Shown: piece by piece, positions 1 through 64,000 of the stretch
Layout of the letters: every line of letters begins with the position of its first letter
Position numbering within the stretch: position 1 is the first letter of the stretch
Assembly: GCA_021496925.1 (NCBI GenBank)
Contig: CP053915.1
Span: 2,537,260-2,601,259 of the forward strand
Origin: Acidovorax sp. YS12
GTDB lineage: Bacteria; Pseudomonadota; Gammaproteobacteria; Burkholderiales; Burkholderiaceae_C
Reading direction: 5' to 3'
DNA: 64,000 nucleotides
The notes under the pieces: generated by a model
What the model was told of the DNA's origin: nothing
Database searches by the model: none
Seen by the model: the letters and a program-made list of their open reading frames with translations, nothing else
Translations under genes and position numbers: made by a program

Positions 1-16
1 AGCGCTGACCGCTACC

Positions 17-2518
17 TTGCGCAGCCTTGCGGAGCTTCAACCGCCCTATGCACCCTCTTCCATCACCGTGCTGGGCGGCCCAGAACCTGCGGCACAGGAG
101 AAACTGCCGCAGTTGCGCTGGGTAGCGGTCGAAACGCTGGATGCCGTCCTCCCACTCGTGCAAATGGAGTCATGTGGCTGGATATTGGTGGTGGATGCGG
201 GCGATTGCTTCACGCCATCGGGCCTGCTGATGGTGGCGCTGGAACTGGGTCATGCCCCGCAATGCCGCGCCGTCTATGCCGATGCGCTGGTGCGCACCGA
301 TACGGGCGAGCCTGCGGCGCTCATGCGCCCGGATTTCAACCTGGACATGCTGCTGTCCTGCCCCGCGAACATGGCGCGGCACTGGCTGTTCCGCCGCGAC
401 GTATTCCTCGAAGCAGGCGGGTTCGATGCTGCCTATGCGCAGGCGCCAGAATTCGCGCTGCTGCTGCGCTTGATCGAAACCGGCGGGCTTGACGGCCTGG
501 CCCACGTGCACGAGCCCCTGCTGACCATCGCCGCGCCGCCGATGGAAAACAACGCGCATGAACTGGCCGTACTGCAGCAGCATTTGCTGGCACGCGGCTA
601 CGACAACGCCACGGTCGATGCCGCCCTGCCGGGGCGCTACCGCATCCTCTATGGGCACCAGGCGCAGCCGCTGATATCCATCATCATCCCCACCAGGGAC
701 CAATTCGCCCTGCTGGAGCGCTGCGTCAGCTCACTGCTGGAAAAGACCACCTATCCGCATTACGAGATCCTGCTGGTGGACAACGGCAGCACCGACCCGG
801 CCGCCTGCGCATGGCTCGACGGGCTGGCCGCGCTGGGCGAGGCGCGCATCCGCGTGCTGCGCTATCCGGAGGGGTTCAACTACGCCGCCATGAACAACCT
901 GGGCGCACGCGAGGCGCGCGGCGACTACCTGGTGCTGCTGAACAACGACACCGCCATCGTGCAGGGCGATTGGCTCGACGCGCTGCTCAACCATGCGCAG
1001 CGCCCCGAGGTGGGCGTGGTAGGCGCCAAGCTGCTCTACCCCAGCGGCCAGGTGCAGCACGCCGGGCTGCTGCTGGGGCTGCACGGCATGGCGGGCTACC
1101 CGTTCTCCGGGGCCGAGGCCGACGCACCGGGCTACATGCACCGGCTGGAGATCGACCAGAACTACAGCGCCGTGAGCGCCGCCTGCCTGATGGTGCGCCG
1201 GGCGCTCTACGACGAGCTGGGCGGCATGGATGCCGAAGCGTTCCCGCTGATCTGCGGCGACATGGATCTGTGCCTGCGCACACGCGCGGCGGGCTACCTG
1301 ACAGTGTGGACGCCGCACGCCGTGCTGCTGCACGAAAAGGGCGCCACCCTGCCCGCCGTGCCGCCCGAGGCCTTCGCACAGCAGCGCGAGCGCGCGCAAG
1401 ATGCGATGTACCGCCGCTGGCTGCCCGCGCTGGCACATGACCCGGCCTACAACCGCAACCTGTCGCTGCAATCGACCGAGTTCGCCGTGGAGACCGACAC
1501 GCGCCTGAACTGGAACCCGCTGCCGTGGCGCCCGCTGCCGGTGGTGTTGGCGGTGAACGCTGACGCCTTCGGCTGCGGCCACTACCGCATCATCCACCCC
1601 GGCCAGGCCATGGCGCAGGCCGGGCTGGCCGACGTGCGCGTGAGCGAGTACCACTACGGCCCCGTGGAGATGGAGCGCCTGCGGCCCGACACCTGGGTAC
1701 TGCAGCGCCTGGTGAGCGACGCGCCGTTCGAGATGGTGCGCCGTACCGCGCCGTTCACCCAGGCGTTCAAGGTGGCCGAGCTGGACGACTACCTGCTCAA
1801 CCTGCCCATGAAGAACGGGCACCGCGGCCAGCTCCCGCAGGACATGCAGCGGGTGCTGCGGCGCTGGCTCGACCTGACGGACCGGCTGGTGGTCTCCACT
1901 GCCCCGCTGGCCGAAGCAATGGCCAAGCTGCACCGCGACATCCGCGTGGTGCCCAACCGGCTGCCGCCCGAGCGCTGGGGCCGCATCGCCAGCCTGCGCA
2001 GCCAGGGCCGCCGCCCGCGCGTGGGCTGGGCCGGTGGCGCGAGCCACCAGGGCGACCTGGAGCTGATCGCCGATGTGGTCAAAGCCCTGGCGGGGGAGGT
2101 GGAGTGGGTGTTCCTCGGCATGTGCCCCGCGCCCATGCGCCCGTACCTGCACGAGCACCACGCGCCCGTCGACATCGCGTCGTACCCGCACAAGCTCGCC
2201 AGCCTGAACCTCGACCTGGCCGTGGCCCCGCTGGAGCACAACCTGTTCAACGACTGCAAGAGCAACCTGAAGCTGCTGGAGTACGGCGCCTGCGGCTACC
2301 CCGTGGTGTGCAGCGACGTGGCCGCCTACCAAGGCAGCCTGCCCGTGACGCGCGTGAAGAACCGCTACAAGGACTGGGTGGACGCCATCCGCATGCACCT
2401 GGCCGACCTGGACGCCACGGCCGCCGCGGGCGACGCGCTGCGCGATGCGATACGGCGGGACTGGATGCTGGAAGGCGCGCATCTGGACGACTGGCTGCGC
2501 GCCTGGCTGCCCGGGTGA
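17..2518 (+). CDS. Large multidomain glycosyltransferase (central GT2 domain, C-terminal GT-B-like domain); may be 5'-partial
   Basis: GT2 signature 'ISIIIPTRDQFALLERCV...YEILLVDNGSTD' and DxD-like 'LLNNDT'. C-terminal 330 aa resemble group-1 glycosyltransferases. ORF starts 16 nt from the window edge. Confidence 0.6.
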   Translation: MRSLAELQPPYAPSSITVLGGPEPAAQEKLPQLRWVAVETLDAVLPLVQMESCGWILVVDAGDCFTPSGLLMVALELGHAPQCRAVYADALVRTDTGEPAALMRPDFNLDMLLSCPANMARHWLFRRDVFLEAGGFDAAYAQAPEFALLLRLIETGGLDGLAHVHEPLLTIAAPPMENNAHELAVLQQHLLARGYDNATVDAALPGRYRILYGHQAQPLISIIIPTRDQFALLERCVSSLLEKTTYPHYEILLVDNGSTDPAACAWLDGLAALGEARIRVLRYPEGFNYAAMNNLGAREARGDYLVLLNNDTAIVQGDWLDALLNHAQRPEVGVVGAKLLYPSGQVQHAGLLLGLHGMAGYPFSGAEADAPGYMHRLEIDQNYSAVSAACLMVRRALYDELGGMDAEAFPLICGDMDLCLRTRAAGYLTVWTPHAVLLHEKGATLPAVPPEAFAQQRERAQDAMYRRWLPALAHDPAYNRNLSLQSTEFAVETDTRLNWNPLPWRPLPVVLAVNADAFGCGHYRIIHPGQAMAQAGLADVRVSEYHYGPVEMERLRPDTWVLQRLVSDAPFEMVRRTAPFTQAFKVAELDDYLLNLPMKNGHRGQLPQDMQRVLRRWLDLTDRLVVSTAPLAEAMAKLHRDIRVVPNRLPPERWGRIASLRSQGRRPRVGWAGGASHQGDLELIADVVKALAGEVEWVFLGMCPAPMRPYLHEHHAPVDIASYPHKLASLNLDLAVAPLEHNLFNDCKSNLKLLEYGACGYPVVCSDVAAYQGSLPVTRVKNRYKDWVDAIRMHLADLDATAAAGDALRDAIRRDWMLEGAHLDDWLRAWLPG

Positions 2519-2545
2519 AACGCGCCACGCCCGTGCATCGGACAT

Positions 2546-2606
2546 CAAAAACCATAGCTGCCAGCGCTTGCCAGACAAGCGCTGGAGGCCCAAAAAGCTA
2601 TAAGTT
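2546..2606. repeat. REP-like nested palindromic element (ATAGCTGCCAGCGCTTG-N5-CAAGCGCTGG...AGCTAT)
   Basis: Inverted-repeat arms read directly; same arm sequence recurs at least 8 more times in the window. Confidence 0.6.
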
Positions 2607-2658
2607 CTCAAGCACTGGACGCCGCCAGCCGATACATTGATACGATTGCGCATCCCCG

Positions 2659-2695
2659 CCGTGCCCGGCGCCACTGGCTGGGCACGGTCTTTTTG
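2659..2695 (+). terminator. Rho-independent terminator-like hairpin after the glycosyltransferase gene
   Basis: CCGTGCCC-N13-GGGCACGG followed by TCTTTTT. Confidence 0.4.
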
Positions 2696-2727
2696 ACCGG
2701 CCCGCCCACGTCTCCTACTCCTCCGAC

Positions 2728-3588
2728 ATGTTCGTCCTCATTGGCTATGCCATCACTTTTGGGTGCGTTTTTGGCGTGTTCGTGGCCCACGGCGGCAACG
2801 TGCATGTGCTGCTGGAGGCGCTGCCGTTTGAAATGATCACCATCGGCGGCGCGGCCCTGGGGGCGCTCATCGTGAACAACCAGCCCAAGGTGCTCAAGGC
2901 CACGATGGCCGCCATTCCCGCGGCACTCAAGGGCAACAAGTACACCAAGGCGCGCTACATGGACCTGATGGCGCTGCTCTACGACATCCTGCAAAAGGCA
3001 CGCAAGGAAGGCCTGATGGCGATCGAGGGCGACGTGGAGAACCCCAAGGAATCGCCGCTTTTCACCAAGTACCCCGGGGTGGGCACGGACCACCACGTGG
3101 TCGAGTTCATGACCGACTACCTGCGCATGATGGTGTCGGGCAACCTCAACGCGCACGAGATCGAGTCGCTGATGGACAGCGAGATCGAGACCCACCACCA
3201 GGAGGCCCATGCCCCGGTGGCGGCGCTCACGCGCCTGGCGGGCGCGCTGCCCGCCTTCGGTATCGTGGCGGCGGTGCTGGGCGTGGTGAACACCATGGGC
3301 TCGGTGGGCCAGCCGCCCGCCGTGCTCGGCGGCATGATCGCCTCGGCACTGGTGGGCACGTTCCTGGGCATCTTGCTGGCGTATGGCCTGGTCGAGCCCA
3401 TCGCCGGCCTGCTGGAGCAGAAGGCCGAGGACGCCGCCAAGGAGTTCGAGTGCATCAAGTCCACCCTGCTCGCCAGCATGCAGGGCTACAACCCGGCCAC
3501 GGCCATCGAGTTCGGGCGCAAGGTGCTGTTCTCCACCGACCGCCCCACCTTCATCGAGCTGGAAAGCCACGTGAAGGGCAAGAAGTAA
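2728..3588 (+). CDS. motA: Flagellar motor stator protein MotA
   Basis: 286 aa; MotA/TolQ/ExbB fold; C-terminal motif 'LVGTFLGILLAYGLVEPIA'. Immediately followed by motB. Confidence 0.9.
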   Translation: MFVLIGYAITFGCVFGVFVAHGGNVHVLLEALPFEMITIGGAALGALIVNNQPKVLKATMAAIPAALKGNKYTKARYMDLMALLYDILQKARKEGLMAIEGDVENPKESPLFTKYPGVGTDHHVVEFMTDYLRMMVSGNLNAHEIESLMDSEIETHHQEAHAPVAALTRLAGALPAFGIVAAVLGVVNTMGSVGQPPAVLGGMIASALVGTFLGILLAYGLVEPIAGLLEQKAEDAAKEFECIKSTLLASMQGYNPATAIEFGRKVLFSTDRPTFIELESHVKGKK

Positions 3589-3621
3589 GCCCGCGCCCCA
3601 AGCCCGCCACCACGCAACGCC

Positions 3622-4557
3622 ATGGCAGAAAAGAAGCTCCAGCCCATCATCATCAAGCGCGTCAAGAAAACCGCGCATGCCGCGCATGGCGGGGCCTGGA
3701 AGATCGCCTACGCCGACTTCGTCACTGCGATGATGGCCTTCTTCCTGCTCATGTGGCTGCTGGGCTCCACGGCCAAGGGCGACCTGCAGGGCATCGCGGC
3801 CTACTTCGCCTCGCCGCTCAAGGTGGCGATGGCCGGCGGCGACGGCGCGGGCAACAGTTCCAGCGTGATCCCCGGCGGCGGCACGGATCTGTCCAAGGTG
3901 CACGGCCAGGTGCGCCGCTCCGACTCCCCGGACGACACCAACCGCCGCATGGACCTGAGTTCGCGCGCCGAACGCGCGCGCCAGGACGCGGCGCGCATCC
4001 GCGCGCTGCACGCCAAGATCGACGCGATGATCACGGAGAACGCCAAGCTCAACGAGTACCGCTCGCAGATCCGCATCGACGTGACGCCCGACGGCCTGCA
4101 GATCCAGATCGTCGACGACCAGAACCGTCCCATGTTCGACAGCGGCAGCGCCCTGGTGAAACCCTACATGCGCGACATCCTGGGCGCCATCGGTTCGGCC
4201 CTGGGCGGGGTGGAAAACCGCGTGAGCCTGGCCGGCCACACCGACGCCACGCCCTACGGCAACGGCGAGCGCGGCTACAGCAACTGGGAGCTTTCTGCCG
4301 ACCGGGCCAATGCCTCGCGCCGCGAGCTGGTGGCCGCCGGCATGCCCGACGCCAAGCTGGCCCGCGTAGTGGGCCTGGCCGCCAGCGACCCGCTGGAGCC
4401 CACCAACCCGCGCGCGGCCATCAACCGGCGCATTACCATCACCATCCTGACCCGGGAGGCCGAGGAACGCCTGCTGGGCAAACAGCCCCGCGAAGTCCCG
4501 ATTGAACAATTGCTTCCTGAAAAGCAGGACAATCCCTCACCGGGTAAGCAGCCGTAA
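3622..4557 (+). CDS. motB: Flagellar motor protein MotB (OmpA-like peptidoglycan-binding domain)
   Basis: N-terminal TM '[20 protein letters not shown]'; C-terminal OmpA-like '[36 protein letters not shown]'. Confidence 0.9.
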
Positions 4558-4622
4558 CCACTTGTCACAACGGCCGCGCCCATGAGACCATTGACCATAA
4601 ATACCGACCGAAAGGGTCCCAC

Positions 4623-5006
4623 GTGGCAGACCTTCGTTTCTTGATCGTTGACGACTTCTCGACCATGCGGCGCATCGTCCGCAACCTGCTGAAGGAAAGC
4701 GGCTTCGCCGATGCCGACGAGGCAGAGGATGGCGTCGCCGCCTTGCAGAAACTGCGCAATGGCAAATTTGATTTCGTGGTAACGGACATCAACATGCCGA
4801 ACATGAATGGCTTCCAGCTGCTGGCCGAGATCAAGGGAGACGAGAAGCTCAAGCACCTTCCCGTGCTGATGGTCACGGCCGAGGCGCGCAAGGAAGACAT
4901 CGTGGCGGCCGCGCAGGGCGGTGCCGCCGGCTACATCGTCAAGCCCTTCACCAAGGCCACGCTGGAGGAGAAGGTGACCTTGATCCTCAAGAAGATGGGG
5001 CTATGA
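4623..5006 (+). CDS. cheY: Chemotaxis response regulator CheY (GTG start)
   Basis: Near-colinear with E. coli CheY ('[20 protein letters not shown]...[10 protein letters not shown]...VKPFT'). Confidence 0.9.
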
Positions 5007-5010
5007 AACC

Positions 5011-5652
5011 ATGGACACCCCGGAAACACCGTCGAACAGCGCACCCGACGTACACCAGAAAATCGGCCTCCTGACGCGCCAGCTGCACGACGCGCTCAAC
5101 CAGTTGGGTTACGCCGACAAGCTGCGCGGCAGCGCGGGGGAGCTGCCAGATGCGCAGAACCGCCTGTCCTACATCGCCCGCCTGACGGGCGAGGCGGCGG
5201 AAAAGGTGCTGGGGCGCGTGGAACAGGCCAAGACCCAGCACGAGTACATCGCGGCCGAGACCAAGCGCGTGCTCGATGCGCTGGTGAAAGATCCCGTCGC
5301 CACCGTGGCCAAGGGCGAGATCTACAACCATCTGGTGGACATGGAACGCGTGACCAAGGAGGCCGACGAGCACCTTACCGAGATCATGATGGCGCAGGAT
5401 TTCCACGATCTGACCGGCCAGGTGATCGCGCGCGTGGTGACCCTTGCCTCGACGATCGAGCAGCAGCTGGTGCAGCTGCTGGTGCAGACCGCGCCCGCCA
5501 GCGCCCTGCCGGCGGCCGCTCCGGCACCGGCGGCGCCTGCAGTGCAAGAGCGCCCGCACCTGCCCGGCCCCGTGGTGGACCCCGAAAATACCCCGGATGT
5601 GGTCACCGACCAGTCACAAGTGGACGATCTGCTCGCCAGTCTGGGTTTTTAA
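5011..5652 (+). CDS. cheZ: CheY-P phosphatase CheZ
   Basis: 213 aa; CheZ-like helical protein with catalytic region 'ETKRVLDAL...IMMAQDFHDLTGQVI'. Directly after cheY. Confidence 0.85.
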   Translation: MDTPETPSNSAPDVHQKIGLLTRQLHDALNQLGYADKLRGSAGELPDAQNRLSYIARLTGEAAEKVLGRVEQAKTQHEYIAAETKRVLDALVKDPVATVAKGEIYNHLVDMERVTKEADEHLTEIMMAQDFHDLTGQVIARVVTLASTIEQQLVQLLVQTAPASALPAAAPAPAAPAVQERPHLPGPVVDPENTPDVVTDQSQVDDLLASLGF

Positions 5653-5675
5653 CCGCGCGCCAAGCCGCCTGCCAA

Positions 5676-5720
5676 GGCCGAATAGCACCCCTTCGGGGGC
5701 GCTATTCGGCCTTTAGTTTT
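5676..5720 (+). terminator. Rho-independent terminator after cheZ
   Basis: GGCCGAATAGC-ACCCCTTCGGGGGC-GCTATTCGGCC followed by TTTAGTTTT. Confidence 0.55.
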
Positions 5721-5765
5721 GGCACTGCCTCACGACAATGGCACGACCCTTAGTGTCGTGCCCCC

Positions 5766-6941
5766 ATGGACTCCAGCCAAGACAAGAACCTACCAGCCAC
5801 CGGACGCAAGCTGCAAAAAGCCCGCGATGACGGCCAGGCTGCACGTTCGCGCGACCTCTCGCATCTGGCCATCCTGGGCGTCGGTGCCGCCGCCATGGCG
5901 GTGCTGGCCCGCCCCCTGGTCGATCACCTGCAATTCGCGTTGGGGCAACAGCTGCGCTTCAACGCCGAGACGGTGCAGGGCCCGCATTTCATGCTCCTTC
6001 GCCTGCAGGACATGGTGCTGACGGGCCTGGGCGCCAGCCTGCTTTTCGCGCTGCTGACCTGCTTCGCCACGGTGGCCAGCGCCATCGCCGCAGGCGGCTG
6101 GATCTACAGCTTCAAGCCCATCGCCCCCCAATTCAACCGGCTCAACCCCCTCCAGGGCTTTGCCAACCTGTTTTCCAAGCAGCAACTGGTCAACGTGGCC
6201 AAGATGCTGTTCATGACGACGGTGCTCACCTTCGTCGCCTGGAAGTATTTCAGCAACGGCATCGAGCAGGTGGTGATCGTGGCGCTGCAGCCCTCCAAGC
6301 TGGCCATCAGCCACGTGGCCCACTGGCTCATGATGGGCATGGCTCTGCTGCTGCTGGTCGTTTTCCTGGTGGCCCTGATCGATGTGCCGCTGCAGGCCAT
6401 CCTGTTCAAGTCGCGCCTGAAGATGTCGCACGAGGAAGTCAAGAACGAGCACAAGGAAGCGGAAGGCAACCCGCAGATCAAGGGCAAGATCCGCCAGAAG
6501 CAGCGCGAGATCGCCGACCGCGCCAGCGTGAACGCCGTCCCCAAGGCCGACTTCGTGGTCATGAACCCGACCCACTACGCCGTGGCGCTGCGCTACGACG
6601 ACCAGACCATGAACGCGCCGCAGGTGATTTCCAAGGGGACCGACCTGGTCGCCTTCAAGATCCGCGACCTGGCCAACAGCCACCAGATCCCCGTGCTGCA
6701 GTCCCCGATGCTGGCGCGTGCGCTGTACGCACACGCCGAGCTGGACCAGCCCATCCCCGCGCAGCTGTATGCCGCCGTGGCCCAGGTGCTGGCCTACGTG
6801 TACCGCCTCAAGGCCGCCCTGCGCGGCGAAGGGCGCATGCCCGAGGCCCTGGCGGAGCCCTTCGTTCCGCCCGAACTGGACCCGCACCACTCCGCCGCCC
6901 GTACCCAGGCACCCCGGACGCCTGAAGGAAGCGCCGCATGA
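5766..6941 (+). CDS. flhB: Flagellar export apparatus protein FlhB
   Basis: 391 aa; autocleavage motif NPTH ('VVMNPTHYAV'). Confidence 0.9.
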   Translation: MDSSQDKNLPATGRKLQKARDDGQAARSRDLSHLAILGVGAAAMAVLARPLVDHLQFALGQQLRFNAETVQGPHFMLLRLQDMVLTGLGASLLFALLTCFATVASAIAAGGWIYSFKPIAPQFNRLNPLQGFANLFSKQQLVNVAKMLFMTTVLTFVAWKYFSNGIEQVVIVALQPSKLAISHVAHWLMMGMALLLLVVFLVALIDVPLQAILFKSRLKMSHEEVKNEHKEAEGNPQIKGKIRQKQREIADRASVNAVPKADFVVMNPTHYAVALRYDDQTMNAPQVISKGTDLVAFKIRDLANSHQIPVLQSPMLARALYAHAELDQPIPAQLYAAVAQVLAYVYRLKAALRGEGRMPEALAEPFVPPELDPHHSAARTQAPRTPEGSAA

Positions 6942-9034
6942 ACACCTCTCTGACCGCATTGCGCCAGTGGACCAGCAGCAACGGTGCCATGGTCCAGGGC
7001 CTGTCCGCCCCGCTGCTCGTGGTGGCCATCCTGGCACTCATGGTGCTGCCCATCCCGGCCTGGCTGCTCGATACCTTCTTCACCCTCAACATCGCCGTGG
7101 CGCTGATGGTGATGATGGTGGCCGCGTACATGATCCGGCCGCTGGATTTCGCCGCCTTCCCCTCGGTGCTGCTGCTGACTACGCTGATGCGCCTGTCGCT
7201 CAACGTCGCCTCCACCCGCGTGGTGCTGCTGGAAGGCCACACCGGCCCGGGCGCGGCCGGCGCGGTGATCGAGGCCTTCGGCCACTTCCTGATCGGCGGC
7301 AACTTCGCGGTCGGCCTGATCGTGTTCGCCATCCTCGTGGTCATCAACTTCGTCGTGGTGACCAAGGGCGCCGAGCGTATCGCCGAAGTGTCGGCGCGCT
7401 TCACCCTGGACGCCATGCCCGGCAAGCAGATGGCGGTGGACGCCGACCTCAACGCCGGCCTCATCAACGAGGACGAAGCCAAGCGCCGCCGCGCCGAGGT
7501 GCAGGAAGAAGCCGCCTTCTTCGGCTCCATGGACGGCGCCAGCAAGTTCGTGCGCGGCGACGCCGTTGCCGGCATCCTGATCCTGCTCATCAACATCGTC
7601 GGCGGCTTCGCCATCGGCATGGCGCAGCACGGCCTGTCAGCCAGCGAAGCCGCCAACAGCTACATCCTGCTGGCGGTCGGCGACGCGCTGGTGGCGCAGA
7701 TCCCCGGCCTGCTGATCTCCGTGGCTGCCGCCATGGTGATCTCGCGCGTGGGCAAGGAGCAGGACATGGGCGGCCAGATCGTGCGCCAGCTCTTCATGTC
7801 GCCGCGCGTGCTGGGCGTCACGGCCGGCATCCTGGTCCTGCTGGGCCTGATCCCCGGCATGCCGCACGTGGTGTTTCTCGCCATGGGCAGCCTGTTCGGC
7901 TACGGCGCCTGGCTGCTGGTACAGCGTGAGAAGCAGGCCGCAGCCACGGCCGCAGCCGCGACCGAAGCCCCTCCCGCCCCGGCGAGCGACGGCGAAGCCA
8001 GCTGGGACGATCTGCAGCCCATCGACCTGCTGGGCCTGGAGCTGGGCTACCGCCTGATCGCGCTGGTGGACAAGAGCCGCCAAGGCGACCTGCTCACGCG
8101 CATCAAGGGCGTGCGGCGCAAGTTCGCGCAGGAGGTGGGCTTCCTGCCGCCCGCCGTGCACGTGCGCGACAACCTCGAACTCAAGCCCAGCGCGTACCGC
8201 ATCACGCTGCGCGGCGTGGTCGTGGGCGAGGGCGAGGCCTTCCCCGGCATGTTCCTGGCCATCAACCCCGGCGGCATCAGCACGCCGCTGATCGGCACGC
8301 CCACCACCGACCCGGCGTTCGGCCTGCCCGCGCACTGGATCGACGGCGCGCAGCGCGAAGCGGCGCAAATGGCCGGTTTCACGGTCGTTGATTCCGAGAC
8401 CGTGATGGCCACCCATTTGTCACACTTGATGCAAGTGCACGCCGCCAAGCTCCTGTCGCGCACCGAGACGCAGCAACTCGTGGAGCACGTGGCAAGGCTG
8501 GCACCCAAGCTCATCGAAGAGGTGGTACCGAAGATGGTCTCGATCACGACCTTCCAGAAGGTGCTGCAGCTTCTGCTGGAGGAATCCGTGCATATCCGCG
8601 ACATCCGCACCATCATCGAAACACTGGCCGAGCACGCCACCGCCACGCAGGATCCGGTGGAGCTGGCGCGCCGCGTGCGCATCGCGCTGTCGCCCGCCAT
8701 CGTCCAGCAGATCTACGGGCCCACGCGCGAACTCAGCGTGATCGCCATCGAGCCCGGCTTGGAGCGCCTGCTGGTGCAAGCCCTGGGCAATGCCGCCAAC
8801 GGCCCCTCGCTCGACCCTGGCGTGGCCGACATGCTCACGCAAAAAGCTGCCGAAGTCGCCCTGCACCAGGAGGAAATGGGCATGCCCGCCTGCCTGCTCG
8901 TGCCCGACGCCATCCGGGGCGCCATTTCCCGCCTGGTGCGCCGCGTCGCGCCCCGGCTGCAGGTACTCGCGCACAGCGAGATCCCTGAAACCCACACCAT
9001 CCGCATCGGCCCGATTCTCAAAGGTGCAGCATGA
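6938..9034 (+). CDS. flhA: Flagellar export apparatus protein FlhA
   Basis: 698 aa; FHIPEP family; start overlaps flhB stop (ATGA). Confidence 0.92.
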   Translation: MNTSLTALRQWTSSNGAMVQGLSAPLLVVAILALMVLPIPAWLLDTFFTLNIAVALMVMMVAAYMIRPLDFAAFPSVLLLTTLMRLSLNVASTRVVLLEGHTGPGAAGAVIEAFGHFLIGGNFAVGLIVFAILVVINFVVVTKGAERIAEVSARFTLDAMPGKQMAVDADLNAGLINEDEAKRRRAEVQEEAAFFGSMDGASKFVRGDAVAGILILLINIVGGFAIGMAQHGLSASEAANSYILLAVGDALVAQIPGLLISVAAAMVISRVGKEQDMGGQIVRQLFMSPRVLGVTAGILVLLGLIPGMPHVVFLAMGSLFGYGAWLLVQREKQAAATAAAATEAPPAPASDGEASWDDLQPIDLLGLELGYRLIALVDKSRQGDLLTRIKGVRRKFAQEVGFLPPAVHVRDNLELKPSAYRITLRGVVVGEGEAFPGMFLAINPGGISTPLIGTPTTDPAFGLPAHWIDGAQREAAQMAGFTVVDSETVMATHLSHLMQVHAAKLLSRTETQQLVEHVARLAPKLIEEVVPKMVSITTFQKVLQLLLEESVHIRDIRTIIETLAEHATATQDPVELARRVRIALSPAIVQQIYGPTRELSVIAIEPGLERLLVQALGNAANGPSLDPGVADMLTQKAAEVALHQEEMGMPACLLVPDAIRGAISRLVRRVAPRLQVLAHSEIPETHTIRIGPILKGAA

Positions 9035-10659
9035 ACATCAAACGCTTCCACGCCGCCACCTCGCGTGAGGCCCTGGCCAAGGCCCGCATGGCCTTCGGCG
9101 ACGGCACCTTGATCCTGTCCAACCGCGCCACCGCCAACGGCGTGGAGGTCGTGGCCACCGCCGAGGACACGCTGCACGCGCTCGACCAGGACAGCGCCCC
9201 CTCCGCACGGCCCGCGCTGCAGTCCATGCAGCCCAGCGAAGAACCGCGCCGCGCCGCGCCCGCGCCGAGCGCGCGGCCCGCCCCCGCGCCCACCCCTGCG
9301 CCCGCGCGCCGCAGCGTCGAGGCCGACACCGAACAGCTGGCCATGAGCACCCTGTCGTTCCAGGACTACGTACGCGAACGCATGCTGCGCCGCCGCCACG
9401 AGGCCATGCACGGCGCCCCCCCGGCCGCGAAGGCCGAGCCCGCCATGCCGGAACGCCTGCCCACCTTCGCCGAGCGCGCGCGCGACTCCCAGCCCGAACA
9501 CACGCGCGGCTTCACGCCCGAGCCGCAGCCGCGTGCGCGCGAGTTCGCGCCCGAGCGCCCGAGCGCGCGCGAGCCCGAATTCATCGCCCGCGAGCCCCAG
9601 CGAGCCCCAGCGCCCGTGCATGAACCGCGCCCCGCGCCCGCCGCGCCGGTGGTGGCGCGCCACAATCCGCTGCGCAGCATTCCGATGGACCTGCCCGAGG
9701 AGCCGCGCCGCCGCGCCGAGCCCGCCATCAGCCAGCAAGGGCTGATGAACGAGCTGCAGGCCATGAAGGAGCTGATCGAGGACCGCTTCAACACCCTGTC
9801 CTGGCTGGGCCAGGCGCGGCAGGACCCGATCCAGTCGAACCTGATGCTCAAGCTGATCCGCGCGGGCTACTCCCCGGCGCTGTCGCGCGCCATCCTGGAG
9901 CGCCTGCCTGAAGACCTTTCCGCCGCCGACGCCGTGCGCTGGCTCATGGAAGTGCTGGAGCGCAACCTCAAGACCGACGCACGCATGGAGCCGCTGTACG
10001 AGGAAGGCGGCATCTTCGCCCTGGTCGGCGCCACGGGCGTGGGCAAGACCACCACCACGGCCAAGCTCGCCGCGATGTGCGCGCGCCAGTACGGCCCGGG
10101 CAGCGTCGGCCTGATCACGCTCGACACCTACCGCGTGGGCGCGCACGAGCAGTTGCGCAGCTTCGGTCGCATGCTCGGCGTGGTGGCCCACCTGGCGCAC
10201 GACCGCGCCGCGCTGCAGGACCTGCTGGGCCTGCTGGTGGGCAAGAAGATGGTGCTGATCGACACCACCGGCGTGGCCCCGCGCGACCCGCGCAAGCGCG
10301 AGATGGAAGAAGTGCTCGACCTGCCCGGCGTGCAGCGCCTGCTGGTGCTGAACGCCGGCTGCCACGGCGATACGCTGGACGACGTGCTCGACGCCTTCAA
10401 GACCAGCGGCGCGCCGCAGCAAGCCATCCTCTCGAAAATCGACGAGGCCGTGAAGCTTGGCCCCGCCATGGACGCGCTGATCCGCCACCAGACGCTGCTG
10501 CGCGGCGTGACCAACGGCCAGCGCGTGCCCGAAGACTGGGAAGCCGCCAACGCGCACCAGCTCATCCAGCAGTCCATGCGCGCGCCGGCCAAGTCGGCGT
10601 TCGACCCCAAGGCCATGGAACTGAACTTCTTCTTCTCGCCCGGGCCGCAGCATGCTTGA
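9031..10659 (+). CDS. flhF: Flagellar SRP-type GTPase FlhF with long Pro/Ala-rich N-terminal linker
   Basis: P-loop 'GATGVGKTTTTAKLAA', 'DTYRVGA', 'LIDTTG'. Residues ~50-230 are low complexity and include a 10-nt tandem duplication. Confidence 0.85.
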   Translation: MNIKRFHAATSREALAKARMAFGDGTLILSNRATANGVEVVATAEDTLHALDQDSAPSARPALQSMQPSEEPRRAAPAPSARPAPAPTPAPARRSVEADTEQLAMSTLSFQDYVRERMLRRRHEAMHGAPPAAKAEPAMPERLPTFAERARDSQPEHTRGFTPEPQPRAREFAPERPSAREPEFIAREPQRAPAPVHEPRPAPAAPVVARHNPLRSIPMDLPEEPRRRAEPAISQQGLMNELQAMKELIEDRFNTLSWLGQARQDPIQSNLMLKLIRAGYSPALSRAILERLPEDLSAADAVRWLMEVLERNLKTDARMEPLYEEGGIFALVGATGVGKTTTTAKLAAMCARQYGPGSVGLITLDTYRVGAHEQLRSFGRMLGVVAHLAHDRAALQDLLGLLVGKKMVLIDTTGVAPRDPRKREMEEVLDLPGVQRLLVLNAGCHGDTLDDVLDAFKTSGAPQQAILSKIDEAVKLGPAMDALIRHQTLLRGVTNGQRVPEDWEAANAHQLIQQSMRAPAKSAFDPKAMELNFFFSPGPQHA

Positions 10660-11425
10660 ACGCGGCATGCACCAGGGCATGGGCCTGCTGCACCGCGCCC
10701 CGGCCGAGGCACTGCGCTTCGCCGCCGTCGGCAGCGCGCCGGATGCGCTCGGCCTGCAGGTGCTGTGGCAGCTGTGCGAACAGTTGCAGCGCCTGGGCTA
10801 CCCGACCATCGTGCTCGATGGCTGCGCCGTGGAAAGCCCGCACGCCCCCGGCCTGGAACAACTGCTGGAGCAGGACGGCTGGAGCGCCCCCCCCAGCCCC
10901 CTGCACGGCGACAGCGCCTGCGTAGCCGTGCTGCCCGCTGCCCGCGGCCTGTTGCGCCTGCCGGACGCCGCACCCCTAGCGCCGCTGCACCCCTTGTTCC
11001 GCGCCTACGCACTGGTGCTGCTGCACGCCCCCGTGCACCAGCTGGCGCAGCTGCTGCCGCACGCCAGCGTGCCGCTGATCCTGACCGCGCCCGGCACCAC
11101 GGGCACACAGCAGGCCTACCGCCACATCAAGCAGCTGGCGGTGCAGGCCGGCCTGGGCAGCCAGGTGTGCGCCCTGGTGCGCGGCGACGGCCCGGCGCAG
11201 CAGCGCCAGGCGCGCACGCAGATCGCCACGCTGCAGCGCTGCGCGGCCGACTACCTCGGCTTGGCGCAGCAGGGGCTGGTGGTGGACGCGGATAATCCCC
11301 AGGATCTGCAGCGCATGGCCTTGCAACTGCTGGAGAACGCGGGCACCATCGACGAAACGGTGGCCATGCCGCCGCTGTATGCCAGTCTTGCACCGGCCAC
11401 CGCACCCTTCGTCCGGAGCCACTGA
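10652..11425 (+). CDS. flhG: FlhG/FleN (MinD-family) homolog lacking the Walker A P-loop (degenerate)
   Basis: Sits at the flhG position. Alignable to FleN ('LILTAPGTTGTQQAYRHIKQL' vs 'LLVVCDEPTSITDAYALIKLL'), but the P-loop GGKGGVGKT is replaced by 'VGSAPDALGL'. Confidence 0.6.
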   Translation: MLERGMHQGMGLLHRAPAEALRFAAVGSAPDALGLQVLWQLCEQLQRLGYPTIVLDGCAVESPHAPGLEQLLEQDGWSAPPSPLHGDSACVAVLPAARGLLRLPDAAPLAPLHPLFRAYALVLLHAPVHQLAQLLPHASVPLILTAPGTTGTQQAYRHIKQLAVQAGLGSQVCALVRGDGPAQQRQARTQIATLQRCAADYLGLAQQGLVVDADNPQDLQRMALQLLENAGTIDETVAMPPLYASLAPATAPFVRSH

Positions 11426-11428
11426 CTC

Positions 11429-12145
11429 GTGATGTACACCGCCAAAGGCCAGCTCGACCGCGATGCCCTGCTGCGCCAGCATGTACCGCTGGTGCGGCGC
11501 ATTGCGCACCACATGATCGCCAAGCTGCCGCCCAACGTGGAGCTCGACGATCTGATCCAGGTCGGCATGATCGGCCTGGCCGAGGCGCTGTCGCGCTACG
11601 AGGCGGCGCAGGGCGTGCAGTTCGAAACCTTCGCCACCCAGCGCATCCGCGGCGCCATGCTCGACGAGCTGCGCGACAGCGACTGGATGAGCCGCAGCTC
11701 GCGCAAGAGCCAGAAGGACATCGAGCAGGCGCTGCACCGCGTCGAGCAGCGGCTCGGGCGCAGCCCGCTGGAATCCGAGATCGCCGCCGAGCTGGGCATG
11801 AGCCTGGAGGACTACCAGAGCCTGCTGGGCAAGGTGCGCGGCACCCAGCTTGTCTACCTCGAAGACATGCACCATGACGATGGCGACGAGGGCTTTCTCG
11901 ACCGCCACGTGGCCGACGCAGGCGCCGACCCGCTGGCTATGCTGCGCGACCAGCGCCTGCGCGACGCGCTGGTGCGTGCCATCCAGGCCCTGCCCGAGCG
12001 CGAGCAGCACATCATGGGCATGTACTACGAGCACGACATGAACCTGAAAGAGATCGCCGCCGTGCTCGGCGTGACCGAATCGCGCGTGTGCCAGCTGCAC
12101 AGCCAGGCCGTCGCCCGCCTGCGCACCAAGATGCGGGCGCATTGA
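11429..12145 (+). CDS. fliA: Flagellar sigma factor sigma-28 (FliA)
   Basis: 238 aa; sigma-70 regions 2 and 4 ('ELDDLIQVGMIGLAEA', 'LKEIAAVLGVTESRVCQLH'). Confidence 0.9.
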   Translation: MMYTAKGQLDRDALLRQHVPLVRRIAHHMIAKLPPNVELDDLIQVGMIGLAEALSRYEAAQGVQFETFATQRIRGAMLDELRDSDWMSRSSRKSQKDIEQALHRVEQRLGRSPLESEIAAELGMSLEDYQSLLGKVRGTQLVYLEDMHHDDGDEGFLDRHVADAGADPLAMLRDQRLRDALVRAIQALPEREQHIMGMYYEHDMNLKEIAAVLGVTESRVCQLHSQAVARLRTKMRAH

Positions 12146-12314
12146 GAGAACACCCCCCTGAGCCGCTGCGCGGCTTCCCCCCGCTCTCGCCACGCTGCGC
12201 GTGGCGGGCAGGGGGACGACGCCAGCGCGGCGGGGCGGCCCTTGCGCGGCGTCTGCTGGCCCAAGGCTGCGCCAGTTGCATAGACTGCGCTCCGAACTAA
12301 GCCGAATACAAGGG

Positions 12315-12362
12315 AAAATCGCTCTAGCGCTTATGTAGCAAGCGCTGGAAGCTATGTTTTTG
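12315..12362. repeat. REP-like palindromic element (CTAGCGCTT-N-AAGCGCTGGAAGCTAT)
   Basis: Member of the AGCGCTTG-core repeat family, in the fliA/flgN convergent spacer. Confidence 0.5.
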
Positions 12363-12369
12363 GGAGCAA

Positions 12370-12717
12370 TCAGCCGGCTGCGCGGTAGATGCGCGCGGCG
12401 CTGCCCTTGGGGCTGCCGTAGGTGGAAGGCTCGACCGGGGGCAGTACGGTGGCGGCCTGGCGGTCGGCCAGCGCGGCCACGCGCGCCAACTGGTCGCGCA
12501 CCAGGGCCAGGCGCGTGCCCAGGGCCTGGATGCGCTGCACGCTCGCGGCGTCGATGGCCTGCGTGCCCTGGCGCTGGACCAGCTGTGCCAGCGCGGCGGC
12601 GGCGTCACGCAGCAAGCCGCTGCACTGCTCCAGCTTCACGGGGTCGGCCGCCAGCAGGGCGTCGGAAGCGGCCTGTACTTTTTCTTCGGCACCGGCGAGG
12701 ATGGCTTGCAAGGTCAT
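12370..12717 (-). CDS. flgN: FlgN-family flagellar chaperone (putative)
   Basis: 115-aa helical protein immediately downstream of flgM; the assignment rests on position only. Confidence 0.55.
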   Translation of the reverse strand: MTLQAILAGAEEKVQAASDALLAADPVKLEQCSGLLRDAAAALAQLVQRQGTQAIDAASVQRIQALGTRLALVRDQLARVAALADRQAATVLPPVEPSTYGSPKGSAARIYRAAG

Positions 12718-12784
12718 CGCGGTGCCTGCTCAGGAGAGGGAGAGGAGAAGGGGGAAAGAACCGGGGAGGAGAAAGCGGGCGCTC

Positions 12785-13111
12785 TCAGTTGTGCACGCGC
12801 GCGAACACTTCCTGGGCGTTGGCCAGCATCTTGTCGGCAATGGCTTCGGCATTGACCTTGAACGTGCCGTTCTGGATGGCCTCGCGCATGGCCTTGACCT
12901 TGTTGGCGTCGAAGTCGCCCTGGGTGCGGCTGGCGGAGTCGAGGCTGCGCGTCGCGTTCGAGAACGTGACCGGCGCACCGCTGCTCGTTGCCACGGTGCT
13001 TTGGGCAACGGCTTGCGCCGCAGGCGCGGCGGCCTTGGCCTGCTGCTTGGCAGGCTGCGACAGCGCATTGGCGATTTCCGGGTGCTGACCTATCTTCATG
13101 GTTCTCTCCAT
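12785..13111 (-). CDS. flgM: Anti-sigma-28 factor FlgM
   Basis: 108 aa; C-terminal 'FDANKVKAMREAIQNGTFKVNAEAIADKML' matches the FlgM sigma-28-binding region. Confidence 0.8.
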   Translation of the reverse strand: MERTMKIGQHPEIANALSQPAKQQAKAAAPAAQAVAQSTVATSSGAPVTFSNATRSLDSASRTQGDFDANKVKAMREAIQNGTFKVNAEAIADKMLANAQEVFARVHN

Positions 13112-13142
13112 CGCCTCCAGTGGACAGGAGGCTGCGTGTCCA

Positions 13143-13170
13143 TGTTTTCGGCGGCTCGTTCCCAGACTTT
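13143..13170 (-). promoter_or_regulatory. Candidate sigma-28 (FliA) promoter for flgMN
   Basis: Minus strand reads TAAAGTCT-N11-GCCGAAAA; consensus is TAAAGTTT-N11-GCCGATAA. Lies 30-60 nt upstream of the flgM start. Confidence 0.4.
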
Positions 13171-13197
13171 AGGTTTTTCTGGAACTTTTTTTGCCGT

Positions 13198-13947
13198 TCA
13201 CAGCGCCACTTCCACGGCGCCATCCTCGGACACGGTGCCGCTGATGATACGGCCGTTGTCCATGCGCACGCGCACCGCCTGGCCCGCGGCCCCGGAGCTC
13301 AGCGCCTGCCCTGCGGACGTGATGACATAGCCCGCGCCCTGCGCCACCACACGCACCTGGGCGCCAGCGCGGAACAGCTCGGGCGGACGCACCATCGACT
13401 GGCGCAGCGCCTGGCCCGCCAGCAGCTGGCGCGATGCCACCTGCCCGACCCAGGACTCCTGGTTCGCCAGGACCGCGGCGCTTTCAGCCGCCCAGTCCAC
13501 CTCGTCCTGCACGGCGTCGGCGGCCGTCAGCACCTTGCCGGAGGGCACGTTGCCCGCCAGCACCCAGGCGGGGCCCCAGGCCTTGATGGTCACGGGCAGG
13601 AAGACGTTCCACTGCACCTGGCCTTCGACGCAGCGCAGCCCCAGGCGCGTGCGCCCCCACAGGCGCGACCCGGCGGGCAGGTAGGGTTCGACGCGCGCGC
13701 ACGGCGCCAGGCGCAGGCGCGGATCGAGCGAGCCCACCGCCACTTCCATGCGCAGCGCCGATCCGCCCGCCTGCGCGCGCTGCAGCGCGTCGTCGAGCCA
13801 GCGCTGCGTCATCGGGCCGATGCCGGCCAGCGCATCGCCCGGCATGGGCGCCGGTACTTGTGCGAAGGCGCCCAGGGCCACACCCAGCGCCATGCCGGGC
13901 AGCGCGCGGCGCAGCCAGGTCCAAGGTGAAGAAAGAGTGGAAGTCAT
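13198..13947 (-). CDS. flgA: Flagellar P-ring assembly chaperone FlgA
   Basis: 249 aa with signal peptide; SAF/FlgA domain; divergent from flgB. Confidence 0.85.
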   Translation of the reverse strand: MTSTLSSPWTWLRRALPGMALGVALGAFAQVPAPMPGDALAGIGPMTQRWLDDALQRAQAGGSALRMEVAVGSLDPRLRLAPCARVEPYLPAGSRLWGRTRLGLRCVEGQVQWNVFLPVTIKAWGPAWVLAGNVPSGKVLTAADAVQDEVDWAAESAAVLANQESWVGQVASRQLLAGQALRQSMVRPPELFRAGAQVRVVAQGAGYVITSAGQALSSGAAGQAVRVRMDNGRIISGTVSEDGAVEVAL

Positions 13948-14125
13948 GAGCGCCTCCTGCAGCGCAGGGCCAATTCAACGCATGCACTGTAGGCCCGGCT
14001 GCCCGGCGGCCATGCCGGGAATTGCGCACCCAAACCCGGCTTCTTCGGGCTTTAGAAAACAGGGCGCATTTCCATAATCGCTGCACGACCCGAAGCCCCC
14101 CGGCATTTCCCCACCAGAGGCCCCC

Positions 14126-14551
14126 ATGCTCGACAAGATGACGCAACGGCTGGATTTCCACGGCAACGCGCTGATGCTGCGCGCCGAGCGCCAGCGCGTC
14201 ATCGCCAGCAACATCGCCAACGCCGACACCCCGGGCTACGTGGCGCGCGACTTCCAGTTCGCCGACGCCCTGCGCGCCGCCACGGATGGCGGCGCCGCGC
14301 TGGTGCAGCAGAAGCTGGGCACCGACGGCACCAGCCACGCGGGGCACATTCCGCTGCCCGCGGCGCGTACCGGCGAACAGCCCGGCGCCCTGGGCTACGC
14401 GGTGCAGACGCAGCCCAGCCTGGACAAGAACACCGTGGACATGGACCGCGAGCGCGCCAACTTCGTGGACAACGCCGTGCGCTACGAGGCCACGCTGCGC
14501 TTCATCAACGGCAACGCCAAGACCATGCTCAGCGCCATCCAGGGCCAGTAA
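14126..14551 (+). CDS. flgB: Flagellar proximal rod protein FlgB
   Basis: 'RQRVIASNIANADTPGY' rod N-terminal motif. Confidence 0.9.
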   Translation: MLDKMTQRLDFHGNALMLRAERQRVIASNIANADTPGYVARDFQFADALRAATDGGAALVQQKLGTDGTSHAGHIPLPAARTGEQPGALGYAVQTQPSLDKNTVDMDRERANFVDNAVRYEATLRFINGNAKTMLSAIQGQ

Positions 14552-14570
14552 GAGAAAGCGAGCCTTCGCC

Positions 14571-14975
14571 ATGTCGATGTTTTCCATCTTCAACGTCTCC
14601 GGCAGCGCCATCAGCGCCCAGTCGCAACGCCTGAACGTGGTGGCCAGCAACCTGGCCAACGTGGATGCCGTGGCCGGCCCCGACGGCCAGGCCTACAAGG
14701 CACGCCAGGTGGTGTTCCAGACCACGCCCATGGGCTCGGACGCCGCCGCCGGGGTGCGCGTGCGCAGCATCGAGGAAAGCCAGGTGCCGGGGCGGCGCGT
14801 GTTCGACCCCAGCCACCCTTCGGCCGACGGCGAGGGCTACGTCAACCATTCCAACGTGAACGCGGTGGAGGAGATGGTCAACATGATCTCGGCCTCGCGC
14901 TCCTACCAGAACAACGTCGAGGTCATGAACACGGCCAAGACGCTGCTGCTCAAAACCCTGCAGATGGGGCAATAA
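14571..14975 (+). CDS. flgC: Flagellar proximal rod protein FlgC
   Basis: 135 aa, colinear with E. coli FlgC. Start set at an internal ATG of the longer track ORF, with an RBS. Confidence 0.9.
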   Translation: MSMFSIFNVSGSAISAQSQRLNVVASNLANVDAVAGPDGQAYKARQVVFQTTPMGSDAAAGVRVRSIEESQVPGRRVFDPSHPSADGEGYVNHSNVNAVEEMVNMISASRSYQNNVEVMNTAKTLLLKTLQMGQ

Positions 14976-14978
14976 GCC

Positions 14979-15647
14979 ATGTTCATCACCCCCATCGACA
15001 CCAGCGCGCTCGACGCGGGCGCCGCCACCACGGCCACCAAGGGCAACTCGACGACGGATCCGAACGCGGCGCAGGACCGCTTCCTGAAGCTGCTCGTGGC
15101 GCAGCTCAACAACCAGGATCCGATGAACCCGATGGACAACGCCCAGATGACCTCGCAGATGGCGCAGATCAACACGGTGACGGGCATCCAGCAGCTCAAC
15201 CTGACCATGCAGAGCATGACCGAGCAGTTCGCTGCCATGCAGACGCTGCAGGGCACGATGATGATCGGCCGCTCCGTGCTGGCCGAAGGCAACAAGCTGG
15301 CCGTGGACGAAAAGGGCAGCGGCAAGGGCTATTTCGTGCTGGGCAACACGGCCACCTCGACCAAGATCGAGGTCCTCAGCCCCAGCGGCCAGGTGGTGGA
15401 CACGGTGGACCTGGGCGCGCAGGAAAAAGGCCGCCACGACTTCACCTGGGACACGAGCAAGTACACCGCCGGCGACCCGAGCACGCTGCGCTTTCGCGTG
15501 GTGGCCGCGAACAAGGACGGCGCGGTGGACAGCTCCACGCTCATGCAGTCGAAGGTAGTGGGCACGGGCTGGGACAACGGCTCGCTCACGCTGACGCTGG
15601 AAAACGGCGACACCATCCCCTACAGCCTGTTCCGCAACATCGTCTGA
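14979..15647 (+). CDS. flgD: Flagellar hook capping/assembly protein FlgD
   Basis: 'FLKLLVAQLNNQDPMNPMDNAQMTSQMAQ' FlgD N-terminal motif. Confidence 0.9.
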   Translation: MFITPIDTSALDAGAATTATKGNSTTDPNAAQDRFLKLLVAQLNNQDPMNPMDNAQMTSQMAQINTVTGIQQLNLTMQSMTEQFAAMQTLQGTMMIGRSVLAEGNKLAVDEKGSGKGYFVLGNTATSTKIEVLSPSGQVVDTVDLGAQEKGRHDFTWDTSKYTAGDPSTLRFRVVAANKDGAVDSSTLMQSKVVGTGWDNGSLTLTLENGDTIPYSLFRNIV

Positions 15648-15678
15648 GCGCGGCACACCCTCTTTCAAGGAGCAAACC

Positions 15679-16926
15679 ATGGGTTTTCAACAAGGTCTCT
15701 CGGGCCTGAACGCCGCCAGCAAGAACCTGGACGTGATCGGCCACAACATCGCCAACTCCGGCACGGTGGGCTTCAAGGCGTCGCGCACCGAGTTCGACGA
15801 AATGGTGGCCTCGGCCATCGGCTCGGCCAACGGCACCAACGGCGGCATCGGCGTGAGCGTGGGCGCCATCGCACAGCAGTTCACGCAGGGCAACATCTCC
15901 GTGACCGGCAACAACCTGGACGTGGCCATCAACGGCAACGGCTTCTTCCAGATCCAGCAGAACGACGGCACCATGGCCTACACGCGCGCCGGCAATTTCA
16001 AGCTCGACAAGGCCGGCAACGTCATCACCAACGCCGGCGGCAAGGTGATGGGCTACCCGGTCGACCCGGCCACGGGCAAGCCCACCGCCGGCTCGCCGCG
16101 GCCGCTGGTGTTCCCCACCGGCGCGCCGATCCCGGCCAAGCAGACCGAGAAGGCCAAGGTCACGTTCAACCTGGACGCGCGCGCCGTCGAGGCCGCCACC
16201 GCCACGCCGCCCACGCCGCGCGCCACCTACGGCACCTCGATCACCGTCTACGACAGCCAGGGCGTGCCCAACACCGTGAGCCTGTACTTCGAGAAAACGG
16301 CCAACCCCAACGAGTGGAGCGTGTACAACCAGCTGGACGACCCGACCGCGACGCCGCCCGTGGTGGCCACGCCGGTCGGCACCATCACCTTCGACGGCAA
16401 CGGCAAGATCACCAGCGGCTCCACCCTGACGCTGAACATCGCCACGGCGCCGGCCAACCCCAACAGCCCGACGCCAGGCCCCACTTTCCCGGTGGAGTTC
16501 GACTTCAGCGACTCGACCCAGTACGGCACCAAGTGGGCCGTTTCCGAGTCCACGCAGGACGGCTACACCGCCGGCCAGCTCACCGGCATCAACATCGGCA
16601 CCGACGGCACCATCCTGACGCGCTACTCGAACGGCGTGACGCGCCCCGAAGGCGTGGTGTCGCTGGCCACGTTCCGCAACACGCAGGGCCTGTCGGACAT
16701 CGGCAACAACCTCTGGGTGGAAACCTTCGAGTCGGGCCAGCCCACCGTCGGCCAGCCGACCAACGGCGCCTTCGGCCAGCTGCGCTCCGGCGCGCTGGAA
16801 GACTCGAACGTGGACCTGACGGCCGAGCTGGTGAACATGATGACCGCGCAGCGCGCCTACCAGGCCAACGCGCAGACCATCAAGACCCAGGACCAGATCA
16901 TGTCCACCCTGGTGAACCTGCGCTGA
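15679..16926 (+). CDS. flgE: Flagellar hook protein FlgE
   Basis: 415 aa; conserved rod/hook N-terminus 'GLSGLNAASKNLDVIGHNIANSGTVGFK' and C-terminus. Confidence 0.9.
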   Translation: MGFQQGLSGLNAASKNLDVIGHNIANSGTVGFKASRTEFDEMVASAIGSANGTNGGIGVSVGAIAQQFTQGNISVTGNNLDVAINGNGFFQIQQNDGTMAYTRAGNFKLDKAGNVITNAGGKVMGYPVDPATGKPTAGSPRPLVFPTGAPIPAKQTEKAKVTFNLDARAVEAATATPPTPRATYGTSITVYDSQGVPNTVSLYFEKTANPNEWSVYNQLDDPTATPPVVATPVGTITFDGNGKITSGSTLTLNIATAPANPNSPTPGPTFPVEFDFSDSTQYGTKWAVSESTQDGYTAGQLTGINIGTDGTILTRYSNGVTRPEGVVSLATFRNTQGLSDIGNNLWVETFESGQPTVGQPTNGAFGQLRSGALEDSNVDLTAELVNMMTAQRAYQANAQTIKTQDQIMSTLVNLR

Positions 16927-16951
16927 CGCGCGCTGAACCCGAGGCCACGCC

Positions 16952-17692
16952 ATGGACCGCATCATCTACACCTCCATGACCGGCGCCAGCGCCGCCGCGC
17001 ACCGGCAGGCGGTGCTGTCCAACAACCTGGCCAACGTCTCCACCAACGGCTTCCGCGCCGAGATGTCCACCTTCCGCTCCGTGCCCATGCAGGGCGACGG
17101 CGCGACCACCCGGGTGTTCGCGCTGGAGGCCACGTCGGGCCATGTGCAGACCCCCGGCCCGGTGCAGCGCACGGGCCGCAACCTGGACGCCATGGCCACG
17201 GGCAACGCCTGGTTCGCCGTGCAGGGCCTGGACGGCACCGAGGCCTACACGCGCGCGGGCTCGCTCCAGGTCACGCAGGCGGGCCAGCTGGTGACCAGCA
17301 CCGGGCTGCCCGTGCTGTCCGACGGCGGCGCGCCCATCGACGTGCCGCCCGGCGCCGAGATCACGCTCGGCGCCGACGGCACCATCACCGCCCAGACGGC
17401 GGGCCAGCCCCCGGCGCCGGTGGGCCGCATCAAGCTGGCCACGCCGGGCCTGGACGACCCGCTGCAGCGCGGCGACGACGGGCTGTTCCGCGCCGCCTCG
17501 GGCAATCCGCTGGCGCAGGACCCGAACGCCACGCTGCTGTCCGGCGCGCTGGAGGGCTCGAACGTCAACGCCGTCGAGTCCATGGTCGGCATGATCGCCG
17601 CCGCGCGCCAGTTCGAGCAGCAGATGCGCCTGCTGCAAACCGCCGAATCCAGCGACAAGAGCGCCGCCCAGCTGCTCAGCATCAACGGCTGA
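16952..17692 (+). CDS. flgF: Flagellar proximal rod protein FlgF
   Basis: 246 aa; rod family. Confidence 0.9.
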
Positions 17693-17712
17693 CGCGGCCG
17701 AAGGAGAACACC

Positions 17713-18495
17713 ATGATCAATTCCCTGTGGATCGCCAAGACCGGCATGACCGCCCAGCAGACCCAGCTGGACGTGATCTCGCACAACCTCGCCAACGTCT
17801 CGACCAACGGCTTCAAGCGCAACAACGCCGTGTTCGAGGACCTGATCTACCAGAACCTGCGCCAGGTCGGCTCGCAGACCACCGAGCAGAACCAACTGCC
17901 CACCGGCCTGCACCTGGGCCTGGGCGTGCGCACGGTGGCCACCAGCCGCACCTTCACCCAGGGCAGCCTGCAGCAGTCGAACAACAGCCTGGACGTGGCC
18001 ATCAACGGCAACGGTTTCTTCGAGGTCAACCTGCCCGACGGCACCATCGGCTACACGCGCGACGGCTCGTTCCAGGTCGATGCGCAGGGGCGCCTGGTCA
18101 CCTCCAGCGGCCTGCCGGTGGCCAACGGCATCACCATCCCGGCCAACGCCACCAAGGTCAGCATCAGCGCCGACGGCGTGGTGTCGGCCACCGTGCCCGG
18201 CAACGCCCAGCCGCAGCAGGTGGGCAACCTGGCCATGTCCACCTTCATCAACGCCGCCGGGCTGGAGCCCGTGGGGCAGAACATGTACAAGGAATCGGCC
18301 GCCTCCGGCCAGCCGCAGCAGGGCACGCCGGGCACCAACGGCCTGGGCTACATCAAGCAGGGTTTCCTGGAGGCATCGAACGTCAACGTGGTGGAGGAGC
18401 TGGTCAGCATGATCCAGACCCAGCGCGCCTACGAGATGAACTCCAAGGCCATCTCGACCAGCGACCAGATGCTGGCCAAGCTCTCCCAGCTGTGA
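17713..18495 (+). CDS. flgG: Flagellar distal rod protein FlgG
   Basis: 260 aa; highly conserved FlgG. Confidence 0.92.
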
Positions 18496-18503
18496 GGTTC
18501 GCC

Positions 18504-19202
18504 ATGAGCACCGCCCTGCGCCTCGCCCTGCCCGCCCTGGTGGCGGCCCTGGCGGCCCTCGCCACCGGCTGCGCCAGCATGAACCCGCCGCCGCCCGTGG
18601 ACGTGCTGCCCACCGCGCCGCCGCCGCTGTCCGCCATGCCGCAGCAGCACACGGCCGCCCCGCCCACGGGCAGCCTGTTCCACGCGGCGCGCTACCGCCC
18701 CGCGCTCGAAGACCCGCGCGCACGCCTGGTGGGCGACGTGGTCACCATCCGCATCAGCGAGCAGACCTCGGCCACGCAGAACTCGACCTCCAACGTCAGC
18801 CGCAACCCCAAGGTCAGCGGCAGCATCACCGCCCTGCCCTTCGTCGGCGGCAACCTGGCCGACAAGACGGCCATCGGCGCCGAATACTCCAACGCCTTCG
18901 AGGGCGGCGGCAAGACGCAAAGCACCAACACCTTCACCAGCAACATCACCGCCATCGTCAGCGAGGTGCTGCCCAACGGCCACCTGGTCATCGCTGGCGA
19001 GAAGCAGGTCGGCGTGAACCGCAGCGTGGACGTGCTGCGCTTTTCCGGCACCATCGACCCGCGCCGCATCGCCCCCGGCAACATCATCGACTCGCAGTAC
19101 GTGGCCAACGTGCGCGTGGTCTCGCGCGGCCTGGGCGAGCAGGCCGAGGCCCAGGCCATGGGCTGGCTCGGGCGCTTCTTCAACAGCGTCACGCCGTTCT
19201 GA
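18504..19202 (+). CDS. flgH: Flagellar L-ring lipoprotein FlgH
   Basis: Lipobox 'LATGCASM'. Start is an internal ATG of the 491-aa track ORF. No flgI follows. Confidence 0.88.
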   Translation: MSTALRLALPALVAALAALATGCASMNPPPPVDVLPTAPPPLSAMPQQHTAAPPTGSLFHAARYRPALEDPRARLVGDVVTIRISEQTSATQNSTSNVSRNPKVSGSITALPFVGGNLADKTAIGAEYSNAFEGGGKTQSTNTFTSNITAIVSEVLPNGHLVIAGEKQVGVNRSVDVLRFSGTIDPRRIAPGNIIDSQYVANVRVVSRGLGEQAEAQAMGWLGRFFNSVTPF

Positions 19203-19214
19203 CCCGCTCCTTTC

Positions 19215-19303
19215 TTGATAGCTGGCAGCGCTTGCTGCACAAGGATTTCAGCAACAAAAGCACCTGAAAACCTTGTACGACAAGCGCTAGCCGCTATCAA
19301 AAA
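19215..19303. repeat. REP-like palindromic element, long-spacer variant
   Basis: GATAGCTGGCAGCGCTTG-N46-CAAGCGCTAGCCGCTATC with an inner inverted repeat. Confidence 0.55.
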
Positions 19304-19337
19304 TGATTCCCCGTGGCCAATGGGACAATGCGCCCCC

Positions 19338-20381
19338 ATGACCGCCACCCTCGACACCCTCACGATCACCCGCCCCGACGACTGGCACCTGCACGTGCGC
19401 GACGGCGCGCCCCTGGCCACCGTGGTGCCGCACACGGCCGCGCAGTTCGGCCGCGCCATCATCATGCCCAACCTGCGCCCGCCCGTGACCACGGCCGCGC
19501 AGGCGCTCGACTACAAGCAGCGCATCCTCGCCGCCGTGCCTGCGGGCGTGGCGTTCGAGCCGCTGATGACGCTGTACCTCACCGACAACCTGGCGCCCGC
19601 GGAAATCGCCCGGGCCCGGGACGCGGGCGTGGTCGCGGCCAAGCTCTACCCCGCCGGCGCCACCACCAACAGCGACGCGGGCGTGACCGACCTGCGCAAG
19701 ATCCACAAGACGCTCGAAGCCATGCAGCAGGCCGGCATGCTGCTGCTGGTGCACGGCGAGGTGACCAGCCCCGACATCGACCTGTTCGACCGCGAGGCCG
19801 TGTTCATCGAGCAGCAGCTCATCCCGCTGCGCCGCGACTTCCCCGGCCTCAAGATCGTCTTCGAGCACATCACCACCCGCGAAGCCGCGCAGTACGTGGC
19901 CGAGGCCGGCCCCTGCACCGCCGCCACCATCACCGCGCACCACCTGCTGTACAACCGCAACGCCCTCTTCACCGGCGGCATCCGCCCGCACTGGTACTGC
20001 CTGCCGGTGCTCAAGCGCGAGGTGCACCGCCAGGCGCTGGTGCAGGCCGCCACCAGCGGCAGCGCGAAATTCTTCCTCGGCACCGACAGCGCGCCGCACC
20101 CCGCGCACCTCAAGGAACACGCCACGGGCTGCGCCGGCTGCTACACCGCGCACGCCGCCATGGAGCTGTACGCCGAGGCCTTCGACAACGCCGGCGCGCT
20201 CGACAAGCTCGAAGCCTTCGCCAGCTTCCACGGCCCGGCCTTCTACGGCCTGCCGCGCAACCAGGGCACCATCACCCTGCGCCGCGAAAGCTGGACGCCG
20301 CCCGAGCGCTTCGCCTTCGGCGAGGCCGAGCTCAAGCCCCTGCGCGCGGGCGAAGCGCTGCCGTGGCGCCTGGTGGACTGA
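19338..20381 (+). CDS. pyrC: Dihydroorotase (homodimeric type)
   Basis: '[12 protein letters not shown]', '[12 protein letters not shown]', 'LGTDSAPH' are colinear with E. coli PyrC. Confidence 0.9.
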
Positions 20382-21727
20382 TGCCCGCTGCGCTCCCCTC
20401 GGCACCAAACACGGCCCGCAATATGGCCGTGTTCATTGACGCAGACAACTTGTGCGACCCAACGGCACTCGATCATGTCCTGACTGATCTGCGCCAGCGT
20501 GCCGAGCGGGTGCTATACAAGCGCGCCTACGGACGGGCAGAGAGCCTGAAAGCCATCGAATCCGTACTCTGGCGCCATGGCGTGCGCCCCGTCGCCAACA
20601 TGATCGTTAACAAGGTGACAACCGACAGTGCCCTTGTCATCGATGCGGTTGAAGCGGTGTGCACCAACACGATTGATGCCGTTGCCATTTGCTCTGGCGA
20701 CGCAGACTTCGTTCCGCTGGCCACCTGGTTGCGCGAAAAGGGCTGCCAAGTATGGTGTTTCAGCTTGGCCGACCGGATTTTTGCGAATCCAGAGAGCTTC
20801 TACGATGACGTGGTGCTGATGGAGCTAGTGGATTTGCCCCCGCCAAGTTCAACGGCTGCGCCAGCCACGCCCCCTGCGGTTCCTCCTGCCAATCCAACGC
20901 TGACAGATGCAGTGCAGCAGGTTTTGACAGCCTTTCCTGCCTTGCGCGACGGGCAGCCACAGCACCTGAACCACGTGGTAGCAGCTTTACGTCAACAGGG
21001 TGTCCTGGGCAAATCGGACAAAACGGTTGCATGGTTTCGCCAGCATGCAAAAGCATTCCGCCTATCGCCCGATGTGGCCCCGAACCAGATTTGCTATGCC
21101 CCTCCGTCGAAGACTGCGCCGCCGATGACCGGCGCTTCTGCTGCCTTGTGCCAGAACACACAGGTGATGGCTCTTTTGCGGCAAGCCGTGCAGGCCACCC
21201 AGGACGCTCAGGGCTGGGCCCTCGTTAGCGCCATGCGCACGCACCTGGGAGACAAGACAGTCTTCGATACCCGCGCCCATGGCTTCGCCACGCTGACCAA
21301 ACTGCTCGCAGCCACAGGAGCATTCGAGCTTCGCGGCACGGGGACACCCCAGGTTGCAGTGCGCGTGACCGCTGCAGCTCTGCCTGTGCCTGCTTCTGTG
21401 ACTGCGCCAGTTGTGATTACATGGCCTTGTATATCCGGCAGGCGCGTAGCCCCGCCCCTGCCTGCGCCGTTACATGCGCTGCGCGCCGCCTTGCTACAAC
21501 TTGCCACGCAACGTGTGCAGCGCGAAGACGTATTCAAGGCTGTGCCTGAATTGGTTTTTGGCGCTCCCTGTGCTCTCCATTCAGTGGCGGGACGCCTGCG
21601 CGAGCATGGGCTGCTCGGGCCATCGCAATCAGCCCTGCGCATTCTGGAACGCTATCCGCAGTCGTTTGAGGTCAACCTTCGCCACTATCCACAGAGCGTG
21701 CGCCATATCAGCTCCGTCGCAGCCTGA
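20381..21727 (+). CDS. NYN-domain (PIN-like RNase) protein with three OST-HTH/LOTUS domains; GC is lower than surroundings
   Basis: 'MAVFIDADNL...AICSGDADFVPL' LabA/NYN motifs followed by three ~70-aa LOTUS-like repeats. GC ~55% by eye. Start overlaps pyrC stop; alternative start at 20423. Confidence 0.7.
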   Translation: MPAALPSAPNTARNMAVFIDADNLCDPTALDHVLTDLRQRAERVLYKRAYGRAESLKAIESVLWRHGVRPVANMIVNKVTTDSALVIDAVEAVCTNTIDAVAICSGDADFVPLATWLREKGCQVWCFSLADRIFANPESFYDDVVLMELVDLPPPSSTAAPATPPAVPPANPTLTDAVQQVLTAFPALRDGQPQHLNHVVAALRQQGVLGKSDKTVAWFRQHAKAFRLSPDVAPNQICYAPPSKTAPPMTGASAALCQNTQVMALLRQAVQATQDAQGWALVSAMRTHLGDKTVFDTRAHGFATLTKLLAATGAFELRGTGTPQVAVRVTAAALPVPASVTAPVVITWPCISGRRVAPPLPAPLHALRAALLQLATQRVQREDVFKAVPELVFGAPCALHSVAGRLREHGLLGPSQSALRILERYPQSFEVNLRHYPQSVRHISSVAA

Positions 21728-21730
21728 AAC

Positions 21731-22507
21731 ATGCCTGCCTCTATCCCTAGCATCGACTGGCAGCCCCCCTGGCTCCAAGGCCTGCCGCGCGTGTCCATGT
21801 CACCGGATCTGGCACGGGTGCACCAGGCGCTGAACGCCGCCGGCCCGTGCCCGGTGCGCTTCGTGCCGCAAGACGCCCTGCCCCCGGGCATGGCCTACGA
21901 GCAGTTCATCCACGCCACCGGCCAGGTGCCCACGCGCGACAACCTGCACGACTTCTTCAACGGCCTCGTCTGGCTGCGCTTCCCGCAGGCCAAGCGGCGC
22001 CTGAACCAGCTGCACGCCCAGGCCATCGCGGCGCAGGGCGTGGGCGCCACGCGCGGGCCGCTGCGCGATGCGGCCACGCTGCTCGACGAAAACGGCGCCC
22101 TGCTGCTGGCGCCCGAGGCGCTGTGGCAGGCGCTGCGCGCGCGCCAATGGCGCCGGCTGTTCGTGGAGCTGCGCCCGCTGTGGCGCCAGGCGCGGCTGGC
22201 GGTGTTCGGCCACGCGCTGCTGGAGCAGCTGGTTCACCCGCGAAAACCGCTCACAGCCCATGTGTACCAAGCGCGAACAGCTCCCGATTCGGTAGCAGAC
22301 CTGGACGCCTGGCTGGCCGCCGACCTCGACGCCGCACACCTGGCGGCCAAGCCCTTCACGCCGCTGCCGGTGCTGGGCGTGCCCGGCTGGTGGCCGGAGA
22401 ACGAGAACTTTTCCTTCTATGATGACTCCCTCGTTTTCCGCAGCGCCCGGCCGAACCCCAAGAACCACACAACAGGCCCCGTCCCCGCTGCCCGCCGCGG
22501 CGCTTGA
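21731..22507 (+). CDS. DUF3025-like conserved hypothetical protein
   Basis: 258 aa; family assignment from memory of the conserved motifs. Confidence 0.45.
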   Translation: MPASIPSIDWQPPWLQGLPRVSMSPDLARVHQALNAAGPCPVRFVPQDALPPGMAYEQFIHATGQVPTRDNLHDFFNGLVWLRFPQAKRRLNQLHAQAIAAQGVGATRGPLRDAATLLDENGALLLAPEALWQALRARQWRRLFVELRPLWRQARLAVFGHALLEQLVHPRKPLTAHVYQARTAPDSVADLDAWLAADLDAAHLAAKPFTPLPVLGVPGWWPENENFSFYDDSLVFRSARPNPKNHTTGPVPAARRGA

Positions 22508-22594
22508 AGCGCGGCGCTCCCGCCCCCATCTGATCCATCCAGTGCCCGCTGCCCGCGCGGCGGCTCTTTTGCATTCCCTTGCGGAGTCCCTTCG

Positions 22595-23473
22595 ATGAAA
22601 CGTATTGCTCTGTTCGTACTCACCAACCTCGCCGTGGTCGTGGTGCTGGGTATCGTCGCCAACCTGCTGGGCGTGAACCGCTACCTCACGGCCAACGGCC
22701 TGAACCTGGGCGCGCTGCTCGGCTTCGCCCTGGTGATGGGCTTCGGCGGCGCCATCATCTCGCTGCTCATCAGCAAGCCCATGGCCAAGTGGAGCGCGGG
22801 CGTGCAGATCATCGACGGCTCGGGCTCGCCCGACGAGCGCTGGATCGTCGAGACCGTACGCGGCTTCGCGCAGAAGGCCGGCATCGGCATGCCCGAGGTC
22901 GGCATCTTCCAGGGCGACCCCAACGCCTTCGCCACCGGGGCGTTCAAGAACTCGGCGCTGGTCGCCGTCTCCACCGGCCTGCTGCAGAACATGACGCGCG
23001 AGGAGGTCGAGGCCGTGATCGGCCACGAGGTGGCGCACATCGCCAACGGCGACATGGTCACCATGACGCTGATCCAGGGCGTGATGAACACCTTCGTGGT
23101 GTTCCTGTCGCGCGTCATCGGCTACGCGGTGGACAGCTTCCTGCGCAAGAACGACGAAAACAGCTCCGGCCCCGGCATCGGCTACATGGTCACCACCATC
23201 GTGCTCGACATCGTGCTGGGCTTCCTGGCCGCCATCATCGTGGCCTGGTTCTCGCGCCAGCGCGAGTTCCGCGCCGACGCCGGCGCCGCCCAGCTCATGG
23301 GCCGCCGCCAGCCCATGATCAACGCCCTGGCGCGCCTGGGCGGGGTGCACGCGGGCGAGCTGCCCAAGAGCATGGCCGCCATGGGCATCGCCGGCGGCAT
23401 CGGCCAGCTGTTCTCCACCCACCCGCCGATAGAACAACGCATCGCGGCTCTGCAGAACGCGCAGCAGGGCTGA
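22595..23473 (+). CDS. htpX: Membrane zinc metalloprotease HtpX (M48)
   Basis: '[10 protein letters not shown]' zincin motif, 4 TM segments, ~290 aa. Confidence 0.9.
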
Positions 23474-23490
23474 CATCGCACCATGGACAC

Positions 23491-23527
23491 GCCGCCAGCG
23501 GGCCACGCACCCCTGGCGGCTTTTTCT
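23491..23527 (+). terminator. Rho-independent terminator after htpX
   Basis: GCCGCCAG-N14-CTGGCGGC followed by TTTTTCTT. Confidence 0.5.
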
Positions 23528-23635
23528 TGCCCGGGGGGCCTGGCCTCCGCTTTACCCCGGCTTTACGCCGCGCGGTCAACAGCCCTGGCGGTGGCGCGTT
23601 GAACAGACAGGCCAACGCCATACAAGGAGTGCTCC

Positions 23636-24118
23636 ATGCCCGCCATCGCCTCTGTGCCCGCCCGCCTCGGCCGCCACCTGCTGGGTGCCGGACTGCTGGG
23701 CGGCGCCTTGCTGCTGGCCGGCTGCGCCGTGGGGCCCATGGTTCCGGTCTATCCGGGCGACGCGGCCATGGTGGCGCAGCCGTACACCACGTATGAAACC
23801 TACGGCACCTATGGCACGTACGCGCCCTACGGTTACAGCTATAGCGTGCAGCCGGTCTACCCGGCGGTGGTTCCGCCTCCCGTGGTCTGGATCGGTGGCA
23901 CCTGGCGCAGCCGCCCGGACTACCGCCGCCCGCCCGGCCCGCCGCCGCATTGGGGCGGCCGTCCCGGCCCCGGCCCCGGCCCCGGCCCTGGTCCCGGCCC
24001 GGGCTGGCACAGGCCCCCACAGGGTGGACCTGGCCCGGGGCGCGGGCCCGGCCATGCCGGGCCGCCGCCTCCGGGCGACAGGCCATCGCTACCCGGCAGC
24101 CGGGGCGGCGGGCGTTGA
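23636..24118 (+). CDS. Lipoprotein with Tyr/Gly-rich region and a (GPGP)n low-complexity tract
   Basis: Lipobox 'LLAGCAV'. Perfect GPGPGPGPGPGPG is encoded by a ccccggc-type tandem repeat near 23950-24010. Confidence 0.5.
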   Translation: MPAIASVPARLGRHLLGAGLLGGALLLAGCAVGPMVPVYPGDAAMVAQPYTTYETYGTYGTYAPYGYSYSVQPVYPAVVPPPVVWIGGTWRSRPDYRRPPGPPPHWGGRPGPGPGPGPGPGPGWHRPPQGGPGPGRGPGHAGPPPPGDRPSLPGSRGGGR

Positions 24119-24132
24119 ACGGCCGCTCTCCA

Positions 24133-24180
24133 TTTGATAGCTGCCAGCGCTTGACCAGCAAGGGCCAGAGGCCCTTTTGG
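24133..24180. repeat. REP-like element, half-site variant (GATAGCTGCCAGCGCTTG plus GGGCCAGAGGCCC hairpin)
   Basis: Left arm identical to the family consensus; right arm replaced by a short GC hairpin. Confidence 0.45.
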
Positions 24181-24187
24181 CTCGAAA

Positions 24188-25894
24188 TTACAGCAGGCTG
24201 CGCGCCACGGCCTCGCCGACCTTGATGCCATCGACACCGGCCGAGAGAATGCCGCCCGCGTAGCCCGCGCCCTCGCCCGCGGGGAACAGCCCGCGCGTGT
24301 TGGGGCTTTGCAGGCTGTCGTCGCGGTCGATGCGCAGGGGGGCCGAGGTGCGCGTCTCCACGCCGGTCAGCACCGCGTCGGGCATGTCATAGCCCCGGAT
24401 CTTGCGGCCGAAGGCGGGCAGGGCCTCGCGCATGGCCTCGATGGCGTAGCCCGGCAGCGCGGGCGCCAGGTCGCCCAGGGCCACGCCCGGCTTGTAGGAA
24501 GGCTGCACCGTGCCGAACTGGCGCGAGGCCCGGCCCGCCAGGAAATCCCCCACCAGTTGGCCCGGCGCGCTGTAGTCGCTGCCGCCCAGCACGTAGGCGT
24601 TGGATTCCAATTGGCGCTGCAGCACGATGCCGGCCAGCGGGTGGAACGCGCCCGGGGGCAGCGCCTCCACACCGTGGGTGGCGCCCAGGGCGGCCTCGAA
24701 GGCAGCCGGGTCGTGCGGGTAGTCCTCCGGGCCGATGCCCACGACCATGCCGGCGTTGGCGTTGCGCTCGGCGCGCGAATACTGGCTCATGCCGTTGGTG
24801 ACCACACGGCCCGGCTCGCTGGTGGCGGCCACCACCGTCCCGCCCGGGCACATGCAGAAGCTGTAGACCGAGCGGCCGTTGGCGGCATGGTGCACGAGCT
24901 TGTAGTCGGCCGCGCCCAGCAGCGGATGGCCCGCGTGGCGGCCCCAGCGCGCACGGTCGATCACGCCTTGCGGGTGCTCGATGCGAAAGCCCACCGAGAA
25001 GGGCTTGGCCTGCATCTGCACGCCGCGCGCGTGCAGCATGGCGAAGGCATCGCGGGCGCTGTGCCCCACGGCCAGCACCACCTGCGCGGCGGCGAGTTCG
25101 TAGCCCTGGCCCGTGGCCAGGTCCTGCACCTGCAGGCCGCGCACCTGGCGGCCTGCCGGGCCATCGGCCAGCAGCAGGTCGGTCACGCGCTGCTCGAAGC
25201 GCACCTCGCCGCCCAGCGCGATGATCTGCGCGCGCAGGTTCTCCACCATCTTCACCAGGCGGAAGGTGCCGATGTGCGGGTGCGCCTCGTACAGGATCTC
25301 GGGCGGCGCGCCGGCATCGACGAACTCCTGCAGCACCTTGCGGCCCAGGTGGCGCGGGTCCTTGATCTGGCTGTAGAGCTTGCCGTCGGAGAACGTGCCG
25401 GCCCCGCCTTCGCCGAACTGCACGTTGCTCTCCGGGTGGAGCTGGCGCTTGCGCCACAGGCCCCAGGTGTCCCGGGTGCGCTCGCGCACCGGCTTGCCGC
25501 GCTCCAGCACGATGGGCCGGAAACCCATCTGCGCCAGCACCAGCGCCGCAAAGATGCCGCAGGGGCCGAAGCCCACCACCACGGGGCGCTGCGCCAGCGT
25601 GGCCGGCGCCCGGCCCACCGGCCGCCAGGCCATGTCGGGCGTGGGCTGGATGTGGACATTGCCCGCATGCCGCGCCAGCAGGGCGGCCTCCTGGGCCGGG
25701 TCGGCCAGGGTGGCATCGACGATGTACACCGCCAGCAGCTCGGCCTTGCGCGCATCGAAGCTGCGCTTGAATACGTGGATGTGCGCGATGGCCTCGGGCG
25801 CAATGCCCAGGGCCTGTGCCGCCGCGGCGTGCAGCGCGGCATCGGGCGATTGCGCTGCGGCGAGCGGCAGCTTGATTTCGGAGAGGCGGATCAT
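24188..25894 (-). CDS. FAD/NAD(P)-binding oxidoreductase (COG2509-type FAD-dependent protein)
   Basis: 568 aa; Rossmann 'VVVGFGPCGIFAALVLAQMG'; colinear with the uncharacterised FAD-dependent dehydrogenase family. Confidence 0.7.
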   Translation of the reverse strand: MIRLSEIKLPLAAAQSPDAALHAAAAQALGIAPEAIAHIHVFKRSFDARKAELLAVYIVDATLADPAQEAALLARHAGNVHIQPTPDMAWRPVGRAPATLAQRPVVVGFGPCGIFAALVLAQMGFRPIVLERGKPVRERTRDTWGLWRKRQLHPESNVQFGEGGAGTFSDGKLYSQIKDPRHLGRKVLQEFVDAGAPPEILYEAHPHIGTFRLVKMVENLRAQIIALGGEVRFEQRVTDLLLADGPAGRQVRGLQVQDLATGQGYELAAAQVVLAVGHSARDAFAMLHARGVQMQAKPFSVGFRIEHPQGVIDRARWGRHAGHPLLGAADYKLVHHAANGRSVYSFCMCPGGTVVAATSEPGRVVTNGMSQYSRAERNANAGMVVGIGPEDYPHDPAAFEAALGATHGVEALPPGAFHPLAGIVLQRQLESNAYVLGGSDYSAPGQLVGDFLAGRASRQFGTVQPSYKPGVALGDLAPALPGYAIEAMREALPAFGRKIRGYDMPDAVLTGVETRTSAPLRIDRDDSLQSPNTRGLFPAGEGAGYAGGILSAGVDGIKVGEAVARSLL

Positions 25895-25963
25895 GGCTTG
25901 CGGGCCCGTGTCGATCGGGCGGTCGGCAAAAAAGGGAGCGTGATGATAAGGCCGCGGCGCCCG

Positions 25964-26464
25964 CTAGCCACGCACCACCAGCTGCAGCCCTTCCAGGTCC
26001 AGCCCGGCCTGCCGGGCCGCCGCCAGCAGGCGTGCGTGCAGCACCGCATCCACCACCACGGCGCACTCGCCGGTGCCGGCCCGCTCGAAGCGCACCAGCG
26101 CCGACGCCGCGCCACCGCCGCGCACGAAATACAGCGCCGTTTTGCCGCGCGCGACCGCCATGGAGAACAGCAGGCCATGCTCGCAGAGCTCGCGCATGAT
26201 GCGGAAGACGCTGCTGAAGGAGACGCGGATGCCGCGCTGGAGCACCGACTGGAACGCATCATGGGCCGTCACCCCATCCGTCCCCGCAGCCACGACCGCC
26301 TGGTGCACGCCAACGCGCGCCATGGTCGGGCGAAGGCCCGCGGCGCGCAGGCGTTCGAGGGTGCTGGCCTGTGCGGCGAAGGGGTCGTCGGACACGGGTG
26401 TGGGCGCGGCCCAGCAAGGCATGGGTGCCATGGCAGATGGATCGGTGCGTGGCGGATAGATCAA
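25964..26464 (-). CDS. Fur-family-like transcriptional regulator lacking canonical metal-binding His/Cys cluster; start uncertain
   Basis: N-terminal winged helix is Fur-like ('LRAAGLRPTMARVGVHQAV...VSFSSVFRIMRELCEHGLL'). C-terminal half has no HHDH/CxxC motifs. Confidence 0.5.
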   Translation of the reverse strand: MIYPPRTDPSAMAPMPCWAAPTPVSDDPFAAQASTLERLRAAGLRPTMARVGVHQAVVAAGTDGVTAHDAFQSVLQRGIRVSFSSVFRIMRELCEHGLLFSMAVARGKTALYFVRGGGAASALVRFERAGTGECAVVVDAVLHARLLAAARQAGLDLEGLQLVVRG

Positions 26465-26472
26465 CGCAAAAA

Positions 26473-26490
26473 TAGTACCACCAAGTACTA
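26473..26490. promoter_or_regulatory. Inverted repeat TAGTAC-N6-GTACTA in AT-rich divergent promoter region (candidate operator)
   Basis: Perfect 6-bp arms. The region is locally AT-rich (by eye, far below the genomic GC) between the Fur-like gene and the beta-helix protein gene. Confidence 0.3.
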
Positions 26491-26583
26491 CTTCTCCAGA
26501 ATTTTTGAGGATGCTTTACGCTGCATGAAAGCGCTTTTCCATGCAATCTCCGCGGAAAAAATCGTTCCTCTTGCAACCCGAAA

Positions 26584-26605
26584 AGTAGTTGTTTGAATGA
26601 CTACT
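26584..26605. promoter_or_regulatory. Inverted repeat AGTAGT-N10-ACTACT (second candidate operator)
   Basis: Perfect 6-bp arms in the same divergent region. Confidence 0.25.
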
Positions 26606-26917
26606 CCGCGCAGCCGCCGGGCGCACACAGGCGCATGGCCCCCCGCTTGAGTGCGGAAACGGCGGGCGGCTACCATCGGCGCCTGATCCTCTCGCCCGCC
26701 ATGCAACGTCCCGCCTTCGTCCACGCCACCCTGGCCGCGCACCGCCCGCGGGGCCGGTGCGCGGTACGCTGGCTGCACAAGCCGATTGCACATTCCTCGG
26801 CCCGGCGATCCCCCTCCCTCTGATTCGCGCAGTTTCATGCATCGCCGGGCCCCACATCCGGCGCGGTGGTGGCCGCCTGCCTGCCCGGCAGCGGCCTGGC
26901 ATGGAAAGGTGCAGGCA

Positions 26918-27775
26918 ATGGAATTCACCAAGCGTTTCTTGCGGGCCAAGAGCCCTTGTGCGGATGGTTTCCGCTGGTTCTCGCGCAACGTGCAGGACGG
27001 TGCCGGCTACCAGCAGGCGCTGGACACCCTGGTGGCCGCCGGGCGCGTCGACGACGCCTGCTGGCTGCTCGACCAGTTCGGCCCCACCAACGAGGTGCTG
27101 ACGCTCGACGCGCTCGATGCCGAGGCCCTGGTGTTCGCCGGCACGCTGGTGGTGCGCGGCGCCATCGCGGCCGACCGGCTGCGCGTGGGCCGCTCGCTGC
27201 GCGCCGGCGCAGGCCTGCGCATCGACGGCGCGCTGGGTGTGGGCGAAGACCTGCGCGTGGACGGCGCCCTGGCCTGCCGTGGCGCGCTGCAGGTGGGGGG
27301 CGACGTGCGCTGTGCCTGGGGCATCGAGGTGCATGGCGCCTTCGAGGGCGGCGGCGATGCGCGCGCCGCCTGGGACCTGCTGTGCCACGGCCCGTTGACC
27401 CTGGCGGGCCACGCCCTGGTGGGGCAGGACCTGCTGGTGCAGGCCGACACGGCCTGCGGCAAGGGCCTGCGCGTGGGCGGCCAGATCGACTGCACGGGCA
27501 ACCTGCGCGCCGGGCACGGCATCATCGCCGGGGGCGCCATCGCCGCCACGGGCCACATCGAGGCCGGCTGGGGCATCCGCGCGGCGCAGGACATCGCGGC
27601 CCAGGGCGCCATCAAGGCCGGCGAGAGCCTGGTGGCCGAGGGCCTGATCCGCGCAGGCGCAGGCTACGGCATCTACGCGGGGCTGAACGTGCAGCGCGAC
27701 GCCTGGGAGGCCAGCGCCCAGGTGCGCGCGCGCCAGCGCCCCGCCGAGCTGCTCAGCGGCTGCTGGGTGGCGTAG
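26918..27775 (+). CDS. Hypothetical protein with Gly-rich beta-helical (bactofilin/polymer-forming-like) repeats
   Basis: Internal ATG with AGGTG RBS. Repeating 'G.L.V.G.L' units across ~200 aa. The track ORF's N-terminal 44 aa look spurious. Confidence 0.45.
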   Translation: MEFTKRFLRAKSPCADGFRWFSRNVQDGAGYQQALDTLVAAGRVDDACWLLDQFGPTNEVLTLDALDAEALVFAGTLVVRGAIAADRLRVGRSLRAGAGLRIDGALGVGEDLRVDGALACRGALQVGGDVRCAWGIEVHGAFEGGGDARAAWDLLCHGPLTLAGHALVGQDLLVQADTACGKGLRVGGQIDCTGNLRAGHGIIAGGAIAATGHIEAGWGIRAAQDIAAQGAIKAGESLVAEGLIRAGAGYGIYAGLNVQRDAWEASAQVRARQRPAELLSGCWVA

Positions 27776-27799
27776 CCCCTCAGCCGGAAGCAGAAGCGA

Positions 27800-28717
27800 T
27801 CAGACGGGCAGGAAGCCCTCGACCGAAAGGTAGCGCTCGCCCGTGTCGTAGGCAAAACCCAGCACCTTGGCGCCAGCAGGCAGTTCGGGCAGCTTCTGGG
27901 CAATAGCGGCCAGCGTGGCGCCCGAGGAAATGCCCACCAGCAGCCCTTCTTCGCGTGCCGCGCGGCGCGCGTATTCGCGCGCGGGCTCGGCATCGACCTG
28001 GATCACGCCGTCAAGCAGGCTGGTGTCCAGGTTCTTGGGCACGAAGCCCGCGCCAATGCCCTGGATCGGGTGCGGCGCAGGCTGCCCGCCCGAGATCACG
28101 GGCGAGGCCGACGGCTCGACGGCGAACACCTTGAGCTGCGGAAACTTCGCCTTCAGCACCTTGGCCACGCCGCTCAGGTGGCCGCCCGTGCCCACGCCGG
28201 TAATGACGGCATCCAGGCCTTCGGGAAAGTCCGCCAGGATTTCCTGCGCCGTGGTGCGCTCGTGCACCGCGACGTTGGCCGGGTTCTCGAACTGCTGCGG
28301 AATCCAGGCGCCAGGCGTCTGCGCGGCCAGTTCCTCGGCGCGGGCGATGGCCCCCTTCATGCCCTTCTCCTTGGGCGTCAGGTCGAACGTGGCACCGTAG
28401 GCCAGCATCAGGCGGCGGCGCTCGATGCTCATGCTCTCGGGCATCACCAGGATGAGCTTGTAGCCCTTGACGGCGGCCACGAGGGCCAGGCCCACGCCGG
28501 TGTTGCCACTGGTCGGCTCAATGATGGTGCCGCCCGGCTGGAGCGCACCGGACTTCTCGGCGTCCTCCACCATCGACAGCGCGATGCGGTCCTTGATCGA
28601 GCCGCCGGGGTTGCTGCGCTCGGATTTGATCCACACGTTGGCGCCTGCGCCGAACAGGCGGTTGATGCGGACATGCGGCGTGTTGCCGATGGTTTGCAGG
28701 ATGTTGTCGGCTTTCAT
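27800..28717 (-). CDS. cysK: Cysteine synthase A (O-acetylserine sulfhydrylase)
   Basis: PLP lysine motif 'SIKDRIA', '[10 protein letters not shown]'; 305 aa. Confidence 0.9.
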
Positions 28718-28782
28718 GGCGGCTCCTTACAAAAGAGGGTTCAACGTGGGTGCATTCTGACCCACTTGTTCTGCGCACTTGG

Positions 28783-29895
28783 CTATTTGGATATACCGCC
28801 GGGCGGCTGAAGCGCGGGCGGTGTGCAAGGGCGCACCAGCACCTGCATGGCACGCTCCACGGGCGATATCTCCACGCGCACCGGCAGGCACCGTGCAATG
28901 GTCTGCGCATTCGTCTCCGCATGGGGCGTGACCGCGCTGCAGGTGTAGCGCGCGGCCTGCCCGCTGCGCCACACCGCCAGGGCCAGCGGCAGCATCCACT
29001 GGTCGGCCAGGTGCGGGCCCAGGGCCCCCTGGCTGCGCCAGTAGGCGCGCACGTCGTCGCAGAGGCGGCGCGCCACCTGCTCGGACGACAGGCTGCGCTC
29101 GCCCAGCTGGCAGAACACCTCGGTCACGTGGGCGTGCGCCAGGATGGCCAGCAGGGCATTGCCCGGGCCTTCGTTCTGCCGCGCCACGGGCTGGCGCAGC
29201 TGGCCGGCCTCGAACGTCCAGCCCATGCGCTGGCCCAGCGCCTGCAGCTCGCGCGCGGCCACGCCTTTGGCGATACCCGGCGCCAGCACCTCGCCCCAGG
29301 CGCTCGCCAGCGGGCCGCGCTCCAGCAGGTCGAACGGCGCCAGCGGCTGCGCTGCAGGCGTGATGCGCGCCACCACCTCCCCGCCCCCGGCGGGAAAGAA
29401 GCCGCGGCGCTGCAACTGCAGGTCCAGCCCCGCGCCCAGGCGCCGCACCAGCGGTGCGAAGGCACGGTCGAGAAAGTCGAACGGCGGTGCCATGGGGTTG
29501 TGGGTGCCGCCGGCCAACTGCACTTCGCTCGCGCCATCGGCCAGCAGCAGCGCCGGCAGCACGGTCTGCAGCACCAGCATGCAGCTGCCGGCCGTGGCGA
29601 CCTGGAAGCGGTAGCGGCCCGCCCGCACCAAGCCCGGCGTGAACTGCAGCGCCTGCGCGCCCAGCGCCGCGCCTTCGGCCCGGCCATGGCACACCGCCTC
29701 GGCGGCCTGCACGCAGGCCAGATGCTGGCGCATCAGCCCCGGCTTGGGCCGCCCGGCACGAATGCGCGTGATGTGCAGCGGCTGCCCGGTGGCCAGCGAA
29801 AGGGCCAGGCCCGTGCGCAGGATCTGGCCGCCGCCTTCACCGGCGGCGCCATCAAGGGTGATGGGCGGCTGTTCTCCTGGTTCTTTGTTATGCAT
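28783..29895 (-). CDS. rtcA: RNA 3'-terminal phosphate cyclase RtcA
   Basis: Colinear with E. coli RtcA ('LDGAAGEGGGQILRTGLALS', catalytic His-containing 'RQHLACV', 'ATAGSCMLVLQTVLPAL'). Confidence 0.9.
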   Translation of the reverse strand: MHNKEPGEQPPITLDGAAGEGGGQILRTGLALSLATGQPLHITRIRAGRPKPGLMRQHLACVQAAEAVCHGRAEGAALGAQALQFTPGLVRAGRYRFQVATAGSCMLVLQTVLPALLLADGASEVQLAGGTHNPMAPPFDFLDRAFAPLVRRLGAGLDLQLQRRGFFPAGGGEVVARITPAAQPLAPFDLLERGPLASAWGEVLAPGIAKGVAARELQALGQRMGWTFEAGQLRQPVARQNEGPGNALLAILAHAHVTEVFCQLGERSLSSEQVARRLCDDVRAYWRSQGALGPHLADQWMLPLALAVWRSGQAARYTCSAVTPHAETNAQTIARCLPVRVEISPVERAMQVLVRPCTPPALQPPGGISK

Positions 29896-29896
29896 A

Positions 29897-29947
29897 AAAA
29901 GTGCCTCCAGCGCTTGTCCATGAAGCGCTGACAGCTATCAAAATGGT
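29897..29947. repeat. REP-like palindromic element inside the rtcB-rtcA intergenic spacer
   Basis: CCAGCGCTTG-TCCATG-AAGCGCTG-ACAGCTATCAAAA; family member. Confidence 0.55.
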
Positions 29948-29967
29948 AGTTATCCAGGCACGGGGCA

Positions 29968-31188
29968 TCACCCCTTCACGCACACCACCTGCTTGAGCGT
30001 GTAGACCACTTCCACCAGGTCCTGCTGCGCGGCCATGACGGCGTCGATGTCCTTGTAGGCCATCGGAATCTCGTCGATCACGTCGGCATCCTTGCGGCAT
30101 TCCACGCCCTCGGTGGCGGCGATCTGGTCGGCCACGGTGAACAGCTTCTTGGCCTTGGTGCGGCTCATGGCGCGGCCCGCGCCGTGGCTGCAGCTGTTGA
30201 AGCTCTCGGGGTGGCCCTTGCCGCGCACGATGAAGCTCTTGGCACCCATGCTGCCGGGAATGATGCCCAGCTGGCCCTGCGCGGCGCTCACCGCGCCCTT
30301 GCGGGTCACGAACACCTCCTGCCCGAAATGCGTCTCGCGCTGCACGTAGTTGTGGTGGCAGTTCACCGCTTCCACGTGTGTCTCGAACGGCTTGGCGACA
30401 CACAAGCGCAGAGCGTTGATGACGCGCGTCATCATCACCTCGCGGTTGGCGGCGGCGAACTTCTGCGCCCAGCCCACGGCCTTGACGTAGTCGCCGAAGT
30501 AGCGCGCGCCTTCCTCGAAGTAGGCCAGGTCCTTGTCGGGCAGGTTGCGCTGGTGCAATTCCGCGTCCTTCTTCGCCAGTTCGATGAAGTGCGTGCCGAT
30601 GGCGTTGCCCACGCCGCGCGAGCCGGAGTGCAGCATGATCCACACGGCCTGGTGCTCATCCAGGCACACCTCGATGAAGTGGTTGCCGGTGCCCAGCGTG
30701 CCCAGGTGCTTGTAGTTGTTGGTGTTCTTGATGCGCGGATGCGCTTCGCAGATTTCCTCGAACTCCTGCACCAGCGCGGCCCAGGCGTGGTCGGTTTCGG
30801 CGGGCGGGGTTTCCCAGCTTCCCTTGTCGCGGCCATAGCGCTTGGGCGTCAGGCCCACGGGCACGGCGCGCTCGATGACGGCGCGCACGCCCGAGAGGTT
30901 GTCGGGCAGGTCGCTGGCGGTGAGCGTGGTCTTGCAGGCCATCATTCCGCAGCCCAGATCCACGCCGACCGCCGCCGGGATGATGGCCTTCAGCGTGGGC
31001 ACGACGGAGCCGATGGTGGCGCCGATGCCCAGGTGTACGTCGGGCATCACCGCCACGTGCTTGAAAACGATGGGCAGGCGGGCGATGTTGTGCAGTTGCT
31101 TGCGTGCGTCTTCCTCCACGGGCACGCCGTGGGTCCACATCTTGACGGGGACGCCGCTGGGGACTTCGTATTGCTGGTAGTTGGTCAT
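29968..31188 (-). CDS. rtcB: RNA-splicing ligase RtcB
   Basis: 407 aa from internal ATG (MTNYQQYEV...) with RBS; >50% identical-looking to E. coli RtcB across the full length ('HNYV', 'CSHGAGR', 'VKG' C-terminus). Confidence 0.92.
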   Translation of the reverse strand: MTNYQQYEVPSGVPVKMWTHGVPVEEDARKQLHNIARLPIVFKHVAVMPDVHLGIGATIGSVVPTLKAIIPAAVGVDLGCGMMACKTTLTASDLPDNLSGVRAVIERAVPVGLTPKRYGRDKGSWETPPAETDHAWAALVQEFEEICEAHPRIKNTNNYKHLGTLGTGNHFIEVCLDEHQAVWIMLHSGSRGVGNAIGTHFIELAKKDAELHQRNLPDKDLAYFEEGARYFGDYVKAVGWAQKFAAANREVMMTRVINALRLCVAKPFETHVEAVNCHHNYVQRETHFGQEVFVTRKGAVSAAQGQLGIIPGSMGAKSFIVRGKGHPESFNSCSHGAGRAMSRTKAKKLFTVADQIAATEGVECRKDADVIDEIPMAYKDIDAVMAAQQDLVEVVYTLKQVVCVKG

Positions 31189-31211
31189 TTTTGTTTCCTG
31201 TCTCTCGTTGC

Positions 31212-31409
31212 TCATGCAGCCGCCATGACATCGAAGGCGGCGGCGATGCGGTCGGTCAGCGGGTGGTATGTTTTGCCGCATTTGCGGCAGGCGGGGCGCC
31301 AATCGCAGGGGATTCCTTTATCGATCAGCTTCAACAGCTTGTCCGCCCATGCGGCTTTGGCTTGCGGATCGGTCACCGCAGCGTTCAATGGCGTGTCTTT
31401 CTTTTTCAT
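31212..31409 (-). CDS. Small (65 aa) Cys-rich, putative zinc-ribbon protein co-oriented 23 nt upstream of rtcB
   Basis: 'CDWRPACRKCGKTYH' (C-x5-C-x2-C-x4-H). Lys-rich N-terminus. Tight spacing between the SPFH gene and rtcB. Confidence 0.4.
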   Translation of the reverse strand: MKKKDTPLNAAVTDPQAKAAWADKLLKLIDKGIPCDWRPACRKCGKTYHPLTDRIAAAFDVMAAA

Positions 31410-31427
31410 TGTTGTTTCCTCTTTCTT

Positions 31428-32573
31428 TCAACGCATCTTCACGAGGCCGTTCAGCACCTGGTCCAGCCCGCCAAAGACGGAGATCTTGTCGATGCGCTCG
31501 GCCACGCGCTCCAGCGTTTCCAGTTCCTTCATGCGCAGGGCGACGGGGTTGTCCTCCATCACCTTGGCGGTGTTGAGCAGCGAGCGCGTGGCGGCGGTTT
31601 CCTCGCGGCGGCGGATCACGTTGGCCTGGGCCTGCTTCTCGGCCTGCACCACCTGGGCCAGGATGGCCTTCATGTCCCCGGGCAGCACGATGTCCTTCAC
31701 GCCCACGCTTTCCAGTTGCAGGCCGTAGGGCTGCAGCTTGGCGGCCATGTGCGCGGTCACGACGTCGTCGATCACCGTCTTGTTCTCCAGCAGCTCGTCC
31801 AGCGTGCGCGTACCCACGGCCGCGCGCAGCGCAAATTGCAGTTCGCGGTACAGGTGCTCCACGGGCTTTTGCAACTGACCGAAGGCGCGCAGCACGTCGG
31901 TGTAGCGCCAGGTGGCGCTCAGGTTCAGGCGCAGGGCCACCTTGTCGCGGGTCATGATGTCCTGGCCCGAGACTTCGACGGCCTGCAGGCGCAGGTCCAC
32001 CAGCTCCACGGCGATGACACGGCCGTATTTCCAGAAGGCATAGCTGCCAGCGGCCAGCAGGCGGTCCACCTTGCCGTCGATGGCGAGCAGCGCGCACTGG
32101 CCGTCGGGCACCTGCACTTGCAGCACGCCGTTCAGGCCCGCCACGGGGCGCTGGCGCAGTTGGGTTTGCGCCAGGCGCGCGGTCAGGCCGGCGGGCAGCT
32201 CGGCACTGGCGCGCAGGTCGATGACCTGCACGGCCACATCGACCAGACCCTTCCAATACAGGCGGCGGGTGCCGGGCGGCAGGATTTCGACCAGCACGCC
32301 GTTCTCGCTGCGCAGGCCCGCTTCGTGTTCGGCCAGGTTCACGGCGATGAACTCGGCGGCCACCACGGCAGGCTCGCGCGCCATCAGGTATTCGGCCAGG
32401 CCGTGGGTGAAGGCGGGCTGCTCCAGCGCGAAGGTCTCCACGCGCAATTTGTCGAGGCCCGCGAACAGCCAGTGCGTGCCGCTGTGCAGAACCCGGTCGA
32501 AATCGCCGTTGCGAAGCAGCAAGGCGCGTTCGTTCTTCTTGACGGTGATGCGTTGGAGGGTGTTGTTCAGCAT
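31428..32573 (-). CDS. SPFH/band-7 (stomatin/flotillin-like) family protein, apparently soluble
   Basis: C-terminal half is classic SPFH ('QDIMTRDKVALRLN...VGVKDIVLPGDMKAILAQVVQAEKQAQANVIRRREE'). N-terminus is also SPFH-like. No obvious TM segment. Confidence 0.75.
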   Translation of the reverse strand: MLNNTLQRITVKKNERALLLRNGDFDRVLHSGTHWLFAGLDKLRVETFALEQPAFTHGLAEYLMAREPAVVAAEFIAVNLAEHEAGLRSENGVLVEILPPGTRRLYWKGLVDVAVQVIDLRASAELPAGLTARLAQTQLRQRPVAGLNGVLQVQVPDGQCALLAIDGKVDRLLAAGSYAFWKYGRVIAVELVDLRLQAVEVSGQDIMTRDKVALRLNLSATWRYTDVLRAFGQLQKPVEHLYRELQFALRAAVGTRTLDELLENKTVIDDVVTAHMAAKLQPYGLQLESVGVKDIVLPGDMKAILAQVVQAEKQAQANVIRRREETAATRSLLNTAKVMEDNPVALRMKELETLERVAERIDKISVFGGLDQVLNGLVKMR

Positions 32574-32803
32574 TTTTCTCTTCCTTCTTCTCTGTCGTCA
32601 CAGGGTGCCGTTACAGCGGCGGCGGGGAGCCAGGGGACGCGGCCTCGGGCCGTGCAGTGCGCCGGGGTGTGGCTGGCTGCGGGCGCGGGCTGCGCCGGGT
32701 GCTGGCGCAAACCGCCGCCGGCTGACGGGGTGCAGGCTTGGGCTTGCGCCTTGGCCCGTGCCCCGCGTTCGGCGGTTCTTTCAACAACCGGCCTTGCGGC
32801 CGG

Positions 32804-32877
32804 ATCAATGGACGGGATTCGAACCCGCGACAGATCTCTTATGAGGAGATTGCTCTACCAAACTGAGCTACCAGTGG
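32804..32877 (-). tRNA. tRNA-Met(CAT)-like element with two acceptor-stem mismatches (pseudo-tRNA or tRNA-mimic ncRNA)
   Basis: Minus strand reads CCACTGG-TA-GCTC-AGTTTGGTA-GAGC-A-ATCTC-CTCATAA-GAGAT-CTGTC-GCGGG-TTCGAAT-CCCGT-CCATTGA-T. D, anticodon and T arms are perfect; 1-72 and 4-69 are unpaired; no encoded CCA. A GC hairpin (CCGGCCGCAAGGCCGG) follows. Confidence 0.5.
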
Positions 32878-32935
32878 CGGCACGCCTGGAGTCGAACCAG
32901 ACACGCCCTTGCGGGTTGGTCACCACGACCGTGCC
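32875..32935 (-). ncRNA. tRNA-like minihelix (acceptor stem plus T-arm plus CCA, no D/anticodon arms), fused head-to-tail to the tRNA-Met-like element
   Basis: GGCACGG...TCTGG-TTCGACT-CCAGG-CGTGCC-G-CCA. The encoded CCA overlaps the 5' end of the downstream tRNA-like element. Confidence 0.35.
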
Positions 32936-33074
32936 AGTACCCGGCGCTTGCGGCGTGCGGCATGCAGGGAATCGACAAGGCGCGAAGGCCCCGGACTCCC
33001 GGCACCGGCAGGGCGGACATGCGTCCAAACCCTGGCCTGTGAGCGTTCGGCGCTTGCGTCGGGTACCTTGTCTA

Positions 33075-33091
33075 TTGCCAGATGCGTGCCA
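33075..33091 (-). promoter_or_regulatory. Candidate sigma-54 promoter (TGGCACG-N4-TGGCA) reading toward the tRNA-like leader, SPFH, rtcB and rtcA
   Basis: Minus strand TGGCACGCATCTGGCA; -24 GG and -12 GC are correctly spaced. RtcR is a sigma-54 activator. Confidence 0.45.
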
Positions 33092-33211
33092 GCCTGGGTG
33101 GAATTGCGCTAACCATTTGCCACCAAAGGGGAAAACCGGATTCATCGGTCATCGGTGCGATTGCTGATTGCCAGTATTGCTAGACTGTTGGCTAGTTATC
33201 TAGCTGAAAAC

Positions 33212-34834
33212 ATGCACAAGAAAAAAGTGGTCATCGGCTTCCTCGGCACGCAGCTCGACTCGGGCCGGGGCGCGGGCCGCTGGCAAAAGTGGCGGCCTAC
33301 CGTCTCGCTGGTGCAGCACCCGGACATGGTGATCGACCGGCTGGAACTGCTCTACACAACCCCGCACAAGGATCTGGCCGCGCTGGTGCGCGCCGACATC
33401 GCCACCACCTCGCCCGAGACTTCGGTCAACCTCGTGGAGATGCCCACCGCCGATCCGTGGGACTTCGGCGAGGTCTATGCGCGCCTGTTCGACTGGGCGC
33501 AGGCCTACCGCTTCGACCCGGAGCGCGAGGACTACTGGACGCACATCACCACCGGAACGCACGTGGCGCAGATCTGCCTGTTCCTGCTGGTCGAGTCGCG
33601 CCGCATTCCGGGGGTGCTGGTGCAAACCTCTCCCCCGAAGCGCCAGCGCAGCGGCGCGCCGGGCACCTACACGCTGATCGACCTGGACCTGTCGCGCTAC
33701 GACGTGATCGCCCAGCGCTTCGGCGCCGAGCAGCGCGACGCGGTGCAGTTCCTCAAGAGCGGCATCGCCACGCGCAACGCGCGCTTCAACGCGCTGATCG
33801 ACGAGGTGGAGCGCGTGGCAGTGCGCTCGCGCGCGCCCATCCTGTTCACCGGGCCCACGGGCGCGGGCAAATCGCACCTGGCGCGGCGCATGTACGCGTT
33901 GAAGAAGGCGCGCCACCAGGTGCAAGGCCCGTTCGTCGAAGTGAACTGCGCCACCTTGCGCGGCGATGGCGCGGCCTCCACCCTGTTCGGCCACAAGAAG
34001 GGCGCCTTCACCGGCGCGGCCGCAGACCGGCCGGGCCTGCTGCGCGCCGCGCACCAGGGCGTGCTGTTTCTCGACGAAATCGGCGAGCTGGGCCTGGACG
34101 AGCAGGCCATGCTGCTCAAGGCCGTGGAGGAAAAGCGCTTCTACCCCCTGGGCAGCGACCGGGAGGTGGAAAGCGACTTCCAGCTGGTGGCCGGCACCAA
34201 CCGCGACCTGCGGGCCGAGGTGGCGGCGGGGCGCTTCCGCGAAGACCTGTTCGCGCGCATCAACCTCTGGAGCTACGTGCTGCCCGGCCTGGCGCAGCGG
34301 CCCGAAGACATCGCCCCCAACGTGGACCACCTGCTGGCGCAGGCGGGCCATGCGCTGGGCCGCGGCGTGCGCTTTTCCAGCGAGGCACGGGCGGCGTACC
34401 TGCGCTACGCCCAGTCGCCCGAGGCGCCGTGGGCGGGCAACTTCCGCGACCTGTCGGCCAGCGTGACGCGCCTGGCCACGCTGGCGGACAACGGGCGCAT
34501 CGGCCTGCCCTTGGTGGACGCGGAGCTGCAGCGGCTGCGCTGGCAATGGGAGCGGCTCGGGAACGCGCCGGCAATGGACGCGCAGGCCGGCGGCGTCGAT
34601 CTGGCGGCCTTGCTGGGCGGCGAGGCACTGCAGTCCATCGACCTGTTCGACCAATTGCAGTTGCGCGCGGTGCTGCAGGTGTGCCAGCGCGCGCGCACCC
34701 TGTCGGAAGCGGGGCGGATGCTGTTCCAGGCCTCGCGCGGGCAGCGCAGCGTGGTCAACGATGCCGACCGGCTGCGCAAATACCTGGCACGGTTCGGGCT
34801 GACGTGGGACCGGGTGCGCGAAGCTCTGGGATAA
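33212..34834 (+). CDS. rtcR: Sigma-54-dependent transcriptional activator RtcR (N-terminal CARF domain, AAA+ domain, HTH)
   Basis: N-terminus 'KKVVIGFLGTQLD' resembles E. coli RtcR. Walker A 'GPTGAGKS'; sigma54-interaction motif present. Confidence 0.9.
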   Translation: MHKKKVVIGFLGTQLDSGRGAGRWQKWRPTVSLVQHPDMVIDRLELLYTTPHKDLAALVRADIATTSPETSVNLVEMPTADPWDFGEVYARLFDWAQAYRFDPEREDYWTHITTGTHVAQICLFLLVESRRIPGVLVQTSPPKRQRSGAPGTYTLIDLDLSRYDVIAQRFGAEQRDAVQFLKSGIATRNARFNALIDEVERVAVRSRAPILFTGPTGAGKSHLARRMYALKKARHQVQGPFVEVNCATLRGDGAASTLFGHKKGAFTGAAADRPGLLRAAHQGVLFLDEIGELGLDEQAMLLKAVEEKRFYPLGSDREVESDFQLVAGTNRDLRAEVAAGRFREDLFARINLWSYVLPGLAQRPEDIAPNVDHLLAQAGHALGRGVRFSSEARAAYLRYAQSPEAPWAGNFRDLSASVTRLATLADNGRIGLPLVDAELQRLRWQWERLGNAPAMDAQAGGVDLAALLGGEALQSIDLFDQLQLRAVLQVCQRARTLSEAGRMLFQASRGQRSVVNDADRLRKYLARFGLTWDRVREALG

Positions 34835-34842
34835 TCGCCCCC

Positions 34843-35182
34843 GTGAAGCACGCCAGACCGCCGCTGGTGCTAGTGCCGAAAGGCCGCACTGGAGGAATGT
34901 CCGGACTGCACAGGACAGCGTAGCAGCTAACGGCTGCCCACCGTGAGGTGAGGATCAGAGCAACAGAGACGAGTCCCGGGGGAGTGCCGCAAGGTAGACC
35001 ACTGGGGGTGAAACGGGCAATCTCTACGCGCAGCAACACCAAGTAGGCCAGCGTTGACGTGGTTCCGCGGAGCTGGCGGGTAGGTGGCACCGAGCCGTGG
35101 TGGCGACACCCGGCCCAGAGTAATGGCGGTCACGTGCGGGCAACCGCATGCACAGAATCCGGCTTATCGGCGCGCTTCACAC
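34843..35182 (+). ncRNA. rnpB: RNase P RNA (bacterial type A), 8 nt downstream of the rtcR stop
   Basis: P4 strands 'GGAGGAATGTCCGGAC' and 'CACAGAATCCGGCTTATCGG'. P1 pairing GTGAAGCACGCC / GGCGCGCTTCAC. 'GGTGAAACGGG' and 'GAGTAATGGCGGTCACG' are conserved modules. Confidence 0.85.
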
Positions 35183-35237
35183 TTTTCATTCAAAACGGCC
35201 TCCAGCCCTTACTGGGAAAGCGCCAGCAGCTCTTCTT

Positions 35238-36407
35238 TCAGGAGCAACCGGGCACCTGCCCGGCACGCAGCGCACGCGCGCGCCCGGCGGTGTCGGGGTG
35301 GCTGCTCAGCAGCGACCAGACGGGGTGCGCCTCGTCCTGCCCGGGCTCCGTGGCCTTGCCGGGCTGCGGGTCCTTGCCGCCCGAACGCGCGTCCTGCGCC
35401 ATGGCCAGCAGCAGGTCGCCCATGGGCGCGGTGGGCAGCGCGGCGCGGCGCATCAGCCCCAGCGCGAAGCAATCGGCCTCGCGCTCGTGCGCGCGGCTGT
35501 ACGACATGGCGGTGAGCAGCGCGCTGCCCGAGGCCAGCAGGCCCGAGACATCGCCCAGCGCCAGCTCCAGCCCCATCTGCAGCACGCCCTGCTGCACCAG
35601 CATGCGCGTGGTATGGCGGTAGGCCACGTGGCCGATCTCGTGCGCCAGCACGCCCGCCAGCGCCTCGTCGCCCAGCCCCTGGCGCGCGGCCACCTGCACG
35701 ATTTCGTCGGTCAGCACCACCGTGCCGCCTGGCAAGGCGAAGGCATTGGCGCCCATGCCGCGGCGGAACTGCAGCGACCACTGCGGCGCATAGCCGGGGT
35801 AGCGCTGCAGCGCGGGCACCGTGGCCATGGCCCGGGTCAGCCCCTGGAAGCGCGCGCGCAGGGCCTCCTGCCGCGCACGCGGCAGTTGGCTGGGCTTGAG
35901 CATGCCGTCGTCCATTTGCGCCAGGCCCTGGTCGGCCAGCGCCGTTTCCCAGCCCAGCGGCACCCAGCGCGCGAGCTGCGTCGCCAGCCAGGGCGTGCCG
36001 TAGCGGTAGAACAGCGCCAGGCCCAGCACGCCGGCCAGCAGCATGGCCAGGAAGATGCCCCAGCGCGTCTGCATGCGCTGCGCCAGGCGCGGCCGGTCGC
36101 CCGCGGCGGCCAGGGCGCTGTGCCATGCGGCCACAGCGTCGATCTCCAGGCTGCCATGGGCGTGCAGGTCGACCACCACGCGCTGCTGCGGGCGGCGGGC
36201 GCTCCAGGCCTCGGGCCAGCCCACCGCGCGCCAGGGCAGGTGCAGCGCCTCGCCCCCCGGGGCCGCGACCGGGTGCACGCTCAGCGACGGCCCGCCGGGC
36301 GCCGGGTGCAGCCCCACGAGCACGGCGCGCGCCTGGCTGCTGCGCCCGTCGAACCAGCGCGCGGGCACCAGCGCGGCGGGGGCCGGAGTGTCGCCGGGGG
36401 CGAGCAT
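35238..36407 (-). CDS. M48-family zinc metallopeptidase (HEIGH), one TM segment
   Basis: 'LAHEIGHVAYRH' plus downstream Glu ligand. Start ATG overlaps the upstream gene's stop (TGATG). Confidence 0.8.
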   Translation of the reverse strand: MLAPGDTPAPAALVPARWFDGRSSQARAVLVGLHPAPGGPSLSVHPVAAPGGEALHLPWRAVGWPEAWSARRPQQRVVVDLHAHGSLEIDAVAAWHSALAAAGDRPRLAQRMQTRWGIFLAMLLAGVLGLALFYRYGTPWLATQLARWVPLGWETALADQGLAQMDDGMLKPSQLPRARQEALRARFQGLTRAMATVPALQRYPGYAPQWSLQFRRGMGANAFALPGGTVVLTDEIVQVAARQGLGDEALAGVLAHEIGHVAYRHTTRMLVQQGVLQMGLELALGDVSGLLASGSALLTAMSYSRAHEREADCFALGLMRRAALPTAPMGDLLLAMAQDARSGGKDPQPGKATEPGQDEAHPVWSLLSSHPDTAGRARALRAGQVPGCS

Positions 36408-37654
36408 CAGACGATCAGCTCCAGCCCCGCGGCGTCGGCCAGCGCGTCGCCGATGCCGCCGGTCTGCTGGCGCGCCAGCGTGCCGGCCACCTGGTCCACC
36501 CCGCCCTTGATGTGCAGGGTGACCGATTCCAGCTTCATGCGGTACTCGCTCACCACGGCGAACGGGCGGAACAGCCCCAGCGTGACCAGGGTGAGCAGCA
36601 TGTTGCGCAGGCGCAGCAGCACGTAGCGCCCCACGCGCAGATCGCATTTGAAGCGCGCGATGCGGCTCACGCCGATGTTGTTCCAGGTCAGGCGGAACAG
36701 CGCGGCCTCCCGGTAGGCGCGCGCGGGCGCCGTGGCCAGGAAGAGCACGAACAGCAGCGCCACGAAGGCGGCGATCAGGAACAGCACCATGCCCATCCCG
36801 GGCTGCCCCTGGCCCAGCGCCTTGACCATGGCGAACGAGCCGCCCACCAGCCCCGCCAGCAGCAGCGACAGCACCAGGATCGACACCAGGAACACCCCCA
36901 CCGTGGCCAGCCAGAGCCGGACGAAGTCCATGTACGCCGGCTTCCAGCGCCCCGGTTCGGTGCCCAGGCTGGCACGCAGCACCAACAGGCTGCGGTAGTT
37001 GAAGTCGATGCGGATCAGGCACAGCACCGTGAGCACCAGCCCCAGCAGCACCAGCGCCACCATGGGGGCACCGACCTGCGGCAGCTTGCGGCCCGCCGCG
37101 GCGCCCTCCAGCGGCGCGGGCGCCAGCGCCTGCAGCCCGAAGAACACGGCCAGCCACACCAGCGCCAGCGCGAACACGGGCCAACTGGCGCGGTAGACCT
37201 CGCGCCAATCGGCCGTGAACTGCAGCCGCAGGCCGCGCCAGCGCGTGTTGCCCAGGCGAAAGCGCATGGCGCTGCTCCAGATCAGCGGCGCCAGCGCCGC
37301 CCCGGCCAGGATGAACAGCCCCACGGCCACGTCCTGCCCGGTGCTGGCCGCCAGCTTGTAGGCCAGCGTGAGCAGCACCACCACCAGAAAGCCCACCACC
37401 ATGCGCCGCTGCTGCGCCGTGAACTCCAGCGGGCTGCCCGCCACCAGCGTGTGGCCAAAGAAATACTGCGCCGTGCGCCGCCGCGCCCAGGGGGTGTAGA
37501 AGCCCAGCGTGACGATGGTGAGCAGCACGTTGACGATCCACACGCGCAGGAACTCGGCCCCGCTGCCGGTGAAGCGCATGGGGTGCGGCTCGATGTCTTG
37601 CGATGCGAACGAAGCGTGCATCCGGGCAGCGCCGGGCGGTGCGGGACGTGGCAT
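36407..37654 (-). CDS. DUF898/YjgN-family polytopic membrane protein, translationally coupled to the M48 peptidase
   Basis: 'FxFxGSGAEFLRVWIVNVLLTIVTLGFYTPWA' is the hallmark DUF898 N-terminus. Start has a strong GGAGGA RBS. Confidence 0.75.
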   Translation of the reverse strand: MPRPAPPGAARMHASFASQDIEPHPMRFTGSGAEFLRVWIVNVLLTIVTLGFYTPWARRRTAQYFFGHTLVAGSPLEFTAQQRRMVVGFLVVVLLTLAYKLAASTGQDVAVGLFILAGAALAPLIWSSAMRFRLGNTRWRGLRLQFTADWREVYRASWPVFALALVWLAVFFGLQALAPAPLEGAAAGRKLPQVGAPMVALVLLGLVLTVLCLIRIDFNYRSLLVLRASLGTEPGRWKPAYMDFVRLWLATVGVFLVSILVLSLLLAGLVGGSFAMVKALGQGQPGMGMVLFLIAAFVALLFVLFLATAPARAYREAALFRLTWNNIGVSRIARFKCDLRVGRYVLLRLRNMLLTLVTLGLFRPFAVVSEYRMKLESVTLHIKGGVDQVAGTLARQQTGGIGDALADAAGLELIV

Positions 37655-37737
37655 GGGTTTTTCCTCCCTCTGCGGCTTGCGTGGCCGTGGTGTGTCGTAA
37701 TGGCTTGGCGCGCAGTGTAGCCGGGCGCCGTTTCTGC

Positions 37738-37790
37738 ACAAAAAGGCTGCCAGCGCCCATCCATCAAGCGCCAGCAGCTCTTTTTTCAGG
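37738..37790. repeat. REP-like element variant (GCTGCCAGCGC...CAAGCGCCAGCAGC flanked by AAAAAG/CTTTTTT)
   Basis: Shares arms with the copy at 50697-50757; a half copy lies at 35215-35250. Confidence 0.45.
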
Positions 37791-37802
37791 AGCATGCAAG
37801 GT

Positions 37803-38519
37803 CTAGAACCGCTCCCACGGGTGCGCGTAGCGCCATTGCCCCGCCGGCAGTTTGGCCAGCGGCAGGCGGCCGATGCGGATGCGCTGCAGCGCCGTCAGCG
37901 CCAGCCCCACGGCGGCGCACATGGCGCCCACCTGGCCGGGGTGCACGCCCTTGAGCGCGAAGCGCAGGCGGCGCTCGCTCTGCCAGCTCACCTTGGTGGG
38001 CGGCAGCATCTGCCCGTCCAGGGCCAGGCCATGGCACAGGCGCTGCAGACCGTTGGGGGCGATGCTGCCCACCACCTCGGCCAGGCATTCGTGCTCCAGC
38101 GTGGCGGTGCCTTCGGCGAAGTAGCGCGCCACGCGCCGGTCCTGCGTGTAGACCACCAGGCCGCCGGCTTCGGCGGGCAGCGGCGCCACGCATTCGAGCT
38201 GGCGAAAATGCCGCTGCAGCACACGCACCGGCGGGCCGCCGGACGCATGCCGGTGCGCGGGGGCCAGCAGCGCCAGCGCGCCCTCGGCGTCCAGGCCTGC
38301 GGGCTTGTGCAGCAGCAGCGTGACGGGCGGAAGCTCCTGCGCCCGCGCGCCCGGCGCCAGGGCGACCTGCTGGCCCGGCGCCACGCGCGCGCCGGGGGCT
38401 TCGACCACCGCGCCATCGACCTGCACCCAGCCGCCCTCGATGTACAGCTCGGCCTCGCGGCGCGAGCACGGCAGTTGCGCCGCCAGGCGCTTGGCCAAAC
38501 GCTCGCCTGTGTCAGTCAT
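37803..38519 (-). CDS. rRNA pseudouridine synthase (RsuA/RluF family; S4 domain plus catalytic domain)
   Basis: 238 aa; 'LLHKPAGL' catalytic Asp-region equivalent and S4-like N-terminus. Overlaps the upstream gene by 8 nt. Confidence 0.75.
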   Translation of the reverse strand: MTDTGERLAKRLAAQLPCSRREAELYIEGGWVQVDGAVVEAPGARVAPGQQVALAPGARAQELPPVTLLLHKPAGLDAEGALALLAPAHRHASGGPPVRVLQRHFRQLECVAPLPAEAGGLVVYTQDRRVARYFAEGTATLEHECLAEVVGSIAPNGLQRLCHGLALDGQMLPPTKVSWQSERRLRFALKGVHPGQVGAMCAAVGLALTALQRIRIGRLPLAKLPAGQWRYAHPWERF

Positions 38520-40176
38520 TGCCGGGCTCCAGCATGCGGATGCGCTCCACGTGCGCCAGCAGCGAGCGCTGCGCCACCGGCCACAGGCGCGGCGGCACGT
38601 CGGCGTAGGCGTGCTCGACCCACTGCTCCACCGTGCCCTCGGGCAGCGCCTGCATGGCGGCGATGACCCTGGCCTCGCGCGCCAGGCGGTGGGCCTTGAG
38701 CTGCGCGATGGTGGCGCGTGCCGTGCCCAGCACGTAGCCGTGCGCGGGCAGGATGAATTCGACGCCGTGCGCGGCGCACAGCGCGTCGAGCCGGTCGAGC
38801 GCGTCCAGGTAATCCGCCATATTGCCGTCGGGCGGGTCGATCACCGTGGTGCTGCCGTTGAGGATGTGGTCGCCCGAGAACAGCAGCGCATCCTCGACCA
38901 GCAGCAGGCACAGGTGGTTGGCCGCGTGGCCGGGCGTGTGCACCACCTGCAGGGTATGGGTGATTTCACCCTCCAGGCCTTTGCCAGCAAGCGTGAGCAG
39001 CTCCCCATCTTGTAGCGCCCGCTCGGGCGTGAACTGGGCCGCGGCGCGCGCCGTGGGGGCCGAGGGCAGGCCCAGGATAGGCGGCGCGGCGCGCCCAGCC
39101 TGCACGCACAACTGCTGCAGTGGCCAGGCGCCGGGCGAGTGGTCGGCGTGCGAGTGCGTGCACACGATCATGCGGATGTCGCCGCCCGCGGCGCGCCACA
39201 GGCGCTGCAGGTGCTCCAGGTCCTCGGGGCCGGGGTCGATGGCGATGTAGCCCGTGGCCGGGTCGCCCACCAGATAGCTGTTGGTGCCGGGGCCGGTCAT
39301 CACGCCCGGGTTGGGGGCGGTGAGGCGCTGCAGGTTCTTGCGCAGCGCCACGGAGCGCTCGCTCTGCCACTCCAGCGGGTGCACGATCTGCCCGTCGGGG
39401 CAGACCATGGCCAGCTCGCCGAACTCGGGCTCGTGCTCCATGTGGCGCGATTCCTTGCCGTGGCGCAGCCCGGCGCGCGGGCAGCTCACCCACAGCGGCG
39501 CCTCGCCCGCCACGGCGGCCAGCAGCGCGCCGGTGTGGGCGTAGGCCGCCAGGCGCTCCAGCGTGCGGATGGTGGGGTAGATCATGAAGAACTGCCCGGC
39601 GGCGTGGCGCGCCAGCGCATCGGCCGGGCGCACCCACACGGGCTCGAACTGCTCGGCCTCGTCGGCCACGGGCTCCTGGCCGGGCGGCATGCGCGCCACC
39701 AGGAAGGGCACGGCGAAGCGCTTGGGCAGGTCGCGGTCGGCCGTCCAGTGCGCCAGCAGGTACACGGCGTCGGCCGCCAGGCGCAGGCCGCGCGCCGCCA
39801 CCTGCGCGGCGAAGGGGCCGCGGCGGTCGAGCGCGGCGATGTCGGCCGCGCCGGCCCAGCGGCCATCGGCATGGCGCGCCAGCAGGATGCCCAGTTCCTC
39901 GAAGCTCTCGCGGATGGCGGCGATGGCCTCGGTCAGGTGCCGCTCGCCCTGCGCCGGGCGGCGGTCGGCCAGGGCGTGGGCGGCGCTGTCCTGCGCGTCG
40001 ATGCCGCCGCCGGGGAACACGTAGGCGCCGGGGGCGAAGCTGGCCTGGGCGCTGCGGCGCGTCATCAGCACTTCGAGCGCGCCGTCGGCCCCATCGCGCA
40101 GCAGCAGCACGGTGGCGGCCTCGAGCGGCCGGGCGGGCTGGCGCGCGGGGTGCAGGTATTGGTTGGTACGGGCCAT
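38512..40176 (-). CDS. NUDIX hydrolase fused to an MBL-fold metallo-hydrolase
   Basis: N-terminal Nudix box 'GGGIDAQDSAAHALADRRPAQGERHLTEAIAAIRESFEELG'. C-terminal 'CTHSHADH' MBL motif. The two halves are continuous in frame. Confidence 0.7.
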   Translation of the reverse strand: MARTNQYLHPARQPARPLEAATVLLLRDGADGALEVLMTRRSAQASFAPGAYVFPGGGIDAQDSAAHALADRRPAQGERHLTEAIAAIRESFEELGILLARHADGRWAGAADIAALDRRGPFAAQVAARGLRLAADAVYLLAHWTADRDLPKRFAVPFLVARMPPGQEPVADEAEQFEPVWVRPADALARHAAGQFFMIYPTIRTLERLAAYAHTGALLAAVAGEAPLWVSCPRAGLRHGKESRHMEHEPEFGELAMVCPDGQIVHPLEWQSERSVALRKNLQRLTAPNPGVMTGPGTNSYLVGDPATGYIAIDPGPEDLEHLQRLWRAAGGDIRMIVCTHSHADHSPGAWPLQQLCVQAGRAAPPILGLPSAPTARAAAQFTPERALQDGELLTLAGKGLEGEITHTLQVVHTPGHAANHLCLLLVEDALLFSGDHILNGSTTVIDPPDGNMADYLDALDRLDALCAAHGVEFILPAHGYVLGTARATIAQLKAHRLAREARVIAAMQALPEGTVEQWVEHAYADVPPRLWPVAQRSLLAHVERIRMLEPGND

Positions 40177-40184
40177 GGCGCGTC

Positions 40185-40580
40185 TCACTTTCCGGATCGG
40201 GCGGTCAGCACCACCACCAGGGCGCTGGCCAGGTAGAAGGCCTGCAGCTCCAGCGCCCAGCCGCCCGAGCGGTTCAGCGCCAGCCAGTCGCCCTGGTGTA
40301 CCAGCACCAGCGCCACGACCATGTTGACCACGACCACGGCGGCGGCGGGCACCACCCAGAAGCCGACCAGCAGCATCAGCGGCGCCACCACCTCGCCCAG
40401 GTACACCGCGTAGGCCAGGAAGCCGGGCAGGCCGCGCTGCACCAGCAGGCCCTCGATCCACCCCACGCCGTAGCGGATCTTGGCCCAGCCGTGCAACAGC
40501 AGCAGCAGCAGCAGCGCCAGCGTGGTGCGCAGCAGCAGCGCGCCCAGGTGGGGGTGGTGGAAATGGCTCCAGAACTTCAC
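40185..40580 (-). CDS. DoxX-family membrane protein (GTG start)
   Basis: 'HPHLGALLLRTTLALLLL...HGWAKI' DoxX signature; GAGGAAA RBS. Confidence 0.7.
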   Translation of the reverse strand: MKFWSHFHHPHLGALLLRTTLALLLLLLLHGWAKIRYGVGWIEGLLVQRGLPGFLAYAVYLGEVVAPLMLLVGFWVVPAAAVVVVNMVVALVLVHQGDWLALNRSGGWALELQAFYLASALVVVLTARSGK

Positions 40581-40659
40581 GGGGTTTCCTCGGGTGACGC
40601 CGACCAGGGGCGAAGGCGGCACGATAAACCATTCTCTGCGCGGATAATGGGCGCCCATC

Positions 40660-41550
40660 ATGCAGATCCGTTTCACCAAGATGCAGGGCGCGGGCAACGA
40701 CTTCATCGTGCTCGACGAAACCCAGGGCCGCCTGGGCCTGTCGCCCGCGCAGTACCGCTTTCTGGCGGACCGCCACTTCGGCGTCGGCGCCGACCAGATC
40801 CTGAGCGTGCGCGCCCCCGCCCCACAGGCCGCGGCCGAGGGCATCGACTTCGAGTACGTGATCCACAACGCCGACGGCGGCGAGGTGGAGCAGTGCGGCA
40901 ACGGCGCGCGCTGCTTCGCGCGCTTCGTGCACGACCAGGGGCTGACCGGCAAGGACAGCATCCGCGTGCAGACCCGCGCCGGCGTGATCGCCCCGCGCCT
41001 CACGGCCGACGGGCGCGTGACCGTGGACATGGGGCTGCCGCGCTTCGCGCCGCAGCAGTTGCCGTTCGACGCCAGCGGCCTCACGCCCACGCCCCAGCAC
41101 CAAGGGGAAAAATGGCCTCTAACGCTTGATGGGATTGCGCCAAAAGCTCATGTTTCGATAGCAATCGCCTCCATGGGCAACCCGCACGCCGTGCTGCTGG
41201 TGGACGACGTGGACACGGCGCCCGTGGCCGCCTGGGGGCCGCTGATCGAGCGCCACGCGCGCTTCCCGGCGCGGGTGAACGCGGGCTTCCTGCAAATCGT
41301 CGACCGCGCGCAGGTGCGCCTGCGCGTGTACGAGCGCGGCGCCGGCGAAACGCTGGCCTGCGGCACCGGCGCCTGCGCCGCCGTGGTCTCGGGCATCCGC
41401 CTGGGGCTGCTGGACGGCCTGGTGGACGTGCACACGCGCGGCGGGCGCCTGTCCATCGCCTGGGCCGGCGGCGCCAGCGACCCCGTTTTTCTCACCGGCC
41501 CCGCCACCACCGTGTTCGAGGGCCAGATCGAACTCCCCGACCTGCTATGA
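40660..41550 (+). CDS. dapF: Diaminopimelate epimerase
   Basis: '[10 protein letters not shown]', catalytic 'CGNGARC' and 'ACGTGACA'. Confidence 0.92.
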
Positions 41551-42245
41551 CTTCCACGACTTCTTCCGCACCGCTGCCGCCGCTGTCCGAAGCCGACATC
41601 GCCGAGTACCTCATCAACACGCCGGAGTTCTTCCAGCGCCATGCCGAGGTGCTGGGCAGCATCACCATCGCCAGCCCGCACGGCGCGCGCGCCGTGAGCC
41701 TGCACGAACGCCAGACCGAGCTGCTGCGCGAAAAGATCAAGGGGCTGGAACTGCGCGTGATGGACATGGTGCGCCACGGCAACGAGAACGCCGCCATCGC
41801 GCAGAAGATCCACGAATGGGCCTGCACGCTGGCGCGCGCCATCGACCCGGCCGACCTGCCCCAGGTGGCGGCGGACGGCATCCAGGCGCGCTTCGACGTG
41901 CCCCAGGCCGCGCTGCGCGTGTGGGGCGTGGCACCGCAGCACCAGGGCGCGGCGTTCGCCTCGGGCGTGAGCGAGGACACGCGCGCCTTCGCCACCTCGC
42001 TGACCATGCCGTTCTGCGGCCCCAACCTCGGCTTCGAGGCCACGGCCTGGCTGCCGCAGCCGGAGGTGGTGCAATCGATGGCGCTGCTGCCGCTGCGCGA
42101 GGGCACCATCGACAGCACCACCCCGGCCTTCGGCCTGCTGGTACTGGGCTCGCCCGACCCGCAGCGCTTCGATGCCACCATGGGCACCGAATTCCTCTCG
42201 CGCATGGCCGAACTGGCGAGCGCGGCGCTGGCGCGGCTGCGCTGA
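41547..42245 (+). CDS. DUF484-family (GAF-like) protein typically found downstream of dapF
   Basis: Overlaps dapF stop; conserved dapF-DUF484 arrangement (xerC absent here). Confidence 0.7.
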
Positions 42246-42263
42246 CTCACCCGCCCCTCAAAC

Positions 42264-42295
42264 AAACAGGGCGCCCATGGCGCCCTGTTTTTTTG
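42264..42295. terminator. Bidirectional rho-independent terminator between convergent DUF484 gene and gltL
   Basis: AAACAGGGCGCC-CATG-GGCGCCCTGTTT followed by TTTTTT. Confidence 0.55.
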
Positions 42296-42304
42296 CACCG
42301 CAGC

Positions 42305-43042
<738 letters not shown>

Positions 43043-43068
43043 GGTTGAAATTCCTCATTCACACGCCA

Positions 43069-43740
43069 TCAGCGGATGATGGCGATCTTCTTGTGCAGGC
43101 GCTTGACGCTCCACGACAGCGCGTAGCACATCACGAAATACAGCACGGCGGCCGCCAGGTAGGCTTCGATGGGACGGCCGAAGTTCTTGCCCGCCACCTC
43201 GAAGCCCTTGAGCATGTCGTAGGCACCGATGGCGTAGACCAGCGAGGTGTCCTGGAACAGGATGATGGTCTGCGTCAGCAGCACCGGCAGCATGTTGCGG
43301 AAGGCCTGGGGCAGGATCACCAGCTTCATGTTCTGCCCGTAGGTCATGCCCAGCGCCTGCCCGGCGAACACCTGGCCGCGCGGGATCGACTGGATGCCGG
43401 CGCGCATGATTTCGCTGAAGTAGGCGGCCTCGAAGGCGACGAAGGTGATGACGGCGGAGCTTTCCGCGCCGATGGGGCGGCCGATGATCAGGGGCACCAG
43501 CAGGAAGAACCACAGGATCACCATCACCAGCGGGATGGAGCGCATGCCGTTGACGTAGATGGTGGCGGGCACCACGAGCCACTTCTTGCCCGACAGGCGC
43601 ATCAGCGCCAGCAGCGTGCCGAAGAACACGCCGCCCAGCGTGGCGACGATGGTCAGCAGCACGCTGAAGGTGAGGCCCTTCAGCACGAAGTTGCTGATGA
43701 GGTCCCAGTTGTAGAACGAGAAATCGATATTGAGGTTCAT
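43069..43740 (-). CDS. gltK: Amino-acid ABC transporter permease
   Basis: His/Glu/Gln/Arg/opine-family permease; EAA-like loop. Confidence 0.8.
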   Translation of the reverse strand: MNLNIDFSFYNWDLISNFVLKGLTFSVLLTIVATLGGVFFGTLLALMRLSGKKWLVVPATIYVNGMRSIPLVMVILWFFLLVPLIIGRPIGAESSAVITFVAFEAAYFSEIMRAGIQSIPRGQVFAGQALGMTYGQNMKLVILPQAFRNMLPVLLTQTIILFQDTSLVYAIGAYDMLKGFEVAGKNFGRPIEAYLAAAVLYFVMCYALSWSVKRLHKKIAIIR

Positions 43741-43741
43741 G

Positions 43742-44494
43742 TCAGTGCCCCCCGCCGCCTGCGGCGATCAGGCCAGGTACGCGCGAGCGCTTCTCGATGA
43801 ACGCCATGACGCGGTTGATGGCGAAGGCCGAGACCACGTACAGGCCCGTGACGGCCAGGTACACCTCGACGCCGCGCGCCGTTTCCTCCTGCGCCTGCAT
43901 GGCGAACATGGTCAGCTCGGCCACCGACACAGCGAAGGCCACCGACGAGTTCTTGAACACGTTCATGGTCTCGCTGGTGAGCGGCGGAATGATGATGCGG
44001 AACGCCATCGGCAGCAGCACGTAGCGGTAGTACTGGAACGTGGTGAAGCCCAGCGCCATGCCCGCGTAGCGCTGGCCGCGCGGCAGCGACTGGATGCCCG
44101 AGCGCACCTGCTCGGCGATGCGCGCCGAGGTGAAGAAGCCCAGGGCGAAGACCACCAGCACGAACCCCGGCAGCGACTTCATCGCCGGGAACATCGCAGG
44201 GATCACGTGGTACCACAGGAAGATGTGGACCAGCAGCGGAATATTGCGGAAAAACTCGACCCAGGCGTTGCCCAGGCGCACGGTCCACGGACGGCCCTCC
44301 AGCGTGCGCAGCGTGCCGATGACCGCGCCGACCACCAGGGCGATCAGCAGCGAAAGCAGCGAGACCGACACCGTCCAGCCCCAGGCCGACAGCATCCAGT
44401 CGAGGTAGGTGACATCGCCGTTCTTGCCGAAGCAGCTCGCGCCCACCTCTTGGGTAATGGTGTCCTGGCAGAACACCTGCCATTCCCAGCTCAT
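43742..44494 (-). CDS. gltJ: Amino-acid ABC transporter permease
   Basis: Paired permease; start overlaps neighbour. Confidence 0.8.
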   Translation of the reverse strand: MSWEWQVFCQDTITQEVGASCFGKNGDVTYLDWMLSAWGWTVSVSLLSLLIALVVGAVIGTLRTLEGRPWTVRLGNAWVEFFRNIPLLVHIFLWYHVIPAMFPAMKSLPGFVLVVFALGFFTSARIAEQVRSGIQSLPRGQRYAGMALGFTTFQYYRYVLLPMAFRIIIPPLTSETMNVFKNSSVAFAVSVAELTMFAMQAQEETARGVEVYLAVTGLYVVSAFAINRVMAFIEKRSRVPGLIAAGGGGH

Positions 44495-44588
44495 AGGAAC
44501 ATCCCTTCAATGACCCGCACACGGCGGGTGACAACAAAAAACGCCCCTCCAACCACGCGGCAGAAGGGGCGGAGCATGGAAACGCCGC

Positions 44589-45488
44589 TTACTTGACTTC
44601 GTAAGCCTCCATCGGCTTGTCGTTGGGGTGTGCCCAGGCTTCCTTGGTGGCGTCGGACAGCGGCAGGCCGATCTTCACGTTGGCCGGGGGAATCGGCTCC
44701 AGGAACCACTTGTCATACAGCTTGCCCAGGCTGCCATCGGCGATCTGGCGCTTGATGGAGTCGTCCACGGCCTTCTTGAAGGCCGGGTCGTCCTTGCGCA
44801 GCATGCAGGCGATGGGCTCGACCGACAGCACTTCGCCGACGATCTTGTAGTCGGCGGGGCTCTTGGACTTGGAGATGTTGGCGGCCAGGATGGAGCCGTC
44901 CATGATGAAGGCGTCGGCGCGGCCGGTCTCCAGCATCAGGAAGCTGTCGGCGTGGTCCTTGCCCATCACTTCCTTGAAGGTCAGGCCATCGGCGCGCTTG
45001 TTCTTGCGCAGCGTCTGCACCGAGGTCGTGCCCGTCGTGGTGACGATGGTCTTGCCGTTCAGGTCCTTGATGCCGGTGATGCCGGACTTGGCGTTCACGG
45101 CGATGCGCACTTCCTCCACGTAGGTGGTCACGGCAAAGGCCACTTCCTTCTGGCGGGCCGCGCTGTTGGTGGTGGAGCCGCACTCGATGTCCACCGTGCC
45201 GTTGGTCACCAGCGGGATGCGGTTCTGCGACGTCACGGGCTGGTACTTGATCTCCATCTTGGCCAGGCCCAGCTGCTTCTGGATGTCGGCCAGCACGCGC
45301 TCGCCCATCTCGGTATGGAAGCCGACGTACTTGCCATTGCCCAGGGTATAGCCCAGGCCCGAGGACTCGCGCACGCCCAGCGTGACCGCGCCCGAGGACT
45401 TGATCTTGGCCAGGGTGTCGTTGGCCTGGGCGAAGGCTGCGGTTGCGGCCAGCGCGGTGACGGCCACCGCCAGCAATTGCTTCTTCAT
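44589..45488 (-). CDS. gltI: Amino-acid (Glu/Asp-type) ABC transporter periplasmic binding protein
   Basis: Signal peptide plus SBP_bac_3 fold. Confidence 0.8.
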   Translation of the reverse strand: MKKQLLAVAVTALAATAAFAQANDTLAKIKSSGAVTLGVRESSGLGYTLGNGKYVGFHTEMGERVLADIQKQLGLAKMEIKYQPVTSQNRIPLVTNGTVDIECGSTTNSAARQKEVAFAVTTYVEEVRIAVNAKSGITGIKDLNGKTIVTTTGTTSVQTLRKNKRADGLTFKEVMGKDHADSFLMLETGRADAFIMDGSILAANISKSKSPADYKIVGEVLSVEPIACMLRKDDPAFKKAVDDSIKRQIADGSLGKLYDKWFLEPIPPANVKIGLPLSDATKEAWAHPNDKPMEAYEVK

Positions 45489-45593
45489 ACAAACTCCTTA
45501 TGGGTGAAGCGAAGGGAAGGTTGGGAGCGCGGGCCCGCGGTTCTTGGCCGCACGGTCCACGCCTATCGAAACGACAGGATAAGAGGTATAGCC

Positions 45594-46481
45594 CTAAAAG
45601 GGGACCTGATCCGTAGGGTATTTCCAGAAGTCCCGCAGCAAATAGCTTACCGGGAGATGCAACGCCCTGCCCTGCGGCGGGATGGGCTGCATGAACCACT
45701 TGTCATAGATGGCCAGGATCTCGCGGCTGGTGATCAGGCGGCGCATTTCCTCGTCCACGACTTGCTTGAAGGCAGCGTCCTGCCTGGGCAGCGCGATGGC
45801 CAGGGCCTCGGTGGTCAGGAAGCGGCCCTCGACCTTGAGCGCCTTGGGGTCGGGGCGGCTGGCCGCCAGGCTGTAGAGCAGCACGTCGTCCATGGCGAAA
45901 GCGTCGGCCTCGCCCTTCTCGACCATCTCCACGGCGCGGGCGTGGTCCGGCGCCTCCAGCAGCGTGAAGCCCATGAGACGCTCGCGGCCAGCCTTCTCGG
46001 CCACCTTGTAGGCCGTCGTTCCGCGCGTGGACACCAGCTTCTTGCCCGCCAGGTCTTCCATGCGCGTGACCTTGCTGGACGCCTTCATGAGCAGGCGCGT
46101 GCCGGTGATGAAATGGGGAATGGTGAACGCCACCTTCTCCCGGCGCTCGGCATTGTTGGTGGTGGAGCCGCACTCCAGGTCCGCCTTGCCCTGCTCGACC
46201 ATGGCCATGCGGTTTTCCGGCGTGACTTGCAGGAATGCGACGGCCATGTCCTTCATGCCGGTTTTCCTGCGCACGGCCTCGGCCAGCCGCAGGCACAGGT
46301 CGACGGCATAGCCCATTGGCTTGCCCTCGTGCACGTAGGAGAAAGGAACCGAGGACGCGCGGTGCGCCAGCACCAGCTTGCCCCCCGCCGCGACCCGGTC
46401 GAGCACGCCCTGCGCGCCAGCACCCGCGGTACAGCACAGCAGCGCGAAGCCCAATGCCATGCCCAAGTGCTGCTTCTTCAT
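45594..46481 (-). CDS. Second polar amino-acid ABC substrate-binding protein
   Basis: Internal ATG (MKKQHL...) with signal peptide; SBP_bac_3 fold. The track ORF's extra N-terminus is spurious. Confidence 0.75.
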   Translation of the reverse strand: MKKQHLGMALGFALLCCTAGAGAQGVLDRVAAGGKLVLAHRASSVPFSYVHEGKPMGYAVDLCLRLAEAVRRKTGMKDMAVAFLQVTPENRMAMVEQGKADLECGSTTNNAERREKVAFTIPHFITGTRLLMKASSKVTRMEDLAGKKLVSTRGTTAYKVAEKAGRERLMGFTLLEAPDHARAVEMVEKGEADAFAMDDVLLYSLAASRPDPKALKVEGRFLTTEALAIALPRQDAAFKQVVDEEMRRLITSREILAIYDKWFMQPIPPQGRALHLPVSYLLRDFWKYPTDQVPF

Positions 46482-46677
46482 GTGACGGCTCCGTACCGAG
46501 GTCCTGCTTGTAACAAAGGGTGGCGTCTTTTGGACGCATCCCAAGGGGGTGTGCTGCGCCGTGGCGGCCTGTACGGCGACCCTGCCGCGCAGCAAGGTTG
46601 CAGACTGTAAGAGCACACCCGGGCAAATGCCAATGCCGATTACAAAACAGGATTATGCAGAATTTTTATGTCCGTAT

Positions 46678-47619
46678 TTACCCTAGGCATGGGGCGCCAT
46701 GCGCCTGCAGGTGGGCCCAAAGGGCCTGGGCCGTGCCCTGGGGCACGTCCTTGCCCATGGGCCGCTCGCGGTAGGCGCGCACGTCCATCACCATCTGCAG
46801 CGGCTCCCGCAGCTCGGCGGGCGCGGCACCCACCAGCTTGCCCGCCGCCAGTTCCTTGCGCACGGCGCTCGACGGCAGGAAGGCGACGCCGTGGCCTTCC
46901 AGGGCCATGGCCTTGAGCCCCTCGGCCATGTCGGTCTCGTAGACCCGGTCGAGGTGGATCGGGATGCCCGACTGCTTGAGGATCAGGTCGGTCAAATGCC
47001 CCAGATAGGCCCCCGCCGCGTAACCCAGGTAGGGCAGCGGCAGCTGCGCTGCGCCAGGCAGGCGGTACAGCGGCTGGCCCTGTGCATCGGGCTTGGCATA
47101 GGGCGCCAGGGCCTCCTGCCCCAGGCTCACCATCTCATAGCGCTCCGCATCCAGCTGGATCGGCTGCGAGGGATGGTGGTAGGCGATCAGCAGGTCGCAG
47201 CCCCCCTCGACCAGGCGCATCACCGCATCGTGCACGTTCAGCGCGATCAGGCGGCTCTTGAACGGGCCGAACTGCGCGTGCAGCTCCGACACCCAGGCCG
47301 GGAAGAACGTGAACGCCAGCGTGTGCGGCACGGCGAAGGCCACCACGTCCTTGCCCGAACTGGTGTGCGCGCGCAGCATGGCGCGCGTGTTGTGCAGGCC
47401 CTGCAGCATCTCCAGGGCCTGGTCGTACAGCGTCTTGCCTGCGGGGGTGAGCCGCGTGGGGTAGGAGCTGCGATCGACCAGGTCGGTGCCGGCCCAGGCC
47501 TCCAGCGCCTGGATGCGGCGCGAGAACGCCGGCTGCGTCACATGGCGCAACTGCGCCGAGCGGCTGAAACTGCGCGTTTCCGCCAGGCTGACAAAGTCCT
47601 CTAACCACTTGGTTTCCAT
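46678..47619 (-). CDS. LysR-family transcriptional regulator
   Basis: HTH 'SFSRSAQLRHVTQPAFSRRIQALE'; divergent from the TRAP operon. Confidence 0.85.
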   Translation of the reverse strand: METKWLEDFVSLAETRSFSRSAQLRHVTQPAFSRRIQALEAWAGTDLVDRSSYPTRLTPAGKTLYDQALEMLQGLHNTRAMLRAHTSSGKDVVAFAVPHTLAFTFFPAWVSELHAQFGPFKSRLIALNVHDAVMRLVEGGCDLLIAYHHPSQPIQLDAERYEMVSLGQEALAPYAKPDAQGQPLYRLPGAAQLPLPYLGYAAGAYLGHLTDLILKQSGIPIHLDRVYETDMAEGLKAMALEGHGVAFLPSSAVRKELAAGKLVGAAPAELREPLQMVMDVRAYRERPMGKDVPQGTAQALWAHLQAHGAPCLG

Positions 47620-47804
47620 GCGCGGCATTATCCGCCCGGGACATGGCGGCACGGAAAAGCCACGGGCCTGCGCCCGCGCGGCCCGCGCCGCATAATCTGC
47701 AGCGCGGCGCCTACCCGGCGCCCTTCCCCGGCCCCAGGTGCAAAACGCTGCGGGGCAGCGAGATCCGCATTCGCCATGTTCGCCTTTTCCGACTCACTGC
47801 ACCC

Positions 47805-48347
47805 ATGTCCCCCACACCTCCCGCCGGGCCGCAAGACGACGCGCCCCGCCCTGACGAGCCGCGTTCGCTGCGCCTGGAAGACTGGCTCACCGTCATCGTG
47901 ATGGCGCTGCTGGCGCTGATCACCTTCGCCAACGTGATCGTGCGCTACTTCACCGACACCTCGTTCGCCTGGACCGAGGAGATTTCGGTGTTCCTGATGA
48001 TCGTGCTCGCGCTCGTCGCCGGCTCGGCCGCCGTGGCGCGCGACGTGCACATCCGCATCGAATGGTTCGCCGAGGGCGGCTCCGCGCGCCGCCGCCAGGC
48101 GCTGGCGCGCTTCGGCGCGCTCATGGTGGCGCTGCTGTTCGGCGTGATCGCCGTGCTCAGCGTGCGCGTGGTGTGGGACGACTTCCGCTTCGAGGAGACC
48201 TCGCCCGGCATCGGCGTGCCGCAGTGGTGGTACTCGGTGTGGCTGCCCGTGTTCTCGGCGCTCATCGCCTGGCGCGCCATCGGCCTGTTCATCCGCCGCG
48301 GCCGCCAGGCGCCGCCGGAAAACCACCACGGGGACTTCCAGGCATGA
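47805..48347 (+). CDS. dctQ: TRAP transporter small permease
   Basis: 180 aa, 4 TM; stop overlaps dctM start (ATGA). Confidence 0.8.
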   Translation: MSPTPPAGPQDDAPRPDEPRSLRLEDWLTVIVMALLALITFANVIVRYFTDTSFAWTEEISVFLMIVLALVAGSAAVARDVHIRIEWFAEGGSARRRQALARFGALMVALLFGVIAVLSVRVVWDDFRFEETSPGIGVPQWWYSVWLPVFSALIAWRAIGLFIRRGRQAPPENHHGDFQA

Positions 48348-49642
48348 TCGCCACCCTGCTGTTCGTGGCTTTCCTGGCCATGATGTTCGTGGGCGTGCCC
48401 ATCGGCGCGGCCCTGGGGCTGGCGGGCGCGGCCTGCATCGCGCTGGCCAACGCCGATGCGCAGTGGTTCGGCCTGCTGGCCGTGCCGCAGAACTTTTACG
48501 CCGGGCTGGGCAAGTACCCGCTGCTGGCCATCCCGATGTTCGTGCTCGTGGGCTCGATCTTCGACCGCTCGGGCGTGGCACTGCGGCTGGTGAACTTCGC
48601 CGTGTCCATCGTCGGGCGCGGCCCCGGCATGCTGCCGCTGGTGGCCATCACCGTGGCCATGTTCCTGGGCGGCATCTCGGGCTCGGGCCCGGCCAACGCG
48701 GCCGCCGTGGGCGGCGTGATGATCGCTGCCATGAGCCGCGCCGGCTACCCCGGCAGCTTCTCGGCCAGCGTGGTGGGCGCGGCGGCGGCCACCGACATCC
48801 TGATCCCGCCCTCGGTGGCGTTCATCATCTACTCGGTGCTGGTGCCCGGCGCCTCGGTGCCCGCGCTGTTCGCGGCCGGCATGGTGCCGGGCGTGCTCGC
48901 GGGCATCGCGCTGATCGTGCCCGCCGTGTGGATGGCGCGCCGGCACAAGATGGGCGCGCTGGAGGCCGACATGCCGCGCCCGCCGTTCTGGCAGAGCCTC
49001 AAGGAAGCCCTGTGGGGCCTGGCCGCGCCGGTGCTGATCCTGGGCGGCATGCGCGCGGGCTGGTTCACGCCCACCGAGGCCGCCGTGGTGGCAGTGTTCT
49101 ACGGCCTGTTCGTGGGCATGGCGGTCCACCGCACGATCAAGGTGCGCGACCTCTTCCCCATCCTGCGCGAGGCGGGCGAGCTGTCGGCCGTGATCCTCAT
49201 CGTGGTCTCGCTCGCGGGCATCTTCGCGTTCTCGCTGTCCACGCTGGGCGTGATCGACCCGGTGGCGAATGCCATCGTGCACTCGGGCCTGGGCGAATAC
49301 GGCGTGCTGGCGCTCTTGATTCTGCTGCTCATCACCGTGGGCATGTTCCTCGACGGCATCTCGATCTTCCTGATCTTCGTGCCGCTGCTGCTGCCCATCA
49401 TGCAGCACTACGGCTGGGACCCGGTGTGGTTCGGCGTGATCCTCACGCTGAAGGTGGCGCTGGGCCAGTTCACGCCGCCGCTGGCCGTGAACCTGATGGT
49501 GTCGTGCCGCATCGCCGGCGTGCGCATGGAGTCCACCGTGCGCTGGGTCGGCCCGATGCTGCTGGCCATGTTCCTGGTCATGGTGGCCGTGATCGCCTTC
49601 CCGCAACTCGCCCTGTGGCTGCCGGCCAAGCTGGGCTACTGA
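48344..49642 (+). CDS. dctM: TRAP transporter large permease
   Basis: 432 aa polytopic DctM family. Confidence 0.9.
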   Translation: MIATLLFVAFLAMMFVGVPIGAALGLAGAACIALANADAQWFGLLAVPQNFYAGLGKYPLLAIPMFVLVGSIFDRSGVALRLVNFAVSIVGRGPGMLPLVAITVAMFLGGISGSGPANAAAVGGVMIAAMSRAGYPGSFSASVVGAAAATDILIPPSVAFIIYSVLVPGASVPALFAAGMVPGVLAGIALIVPAVWMARRHKMGALEADMPRPPFWQSLKEALWGLAAPVLILGGMRAGWFTPTEAAVVAVFYGLFVGMAVHRTIKVRDLFPILREAGELSAVILIVVSLAGIFAFSLSTLGVIDPVANAIVHSGLGEYGVLALLILLLITVGMFLDGISIFLIFVPLLLPIMQHYGWDPVWFGVILTLKVALGQFTPPLAVNLMVSCRIAGVRMESTVRWVGPMLLAMFLVMVAVIAFPQLALWLPAKLGY

Positions 49643-49664
49643 TTTTTCCCAAGGAGACTGTCTG

Positions 49665-50696
49665 ATGAAACTGCGTACCTTCCTCGCCTCGGCCGTAGCC
49701 GCCGCCGCGGCACTCGCCTTCGCCACGCCCGCGCTGGCGCAGAACTACAAGAGCGAATACCGCATGTCGCTGGTGCTCGGCACGGCCTTCCCCTGGGGCA
49801 AGGGCGGCGAGATCTGGGCCGCCAAGGTCAAGGAAAAGACCCAGGGCCGCATCAACATCAAGCTCTACCCCGGCGTGTCGCTGATCCAGGGCGACCAGAC
49901 GCGCGAATTCAGCGCGCTGCGCCAGGGCGTGATCGACATGGCCGTGGGCTCGACCATCAACTGGTCGCCCCAGGTCAAGCAGCTCAACCTGTTCTCGCTG
50001 CCCTTCCTGTTCCCCGACTACGCCGCCGTGGACGCGGTGACGCAGGGCGAGGTCGGCAAGAGCCTCTTCGCCACGCTGGAGAAGGCCGGCGTGGTGCCGC
50101 TGGCCTGGGGCGAGAACGGCTACCGCGAGATCAGCAACTCCAAGCACGCCATCAAGAGCCCGGCCGACCTCAAGGGCCTGAAGATCCGCGTGGTGGGCTC
50201 GCCGCTGTTCCTCGACACCTTCACCGCCCTGGGCGCCAACCCCACGCAGATGAGCTGGGCCGACGCCCAGCCCGCCATGGCCAGCGGCGCCGTGGACGGC
50301 CAGGAGAACCCCATCTCGGTGTACCAGGCCGCCAAGCTGCACACCGTGGCGCAGAAGCACATCACCATGTGGGGCTACATGAACGACCCGCTGGTCTTCG
50401 TGGTGAACAAGGACATCTGGAACAGCTGGACGCCCGCCGACCGCGAGGCCGTGCGCCAGGCCGCCATCGAGGCCGGTAAGGAAGAAATCGCCATCGCGCG
50501 CAAGGGCATGGTCGAGGAAGGCAAGCCGCTGCTCAAGGAAATCGCCGCCCACGGCGTGACCATCACCCAGCTCAGCCCCGCCGAGCGCGAAGCCTTCGTC
50601 AAGGCCACGCGCCCGGTGCACGACAAGTGGAAGAACCAGATCGGCGCCGACCTGGTGCAGGCGGCCGAAAAGGCCATCGCCGCGCGCAAGCCGTAA
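49665..50696 (+). CDS. dctP: TRAP transporter substrate-binding protein
   Basis: Signal peptide plus DctP family (343 aa). Confidence 0.88.
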   Translation: MKLRTFLASAVAAAAALAFATPALAQNYKSEYRMSLVLGTAFPWGKGGEIWAAKVKEKTQGRINIKLYPGVSLIQGDQTREFSALRQGVIDMAVGSTINWSPQVKQLNLFSLPFLFPDYAAVDAVTQGEVGKSLFATLEKAGVVPLAWGENGYREISNSKHAIKSPADLKGLKIRVVGSPLFLDTFTALGANPTQMSWADAQPAMASGAVDGQENPISVYQAAKLHTVAQKHITMWGYMNDPLVFVVNKDIWNSWTPADREAVRQAAIEAGKEEIAIARKGMVEEGKPLLKEIAAHGVTITQLSPAEREAFVKATRPVHDKWKNQIGADLVQAAEKAIAARKP

Positions 50697-50757
50697 CGCT
50701 ATCAAAAAAAGAGCTTCTGGCGCTTGCCTGGCAAGCGCCAGAAGCTCTTTTTTATTC
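50697..50757. repeat. REP-like element, perfect 24-nt palindrome (AAAAAAGAGCTTCTGGCGCTTGCC / GGCAAGCGCCAGAAGCTCTTTTTT); likely also a bidirectional terminator
   Basis: Perfect inverted repeat flanked by A and T tracts, immediately after the dctP stop. Confidence 0.6.
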
Positions 50758-50882
50758 AAACTATTGGGCCCAGCGGCGCCCCTGCGCGCGCCGTGCCACG
50801 CGCGTAACTCCCACCCTGGCGGCCGGATGATCTGGGATAAATTGCCTGCGAGAACGTGTTCACGGGCTCTTCGAGGAGGGGC

Positions 50883-53570
50883 ATGCGACATTTCCTGCTC
50901 GCGGCGGCGCTGTGGCTGCTGGCGTGCCTTGCCGCGGTCATCGGCGCCGAAGCCTATGACCGCGATCGCGCGCGCCAGGCCGCGCTGAACGAACTGCAAG
51001 GCCAGCTCGACGCGCATGGCGCGCGCCTGCAGGCGCGCCTGGACGGCATCGCCCGGCACAACCGCGCGCTGGCACAGGCGCTGGCGCACGACGCCGGCAT
51101 GTCCCCCACCGCCCTGGAGGCCCTGGCGGCGCAGGCCGTGGCCGAGGAGCCGCTGCTCGCCAGCGTGCTGGTGTCGCGCCACGCCAAGGCGGTTTTCGTC
51201 TACCCGCAGCAGGGCAATGAAGCCATCGTCGGGCTGAACTACGACCTGCGGCCGGAGTTCATGGCCAGCTTCAAGCGCGCGAGCGAAACGCGCGCCACTG
51301 CCTTCGACGTGCCGGTGCGCCTGATCCAGACCGGCAAGGACGGCATCATCGCCCGCACCGCCGTGTTCGTGCACCTGCCCAGCAGCGGCGAGGACGTGCT
51401 CTGGGGCCACGTGTCCATGGGCGTGGACCTGGAGCGGCTGCTGCGCTCCGCCGGGTTCCTGGCGCCCCAGGCTGGCTTCGCCCTGGCCATCCGCAGCGCG
51501 CTGCCGCAGCAGCACGCCCGCCCGGTCTTCGGCGACCCCGCCGTGTTCCAGGGCCCGCACGCCCAGGCGCGCCTGGCGCTGAGCGACAGCACCTGGGACA
51601 TCGGCGCGGCGCCGCTGCACCCCGCCGCCTACCCGCCAGGCCGCGCCTGGGCGCTGCGCGCGGCCGGCCTGTGCCTGGCTCTGGCGCCCCTCCTCGCGCT
51701 CCTGGCGTGGCGGCTGCGCGGCGCGGCGCACCAATCCGCCACGGCCCCGGGGCCGCGCCGCTACGGGCTGCGCGCCGTGCTGCTGCTGGCCGTGCTGGTG
51801 CCCGTGCCGGTGATGGTGGGCCTGTCGGCCCTGCTGTCCTTCGAGGCGTCGACCCAGGCGGCGGACGAGCTGGAGCAGCGCCACGCCACCGAGATGGCGC
51901 TGCGCATCCACGACCGGGTCACGGCCTTCTTCGACATCCCGCGCCAGATGGTGATCTACAACGCCGAGCAGTTCCGCGCCGGCCTGCTGCGTACCGACCA
52001 GCCCCAGGCAGCGCTGCACAACTTCCTGCTGCAGATGCGGCGCCAGCCCCTGCTGACCTTCCTGTCCCTGGGCACCACGGAAGGCGATTACTACACCGCC
52101 AGCCGCCCGCCGCGCGGCGGCGACAAGGCGCTGAACGTAATGCGCTCGAGCAGCGCCACCGGGCACGCGCTGCACATCCAGCGCGTGGACGACGACTACC
52201 GTAGCAGCCCGCTCGCGTTCACCGGCAACCGCCATTTCGACGTGCGCGACCGGCCCTGGTTCCGGGCCGCGGTGACGGCCAACGCCATCTGCTGGTACCC
52301 GGCCTACCGCTACACCATCCAGGACGCCGAGGGCGTTTACGACGCCATGGGGATCGGCATGTCGGTGCCGCTGTACGACCAGGGCCGGCGCTTCGTCGGC
52401 GTGCTCGCGGCGGACGTGGCGCTGTCGCAGCTGAGCGAGCTGCTGCGCGAGCTCACGGCCAGCATCGGCGGCGTGGCCTTCCTCACCGAGGGCGACGGCG
52501 CGCTCCTGGCCAGCTCCGGCAGCGAGCCGGTGTACCACCTCGACGGCGAAACGGCGCGGCGCATCCAGGCCGACGCCAGCGAGAACCCCGCCATCCGCAG
52601 CGCCCAGGCCACGGTGCGCGCCAGCCAGGCCACCGAGGGCCGCCAGCGCATCACCGTGCAGGGCGAGCGCTACCTGACCAACTGGCAGACCATCCAGCTC
52701 CCCGATGGGCCAGCGCTGACCATCGTCGTCGGCCTGCCGGAGCGCCATTTCACCGGCCCGGCGCGGGACACGCTGCACACCACCGGCTACCTCACGCTGG
52801 CCTTCGGCCTGTTCGGCGTGCTGCTGGCCATGTGGGTGGCCCAGCGCCTCGCGCAGCCGCTGCTGTCCATCCACCAGTGGGCGCAGCGGCTGGCCCAGGG
52901 GCATTGGCAATCCCCGCCGCCCCTGCCCAGCGCGGTGCGCGAGGTCGCCGACCTGTCGCTGGCCCTGGGCGACATGGCCGAGCACCTGCAGCGCAACACC
53001 CAGGAGCTGGAGCAGCGCGTGCACGAGCGCACCGCGGCCCTGGCCGAGGCCAACCGCCAGCTCGAAGCGCTGGCCGTGACCGACGGGCTCACCGGCATCG
53101 CCAACCGGCGGCACTTCGACAGCACGCTGGCGCTGGAGTGGGCGCGCGCGCAGCGCAGCCAGCAGCCGCTGGCGCTGCTGATGCTCGACGTGGACCTCTT
53201 CAAGGACTACAACGACCACTACGGCCACCAGGCGGGCGACGAGACCCTTAGGGCCATCGCGCAGGTCTTGCTGGAGACCACGCGCCGCGCGGGCGACCTG
53301 GCGGCGCGCTACGGCGGGGAGGAGTTCGCCGTCATCGCGGCCAACACCGGCGCGGCGGCGGCGCGCCAACTGGCCGAGTCGCTGCGCGCCGCCGTGCAGC
53401 ACCTGGCCATCGCGCACGCCCTGGCGCCGCAGGGCCACGTCACGGTGAGCATCGGGCTGGCCCTGCTGGCGCCGGGCCGGCCGGTGCCGGCCCAGACGCT
53501 GATCGGCCAGGCCGACGAGGCGCTGTACCGCGCCAAGACCCTGGGGCGCAACCGGGTGGAGCAGGCGTGA
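50883..53570 (+). CDS. Sensor diguanylate cyclase (periplasmic CHASE/Cache-like domains, TM, HAMP, GGDEF)
   Basis: 'RYGGEEFAVI' active GGEEF; GGAGG RBS 8 nt upstream of the ATG. Confidence 0.85.
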   Translation: MRHFLLAAALWLLACLAAVIGAEAYDRDRARQAALNELQGQLDAHGARLQARLDGIARHNRALAQALAHDAGMSPTALEALAAQAVAEEPLLASVLVSRHAKAVFVYPQQGNEAIVGLNYDLRPEFMASFKRASETRATAFDVPVRLIQTGKDGIIARTAVFVHLPSSGEDVLWGHVSMGVDLERLLRSAGFLAPQAGFALAIRSALPQQHARPVFGDPAVFQGPHAQARLALSDSTWDIGAAPLHPAAYPPGRAWALRAAGLCLALAPLLALLAWRLRGAAHQSATAPGPRRYGLRAVLLLAVLVPVPVMVGLSALLSFEASTQAADELEQRHATEMALRIHDRVTAFFDIPRQMVIYNAEQFRAGLLRTDQPQAALHNFLLQMRRQPLLTFLSLGTTEGDYYTASRPPRGGDKALNVMRSSSATGHALHIQRVDDDYRSSPLAFTGNRHFDVRDRPWFRAAVTANAICWYPAYRYTIQDAEGVYDAMGIGMSVPLYDQGRRFVGVLAADVALSQLSELLRELTASIGGVAFLTEGDGALLASSGSEPVYHLDGETARRIQADASENPAIRSAQATVRASQATEGRQRITVQGERYLTNWQTIQLPDGPALTIVVGLPERHFTGPARDTLHTTGYLTLAFGLFGVLLAMWVAQRLAQPLLSIHQWAQRLAQGHWQSPPPLPSAVREVADLSLALGDMAEHLQRNTQELEQRVHERTAALAEANRQLEALAVTDGLTGIANRRHFDSTLALEWARAQRSQQPLALLMLDVDLFKDYNDHYGHQAGDETLRAIAQVLLETTRRAGDLAARYGGEEFAVIAANTGAAAARQLAESLRAAVQHLAIAHALAPQGHVTVSIGLALLAPGRPVPAQTLIGQADEALYRAKTLGRNRVEQA

Positions 53571-53584
53571 CGGCCAATCACTCC

Positions 53585-53632
53585 TGAAAGCATAGCTGCC
53601 AGCGCTTTATGGATAAGGGCTAGAGCCCGTTT
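53585..53632. repeat. REP-like element, half-site variant (CATAGCTGCCAGCGCTTT plus GGGCTAGAGCCC hairpin)
   Basis: Same architecture as the copy at 24133-24180. Confidence 0.45.
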
Positions 53633-55452
53633 TCACCCGAATTCTGCTGCAGCGCCCACATGCGCGCATAGTGCCCGCCGGCCGCCAGCAGCGCGGCGTG
53701 CGTGCCGCGTTCGACGATGCGCCCGGCCTCCATGACCAGGATCTCGTGCGCATCCACCACGGTGGACAGGCGGTGCGCGATCACCAGCGTGGTCTTGCCC
53801 CGGGCCACCTGGCGCAGTTCGGCCTGGATGGCGCGTTCGTTGGCCGAGTCGAGCGCGCTCGTGGCTTCGTCGAAGATCAGGATGGGCGGGTTCTTGAGCA
53901 GCGTGCGCGCGATGGCCACGCGCTGCTTCTCGCCGCCCGAGAGCTTGAGGCCGCGCTCGCCCACCATGGTGTCGTAGCCCTTGGGCGTGGCGGCGATGAA
54001 GCCGTGGATGTGCGCCGCGCGCGCCGCCTGCTCCACCTCGGCCTGCGTGGCGTCGGGCCGGCCATAGGCGATGTTGTAGGCCACGGTGTCGTTGAACAGC
54101 ACCGTGTCCTGCGGCACGATGCCGATGGCGCGGCGCAGCGACTGCTGCGTCACGGCGCGGATGTCCTGCCCGGCGATGGTGATGCGGCCCTGCTGGATGT
54201 CGTAGAAGCGGAACAGCAGGCGGCTCAGCGTGCTCTTGCCCGCGCCCGAAGGGCCGACCACGGCCACCGTCCTGCCGGCCGGGATCTCGAAGCCCACGCC
54301 CTGCAGGATGGGGCGCCCGCTTTCGTAGGCGAAGTGCACGTCCTCGAAGCGCACGGCGGGCTGCTCCAGCCCGGCCAGGGCCACGGCGCCGGGCGCGTCG
54401 GCCACCTCGCGCTCCTTGTCCATGAGCACGAACATCTTTTCCAGGTCGGTCAGGCTCTGCTTGATCTGGCGGTAGATCACGCCCAGGAAGTTCAGCGGCA
54501 TGTAGAGCTGGATCATGAAGGCGTTGACCATGACCAGGTCGCCCAGCGTCATGCGGCCCTCGGCCACGCCCTGCGTGGCGCGCCAGAGCATGGCCACCAG
54601 GCCGATGGCGATGATGAGCTGCTGCCCGGCGTTGAGCAGCGACAGCGTGGTCTGGCTCTTGAGGCGCGCGGCGAACAGGCGCTGCAGGCTCTCGCCGTAG
54701 CGCCGGGCCTCGAAGGCCTCGTTGTTGAAGTACTTGACGGTCTCGTAGTTGAGCAGCGAGTCGATGGCCTTGGTGTTCGCGGCCGAGTCGAACTCGTTGA
54801 CGCGGCGGCGGTACTGGGTGCGCCATTCGGTCACGCTGACGGTGAAGGCGATGTACACGGCCAGCGCCGCCCCCGTGATGATGGCGAACCAGGCGTCGAA
54901 CTTCACCGCCAGGATGCCCAGCACCAGCGCCACCTCGATCAGCGTGGGCAGGATGCTGTAGAGCGCATAGGAGATCAGCGACTCGATGCCGCCCACGCCG
55001 CGCTCGATGTCGCGCGTCATGCCGCCGGTCTGGCGCTCCAGGTGAAAGCGCAGGCTCAGGCTGTGCAGGTGCTCGAACGCCGTCTGCGCGATGCTGCGCT
55101 CCACGCCGTGCGTGGCCTTGGCGAACACCAGCTCGCGCAGCTCGGTCAGCAGCGCGGTGGACAGGCGCAGCAGGCCGTAGGCCAGCAGCAGCCCCACCGG
55201 CACCACCAGCAGCGCGGTGCTGCCGCCGGGCGGCACGTCCATGGCGTCCACCAGGCGCTTGAGCAGCAGCGGCACGCCCACGTTGGCCATCTTGGCGCCG
55301 ACCATGAAGGCGATGGCCGCGGCGACGCGCCATTTGTACGTCCACAGATAGGGCAGCAGGCGCGCCAGCGTGGCGCCGTCGGAGCGCGGCGGCGCGGAGG
55401 ATGCAGGAGATGCGGGGTTTTGCGGGGGGGCGTGTTCGCCTTGGCGGCGCAT
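53620..55452 (-). CDS. ABC transporter permease/ATP-binding protein, Atm1/HMT1-like exporter
   Basis: 6-TM domain plus NBD with Walker A 'GPSGAGKST' and 'LSGGEKQR'. Confidence 0.85.
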
Positions 55453-55494
55453 GGGAGAGAATCCGGGAGATCAGCAAAACCAACGATTGTGCCC

Positions 55495-55911
55495 ATGTCC
55501 CAGCCCGCAGCGCGCCCCACGTCCGAATTGCCCGCCAACAAGGAGCTGGTGATGAAAGTCATTCCCATGCCCGCCGACACGAATGCCAACGGCGACATCT
55601 TCGGCGGCTGGGTGATGGCACAGGTCGATCTGGCCGGCGCGGTGCTGCCCGCGCGCGTGGTGCAGGGGCGCATGGCCACGGTAGCGGTGAAAGAGTTCGT
55701 CTTCAAGCAGCCCGTGCGCGTGGGCGACATCCTGTCGTTCTACTCCAGCGTGGTGCGCCTGGGCCGCACCTCGGTCACGGTGGACGTGGAGGTGTATGCC
55801 GAGCGCTTCGCCACCCAGGGCAGCTATGTGAAGGTGACGGAGGCGCTCCTGACCTACGTGGCCATCGACGCCAGCGGCAAGCCCCGGCCGATCCCGCCGC
55901 AGCAGGGGTAA
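55495..55911 (+). CDS. yciA: Acyl-CoA thioesterase, hotdog fold (YciA-like)
   Basis: 'MPADTNANGDIFGGWVMAQVDLAG' is nearly identical to the E. coli YciA core. Confidence 0.75.
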   Translation: MSQPAARPTSELPANKELVMKVIPMPADTNANGDIFGGWVMAQVDLAGAVLPARVVQGRMATVAVKEFVFKQPVRVGDILSFYSSVVRLGRTSVTVDVEVYAERFATQGSYVKVTEALLTYVAIDASGKPRPIPPQQG

Positions 55912-55942
55912 CTCAGGCCAGCACCGCCCCGGTGCGGCCGCC

Positions 55943-56446
55943 TCACGGGCGCACCGCCAGGGCCGCCGCAGCGTTGCCTGCGGAGATCTCGCCAGTGAGC
56001 TGGCCACCTTCCTCGATCACCACCTTGCCGTAGCGGATCTTGCCGCTGACCTTGCCGCCGCTGTGGATCACGAGCTTCTCGCGCACGGTGAGCGTGCCGT
56101 CGAACAGGCCATGGATCTCGGCCACGTCGATCTGGGCCGTGCCGTGGAAAGCGCCCTCCTTGGCGATCTGGATCACGCGCGAATCCATGGTCGCCTCGAC
56201 CGTGCCCTCGACCACCAGCGTGTCGCAGTCGGTGATCTCCACGCCCTTGAGCTTGATGTTGGGCCCCACCGTGAGCTTGCTGCCGCCGCTGTCGGCGTGG
56301 CCTGGCCTGGCCTGCGCCGCGGGCGCTGCCGGGCTGGCGGCGGCGCTGGTGCCCGTGGCACTGCCGCTGGACAGCGGCTGGGCGCTGGTGCGCATCAACG
56401 GCGATTCGGGTTCACGTTTGCCAAAGAAGGGGTTTTGCACGGCCAT
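55943..56446 (-). CDS. Bactofilin (polymer-forming cytoskeletal protein)
   Basis: DUF583 beta-helix 'VGPNIKLKGVEITDCDTLVVEGTVEATM...IRYGKVVIEEGGQLTGEIS'; Ala/Pro-rich tail. Confidence 0.75.
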   Translation of the reverse strand: MAVQNPFFGKREPESPLMRTSAQPLSSGSATGTSAAASPAAPAAQARPGHADSGGSKLTVGPNIKLKGVEITDCDTLVVEGTVEATMDSRVIQIAKEGAFHGTAQIDVAEIHGLFDGTLTVREKLVIHSGGKVSGKIRYGKVVIEEGGQLTGEISAGNAAAALAVRP

Positions 56447-56621
56447 CAGGACTCCTGGGTTCAACGGGAAAAAACCCATCGTAGAAGCCTTGATGCGTGA
56501 CAAATTCCAGCATCACGCAAGAGCCGTAAGCAAACCCTTCGTTTGTTGCCTGCACTTGCAGGTCTTGCACCGGCACACGCCAGCCGCCATCCTGTTGCAA
56601 CCACGGGGGCGGCGGCAGCCC

Positions 56622-57104
56622 TCAGGAGACGATGTAGGCGGCCGCGCCGGCCGAGAGCAACTGCCCGTCGGCCCCGAGGAACTCCATGCGCGTCGTGGCC
56701 ACGCGCGAACCCAGGCGCAGCACCTGCGCGCGCAGCTCGAAATGCTGGCCGATGGCCGGGCGCAGGTAGTCGATGCGCAGGTCGATGGTGCCGAGCTTGG
56801 CGAAGCGCAGCAGGCGCTGCAGTGGCGCTTCGTCCATGTGGCGGGCGCCAATGGCCGCCATCACGGCCAGGCCGCCCATGGCGTCGAGCCCGGCGCTGAT
56901 GACGCCGCCGTGCATGCGGTTGTAGGCGTAGTGGCCGATCAGGTCGGGGCGCATGTCGATGCGCGCCGTCACGCAATCGGGCGCCACGTCCTGCACCTTC
57001 AGGCCCAGCAACTGGTTGAAGACGATCTTCTCCTCGAAGATCGTGCGCACGCCCTCGATGAACTCGGGCTCGAAAGCGGCCGGAGCCGCGGTGGCCTTGC
57101 CCAT
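56622..57104 (-). CDS. PaaI/YbgC-type hotdog thioesterase
   Basis: 160 aa; 'HGGVISAGLD' hotdog motif. Confidence 0.7.
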   Translation of the reverse strand: MGKATAAPAAFEPEFIEGVRTIFEEKIVFNQLLGLKVQDVAPDCVTARIDMRPDLIGHYAYNRMHGGVISAGLDAMGGLAVMAAIGARHMDEAPLQRLLRFAKLGTIDLRIDYLRPAIGQHFELRAQVLRLGSRVATTRMEFLGADGQLLSAGAAAYIVS

Positions 57105-57105
57105 G

Positions 57106-57885
57106 TCAAACCTTGCTGAAATCGGGCGGGCGCTTTTCCATGAACGCGGTGAACGCCTCGCGCGCCGCGGGCTCGCGCAGCATGCGGCCGAAGCTCGCGC
57201 CCTCTTCCGCCATGCGTTCGAGCACCGGGGCCAGCAGGCCTTTCTTCATCAGCCGCTTGGTCTCGACCAGCGACGACAAGGGCTTGGCGGCCAGCTTCCG
57301 GGCCTGCGCCTGGGCCACGGCGTTGCACTCGGTCGGCGGCACCACGCGGTTGACCAGGCCCACCTCCAGCGCGGCCTCGGCCATGAAGGGCTCGCCCAGC
57401 AGCAGCGCCTCGGCGGCGCGGTGGTAGCCCAGCATCTGCGGCACCAGCAGGCTCGAAGCGGCCTCGGGGCACAGGCCCAGGTTCACGAAGGGCATGGAGA
57501 ACGCCGCGTTGTCGCCCGCATAGACCAAGTCGCAGTGGAACAGCATGGTGGTGCCGATGCCCACGGCCGGGCCGCACACGGCGGCCACGATGGGCTTGGA
57601 AAAGCCGGCCAGGGCGCGCAGGAAGCGGAACACGGGCGACTCCTGCGTGGCCGGCGGCGCGTTCAGGAAGTCGCCGATGTCGTTGCCGGCGCTGAAGATG
57701 GCGGGGTCGCCCTGGAACACCACCACGCGGGTGGCGGCGTCGGCCTCGGCCTGGGCGAGCGCCTCGGCCAGGGTGGTGTACATGGCCTGCGTCAGCGAGT
57801 TTTTCTTCCCGGCGCGGTTGAGGGTGATGGTGCAGACACCGGCTTCGGTGTGGATCAGGATGTCCTGGGTCGTGGCTTCGCTCAT
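57106..57885 (-). CDS. Enoyl-CoA hydratase/isomerase
   Basis: Crotonase fold 'FSAGNDIGDF', 'AAVCGPAVGIGTTML'. Confidence 0.85.
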   Translation of the reverse strand: MSEATTQDILIHTEAGVCTITLNRAGKKNSLTQAMYTTLAEALAQAEADAATRVVVFQGDPAIFSAGNDIGDFLNAPPATQESPVFRFLRALAGFSKPIVAAVCGPAVGIGTTMLFHCDLVYAGDNAAFSMPFVNLGLCPEAASSLLVPQMLGYHRAAEALLLGEPFMAEAALEVGLVNRVVPPTECNAVAQAQARKLAAKPLSSLVETKRLMKKGLLAPVLERMAEEGASFGRMLREPAAREAFTAFMEKRPPDFSKV

Positions 57886-57907
57886 GGCGTGCAATCTCCT
57901 TGGGGGG

Positions 57908-58747
57908 TCACTCTTTGTAATAGACGATCTGGTGGCTGGTGGCGAGCAGCGTGCCCGCCTCGTTCCACAGCTGGGCGCTGTGGTCGAAGAAGCCGTGGCG
58001 GAATTCCTGGGCGCGCGCCTGCCCCAGCAGGTAGCCTTCGCCCGTGGCGGCGAGCTGGGCGCGGCTCGCATGGAAGTAGATGGTGATCGACACCGTGCCG
58101 GCCGGCACCATCTGCGCGCGGCGCAGCCACACGCGCGGGAAGAAGATGTCGGCCATGGCCGCGAGGGCGCAGAAGTCCAGCGCCCGCGCGGGCGCATCGC
58201 GCATCCACAGCCGCGTCAGGCTGGAGTCGCCGCTGCCGTCCCACTGCGTGGGCAGGCTGCCTTCGACCAGCCGCATCTCGTAGCGCCGCAGCCATTCGGA
58301 GCCGAAGAAGGCCTCGGCCTGCGGGCACTGCGCGGGCGCGGGCACCGGCGGCAGGGGCTGGTCGCTGGCGCTCCAGGTGTCGCGGCGCGTGGCGGTCACG
58401 GCGGTGGCAGTAGTGGTCACGACCGGCTGGCCGTCGGCTCCGGCCTGGGAAATGGCCAGGGTCCAGTGCTGCGTGGAACGGTTGGTGCGCACCGGCACGG
58501 CCTGCAGCGTGAAGGGCCCGGCCTCCAGCGCGCCGGCATAGTTCACGGTGAGCGACAGCGGCTCGCCCAGGCAGTCGGGGTGCTGCAGCACGGCCTGCAG
58601 CAGCGTGGCGGCGGTGACGCCGCCAAAGGGCCCGACCATGTTCCAGTAGGCCGGGCTGGTCTGGCCCGCGTACTGGCCGGGCGCGGACGACGCGAGCGCC
58701 AGCGCCGCGTCCAGGGGGTGGGATTGGGAAGTGCTCATGGCGCGCAA
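57908..58747 (-). CDS. Acyl-CoA thioesterase II-like (TesB family, double hotdog)
   Basis: 279 aa; two hotdog halves. Confidence 0.7.
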   Translation of the reverse strand: MRAMSTSQSHPLDAALALASSAPGQYAGQTSPAYWNMVGPFGGVTAATLLQAVLQHPDCLGEPLSLTVNYAGALEAGPFTLQAVPVRTNRSTQHWTLAISQAGADGQPVVTTTATAVTATRRDTWSASDQPLPPVPAPAQCPQAEAFFGSEWLRRYEMRLVEGSLPTQWDGSGDSSLTRLWMRDAPARALDFCALAAMADIFFPRVWLRRAQMVPAGTVSITIYFHASRAQLAATGEGYLLGQARAQEFRHGFFDHSAQLWNEAGTLLATSHQIVYYKE

Positions 58748-58924
58748 GTGTGCCCGGAGTTGGCGGGCGCCGCCGTCGTCCCAGCGACTGCGCTGGCGTA
58801 TCGCCTGGTGCGGGGTTCCATGTCGGTCTCCTGGGTTCGGTGCCGCTCTGCGTCGGCTCGCATGGAAGAAGGCAGCCGCCCGCCCCCTGCACGGGGGACG
58901 GGCGGCAGGTGCGTCAAAGGTGCG

Positions 58925-60118
58925 TCAGACGCGCTCGAAAATGCCGGCAGCGCCCTGGCCCGTGCCCACGCACATGGTGACCATGCCGTACTTCAGGTTG
59001 TGGCGGCGCAGCGCATGCACCACCGTGGCAGCGCGGATGGCGCCGGTGGCGCCCAGCGGGTGGCCCAGGGCGATGGCGCCGCCCATGGGGTTGACCTTGG
59101 CCGGGTCCAGGCCCAGGGTGTTCACCACCGCCAGGGACTGGGCCGCGAAGGCCTCGTTCAGCTCGTACCAGCCGATGTCGTCGCTCTTCAGGCCGGCGTA
59201 GCGCAGCGCGGCGGGAATAGCCTCGATCGGACCGATGCCCATGATCTCGGGCGGCACGCCGCGCGCGGCGTAGCTCACGAAGCGCGCCAGCGGCGTCAGG
59301 CCGAACTGCTTGACGGCCTTCTCGCTCGCCAGGATCAGCGCGCCCGCGCCGTCGCTGGTCTGCGAGCTGTTGCCCGCCGTGACGCTGCCGCGCGCGGCGA
59401 ACACCGGACGCAGCTTGGCCAGCCCTTCCAGCGAGGTGTCGGGGCGCGGGCCTTCGTCCAGGTTCACGGTGCGCTTCTTTTCCACCACCGCGCCGGTGGC
59501 GAGGTTGGGGGTGCGCTCGACGATCTCGAACGGCGTGATCTCGTCGGTGAACTCGCCCGCCTGCTGGGCCTTGATGGCGCGCAGGTGTGATTCGAGTGCG
59601 AAGGCGTCCTGGGCCTCGCGCGTCACGCCCCACTGCTGCGCCACCTTCTCGGCCGTCAGGCCCATGCCGTAGGCGATGCCGACGTTCTCGTCGCGCGCGA
59701 ACACCTCGGGGTTGAACGAGGGCTTGTTGCCGCCCATGGGCACCAGGCTCATGGATTCGGCGCCGCCGGCGATCAGCACGTCTGCCTCGCCCACGCGGAT
59801 GCGGTCGGCCGCCATCTGGATGGCCGTCACGCCCGAGGCGCAGAAGCGGTTCACCGTCACGCCGCCCACGGGGTGGTCGAAGGCCAGGCCCATGGCGATG
59901 CGCGCCATGTTCATGCCCTGCTCGCCCTCGGGGAAGGAGCAGCCGATGATCGAGTCCTCGATGGCCTTGGGGTCCAGCGTGGGCACCTGGGCCATGGCGC
60001 CGCGGATGGCGGCCACCAGCAGGTCGTCGGGGCGGGTGTTGCGGAAGTAGCCGCGGCCCGAACGGCCGATGGGCAGGCGCGTGGCGGCAACGATGTAGGC
60101 GTCTTGCACTTGTTTCAT
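58925..60118 (-). CDS. fadA: Acetyl-CoA C-acyltransferase (3-ketoacyl-CoA thiolase)
   Basis: 'NRFCASGV' active Cys, 'GHPLGATG', 'CVGTGQG'. Confidence 0.9.
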   Translation of the reverse strand: MKQVQDAYIVAATRLPIGRSGRGYFRNTRPDDLLVAAIRGAMAQVPTLDPKAIEDSIIGCSFPEGEQGMNMARIAMGLAFDHPVGGVTVNRFCASGVTAIQMAADRIRVGEADVLIAGGAESMSLVPMGGNKPSFNPEVFARDENVGIAYGMGLTAEKVAQQWGVTREAQDAFALESHLRAIKAQQAGEFTDEITPFEIVERTPNLATGAVVEKKRTVNLDEGPRPDTSLEGLAKLRPVFAARGSVTAGNSSQTSDGAGALILASEKAVKQFGLTPLARFVSYAARGVPPEIMGIGPIEAIPAALRYAGLKSDDIGWYELNEAFAAQSLAVVNTLGLDPAKVNPMGGAIALGHPLGATGAIRAATVVHALRRHNLKYGMVTMCVGTGQGAAGIFERV

Positions 60119-60143
60119 GGTGAGTGTCCTTCTCAATTTTCCA

Positions 60144-60157
60144 AAGCGCTTAAGCGC
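60144..60157. promoter_or_regulatory. Perfect 14-nt palindrome AGCGCTTAAGCGCT in the fadB-like/thiolase spacer, followed by a strong GC hairpin (60225-60275)
   Basis: Read directly. Shares the AGCGCTT core with the REP-like family. Could be an operator or an intra-operon RNA structure. Confidence 0.25.
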
Positions 60158-60298
60158 TGCTCCTGGCGCATGCAACTAGCGCACGCCAAGCCAGCAGACG
60201 CCGTGGAGCTGGCTTTGCCAGGCCACCGGCGGCGTCCCCCTTCCCGCGCGTAGCGCGAGAGAAGGGGGAAGGCGCGAAGCGACTCAGGGGGATGGTCA

Positions 60299-62701
60299 TT
60301 AGTTCCGCACCGGCTTGCCGGTGTTCAGCATGCCCAGGATGCGCTCGTGCGTCTTGGGCTGGGCGATGAGGTGGCAGAACACCTTGCGCTCCAGCGTGAG
60401 CAGGTATTCCTCGCTCACCAGGGCGCCCGCGTCCACGTCGCCGCCGCAGACCACGTCGCCGATCATGCTGGCGATCTTGAAGTCGTAGGCGCTGATGAAG
60501 CCGCCGTCGCGCATGTTGACCAGCTGGGCCTTGATGGTGGCCAGGCCGCTGCGGCCCGCCACGGGGAACAGGCGCTTGAGCGGGGCGCGCCAGCCGCCAG
60601 CGGCCATGGCCTTGGCTTCGTTGATGGCGACGAACAGCACCTCGTCCTTGTGCGGCACGATGATGTCGGAATCCAGCAGGTAGCCGAGCTTGCGCGACTC
60701 GATGGCGCTGGTGCCCACCTTGGCCATGGCGGCGCCGGTGAAGCCTTCGGTCAGGAAGGGCAGCAGATCGCGGCTGGTACTCTTGGCCATGTTCTCGGCC
60801 GCGCGGCGGGCGATGTAGGTCAGGCCGCCGGCGCCGGGCACCAGGCCCACGCCCACTTCCACCAGGCCGATGTAGCTTTCCATGTGGGCCACACGGCGCG
60901 CCGAGTACACGGCCAGCTCGCAGCCGCCGCCCAGCGCCATGCCATGGATGGCAGCGACCACCGGCACCTGCGCGTAGCGGATGCGCATCATCAGGTTCTG
61001 CAGCTCCTGCTCCACGCTCTCGATGGCGTCGGCGCCGCCCACCACGAAGGCGGGCATGGTGGCTTCCAGGTCGGCGCCCACCGAGAACGGCGCGTCGCCC
61101 GACCAGATGACCATGCCCTGGTACGCGGCCTCGGCCAGCTCGACGGCTTCCACCAGCCCTTCCATCACTTCGGGGCTGATGGCGTGCATCTTGTTCTTGA
61201 TGCTGGCGATCAGCACCTGGCCGTCCAGCGTCCAGGTGCGCAGCGCGCGCGATTCGGCAATGGTGGTGCCGGCCGTCTGCCAGTCGGGCAGGCTGGCCTC
61301 GCCCAGCAGCTTCTCGGGGAACAGCTGGCGCTGGTACACGGGCAGCACGCGGCGCGGCACGAACTTGCCCAGCGCAGGGCTCCACGAACCTTCGGCCGTG
61401 TGCACGCCGCCGGCCTGGGCCACCGGGCCCTCGAACACCCATTGAGGCAGCGGCGCCTTGCACAGCGCTTTGCCCGCGTCGATGTCCTCCTGCACCATGC
61501 GGGCGACTTCGAGCCAGCCGGCTTCCTGCCACAGCTCGAACGGGCCCTGCTTCATGCCGAAGCCCCAGCGCATGGCCTGGTCCACGTCGCGCGCGCTGTC
61601 GGCGATGGCCTCCAGGTGCAGCGCGGCGTAGTGGAAGCTGTTGCGCAAAATGGCCCACAGGAACTGGCCCGGCGCGCCTTCGGCATTGCGCAGCAGTTGC
61701 AGGCGCTCGGCGGCGGGGCGCTTGAGCATGCGCGCGTACACGTCGTCGGCCTTCTGGCCGGCGGGCACGTATTCCTCGCTCTCCAGCTCGAAGCGCAGGA
61801 TGTCGCGGCCCACCTTCTTGAAGAAGCCGGCCTTGGTCTTCTGGCCGAGGTTGCCCAGTTCGATCAGCTTCTGGAGCACGGCGGGCGTGCCGAAGCTGCC
61901 GTAGAACGGGTCGGTCTCCAGGCTCAGGTTGTCCTGCAGCGTCTTGATGACATGGGCCATGGTGTCCAGGCCCACCACGTCGGCGGTGCGGAAGGTGCCC
62001 GAGGACGCACGGCCGAGCTTCTTGCCCGTCAGGTCATCGACCACGTCGTAGCTCAGGCCGAAGTTCTCCACTTCCTTCATCGTGGACAGCATGCCGGCGA
62101 TGCCGATGCGGTTGGCGATGAAGTTGGGCGTGTCCTTGGCACGCACCACGCCCTTGCCCAGGCCGCTGGTGACGAAGGCTTCCAATTGGTCGAGCACCAC
62201 GGGCTCGGTCGTCGGGGTGGGAATCAGCTCCACCAGCGGCATGTAGCGCGGCGGGTTGAAGAAGTGGATGCCGCAAAAGCGCGGCTTGATGGCCTCGGGC
62301 AGCGCCTCGCTCAGCTTGGTGATCGACAGGCCCGAGGTGTTGCTCGCCACGATGGCGTGCTTGGCCACGAACGGAGCGATCTTGGTGTACAGGTCGAGCT
62401 TCCAGTCCATGCGCTCGGCGATGGCCTCGATCACCAGGTCGCACTCCTTCAGCAGCTTCAGGTGCTCCTCGTAGTTCGCGGCCTGGATCAGGTCGGCGTC
62501 CTCGGCCACGCCGATGGGCGAGGGCTTGAGCTTCTTCAGGTTGGCGATGGCGCGCTCGGCGATGCCGCTCTTGGGGCCTTCCTTGGCGGGAAGGTCGAAC
62601 AGCACCACGGGCACCTTCACGTTGACGAGGTGGGCCGCGATCTGCGCGCCCATCACGCCCGCGCCGAGAACGGCGACTTTTTTCACATTGAATCGGGACA
62701 T
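60299..62701 (-). CDS. Bifunctional 3-hydroxyacyl-CoA dehydrogenase / enoyl-CoA hydratase (FadN/FadJ-like; dehydrogenase at N-terminus)
   Basis: 'VAVLGAGVMGAQIA' NAD Rossmann at N-terminus; crotonase domain C-terminal; 800 aa. Confidence 0.88.
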   Translation of the reverse strand: MSRFNVKKVAVLGAGVMGAQIAAHLVNVKVPVVLFDLPAKEGPKSGIAERAIANLKKLKPSPIGVAEDADLIQAANYEEHLKLLKECDLVIEAIAERMDWKLDLYTKIAPFVAKHAIVASNTSGLSITKLSEALPEAIKPRFCGIHFFNPPRYMPLVELIPTPTTEPVVLDQLEAFVTSGLGKGVVRAKDTPNFIANRIGIAGMLSTMKEVENFGLSYDVVDDLTGKKLGRASSGTFRTADVVGLDTMAHVIKTLQDNLSLETDPFYGSFGTPAVLQKLIELGNLGQKTKAGFFKKVGRDILRFELESEEYVPAGQKADDVYARMLKRPAAERLQLLRNAEGAPGQFLWAILRNSFHYAALHLEAIADSARDVDQAMRWGFGMKQGPFELWQEAGWLEVARMVQEDIDAGKALCKAPLPQWVFEGPVAQAGGVHTAEGSWSPALGKFVPRRVLPVYQRQLFPEKLLGEASLPDWQTAGTTIAESRALRTWTLDGQVLIASIKNKMHAISPEVMEGLVEAVELAEAAYQGMVIWSGDAPFSVGADLEATMPAFVVGGADAIESVEQELQNLMMRIRYAQVPVVAAIHGMALGGGCELAVYSARRVAHMESYIGLVEVGVGLVPGAGGLTYIARRAAENMAKSTSRDLLPFLTEGFTGAAMAKVGTSAIESRKLGYLLDSDIIVPHKDEVLFVAINEAKAMAAGGWRAPLKRLFPVAGRSGLATIKAQLVNMRDGGFISAYDFKIASMIGDVVCGGDVDAGALVSEEYLLTLERKVFCHLIAQPKTHERILGMLNTGKPVRN

Positions 62702-62734
62702 GGTTGTCTTTGAATCCGGGGATGAATGAGGGGG

Positions 62735-63169
62735 TTACTCCACGCGCTGCCAGGTCTGCGTGCGGCCGAACGGACCGATGGAGCCGCGCACTTCAAGCTT
62801 CTTGCCGCCCTCGATGGGGGTCAGGCGCAGGGTGTAGAACTTGCCGTTCTCGGGGTCGAGGATCTTGCCGTCCTCCCACACGTCCTTGCCCTCGGCCTTC
62901 TTCGCGTCCTTGATGATGCGCAGGCCCACCATGGGCTGGTCCTTCAGCTCATCGCGACATTCGGTGCACTTGGCGGCGGGGTCTGCACCCTTGCGCAGCA
63001 GTTTGTCGATGCGCCCCTCGAGCACGCCGCCGTTGTCGCCGATGCGCACCTCCGACTTGGGCTCGTTGGTCTTTTCGTCGAAGCTGCGCCACAACCCGAC
63101 CGGGGTCATCTGGGCCAGGGCGGGTGCCGTGATTGCTACCAAAGCGATAGCTGCTAGCGCTTGTCTCAT
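62735..63169 (-). CDS. DUF2147-like secreted protein
   Basis: Signal peptide 'MRQALAAIALVAITAPALAQ'; 144 aa. Start coordinate is good to about 1 nt: frame taken from the track, ATG located by eye. Confidence 0.55.
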   Translation of the reverse strand: MRQALAAIALVAITAPALAQMTPVGLWRSFDEKTNEPKSEVRIGDNGGVLEGRIDKLLRKGADPAAKCTECRDELKDQPMVGLRIIKDAKKAEGKDVWEDGKILDPENGKFYTLRLTPIEGGKKLEVRGSIGPFGRTQTWQRVE

Positions 63170-63237
63170 AAGGTCTCCATGGCAAAAAGGCTGTTTTCTG
63201 GCGGGAGCGGCCGCGCCCCCGCCACACACCGCGCCGG

Positions 63238-64000
63238 TCAGGCCAGGGCGGCGTCGGTGTCCATCAGCACCTTGCAGCCGGCGCGGGCCGTGCGCATCAG
63301 CGTCTGGACTTCGGGGAACAGCTTGGCGAAGTAGAAGCGCGCCGTCTGCAGCTTGGCGGTATAGAACGGGTCGGTGCTGCCGGCGGCGATGGCGCGCAGC
63401 GCCACCTGGGCCATGCGGGCGAACAGGTAGCCAAACACCAGGTGGCCGGCCACGCGCAGGTAATCGACGGCGGCGGCGCCCACTTCGTCGGGGTTCTGCA
63501 TGCCCTTGAAGCCGATCTCGGTGGTGAACTTGGTCATCTGGTCGCCCAGGATGGCGATGGGGTTGATGAACTCGGCCATCTTCTCGTTCACGCCCTCTTC
63601 CTGCACCAGCTGGCCGATCAGCTTGCCCAGCTTCTTCAGCGTGGCGCCGTTGTTGCCCAGCACCTTGCGGCCCAGTAGGTCGAGCGACTGCACGGTGTTC
63701 GTGCCTTCGTAGATCATGTTGATGCGGTTGTCCCGCACATACTGCTCCATGCCCCATTCCTTGATGAAGCCATGGCCGCCGAAGACCTGCATGCAGGCGT
63801 TGGTGGAGATGTGGCCGTTGTCGGTGATGAAGGCCTTGACGATCGGGGTCAGCAGCGCCACCAGCTCGTCGCACTCGGCGCGCACCTTCTCGTCGGGGTG
63901 ATGGTGCGACTTGTCCAGCAGCAGCGTGCAGTAGATCTGCAGCGCGCGCGCGCCTTCGGCGTAGGCCTTGGCGGTGAGCAGCATCTTGCGCACGTCGGGG
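63238..64000 (-). CDS. Acyl-CoA dehydrogenase, C-terminal portion (5'-partial; continues beyond the window)
   Basis: ACAD C-terminal domain 'YEGTNTVQSLDLLGRKV'. Confidence 0.85.
   Translation of the reverse strand, partial: PDVRKMLLTAKAYAEGARALQIYCTLLLDKSHHHPDEKVRAECDELVALLTPIVKAFITDNGHISTNACMQVFGGHGFIKEWGMEQYVRDNRINMIYEGTNTVQSLDLLGRKVLGNNGATLKKLGKLIGQLVQEEGVNEKMAEFINPIAILGDQMTKFTTEIGFKGMQNPDEVGAAAVDYLRVAGHLVFGYLFARMAQVALRAIAAGSTDPFYTAKLQTARFYFAKLFPEVQTLMRTARAGCKVLMDTDAALA

Follow-up and report, generated by a model that had tools for sequence, protein, structure and literature searches.

Organisation of the rtc locus

We analysed a 64-kb stretch of DNA from Acidovorax sp. YS12, here called the window (positions are counted from its first letter), which contains an RNA-repair operon on the minus strand. 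Downstream of the promoter lie a leader, a Band-7/SPFH gene, an open reading frame for a 65-aa protein, rtcB and rtcA, in that order, and rtcR is divergent. The features of the locus, with the evidence for each in brackets, are as follows.

28783..29895, minus strand: rtcA, RNA 3'-phosphate cyclase (Pfam RTC, 5.2e-74, and RTC_insert)
29968..31215, minus strand: rtcB, RNA ligase (Pfam RtcB, 3.9e-127)
31212..31409, minus strand: 65-aa cysteine-containing protein (list of open reading frames)
31428..32573, minus strand: Band-7/SPFH protein, slipin-type, 381 aa (Pfam Band_7, 1.4e-30)
32603..32732, minus strand: 3' domain of the leader, one long irregular hairpin or rod (model R3, 108.1 bits)
32733..32803, minus strand: linker of small hairpins (fold z = -1.96; alignment and RNAalifold of relatives)
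32802..32877, minus strand: tRNA-like element 2, b7a-tRNA type (ARAGORN, as tRNA-Met(CAT))
32875..32936, minus strand: tRNA-like element 1, a reduced cloverleaf ending in GCCA (minimum-energy fold)
32934..33068, minus strand: 5' domain of the leader, branched, ~135 nt (model R2, 136.7 bits)
33076..33091, minus strand: sigma-54 -24/-12 promoter TGGCACGCATCTGGCA (motif search)
33092..33211, no strand assigned: rtcR start to promoter, presumed RtcR upstream activating sequence (sequence and alignment of relatives)
33212..34834, plus strand: rtcR, CARF domain and sigma-54 AAA+ activator (Pfam RtcR, 3.9e-83; Sigma54_activat, 1.6e-49)

The RtcR protein scored 822.8 bits with the NCBIfam equivalog RNA_repair_RtcR, whose cutoff is 650. 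We placed the start of rtcB at the ATG at 31215, in a reading frame that is open from 31302, and the stop codon of the 65-aa ORF overlaps this likely start (ATGA). Neither Pfam nor NCBIfam assigned a family to the 65-aa protein, homologues of which were found in few relatives only. No membrane helix was evident in the 381-aa Band-7 protein, for which 523 relatives were confirmed in GTDB species genomes and one, situated at a contig end, was found in viral contigs. A structure model of low confidence (pLDDT 61) showed likeness to stomatin and the major vault protein, and this apparent resemblance to cage-forming proteins is only a lead. The ORF list and Pfam searches revealed no rsr (Ro60/TROVE) gene between the promoter and rtcA, and there is no room for one, since the leader, the Band-7 gene, the 65-aa ORF, rtcB and rtcA occupy almost the whole span of the operon.

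A search of all 64 kb for TGGCAC-N5-TKGCW returned the promoter sequence alone, with 0.24 matches expected by chance, and a sigma-54 motif occupies an equal relative position in many of the related loci that are linked to rtcR. Transcription is predicted to start near 33065-33063 on the minus strand. The interval between the promoter and rtcR contains CTAG-rich repeats. A preliminary description, prepared from the sequence alone, had reported the promoter, the tRNA-like elements, a GC hairpin, the SPFH gene, the 65-aa ORF, rtcB and rtcA, and we found all of them where it had placed them. Its reading of the locus as an rtcBA-type operon under RtcR and sigma-54, with a tRNA-mimic leader but no rsr at the position taken by Y RNA in rsr-yrlBA-rtcBA operons, also held. 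It had pointed in addition to rnpB next door; we do not regard this as a functional link but as local synteny, the adjacency being found in some Acidovorax relatives only.

Two tRNA-like elements in tandem

In element 1 the acceptor stem measures 6-7 bp and the D-like arm 3-4 bp; a hairpin capped by GCAA and a canonical T arm (GGUUCGACUCC) complete the fold, and the CCA of the element shares 3 nt with the start of element 2. The preliminary description had taken this segment for an acceptor/T-arm minihelix with CCA; the CCA and the T arm were correctly recognised, and the fold is a reduced cloverleaf rather than a minihelix. The Rfam model of mascRNA (RF01684) scored 18.0 bits on element 1 (E = 0.89), below its gathering score of 42.5.

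Element 2 has canonical D and T arms and a 5-bp 'anticodon' stem with the loop CUCAUAA. Its acceptor stem is paired at 5/7 positions, with the mismatches C1xA72 and C4xU69, and there is no 3' CCA, the stem continuing into U-CCGGCC. A comparison with Rfam, one of the checks proposed for the preliminary description, placed the segment 32804-32877 (minus strand) above the gathering score for tRNA (53.5 bits; gathering score 29). Together with the ARAGORN call, this bears out the description of a tRNA-Met(CAT)-like element with two acceptor mismatches and no CCA. The YrlA model (RF02553) gave only a partial match in the window, at 26.0 bits against a gathering score of 69, which covers model positions 28-81 and spans the T arm of the first element and the D arm of the second; a relative (L003) gave 24 bits.

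Single-sequence folding of a 283-nt stretch gave an unremarkable z-score, as did folding of the two elements (z = -0.9 and -0.2). Support for the elements is therefore comparative, and was obtained from a set of 80 related loci. A model of the tandem pair (R1), which scored 138.4 bits in the window at 32805-32942, found a full-length pair directly upstream of Band-7 in 70/80 loci. In the resulting alignment, which like the other covariance-model alignments used here leans towards the modelled structure, 97.5% of cells were paired, compared to 74.2% after shuffling, and 22/30 pairs showed compensatory changes. An independent alignment of 19 sequences with MAFFT and RNAalifold gave the same two cloverleaves, with compensatory changes at 14/30 pairs. 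Covariation was seen in all of the acceptor pairs (6/6) and D-like pairs (3/3) of element 1, and in the anticodon, T and acceptor stems of element 2. An NCCA follows the stem of element 1 in most relatives, and the consensus of the tRNA elbow is retained in the T loops of both elements and in the D arm of element 2. Element 2 is conserved with compensatory changes and fixed synteny in Comamonadaceae, other Burkholderiales, Formivibrio and Pseudomonas. The related Pseudomonas loci L079 and L080 carry elements of the tetraloop type described below, and in L079 element 1 reaches the full size of a tRNA-like element. Across Acidovorax the acceptor stem of element 2 is weak (3-5/7 pairs), and cleavage by RNase P there is therefore uncertain.

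The 'anticodon' of element 2 is not conserved. A GNRA or UUCG tetraloop closes this stem in ~30/36 of the rtcR-linked loci, including the nearest relatives, which at the orthologous position have a tetraloop and no CAU anticodon. Loops of 7 nt are concentrated in loci without rtcR (28/35). Among 34 elements with such a loop there are 17 different 'anticodons', CAT being the commonest (8/34), set in a frame of C32 (28/34), U33 (30/34), A37 (24/34) and A38 (27/34). What would mark a decoding tRNA-Met, namely a seven-pair acceptor stem, a CCA and a conserved anticodon, was not found in element 2.

Structured domains on either side of the elements

The two elements are the middle part of a conserved, structured leader of ~490 nt, an extent that the preliminary description had missed; a 5' domain precedes them, and they are followed by a linker of small hairpins and by a rod-like 3' domain. 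The bases just before element 1 pair with the predicted transcript 5' end, and the resulting closing helix of the 5' domain begins at the predicted transcription start and stops 1-3 nt short of the element 1 acceptor stem. RNase P cleavage at this point would therefore yield an RNA with paired ends. Full-length copies of the 5' domain (model R2) were found in 77/80 loci. In its covariance-model alignment 91.9% of cells were paired, compared to 71.0% after shuffling and 35-44% in slid controls, 39/45 pairs showed compensatory changes, and the z-score of the single-sequence fold was -2.08. We also searched viral contigs with a pattern drawn from the 5' domain, CCGGTGC-N25-55-GCATGCCGC. The at least 120 matches look like chance, because among the 80 matches listed none fits model R2.

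The linker includes the GC hairpin CCGGCC-GCAA-GGCCGG (32803-32788) and the hairpin CCGC-CGAAC-GCGG; a further hairpin, GGUC-GAAA-GACC, is carried by relatives and is missing from the linker in the window. The 3' domain, which is 130-165 nt long across loci and ends ~30 nt ahead of the Band-7 start codon, has the highest sequence conservation of any part of the leader, and its internal loops are highly conserved. An apical hairpin of ~33 nt present in relatives is missing in the window. Model R3 matched 38 other loci; 92.5% of cells were paired in the alignment, compared to 79.7% after shuffling and 29-49% in slid controls, 37/47 pairs were compensatory, and the single-sequence fold had z = -3.28. 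An ORF lying largely in this domain (32611-32808) was rejected as coding, as it shows no third-position pattern, its indels are not in threes, and the pairs covary.

A permissive search of the window's leader and its relatives against Rfam assigned neither the 5' nor the 3' domain to a family, returning only tRNA, the partial YrlA match and noise. No riboswitch, T-box or other cis-regulatory Rfam family was detected in the leader, and no terminator-like site.

The leader is linked to Band-7 and RtcB

The leader was always found on the same strand as Band-7 and immediately 5' of it. It precedes Band-7 and RtcB in ~35 loci that have no rtcR inside 5 kb, and its constant partners are therefore Band-7 and RtcB. 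Relatives without rtcR carry arrays of 5-16 tRNA genes and a gene for an HNH endonuclease just upstream of the leader, Band-7 and rtcB.

Possible function of the leader

The comparison of loci argues against a role of the leader in decoding or as a sensor for RtcR, and favours a processed tRNA mimic that would act as a partner of Band-7 and RtcB, much as Y RNA does for Ro60, by a mechanism that we infer. When damaged tRNA accumulates, RtcR would switch on the sigma-54 promoter, and the leader would fold and be cut by the tRNA-processing machinery at the tRNA-like elements. RNase P would act at the 5' sides of the elements, with 3' trimming to follow; element 1 already carries an NCCA. The elbow consensus and the NCCA are features that RNase P and the CCA-adding enzyme read. 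Three stable small RNAs would thereby be freed: the two tRNA-like elements and the 5' domain with its paired ends. The tRNA mimics may then form, with a cytosolic oligomer of the SPFH/Band-7 protein, a ribonucleoprotein that assists RtcB (and RtcA) as a cofactor or scaffold in tRNA repair, as has been proposed for YrlA with Ro60 in rsr-yrlBA-rtcBA operons. We give about an even chance to this reading, in which the leader of an RtcR/sigma-54-controlled band7-(p65)-rtcB-rtcA operon supplies processed tRNA mimics that partner Band-7 and RtcB/RtcA in tRNA repair. A bolder version seems unlikely: the whole ~490-nt leader would be a multi-domain non-coding RNA of a kind not yet described which, once processed, joins a soluble, vault- or stomatin-like Band-7 cage to form a bacterial ribonucleoprotein and presents or protects broken tRNAs for RtcB, with the loop of element 2 tuned to the tRNA-cleaving toxins of each lineage.

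Alternatively, the leader may act only in cis, as a 5' UTR. The tRNA-like elements would then be 'punctuation' at which RNase P trims the transcript, the rod-like 3' domain would stay on the mRNA and govern how stable band7-rtcBA is or how well it is translated, and no RNA or ribonucleoprotein would act in trans. The 3' domain abuts the ribosome-binding site, which would also suit a cis-regulatory role, and this domain, ~30 nt from the Band-7 start codon, is the most conserved in sequence; the constant placement of the leader directly upstream of Band-7 on the same strand, with no terminator between, agrees with such a role, and tRNA-like processing signals are known, for example mascRNA, to which element 1 is weakly similar. 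However, two elaborate tRNA mimics and a 135-nt domain with paired ends exceed what a processing signal needs, and in the D and T loops the elbow nucleotides show the conservation of RNAs that are bound as tRNA. The Rfam search gave no riboswitch or T-box, and YrlA and YrlB, which occupy the same place in Salmonella-type operons, act in trans. We therefore consider a leader that works solely in cis to be somewhat unlikely.

The preliminary description had proposed a different role, in which the tRNA-like RNA serves as a sensor, decoy or autoregulatory substrate for RtcR. The leader would then lure anticodon nucleases as a bait or decoy, or give rise to tRNA-like fragments with a cyclic phosphate that bind the CARF domain of RtcR, in a self-sensing or feedback loop. 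RtcR is indeed activated by 5' tRNA halves that end in a 2',3'-cyclic phosphate (PMC7790460), element 2 of the window has a proper 7-nt CAU loop, and the retention of the 7-nt loop frame while 17 'anticodons' vary could reflect diversification against nucleases. The idea fits poorly with the distribution of the loops, since a tetraloop replaces the anticodon loop in most rtcR-linked loci, and an anticodon nuclease could therefore not cut there in the usual way, whereas the 7-nt loops occur mostly where rtcR is missing, the opposite of what is predicted. The leader, moreover, travels with Band-7 and not with rtcR, and the tRNA-like domain of Salmonella YrlA remains uncleaved under inducing conditions (PMC7790460). 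A bait or sensor is on these grounds improbable. We reject, as the least credible reading of all, that the element is a tRNA-Met gene, intact or in decay, or what is left of a tRNA site at which a mobile island integrated. Both ARAGORN and Rfam call the element a tRNA, and no other triplet occurs as often as CAT in the 7-nt loops, but the acceptor stem has two mismatches, CCA is absent, and the element is conserved with compensatory changes and fixed synteny from Comamonadaceae to Pseudomonas. A canonical tRNA-Met in close relatives, or a duplicated tRNA 3' end, had been named at the outset as observations that would count against the preliminary description; a tetraloop occupies the orthologous position in the nearest relatives, and a search of the window that allowed up to 3 mismatches gave no second copy of the 3' end.

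Operons for repair by RtcB and RtcA are widespread, and their bacterial cofactors and substrates are poorly understood. The version with Band-7 and a tRNA-like RNA is present in well-studied organisms such as P. aeruginosa and the Burkholderia cepacia complex, whose annotations wrongly list the RNA as an ordinary tRNA, and no experimental test of it was found in the literature searched. The anatomy described here offers parts that can be probed, namely tandem tRNA mimics, two covarying domains, a dispensable or variable anticodon arm and the strict linkage to Band-7 and not to RtcR. Should the RNA and Band-7 indeed be partners, Ro60 with Y RNA would no longer be the only instance of a ring or cage protein combined with a tRNA mimic for RNA repair, and the new instance would be independent of it.

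Comparison with known systems

The preliminary description suggested that the locus may be an undescribed variant of the Rtc system. This is not the case, because a pairing of b7a-tRNA with Band-7 has already been proposed and its counterpart in P. aeruginosa, PA4581.1, is already annotated. The name b7a-tRNA was given to a tRNA-like RNA beside a Band-7 gene in RtcB operons by Burroughs and Aravind in 2016 (NAR 44:8525) and, as summarised in bioRxiv 10.1101/312249, this RNA bears a strong likeness to true tRNA and was proposed as a counterpart of YrlA. Rfam has no family for it. The window shares with that system an rtcB operon in which a tRNA-like RNA adjoins the Band-7/SPFH gene, frequently opposite a divergent rtcR, and element 2, a cloverleaf with canonical D and T arms, likewise resembles true tRNA strongly. 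In contrast to the single RNA summarised there, the element in the window is the second of a tandem pair flanked by structured 5' and 3' domains, and its acceptor stem is imperfect. A tRNA look-alike next to Band-7 was predicted in 2016, and the conserved flanking folds appear, from the same summary, to be undescribed.

The equivalent in P. aeruginosa PAO1, PA4581.1, is annotated as tRNA-Arg4 and lies between rtcR (PA4581) and PA4582-PA4585 (PMC13637947); PA4582, or PA14_60630, is an SPFH protein (PMC13086221). By description, it shares with the window the order rtcR, tRNA-like RNA, SPFH, rtcB and rtcA, the absence of CCA and atypical tRNA features. It differs in having another 'anticodon', again compared by description, and in being discussed as an odd tRNA-Arg rather than as a tRNA mimic. 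The RNA was detected by qRT-PCR, and its level was unchanged upon induction of the Rtc proteins (PMC13637947), a constancy that fits poorly with expression from the RtcR promoter alone.

Cyanobacterial L-arrays of tRNA genes, linked to HNH and rtcB, resemble the arrays upstream of the leaders in relatives without rtcR; the window itself, unlike these, has no tRNA array, and the work on L-arrays mentions neither a Band-7 gene nor a tRNA-like leader (PMC8421152).

The Y RNAs of rsr-yrlBA-rtcBA operons have tRNA-like T and D arms and lie, like the leader in the window, between an RtcR/sigma-54 promoter and rtcBA (PMC4201824; PMC7790460). YrlA is a likely substrate of RNase P; in M. smegmatis this enzyme cleaves it and a CCA is added (PMC4201824), and the YrlA and YrlB RNAs of Salmonella-type operons are trans-acting (PMC7790460; bioRxiv 10.1101/312249). 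YrlA operons carry rsr, whereas the operon in the window does not. In Y RNA the Ro-binding stem encloses the tRNA-like part, whereas the long terminal helix in the window belongs to the 5' domain, which it closes, and stops ahead of element 1, so that the tRNA-like units lie outside it. Finally, YrlA has one permuted tRNA-like domain, while the leader in the window has two complete cloverleaf-type units in series.

Organization of the leader and operon

The sigma-54 promoter, tRNA-like units, GC hairpin, SPFH gene, 65-aa ORF, rtcB, rtcA and RtcR that the preliminary description had read from the sequence were all present in the window. The promoter was the single match to its motif within 64 kb, where 0.24 matches are expected by chance.

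Features of the leader and operon
33091-33076, minus: sigma-54 promoter TGGCACGCATCTGGCA (motif TGGCAC-N5-TKGCW)
32936-32875, minus: element 1, smaller tRNA-like unit (minimum-energy fold)
32802-32877, minus: element 2, tRNA-like gene (ARAGORN tRNA-Met(CAT); Rfam tRNA model)
3' of the tRNA-like pair, minus: hairpin CCGGCC-GCAA-GGCCGG (sequence and fold)
31428-32573, minus: Band-7 (Band_7/SPFH) gene, 381 aa
Downstream of the Band-7 gene, minus: 65-aa Cys-containing ORF, RtcB, RtcA
Upstream, divergent: RtcR (822.8 bits, passing the NCBI equivalog cutoff of 650)

The reported absence of rsr was also borne out: no rsr gene lies between the promoter and rtcA in the window, since the leader and the Band_7, 65-aa, RtcB and RtcA genes occupy nearly the whole of this span. 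CTAG-rich repeats (CTAGATAACTAG ... TCTAGCAATA) are found in 33092-33211, between rtcR and the promoter, with similar motifs in relatives, and are candidate sites for RtcR binding. At 31212-31215 (minus) an ATGA contains both the stop codon of the 65-aa ORF and the likely start of rtcB, which suggests that the two are translationally coupled. The 65-aa protein had no family match, and homologues were seen in only a few of the related Band-7 loci from GTDB species genomes (L007, L008, L009 and L038).

The gene for RNase P RNA (rnpB; 34845-35182, plus; Rfam 201 bits) starts 10 nt past the rtcR stop codon. Among the relatives, it adjoins rtcR only in some Acidovorax (L002, L007, L008), is about 2 kb more distant in L010 and is not adjacent elsewhere, and the arrangement therefore seems to reflect local synteny and not a functional link. 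An 86-nt 'tRNA-Ala(CGC)' called by ARAGORN at 38643-38728 (plus) is absent from the Rfam tRNA matches at gathering score, is overlapped by long ORFs, and is probably spurious.

The Band-7 protein is 100% identical to a protein of Acidovorax sp. YS12, and no membrane helix was evident in it. Its AlphaFold model, of low confidence (pLDDT 61), aligned over ~230 columns with stomatin and over 420-490 with major vault protein. As a lead only, this suggests a layout of N-terminal beta repeats, SPFH domain and long helix, in that order, as in the vault protein.

Related loci fall into two architectures

In a protein-guided scan of GTDB species genomes, the Band-7 protein had 523 confirmed relatives. 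For comparison, 80 loci with 62-89% Band-7 identity were kept; they belong to Comamonadaceae, other Burkholderiales, Burkholderia, Ralstonia, Formivibrio and Pseudomonas. Mapping by tblastn revealed two architectures. Class A, to which the window belongs, has a divergent rtcR and an intergenic region of ~650-720 nt, followed by Band-7, rtcB and usually rtcA. In class B (~35 loci) rtcR is missing within 5 kb, and the structured leader-Band7-rtcB unit is directly preceded by 5-16 same-strand tRNA genes and, after them, a conserved ORF for an HNH endonuclease (~200 aa, for example L017:3814-4425; Pfam HNH_5, 4e-16). Such arrays with HNH were observed ~1-3 kb upstream of Band-7 in L017, L021, L024, L025, L026, L031, L041, L043, L048, L060, L063 and others.

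A conserved tandem of tRNA-like units between two structured domains

Element 2 scored 53.5 bits with the Rfam tRNA model (gathering score 29). Element 1 lies immediately upstream and shares three bases (CCA) with it. At minimum energy, element 1 folds into a reduced cloverleaf that consists of an acceptor stem, a short arm resembling the D arm, a hairpin capped by GCAA and a canonical T arm; GCCA comes next. When 700 nt upstream of Band-7 from 20 close relatives were aligned with MAFFT, the stretch from promoter to start codon was conserved throughout, and RNAalifold (19 sequences) returned two cloverleaf-type units in series, with compensatory changes at 14 of 30 pairs. A covariance model of the pair (R1) recovered it at full length, immediately upstream of Band-7, at 70 of the 80 loci, in classes A and B alike. 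In the R1 alignment (71 sequences), 97.5% of cells were paired, compared to 74.2% after shuffling and 37-54% with slid partners, and double changes occurred at 22 of 30 pairs. The tRNA elbow nucleotides are conserved in the units, and NCCA follows element 1 in most loci.

The pair is flanked by two further domains, for neither of which Rfam 15 holds a family. The branched 5' domain (model R2; 135 nt, window 33068-32934) was present in 77 of 80 loci, with 91.9% of cells paired (71.0% shuffled) and compensatory changes at 39 of 45 pairs; its closing helix extends from roughly the predicted transcription start to 1-3 nt short of the element 1 acceptor stem. The rod-like 3' domain (model R3; 130-165 nt, window 32732-32603) was found in 38 other loci, with 92.5% of cells paired (79.7% shuffled) and compensatory changes at 37 of 47 pairs. 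Class B loci were also matched by nhmmer profiles of both flanks. The window copy is somewhat atypical, as one small linker hairpin and the rod's apical hairpin are missing. The leader is a real, well-conserved feature, and it is strictly linked to Band-7/RtcB whether or not rtcR is present.

Variovorax loci (L066, L067, L071, L073, L074; ~4530-4670) retain the 5' domain and, in reduced form, element 2, and lack the T arm of element 1. In the Pseudomonas locus L079 (3720-3866), element 1 is a full-size tRNA-like unit, and ARAGORN therefore calls two overlapping tRNAs there. Given its reduction in the former and full size in the latter, element 1 seems to be a degenerating duplicate.

The 'anticodon' loop is variable or absent

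The preliminary description had asked whether close relatives carry a canonical tRNA-Met; instead, the element 2 anticodon arm in most rtcR-linked loci is a stem with a GNRA or UUCG tetraloop. The window, with its 7-nt CAU loop, differs in this from its nearest relatives. A 7-nt loop is present in 28 of 35 class B loci. The frame is preserved in 34 such loops (C32 in 28, U33 in 30, A37 in 24, A38 in 27), and there are 17 different middle triplets, CAT being the commonest (8/34). Because of the tetraloops in most rtcR-linked loci and the 17 triplets elsewhere, element 2 is not a decoding tRNA-Met. The first 'anticodon' position varies among the closely related L031, L035 and L043 (CTTGTAA, CTAGTAA, CTCGTAA), and L031 and L035 have a single further difference across the ~135-nt aligned module, an anecdotal hint that this position may evolve fast.

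Possible function of the leader

RtcR is activated by damaged tRNA (PMC7790460), and in the window it would then fire the sigma-54 promoter. RNase P would cut the leader on the 5' side of each tRNA-like unit, with trimming on the 3' side; RNase P cleavage and CCA addition in M. smegmatis YrlA provide a precedent (PMC4201824). The freed tRNA mimics might act with a Band-7 oligomer and RtcB, by analogy with Y RNA and Ro60. We regard this scheme as a whole as the best explanation, with belief and doubt evenly balanced, the main doubt being the trans-acting RNP step.

A purely cis-acting leader, which is favoured by the 3' rod lying beside the ribosome-binding site, is a rather unlikely alternative. 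The earlier proposal that the leader serves as a sensor or decoy appears improbable: tetraloops predominate precisely in the rtcR-bearing loci, the leader is retained in loci without rtcR, and YrlA was found uncleaved in Salmonella (PMC7790460). We give almost no credence to a real tRNA or an att-site remnant. The former is at odds with the prevalence of tetraloops beside rtcR and the changeable triplet elsewhere. As for the latter, which the preliminary description had raised, the tRNA 3' end has no second copy within the window, and so nothing indicates the remnant of an integration site.

Comparison with known systems

The Rfam YrlA model matched the window partially at 32852-32904 (minus), scoring 26 bits (gathering score 69); a partial match of 24 bits was also seen at L003 2044-2095. 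The matched stretch covers the T arm of element 1 followed by the D arm of element 2. The T-then-D order typical of YrlA is here a product of the tandem junction, and may hint at an evolutionary relation to, or origin of, YrlA. The window RNA nevertheless falls outside YrlA on score, and lacks the enclosing stem and an rsr gene.

According to Burroughs & Aravind (2016), as related in the discussion of Wang et al. (bioRxiv 10.1101/312249), the gene for RtcB in some bacteria has as neighbours a predicted ncRNA and the gene for a protein with a Band-7 domain; functional redundancy of this ncRNA with YrlA was proposed, and experimental validation was described as lacking. The rtc locus of P. aeruginosa includes the SPFH gene PA14_60630 (PMC13086221), and PA4581.1, annotated "tRNA-Arg4", lies between rtcR (PA4581) and PA4582-PA4585; it is without CCA, has atypical features and, by qRT-PCR, reaches about half the level of an ordinary tRNA, unchanged upon induction of Rtc proteins (PMC13637947). 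With the ncRNA already predicted in 2016 and PA4581.1 discussed, the view of the locus as an undescribed variant of the Rtc system has to be given up; the window feature belongs to a kind (b7a-tRNA in Band-7/RtcB operons) that was predicted but is experimentally uncharacterised. Possible additions to the published record are that the tRNA-like units come in tandem between two structured domains, that the anticodon loop varies or is missing, and that one class of loci has tRNA arrays and an HNH gene but no rtcR. The combination of tRNA array, HNH and rtcB in class B is similar to that reported for cyanobacterial tRNA L-arrays (PMC8421152).
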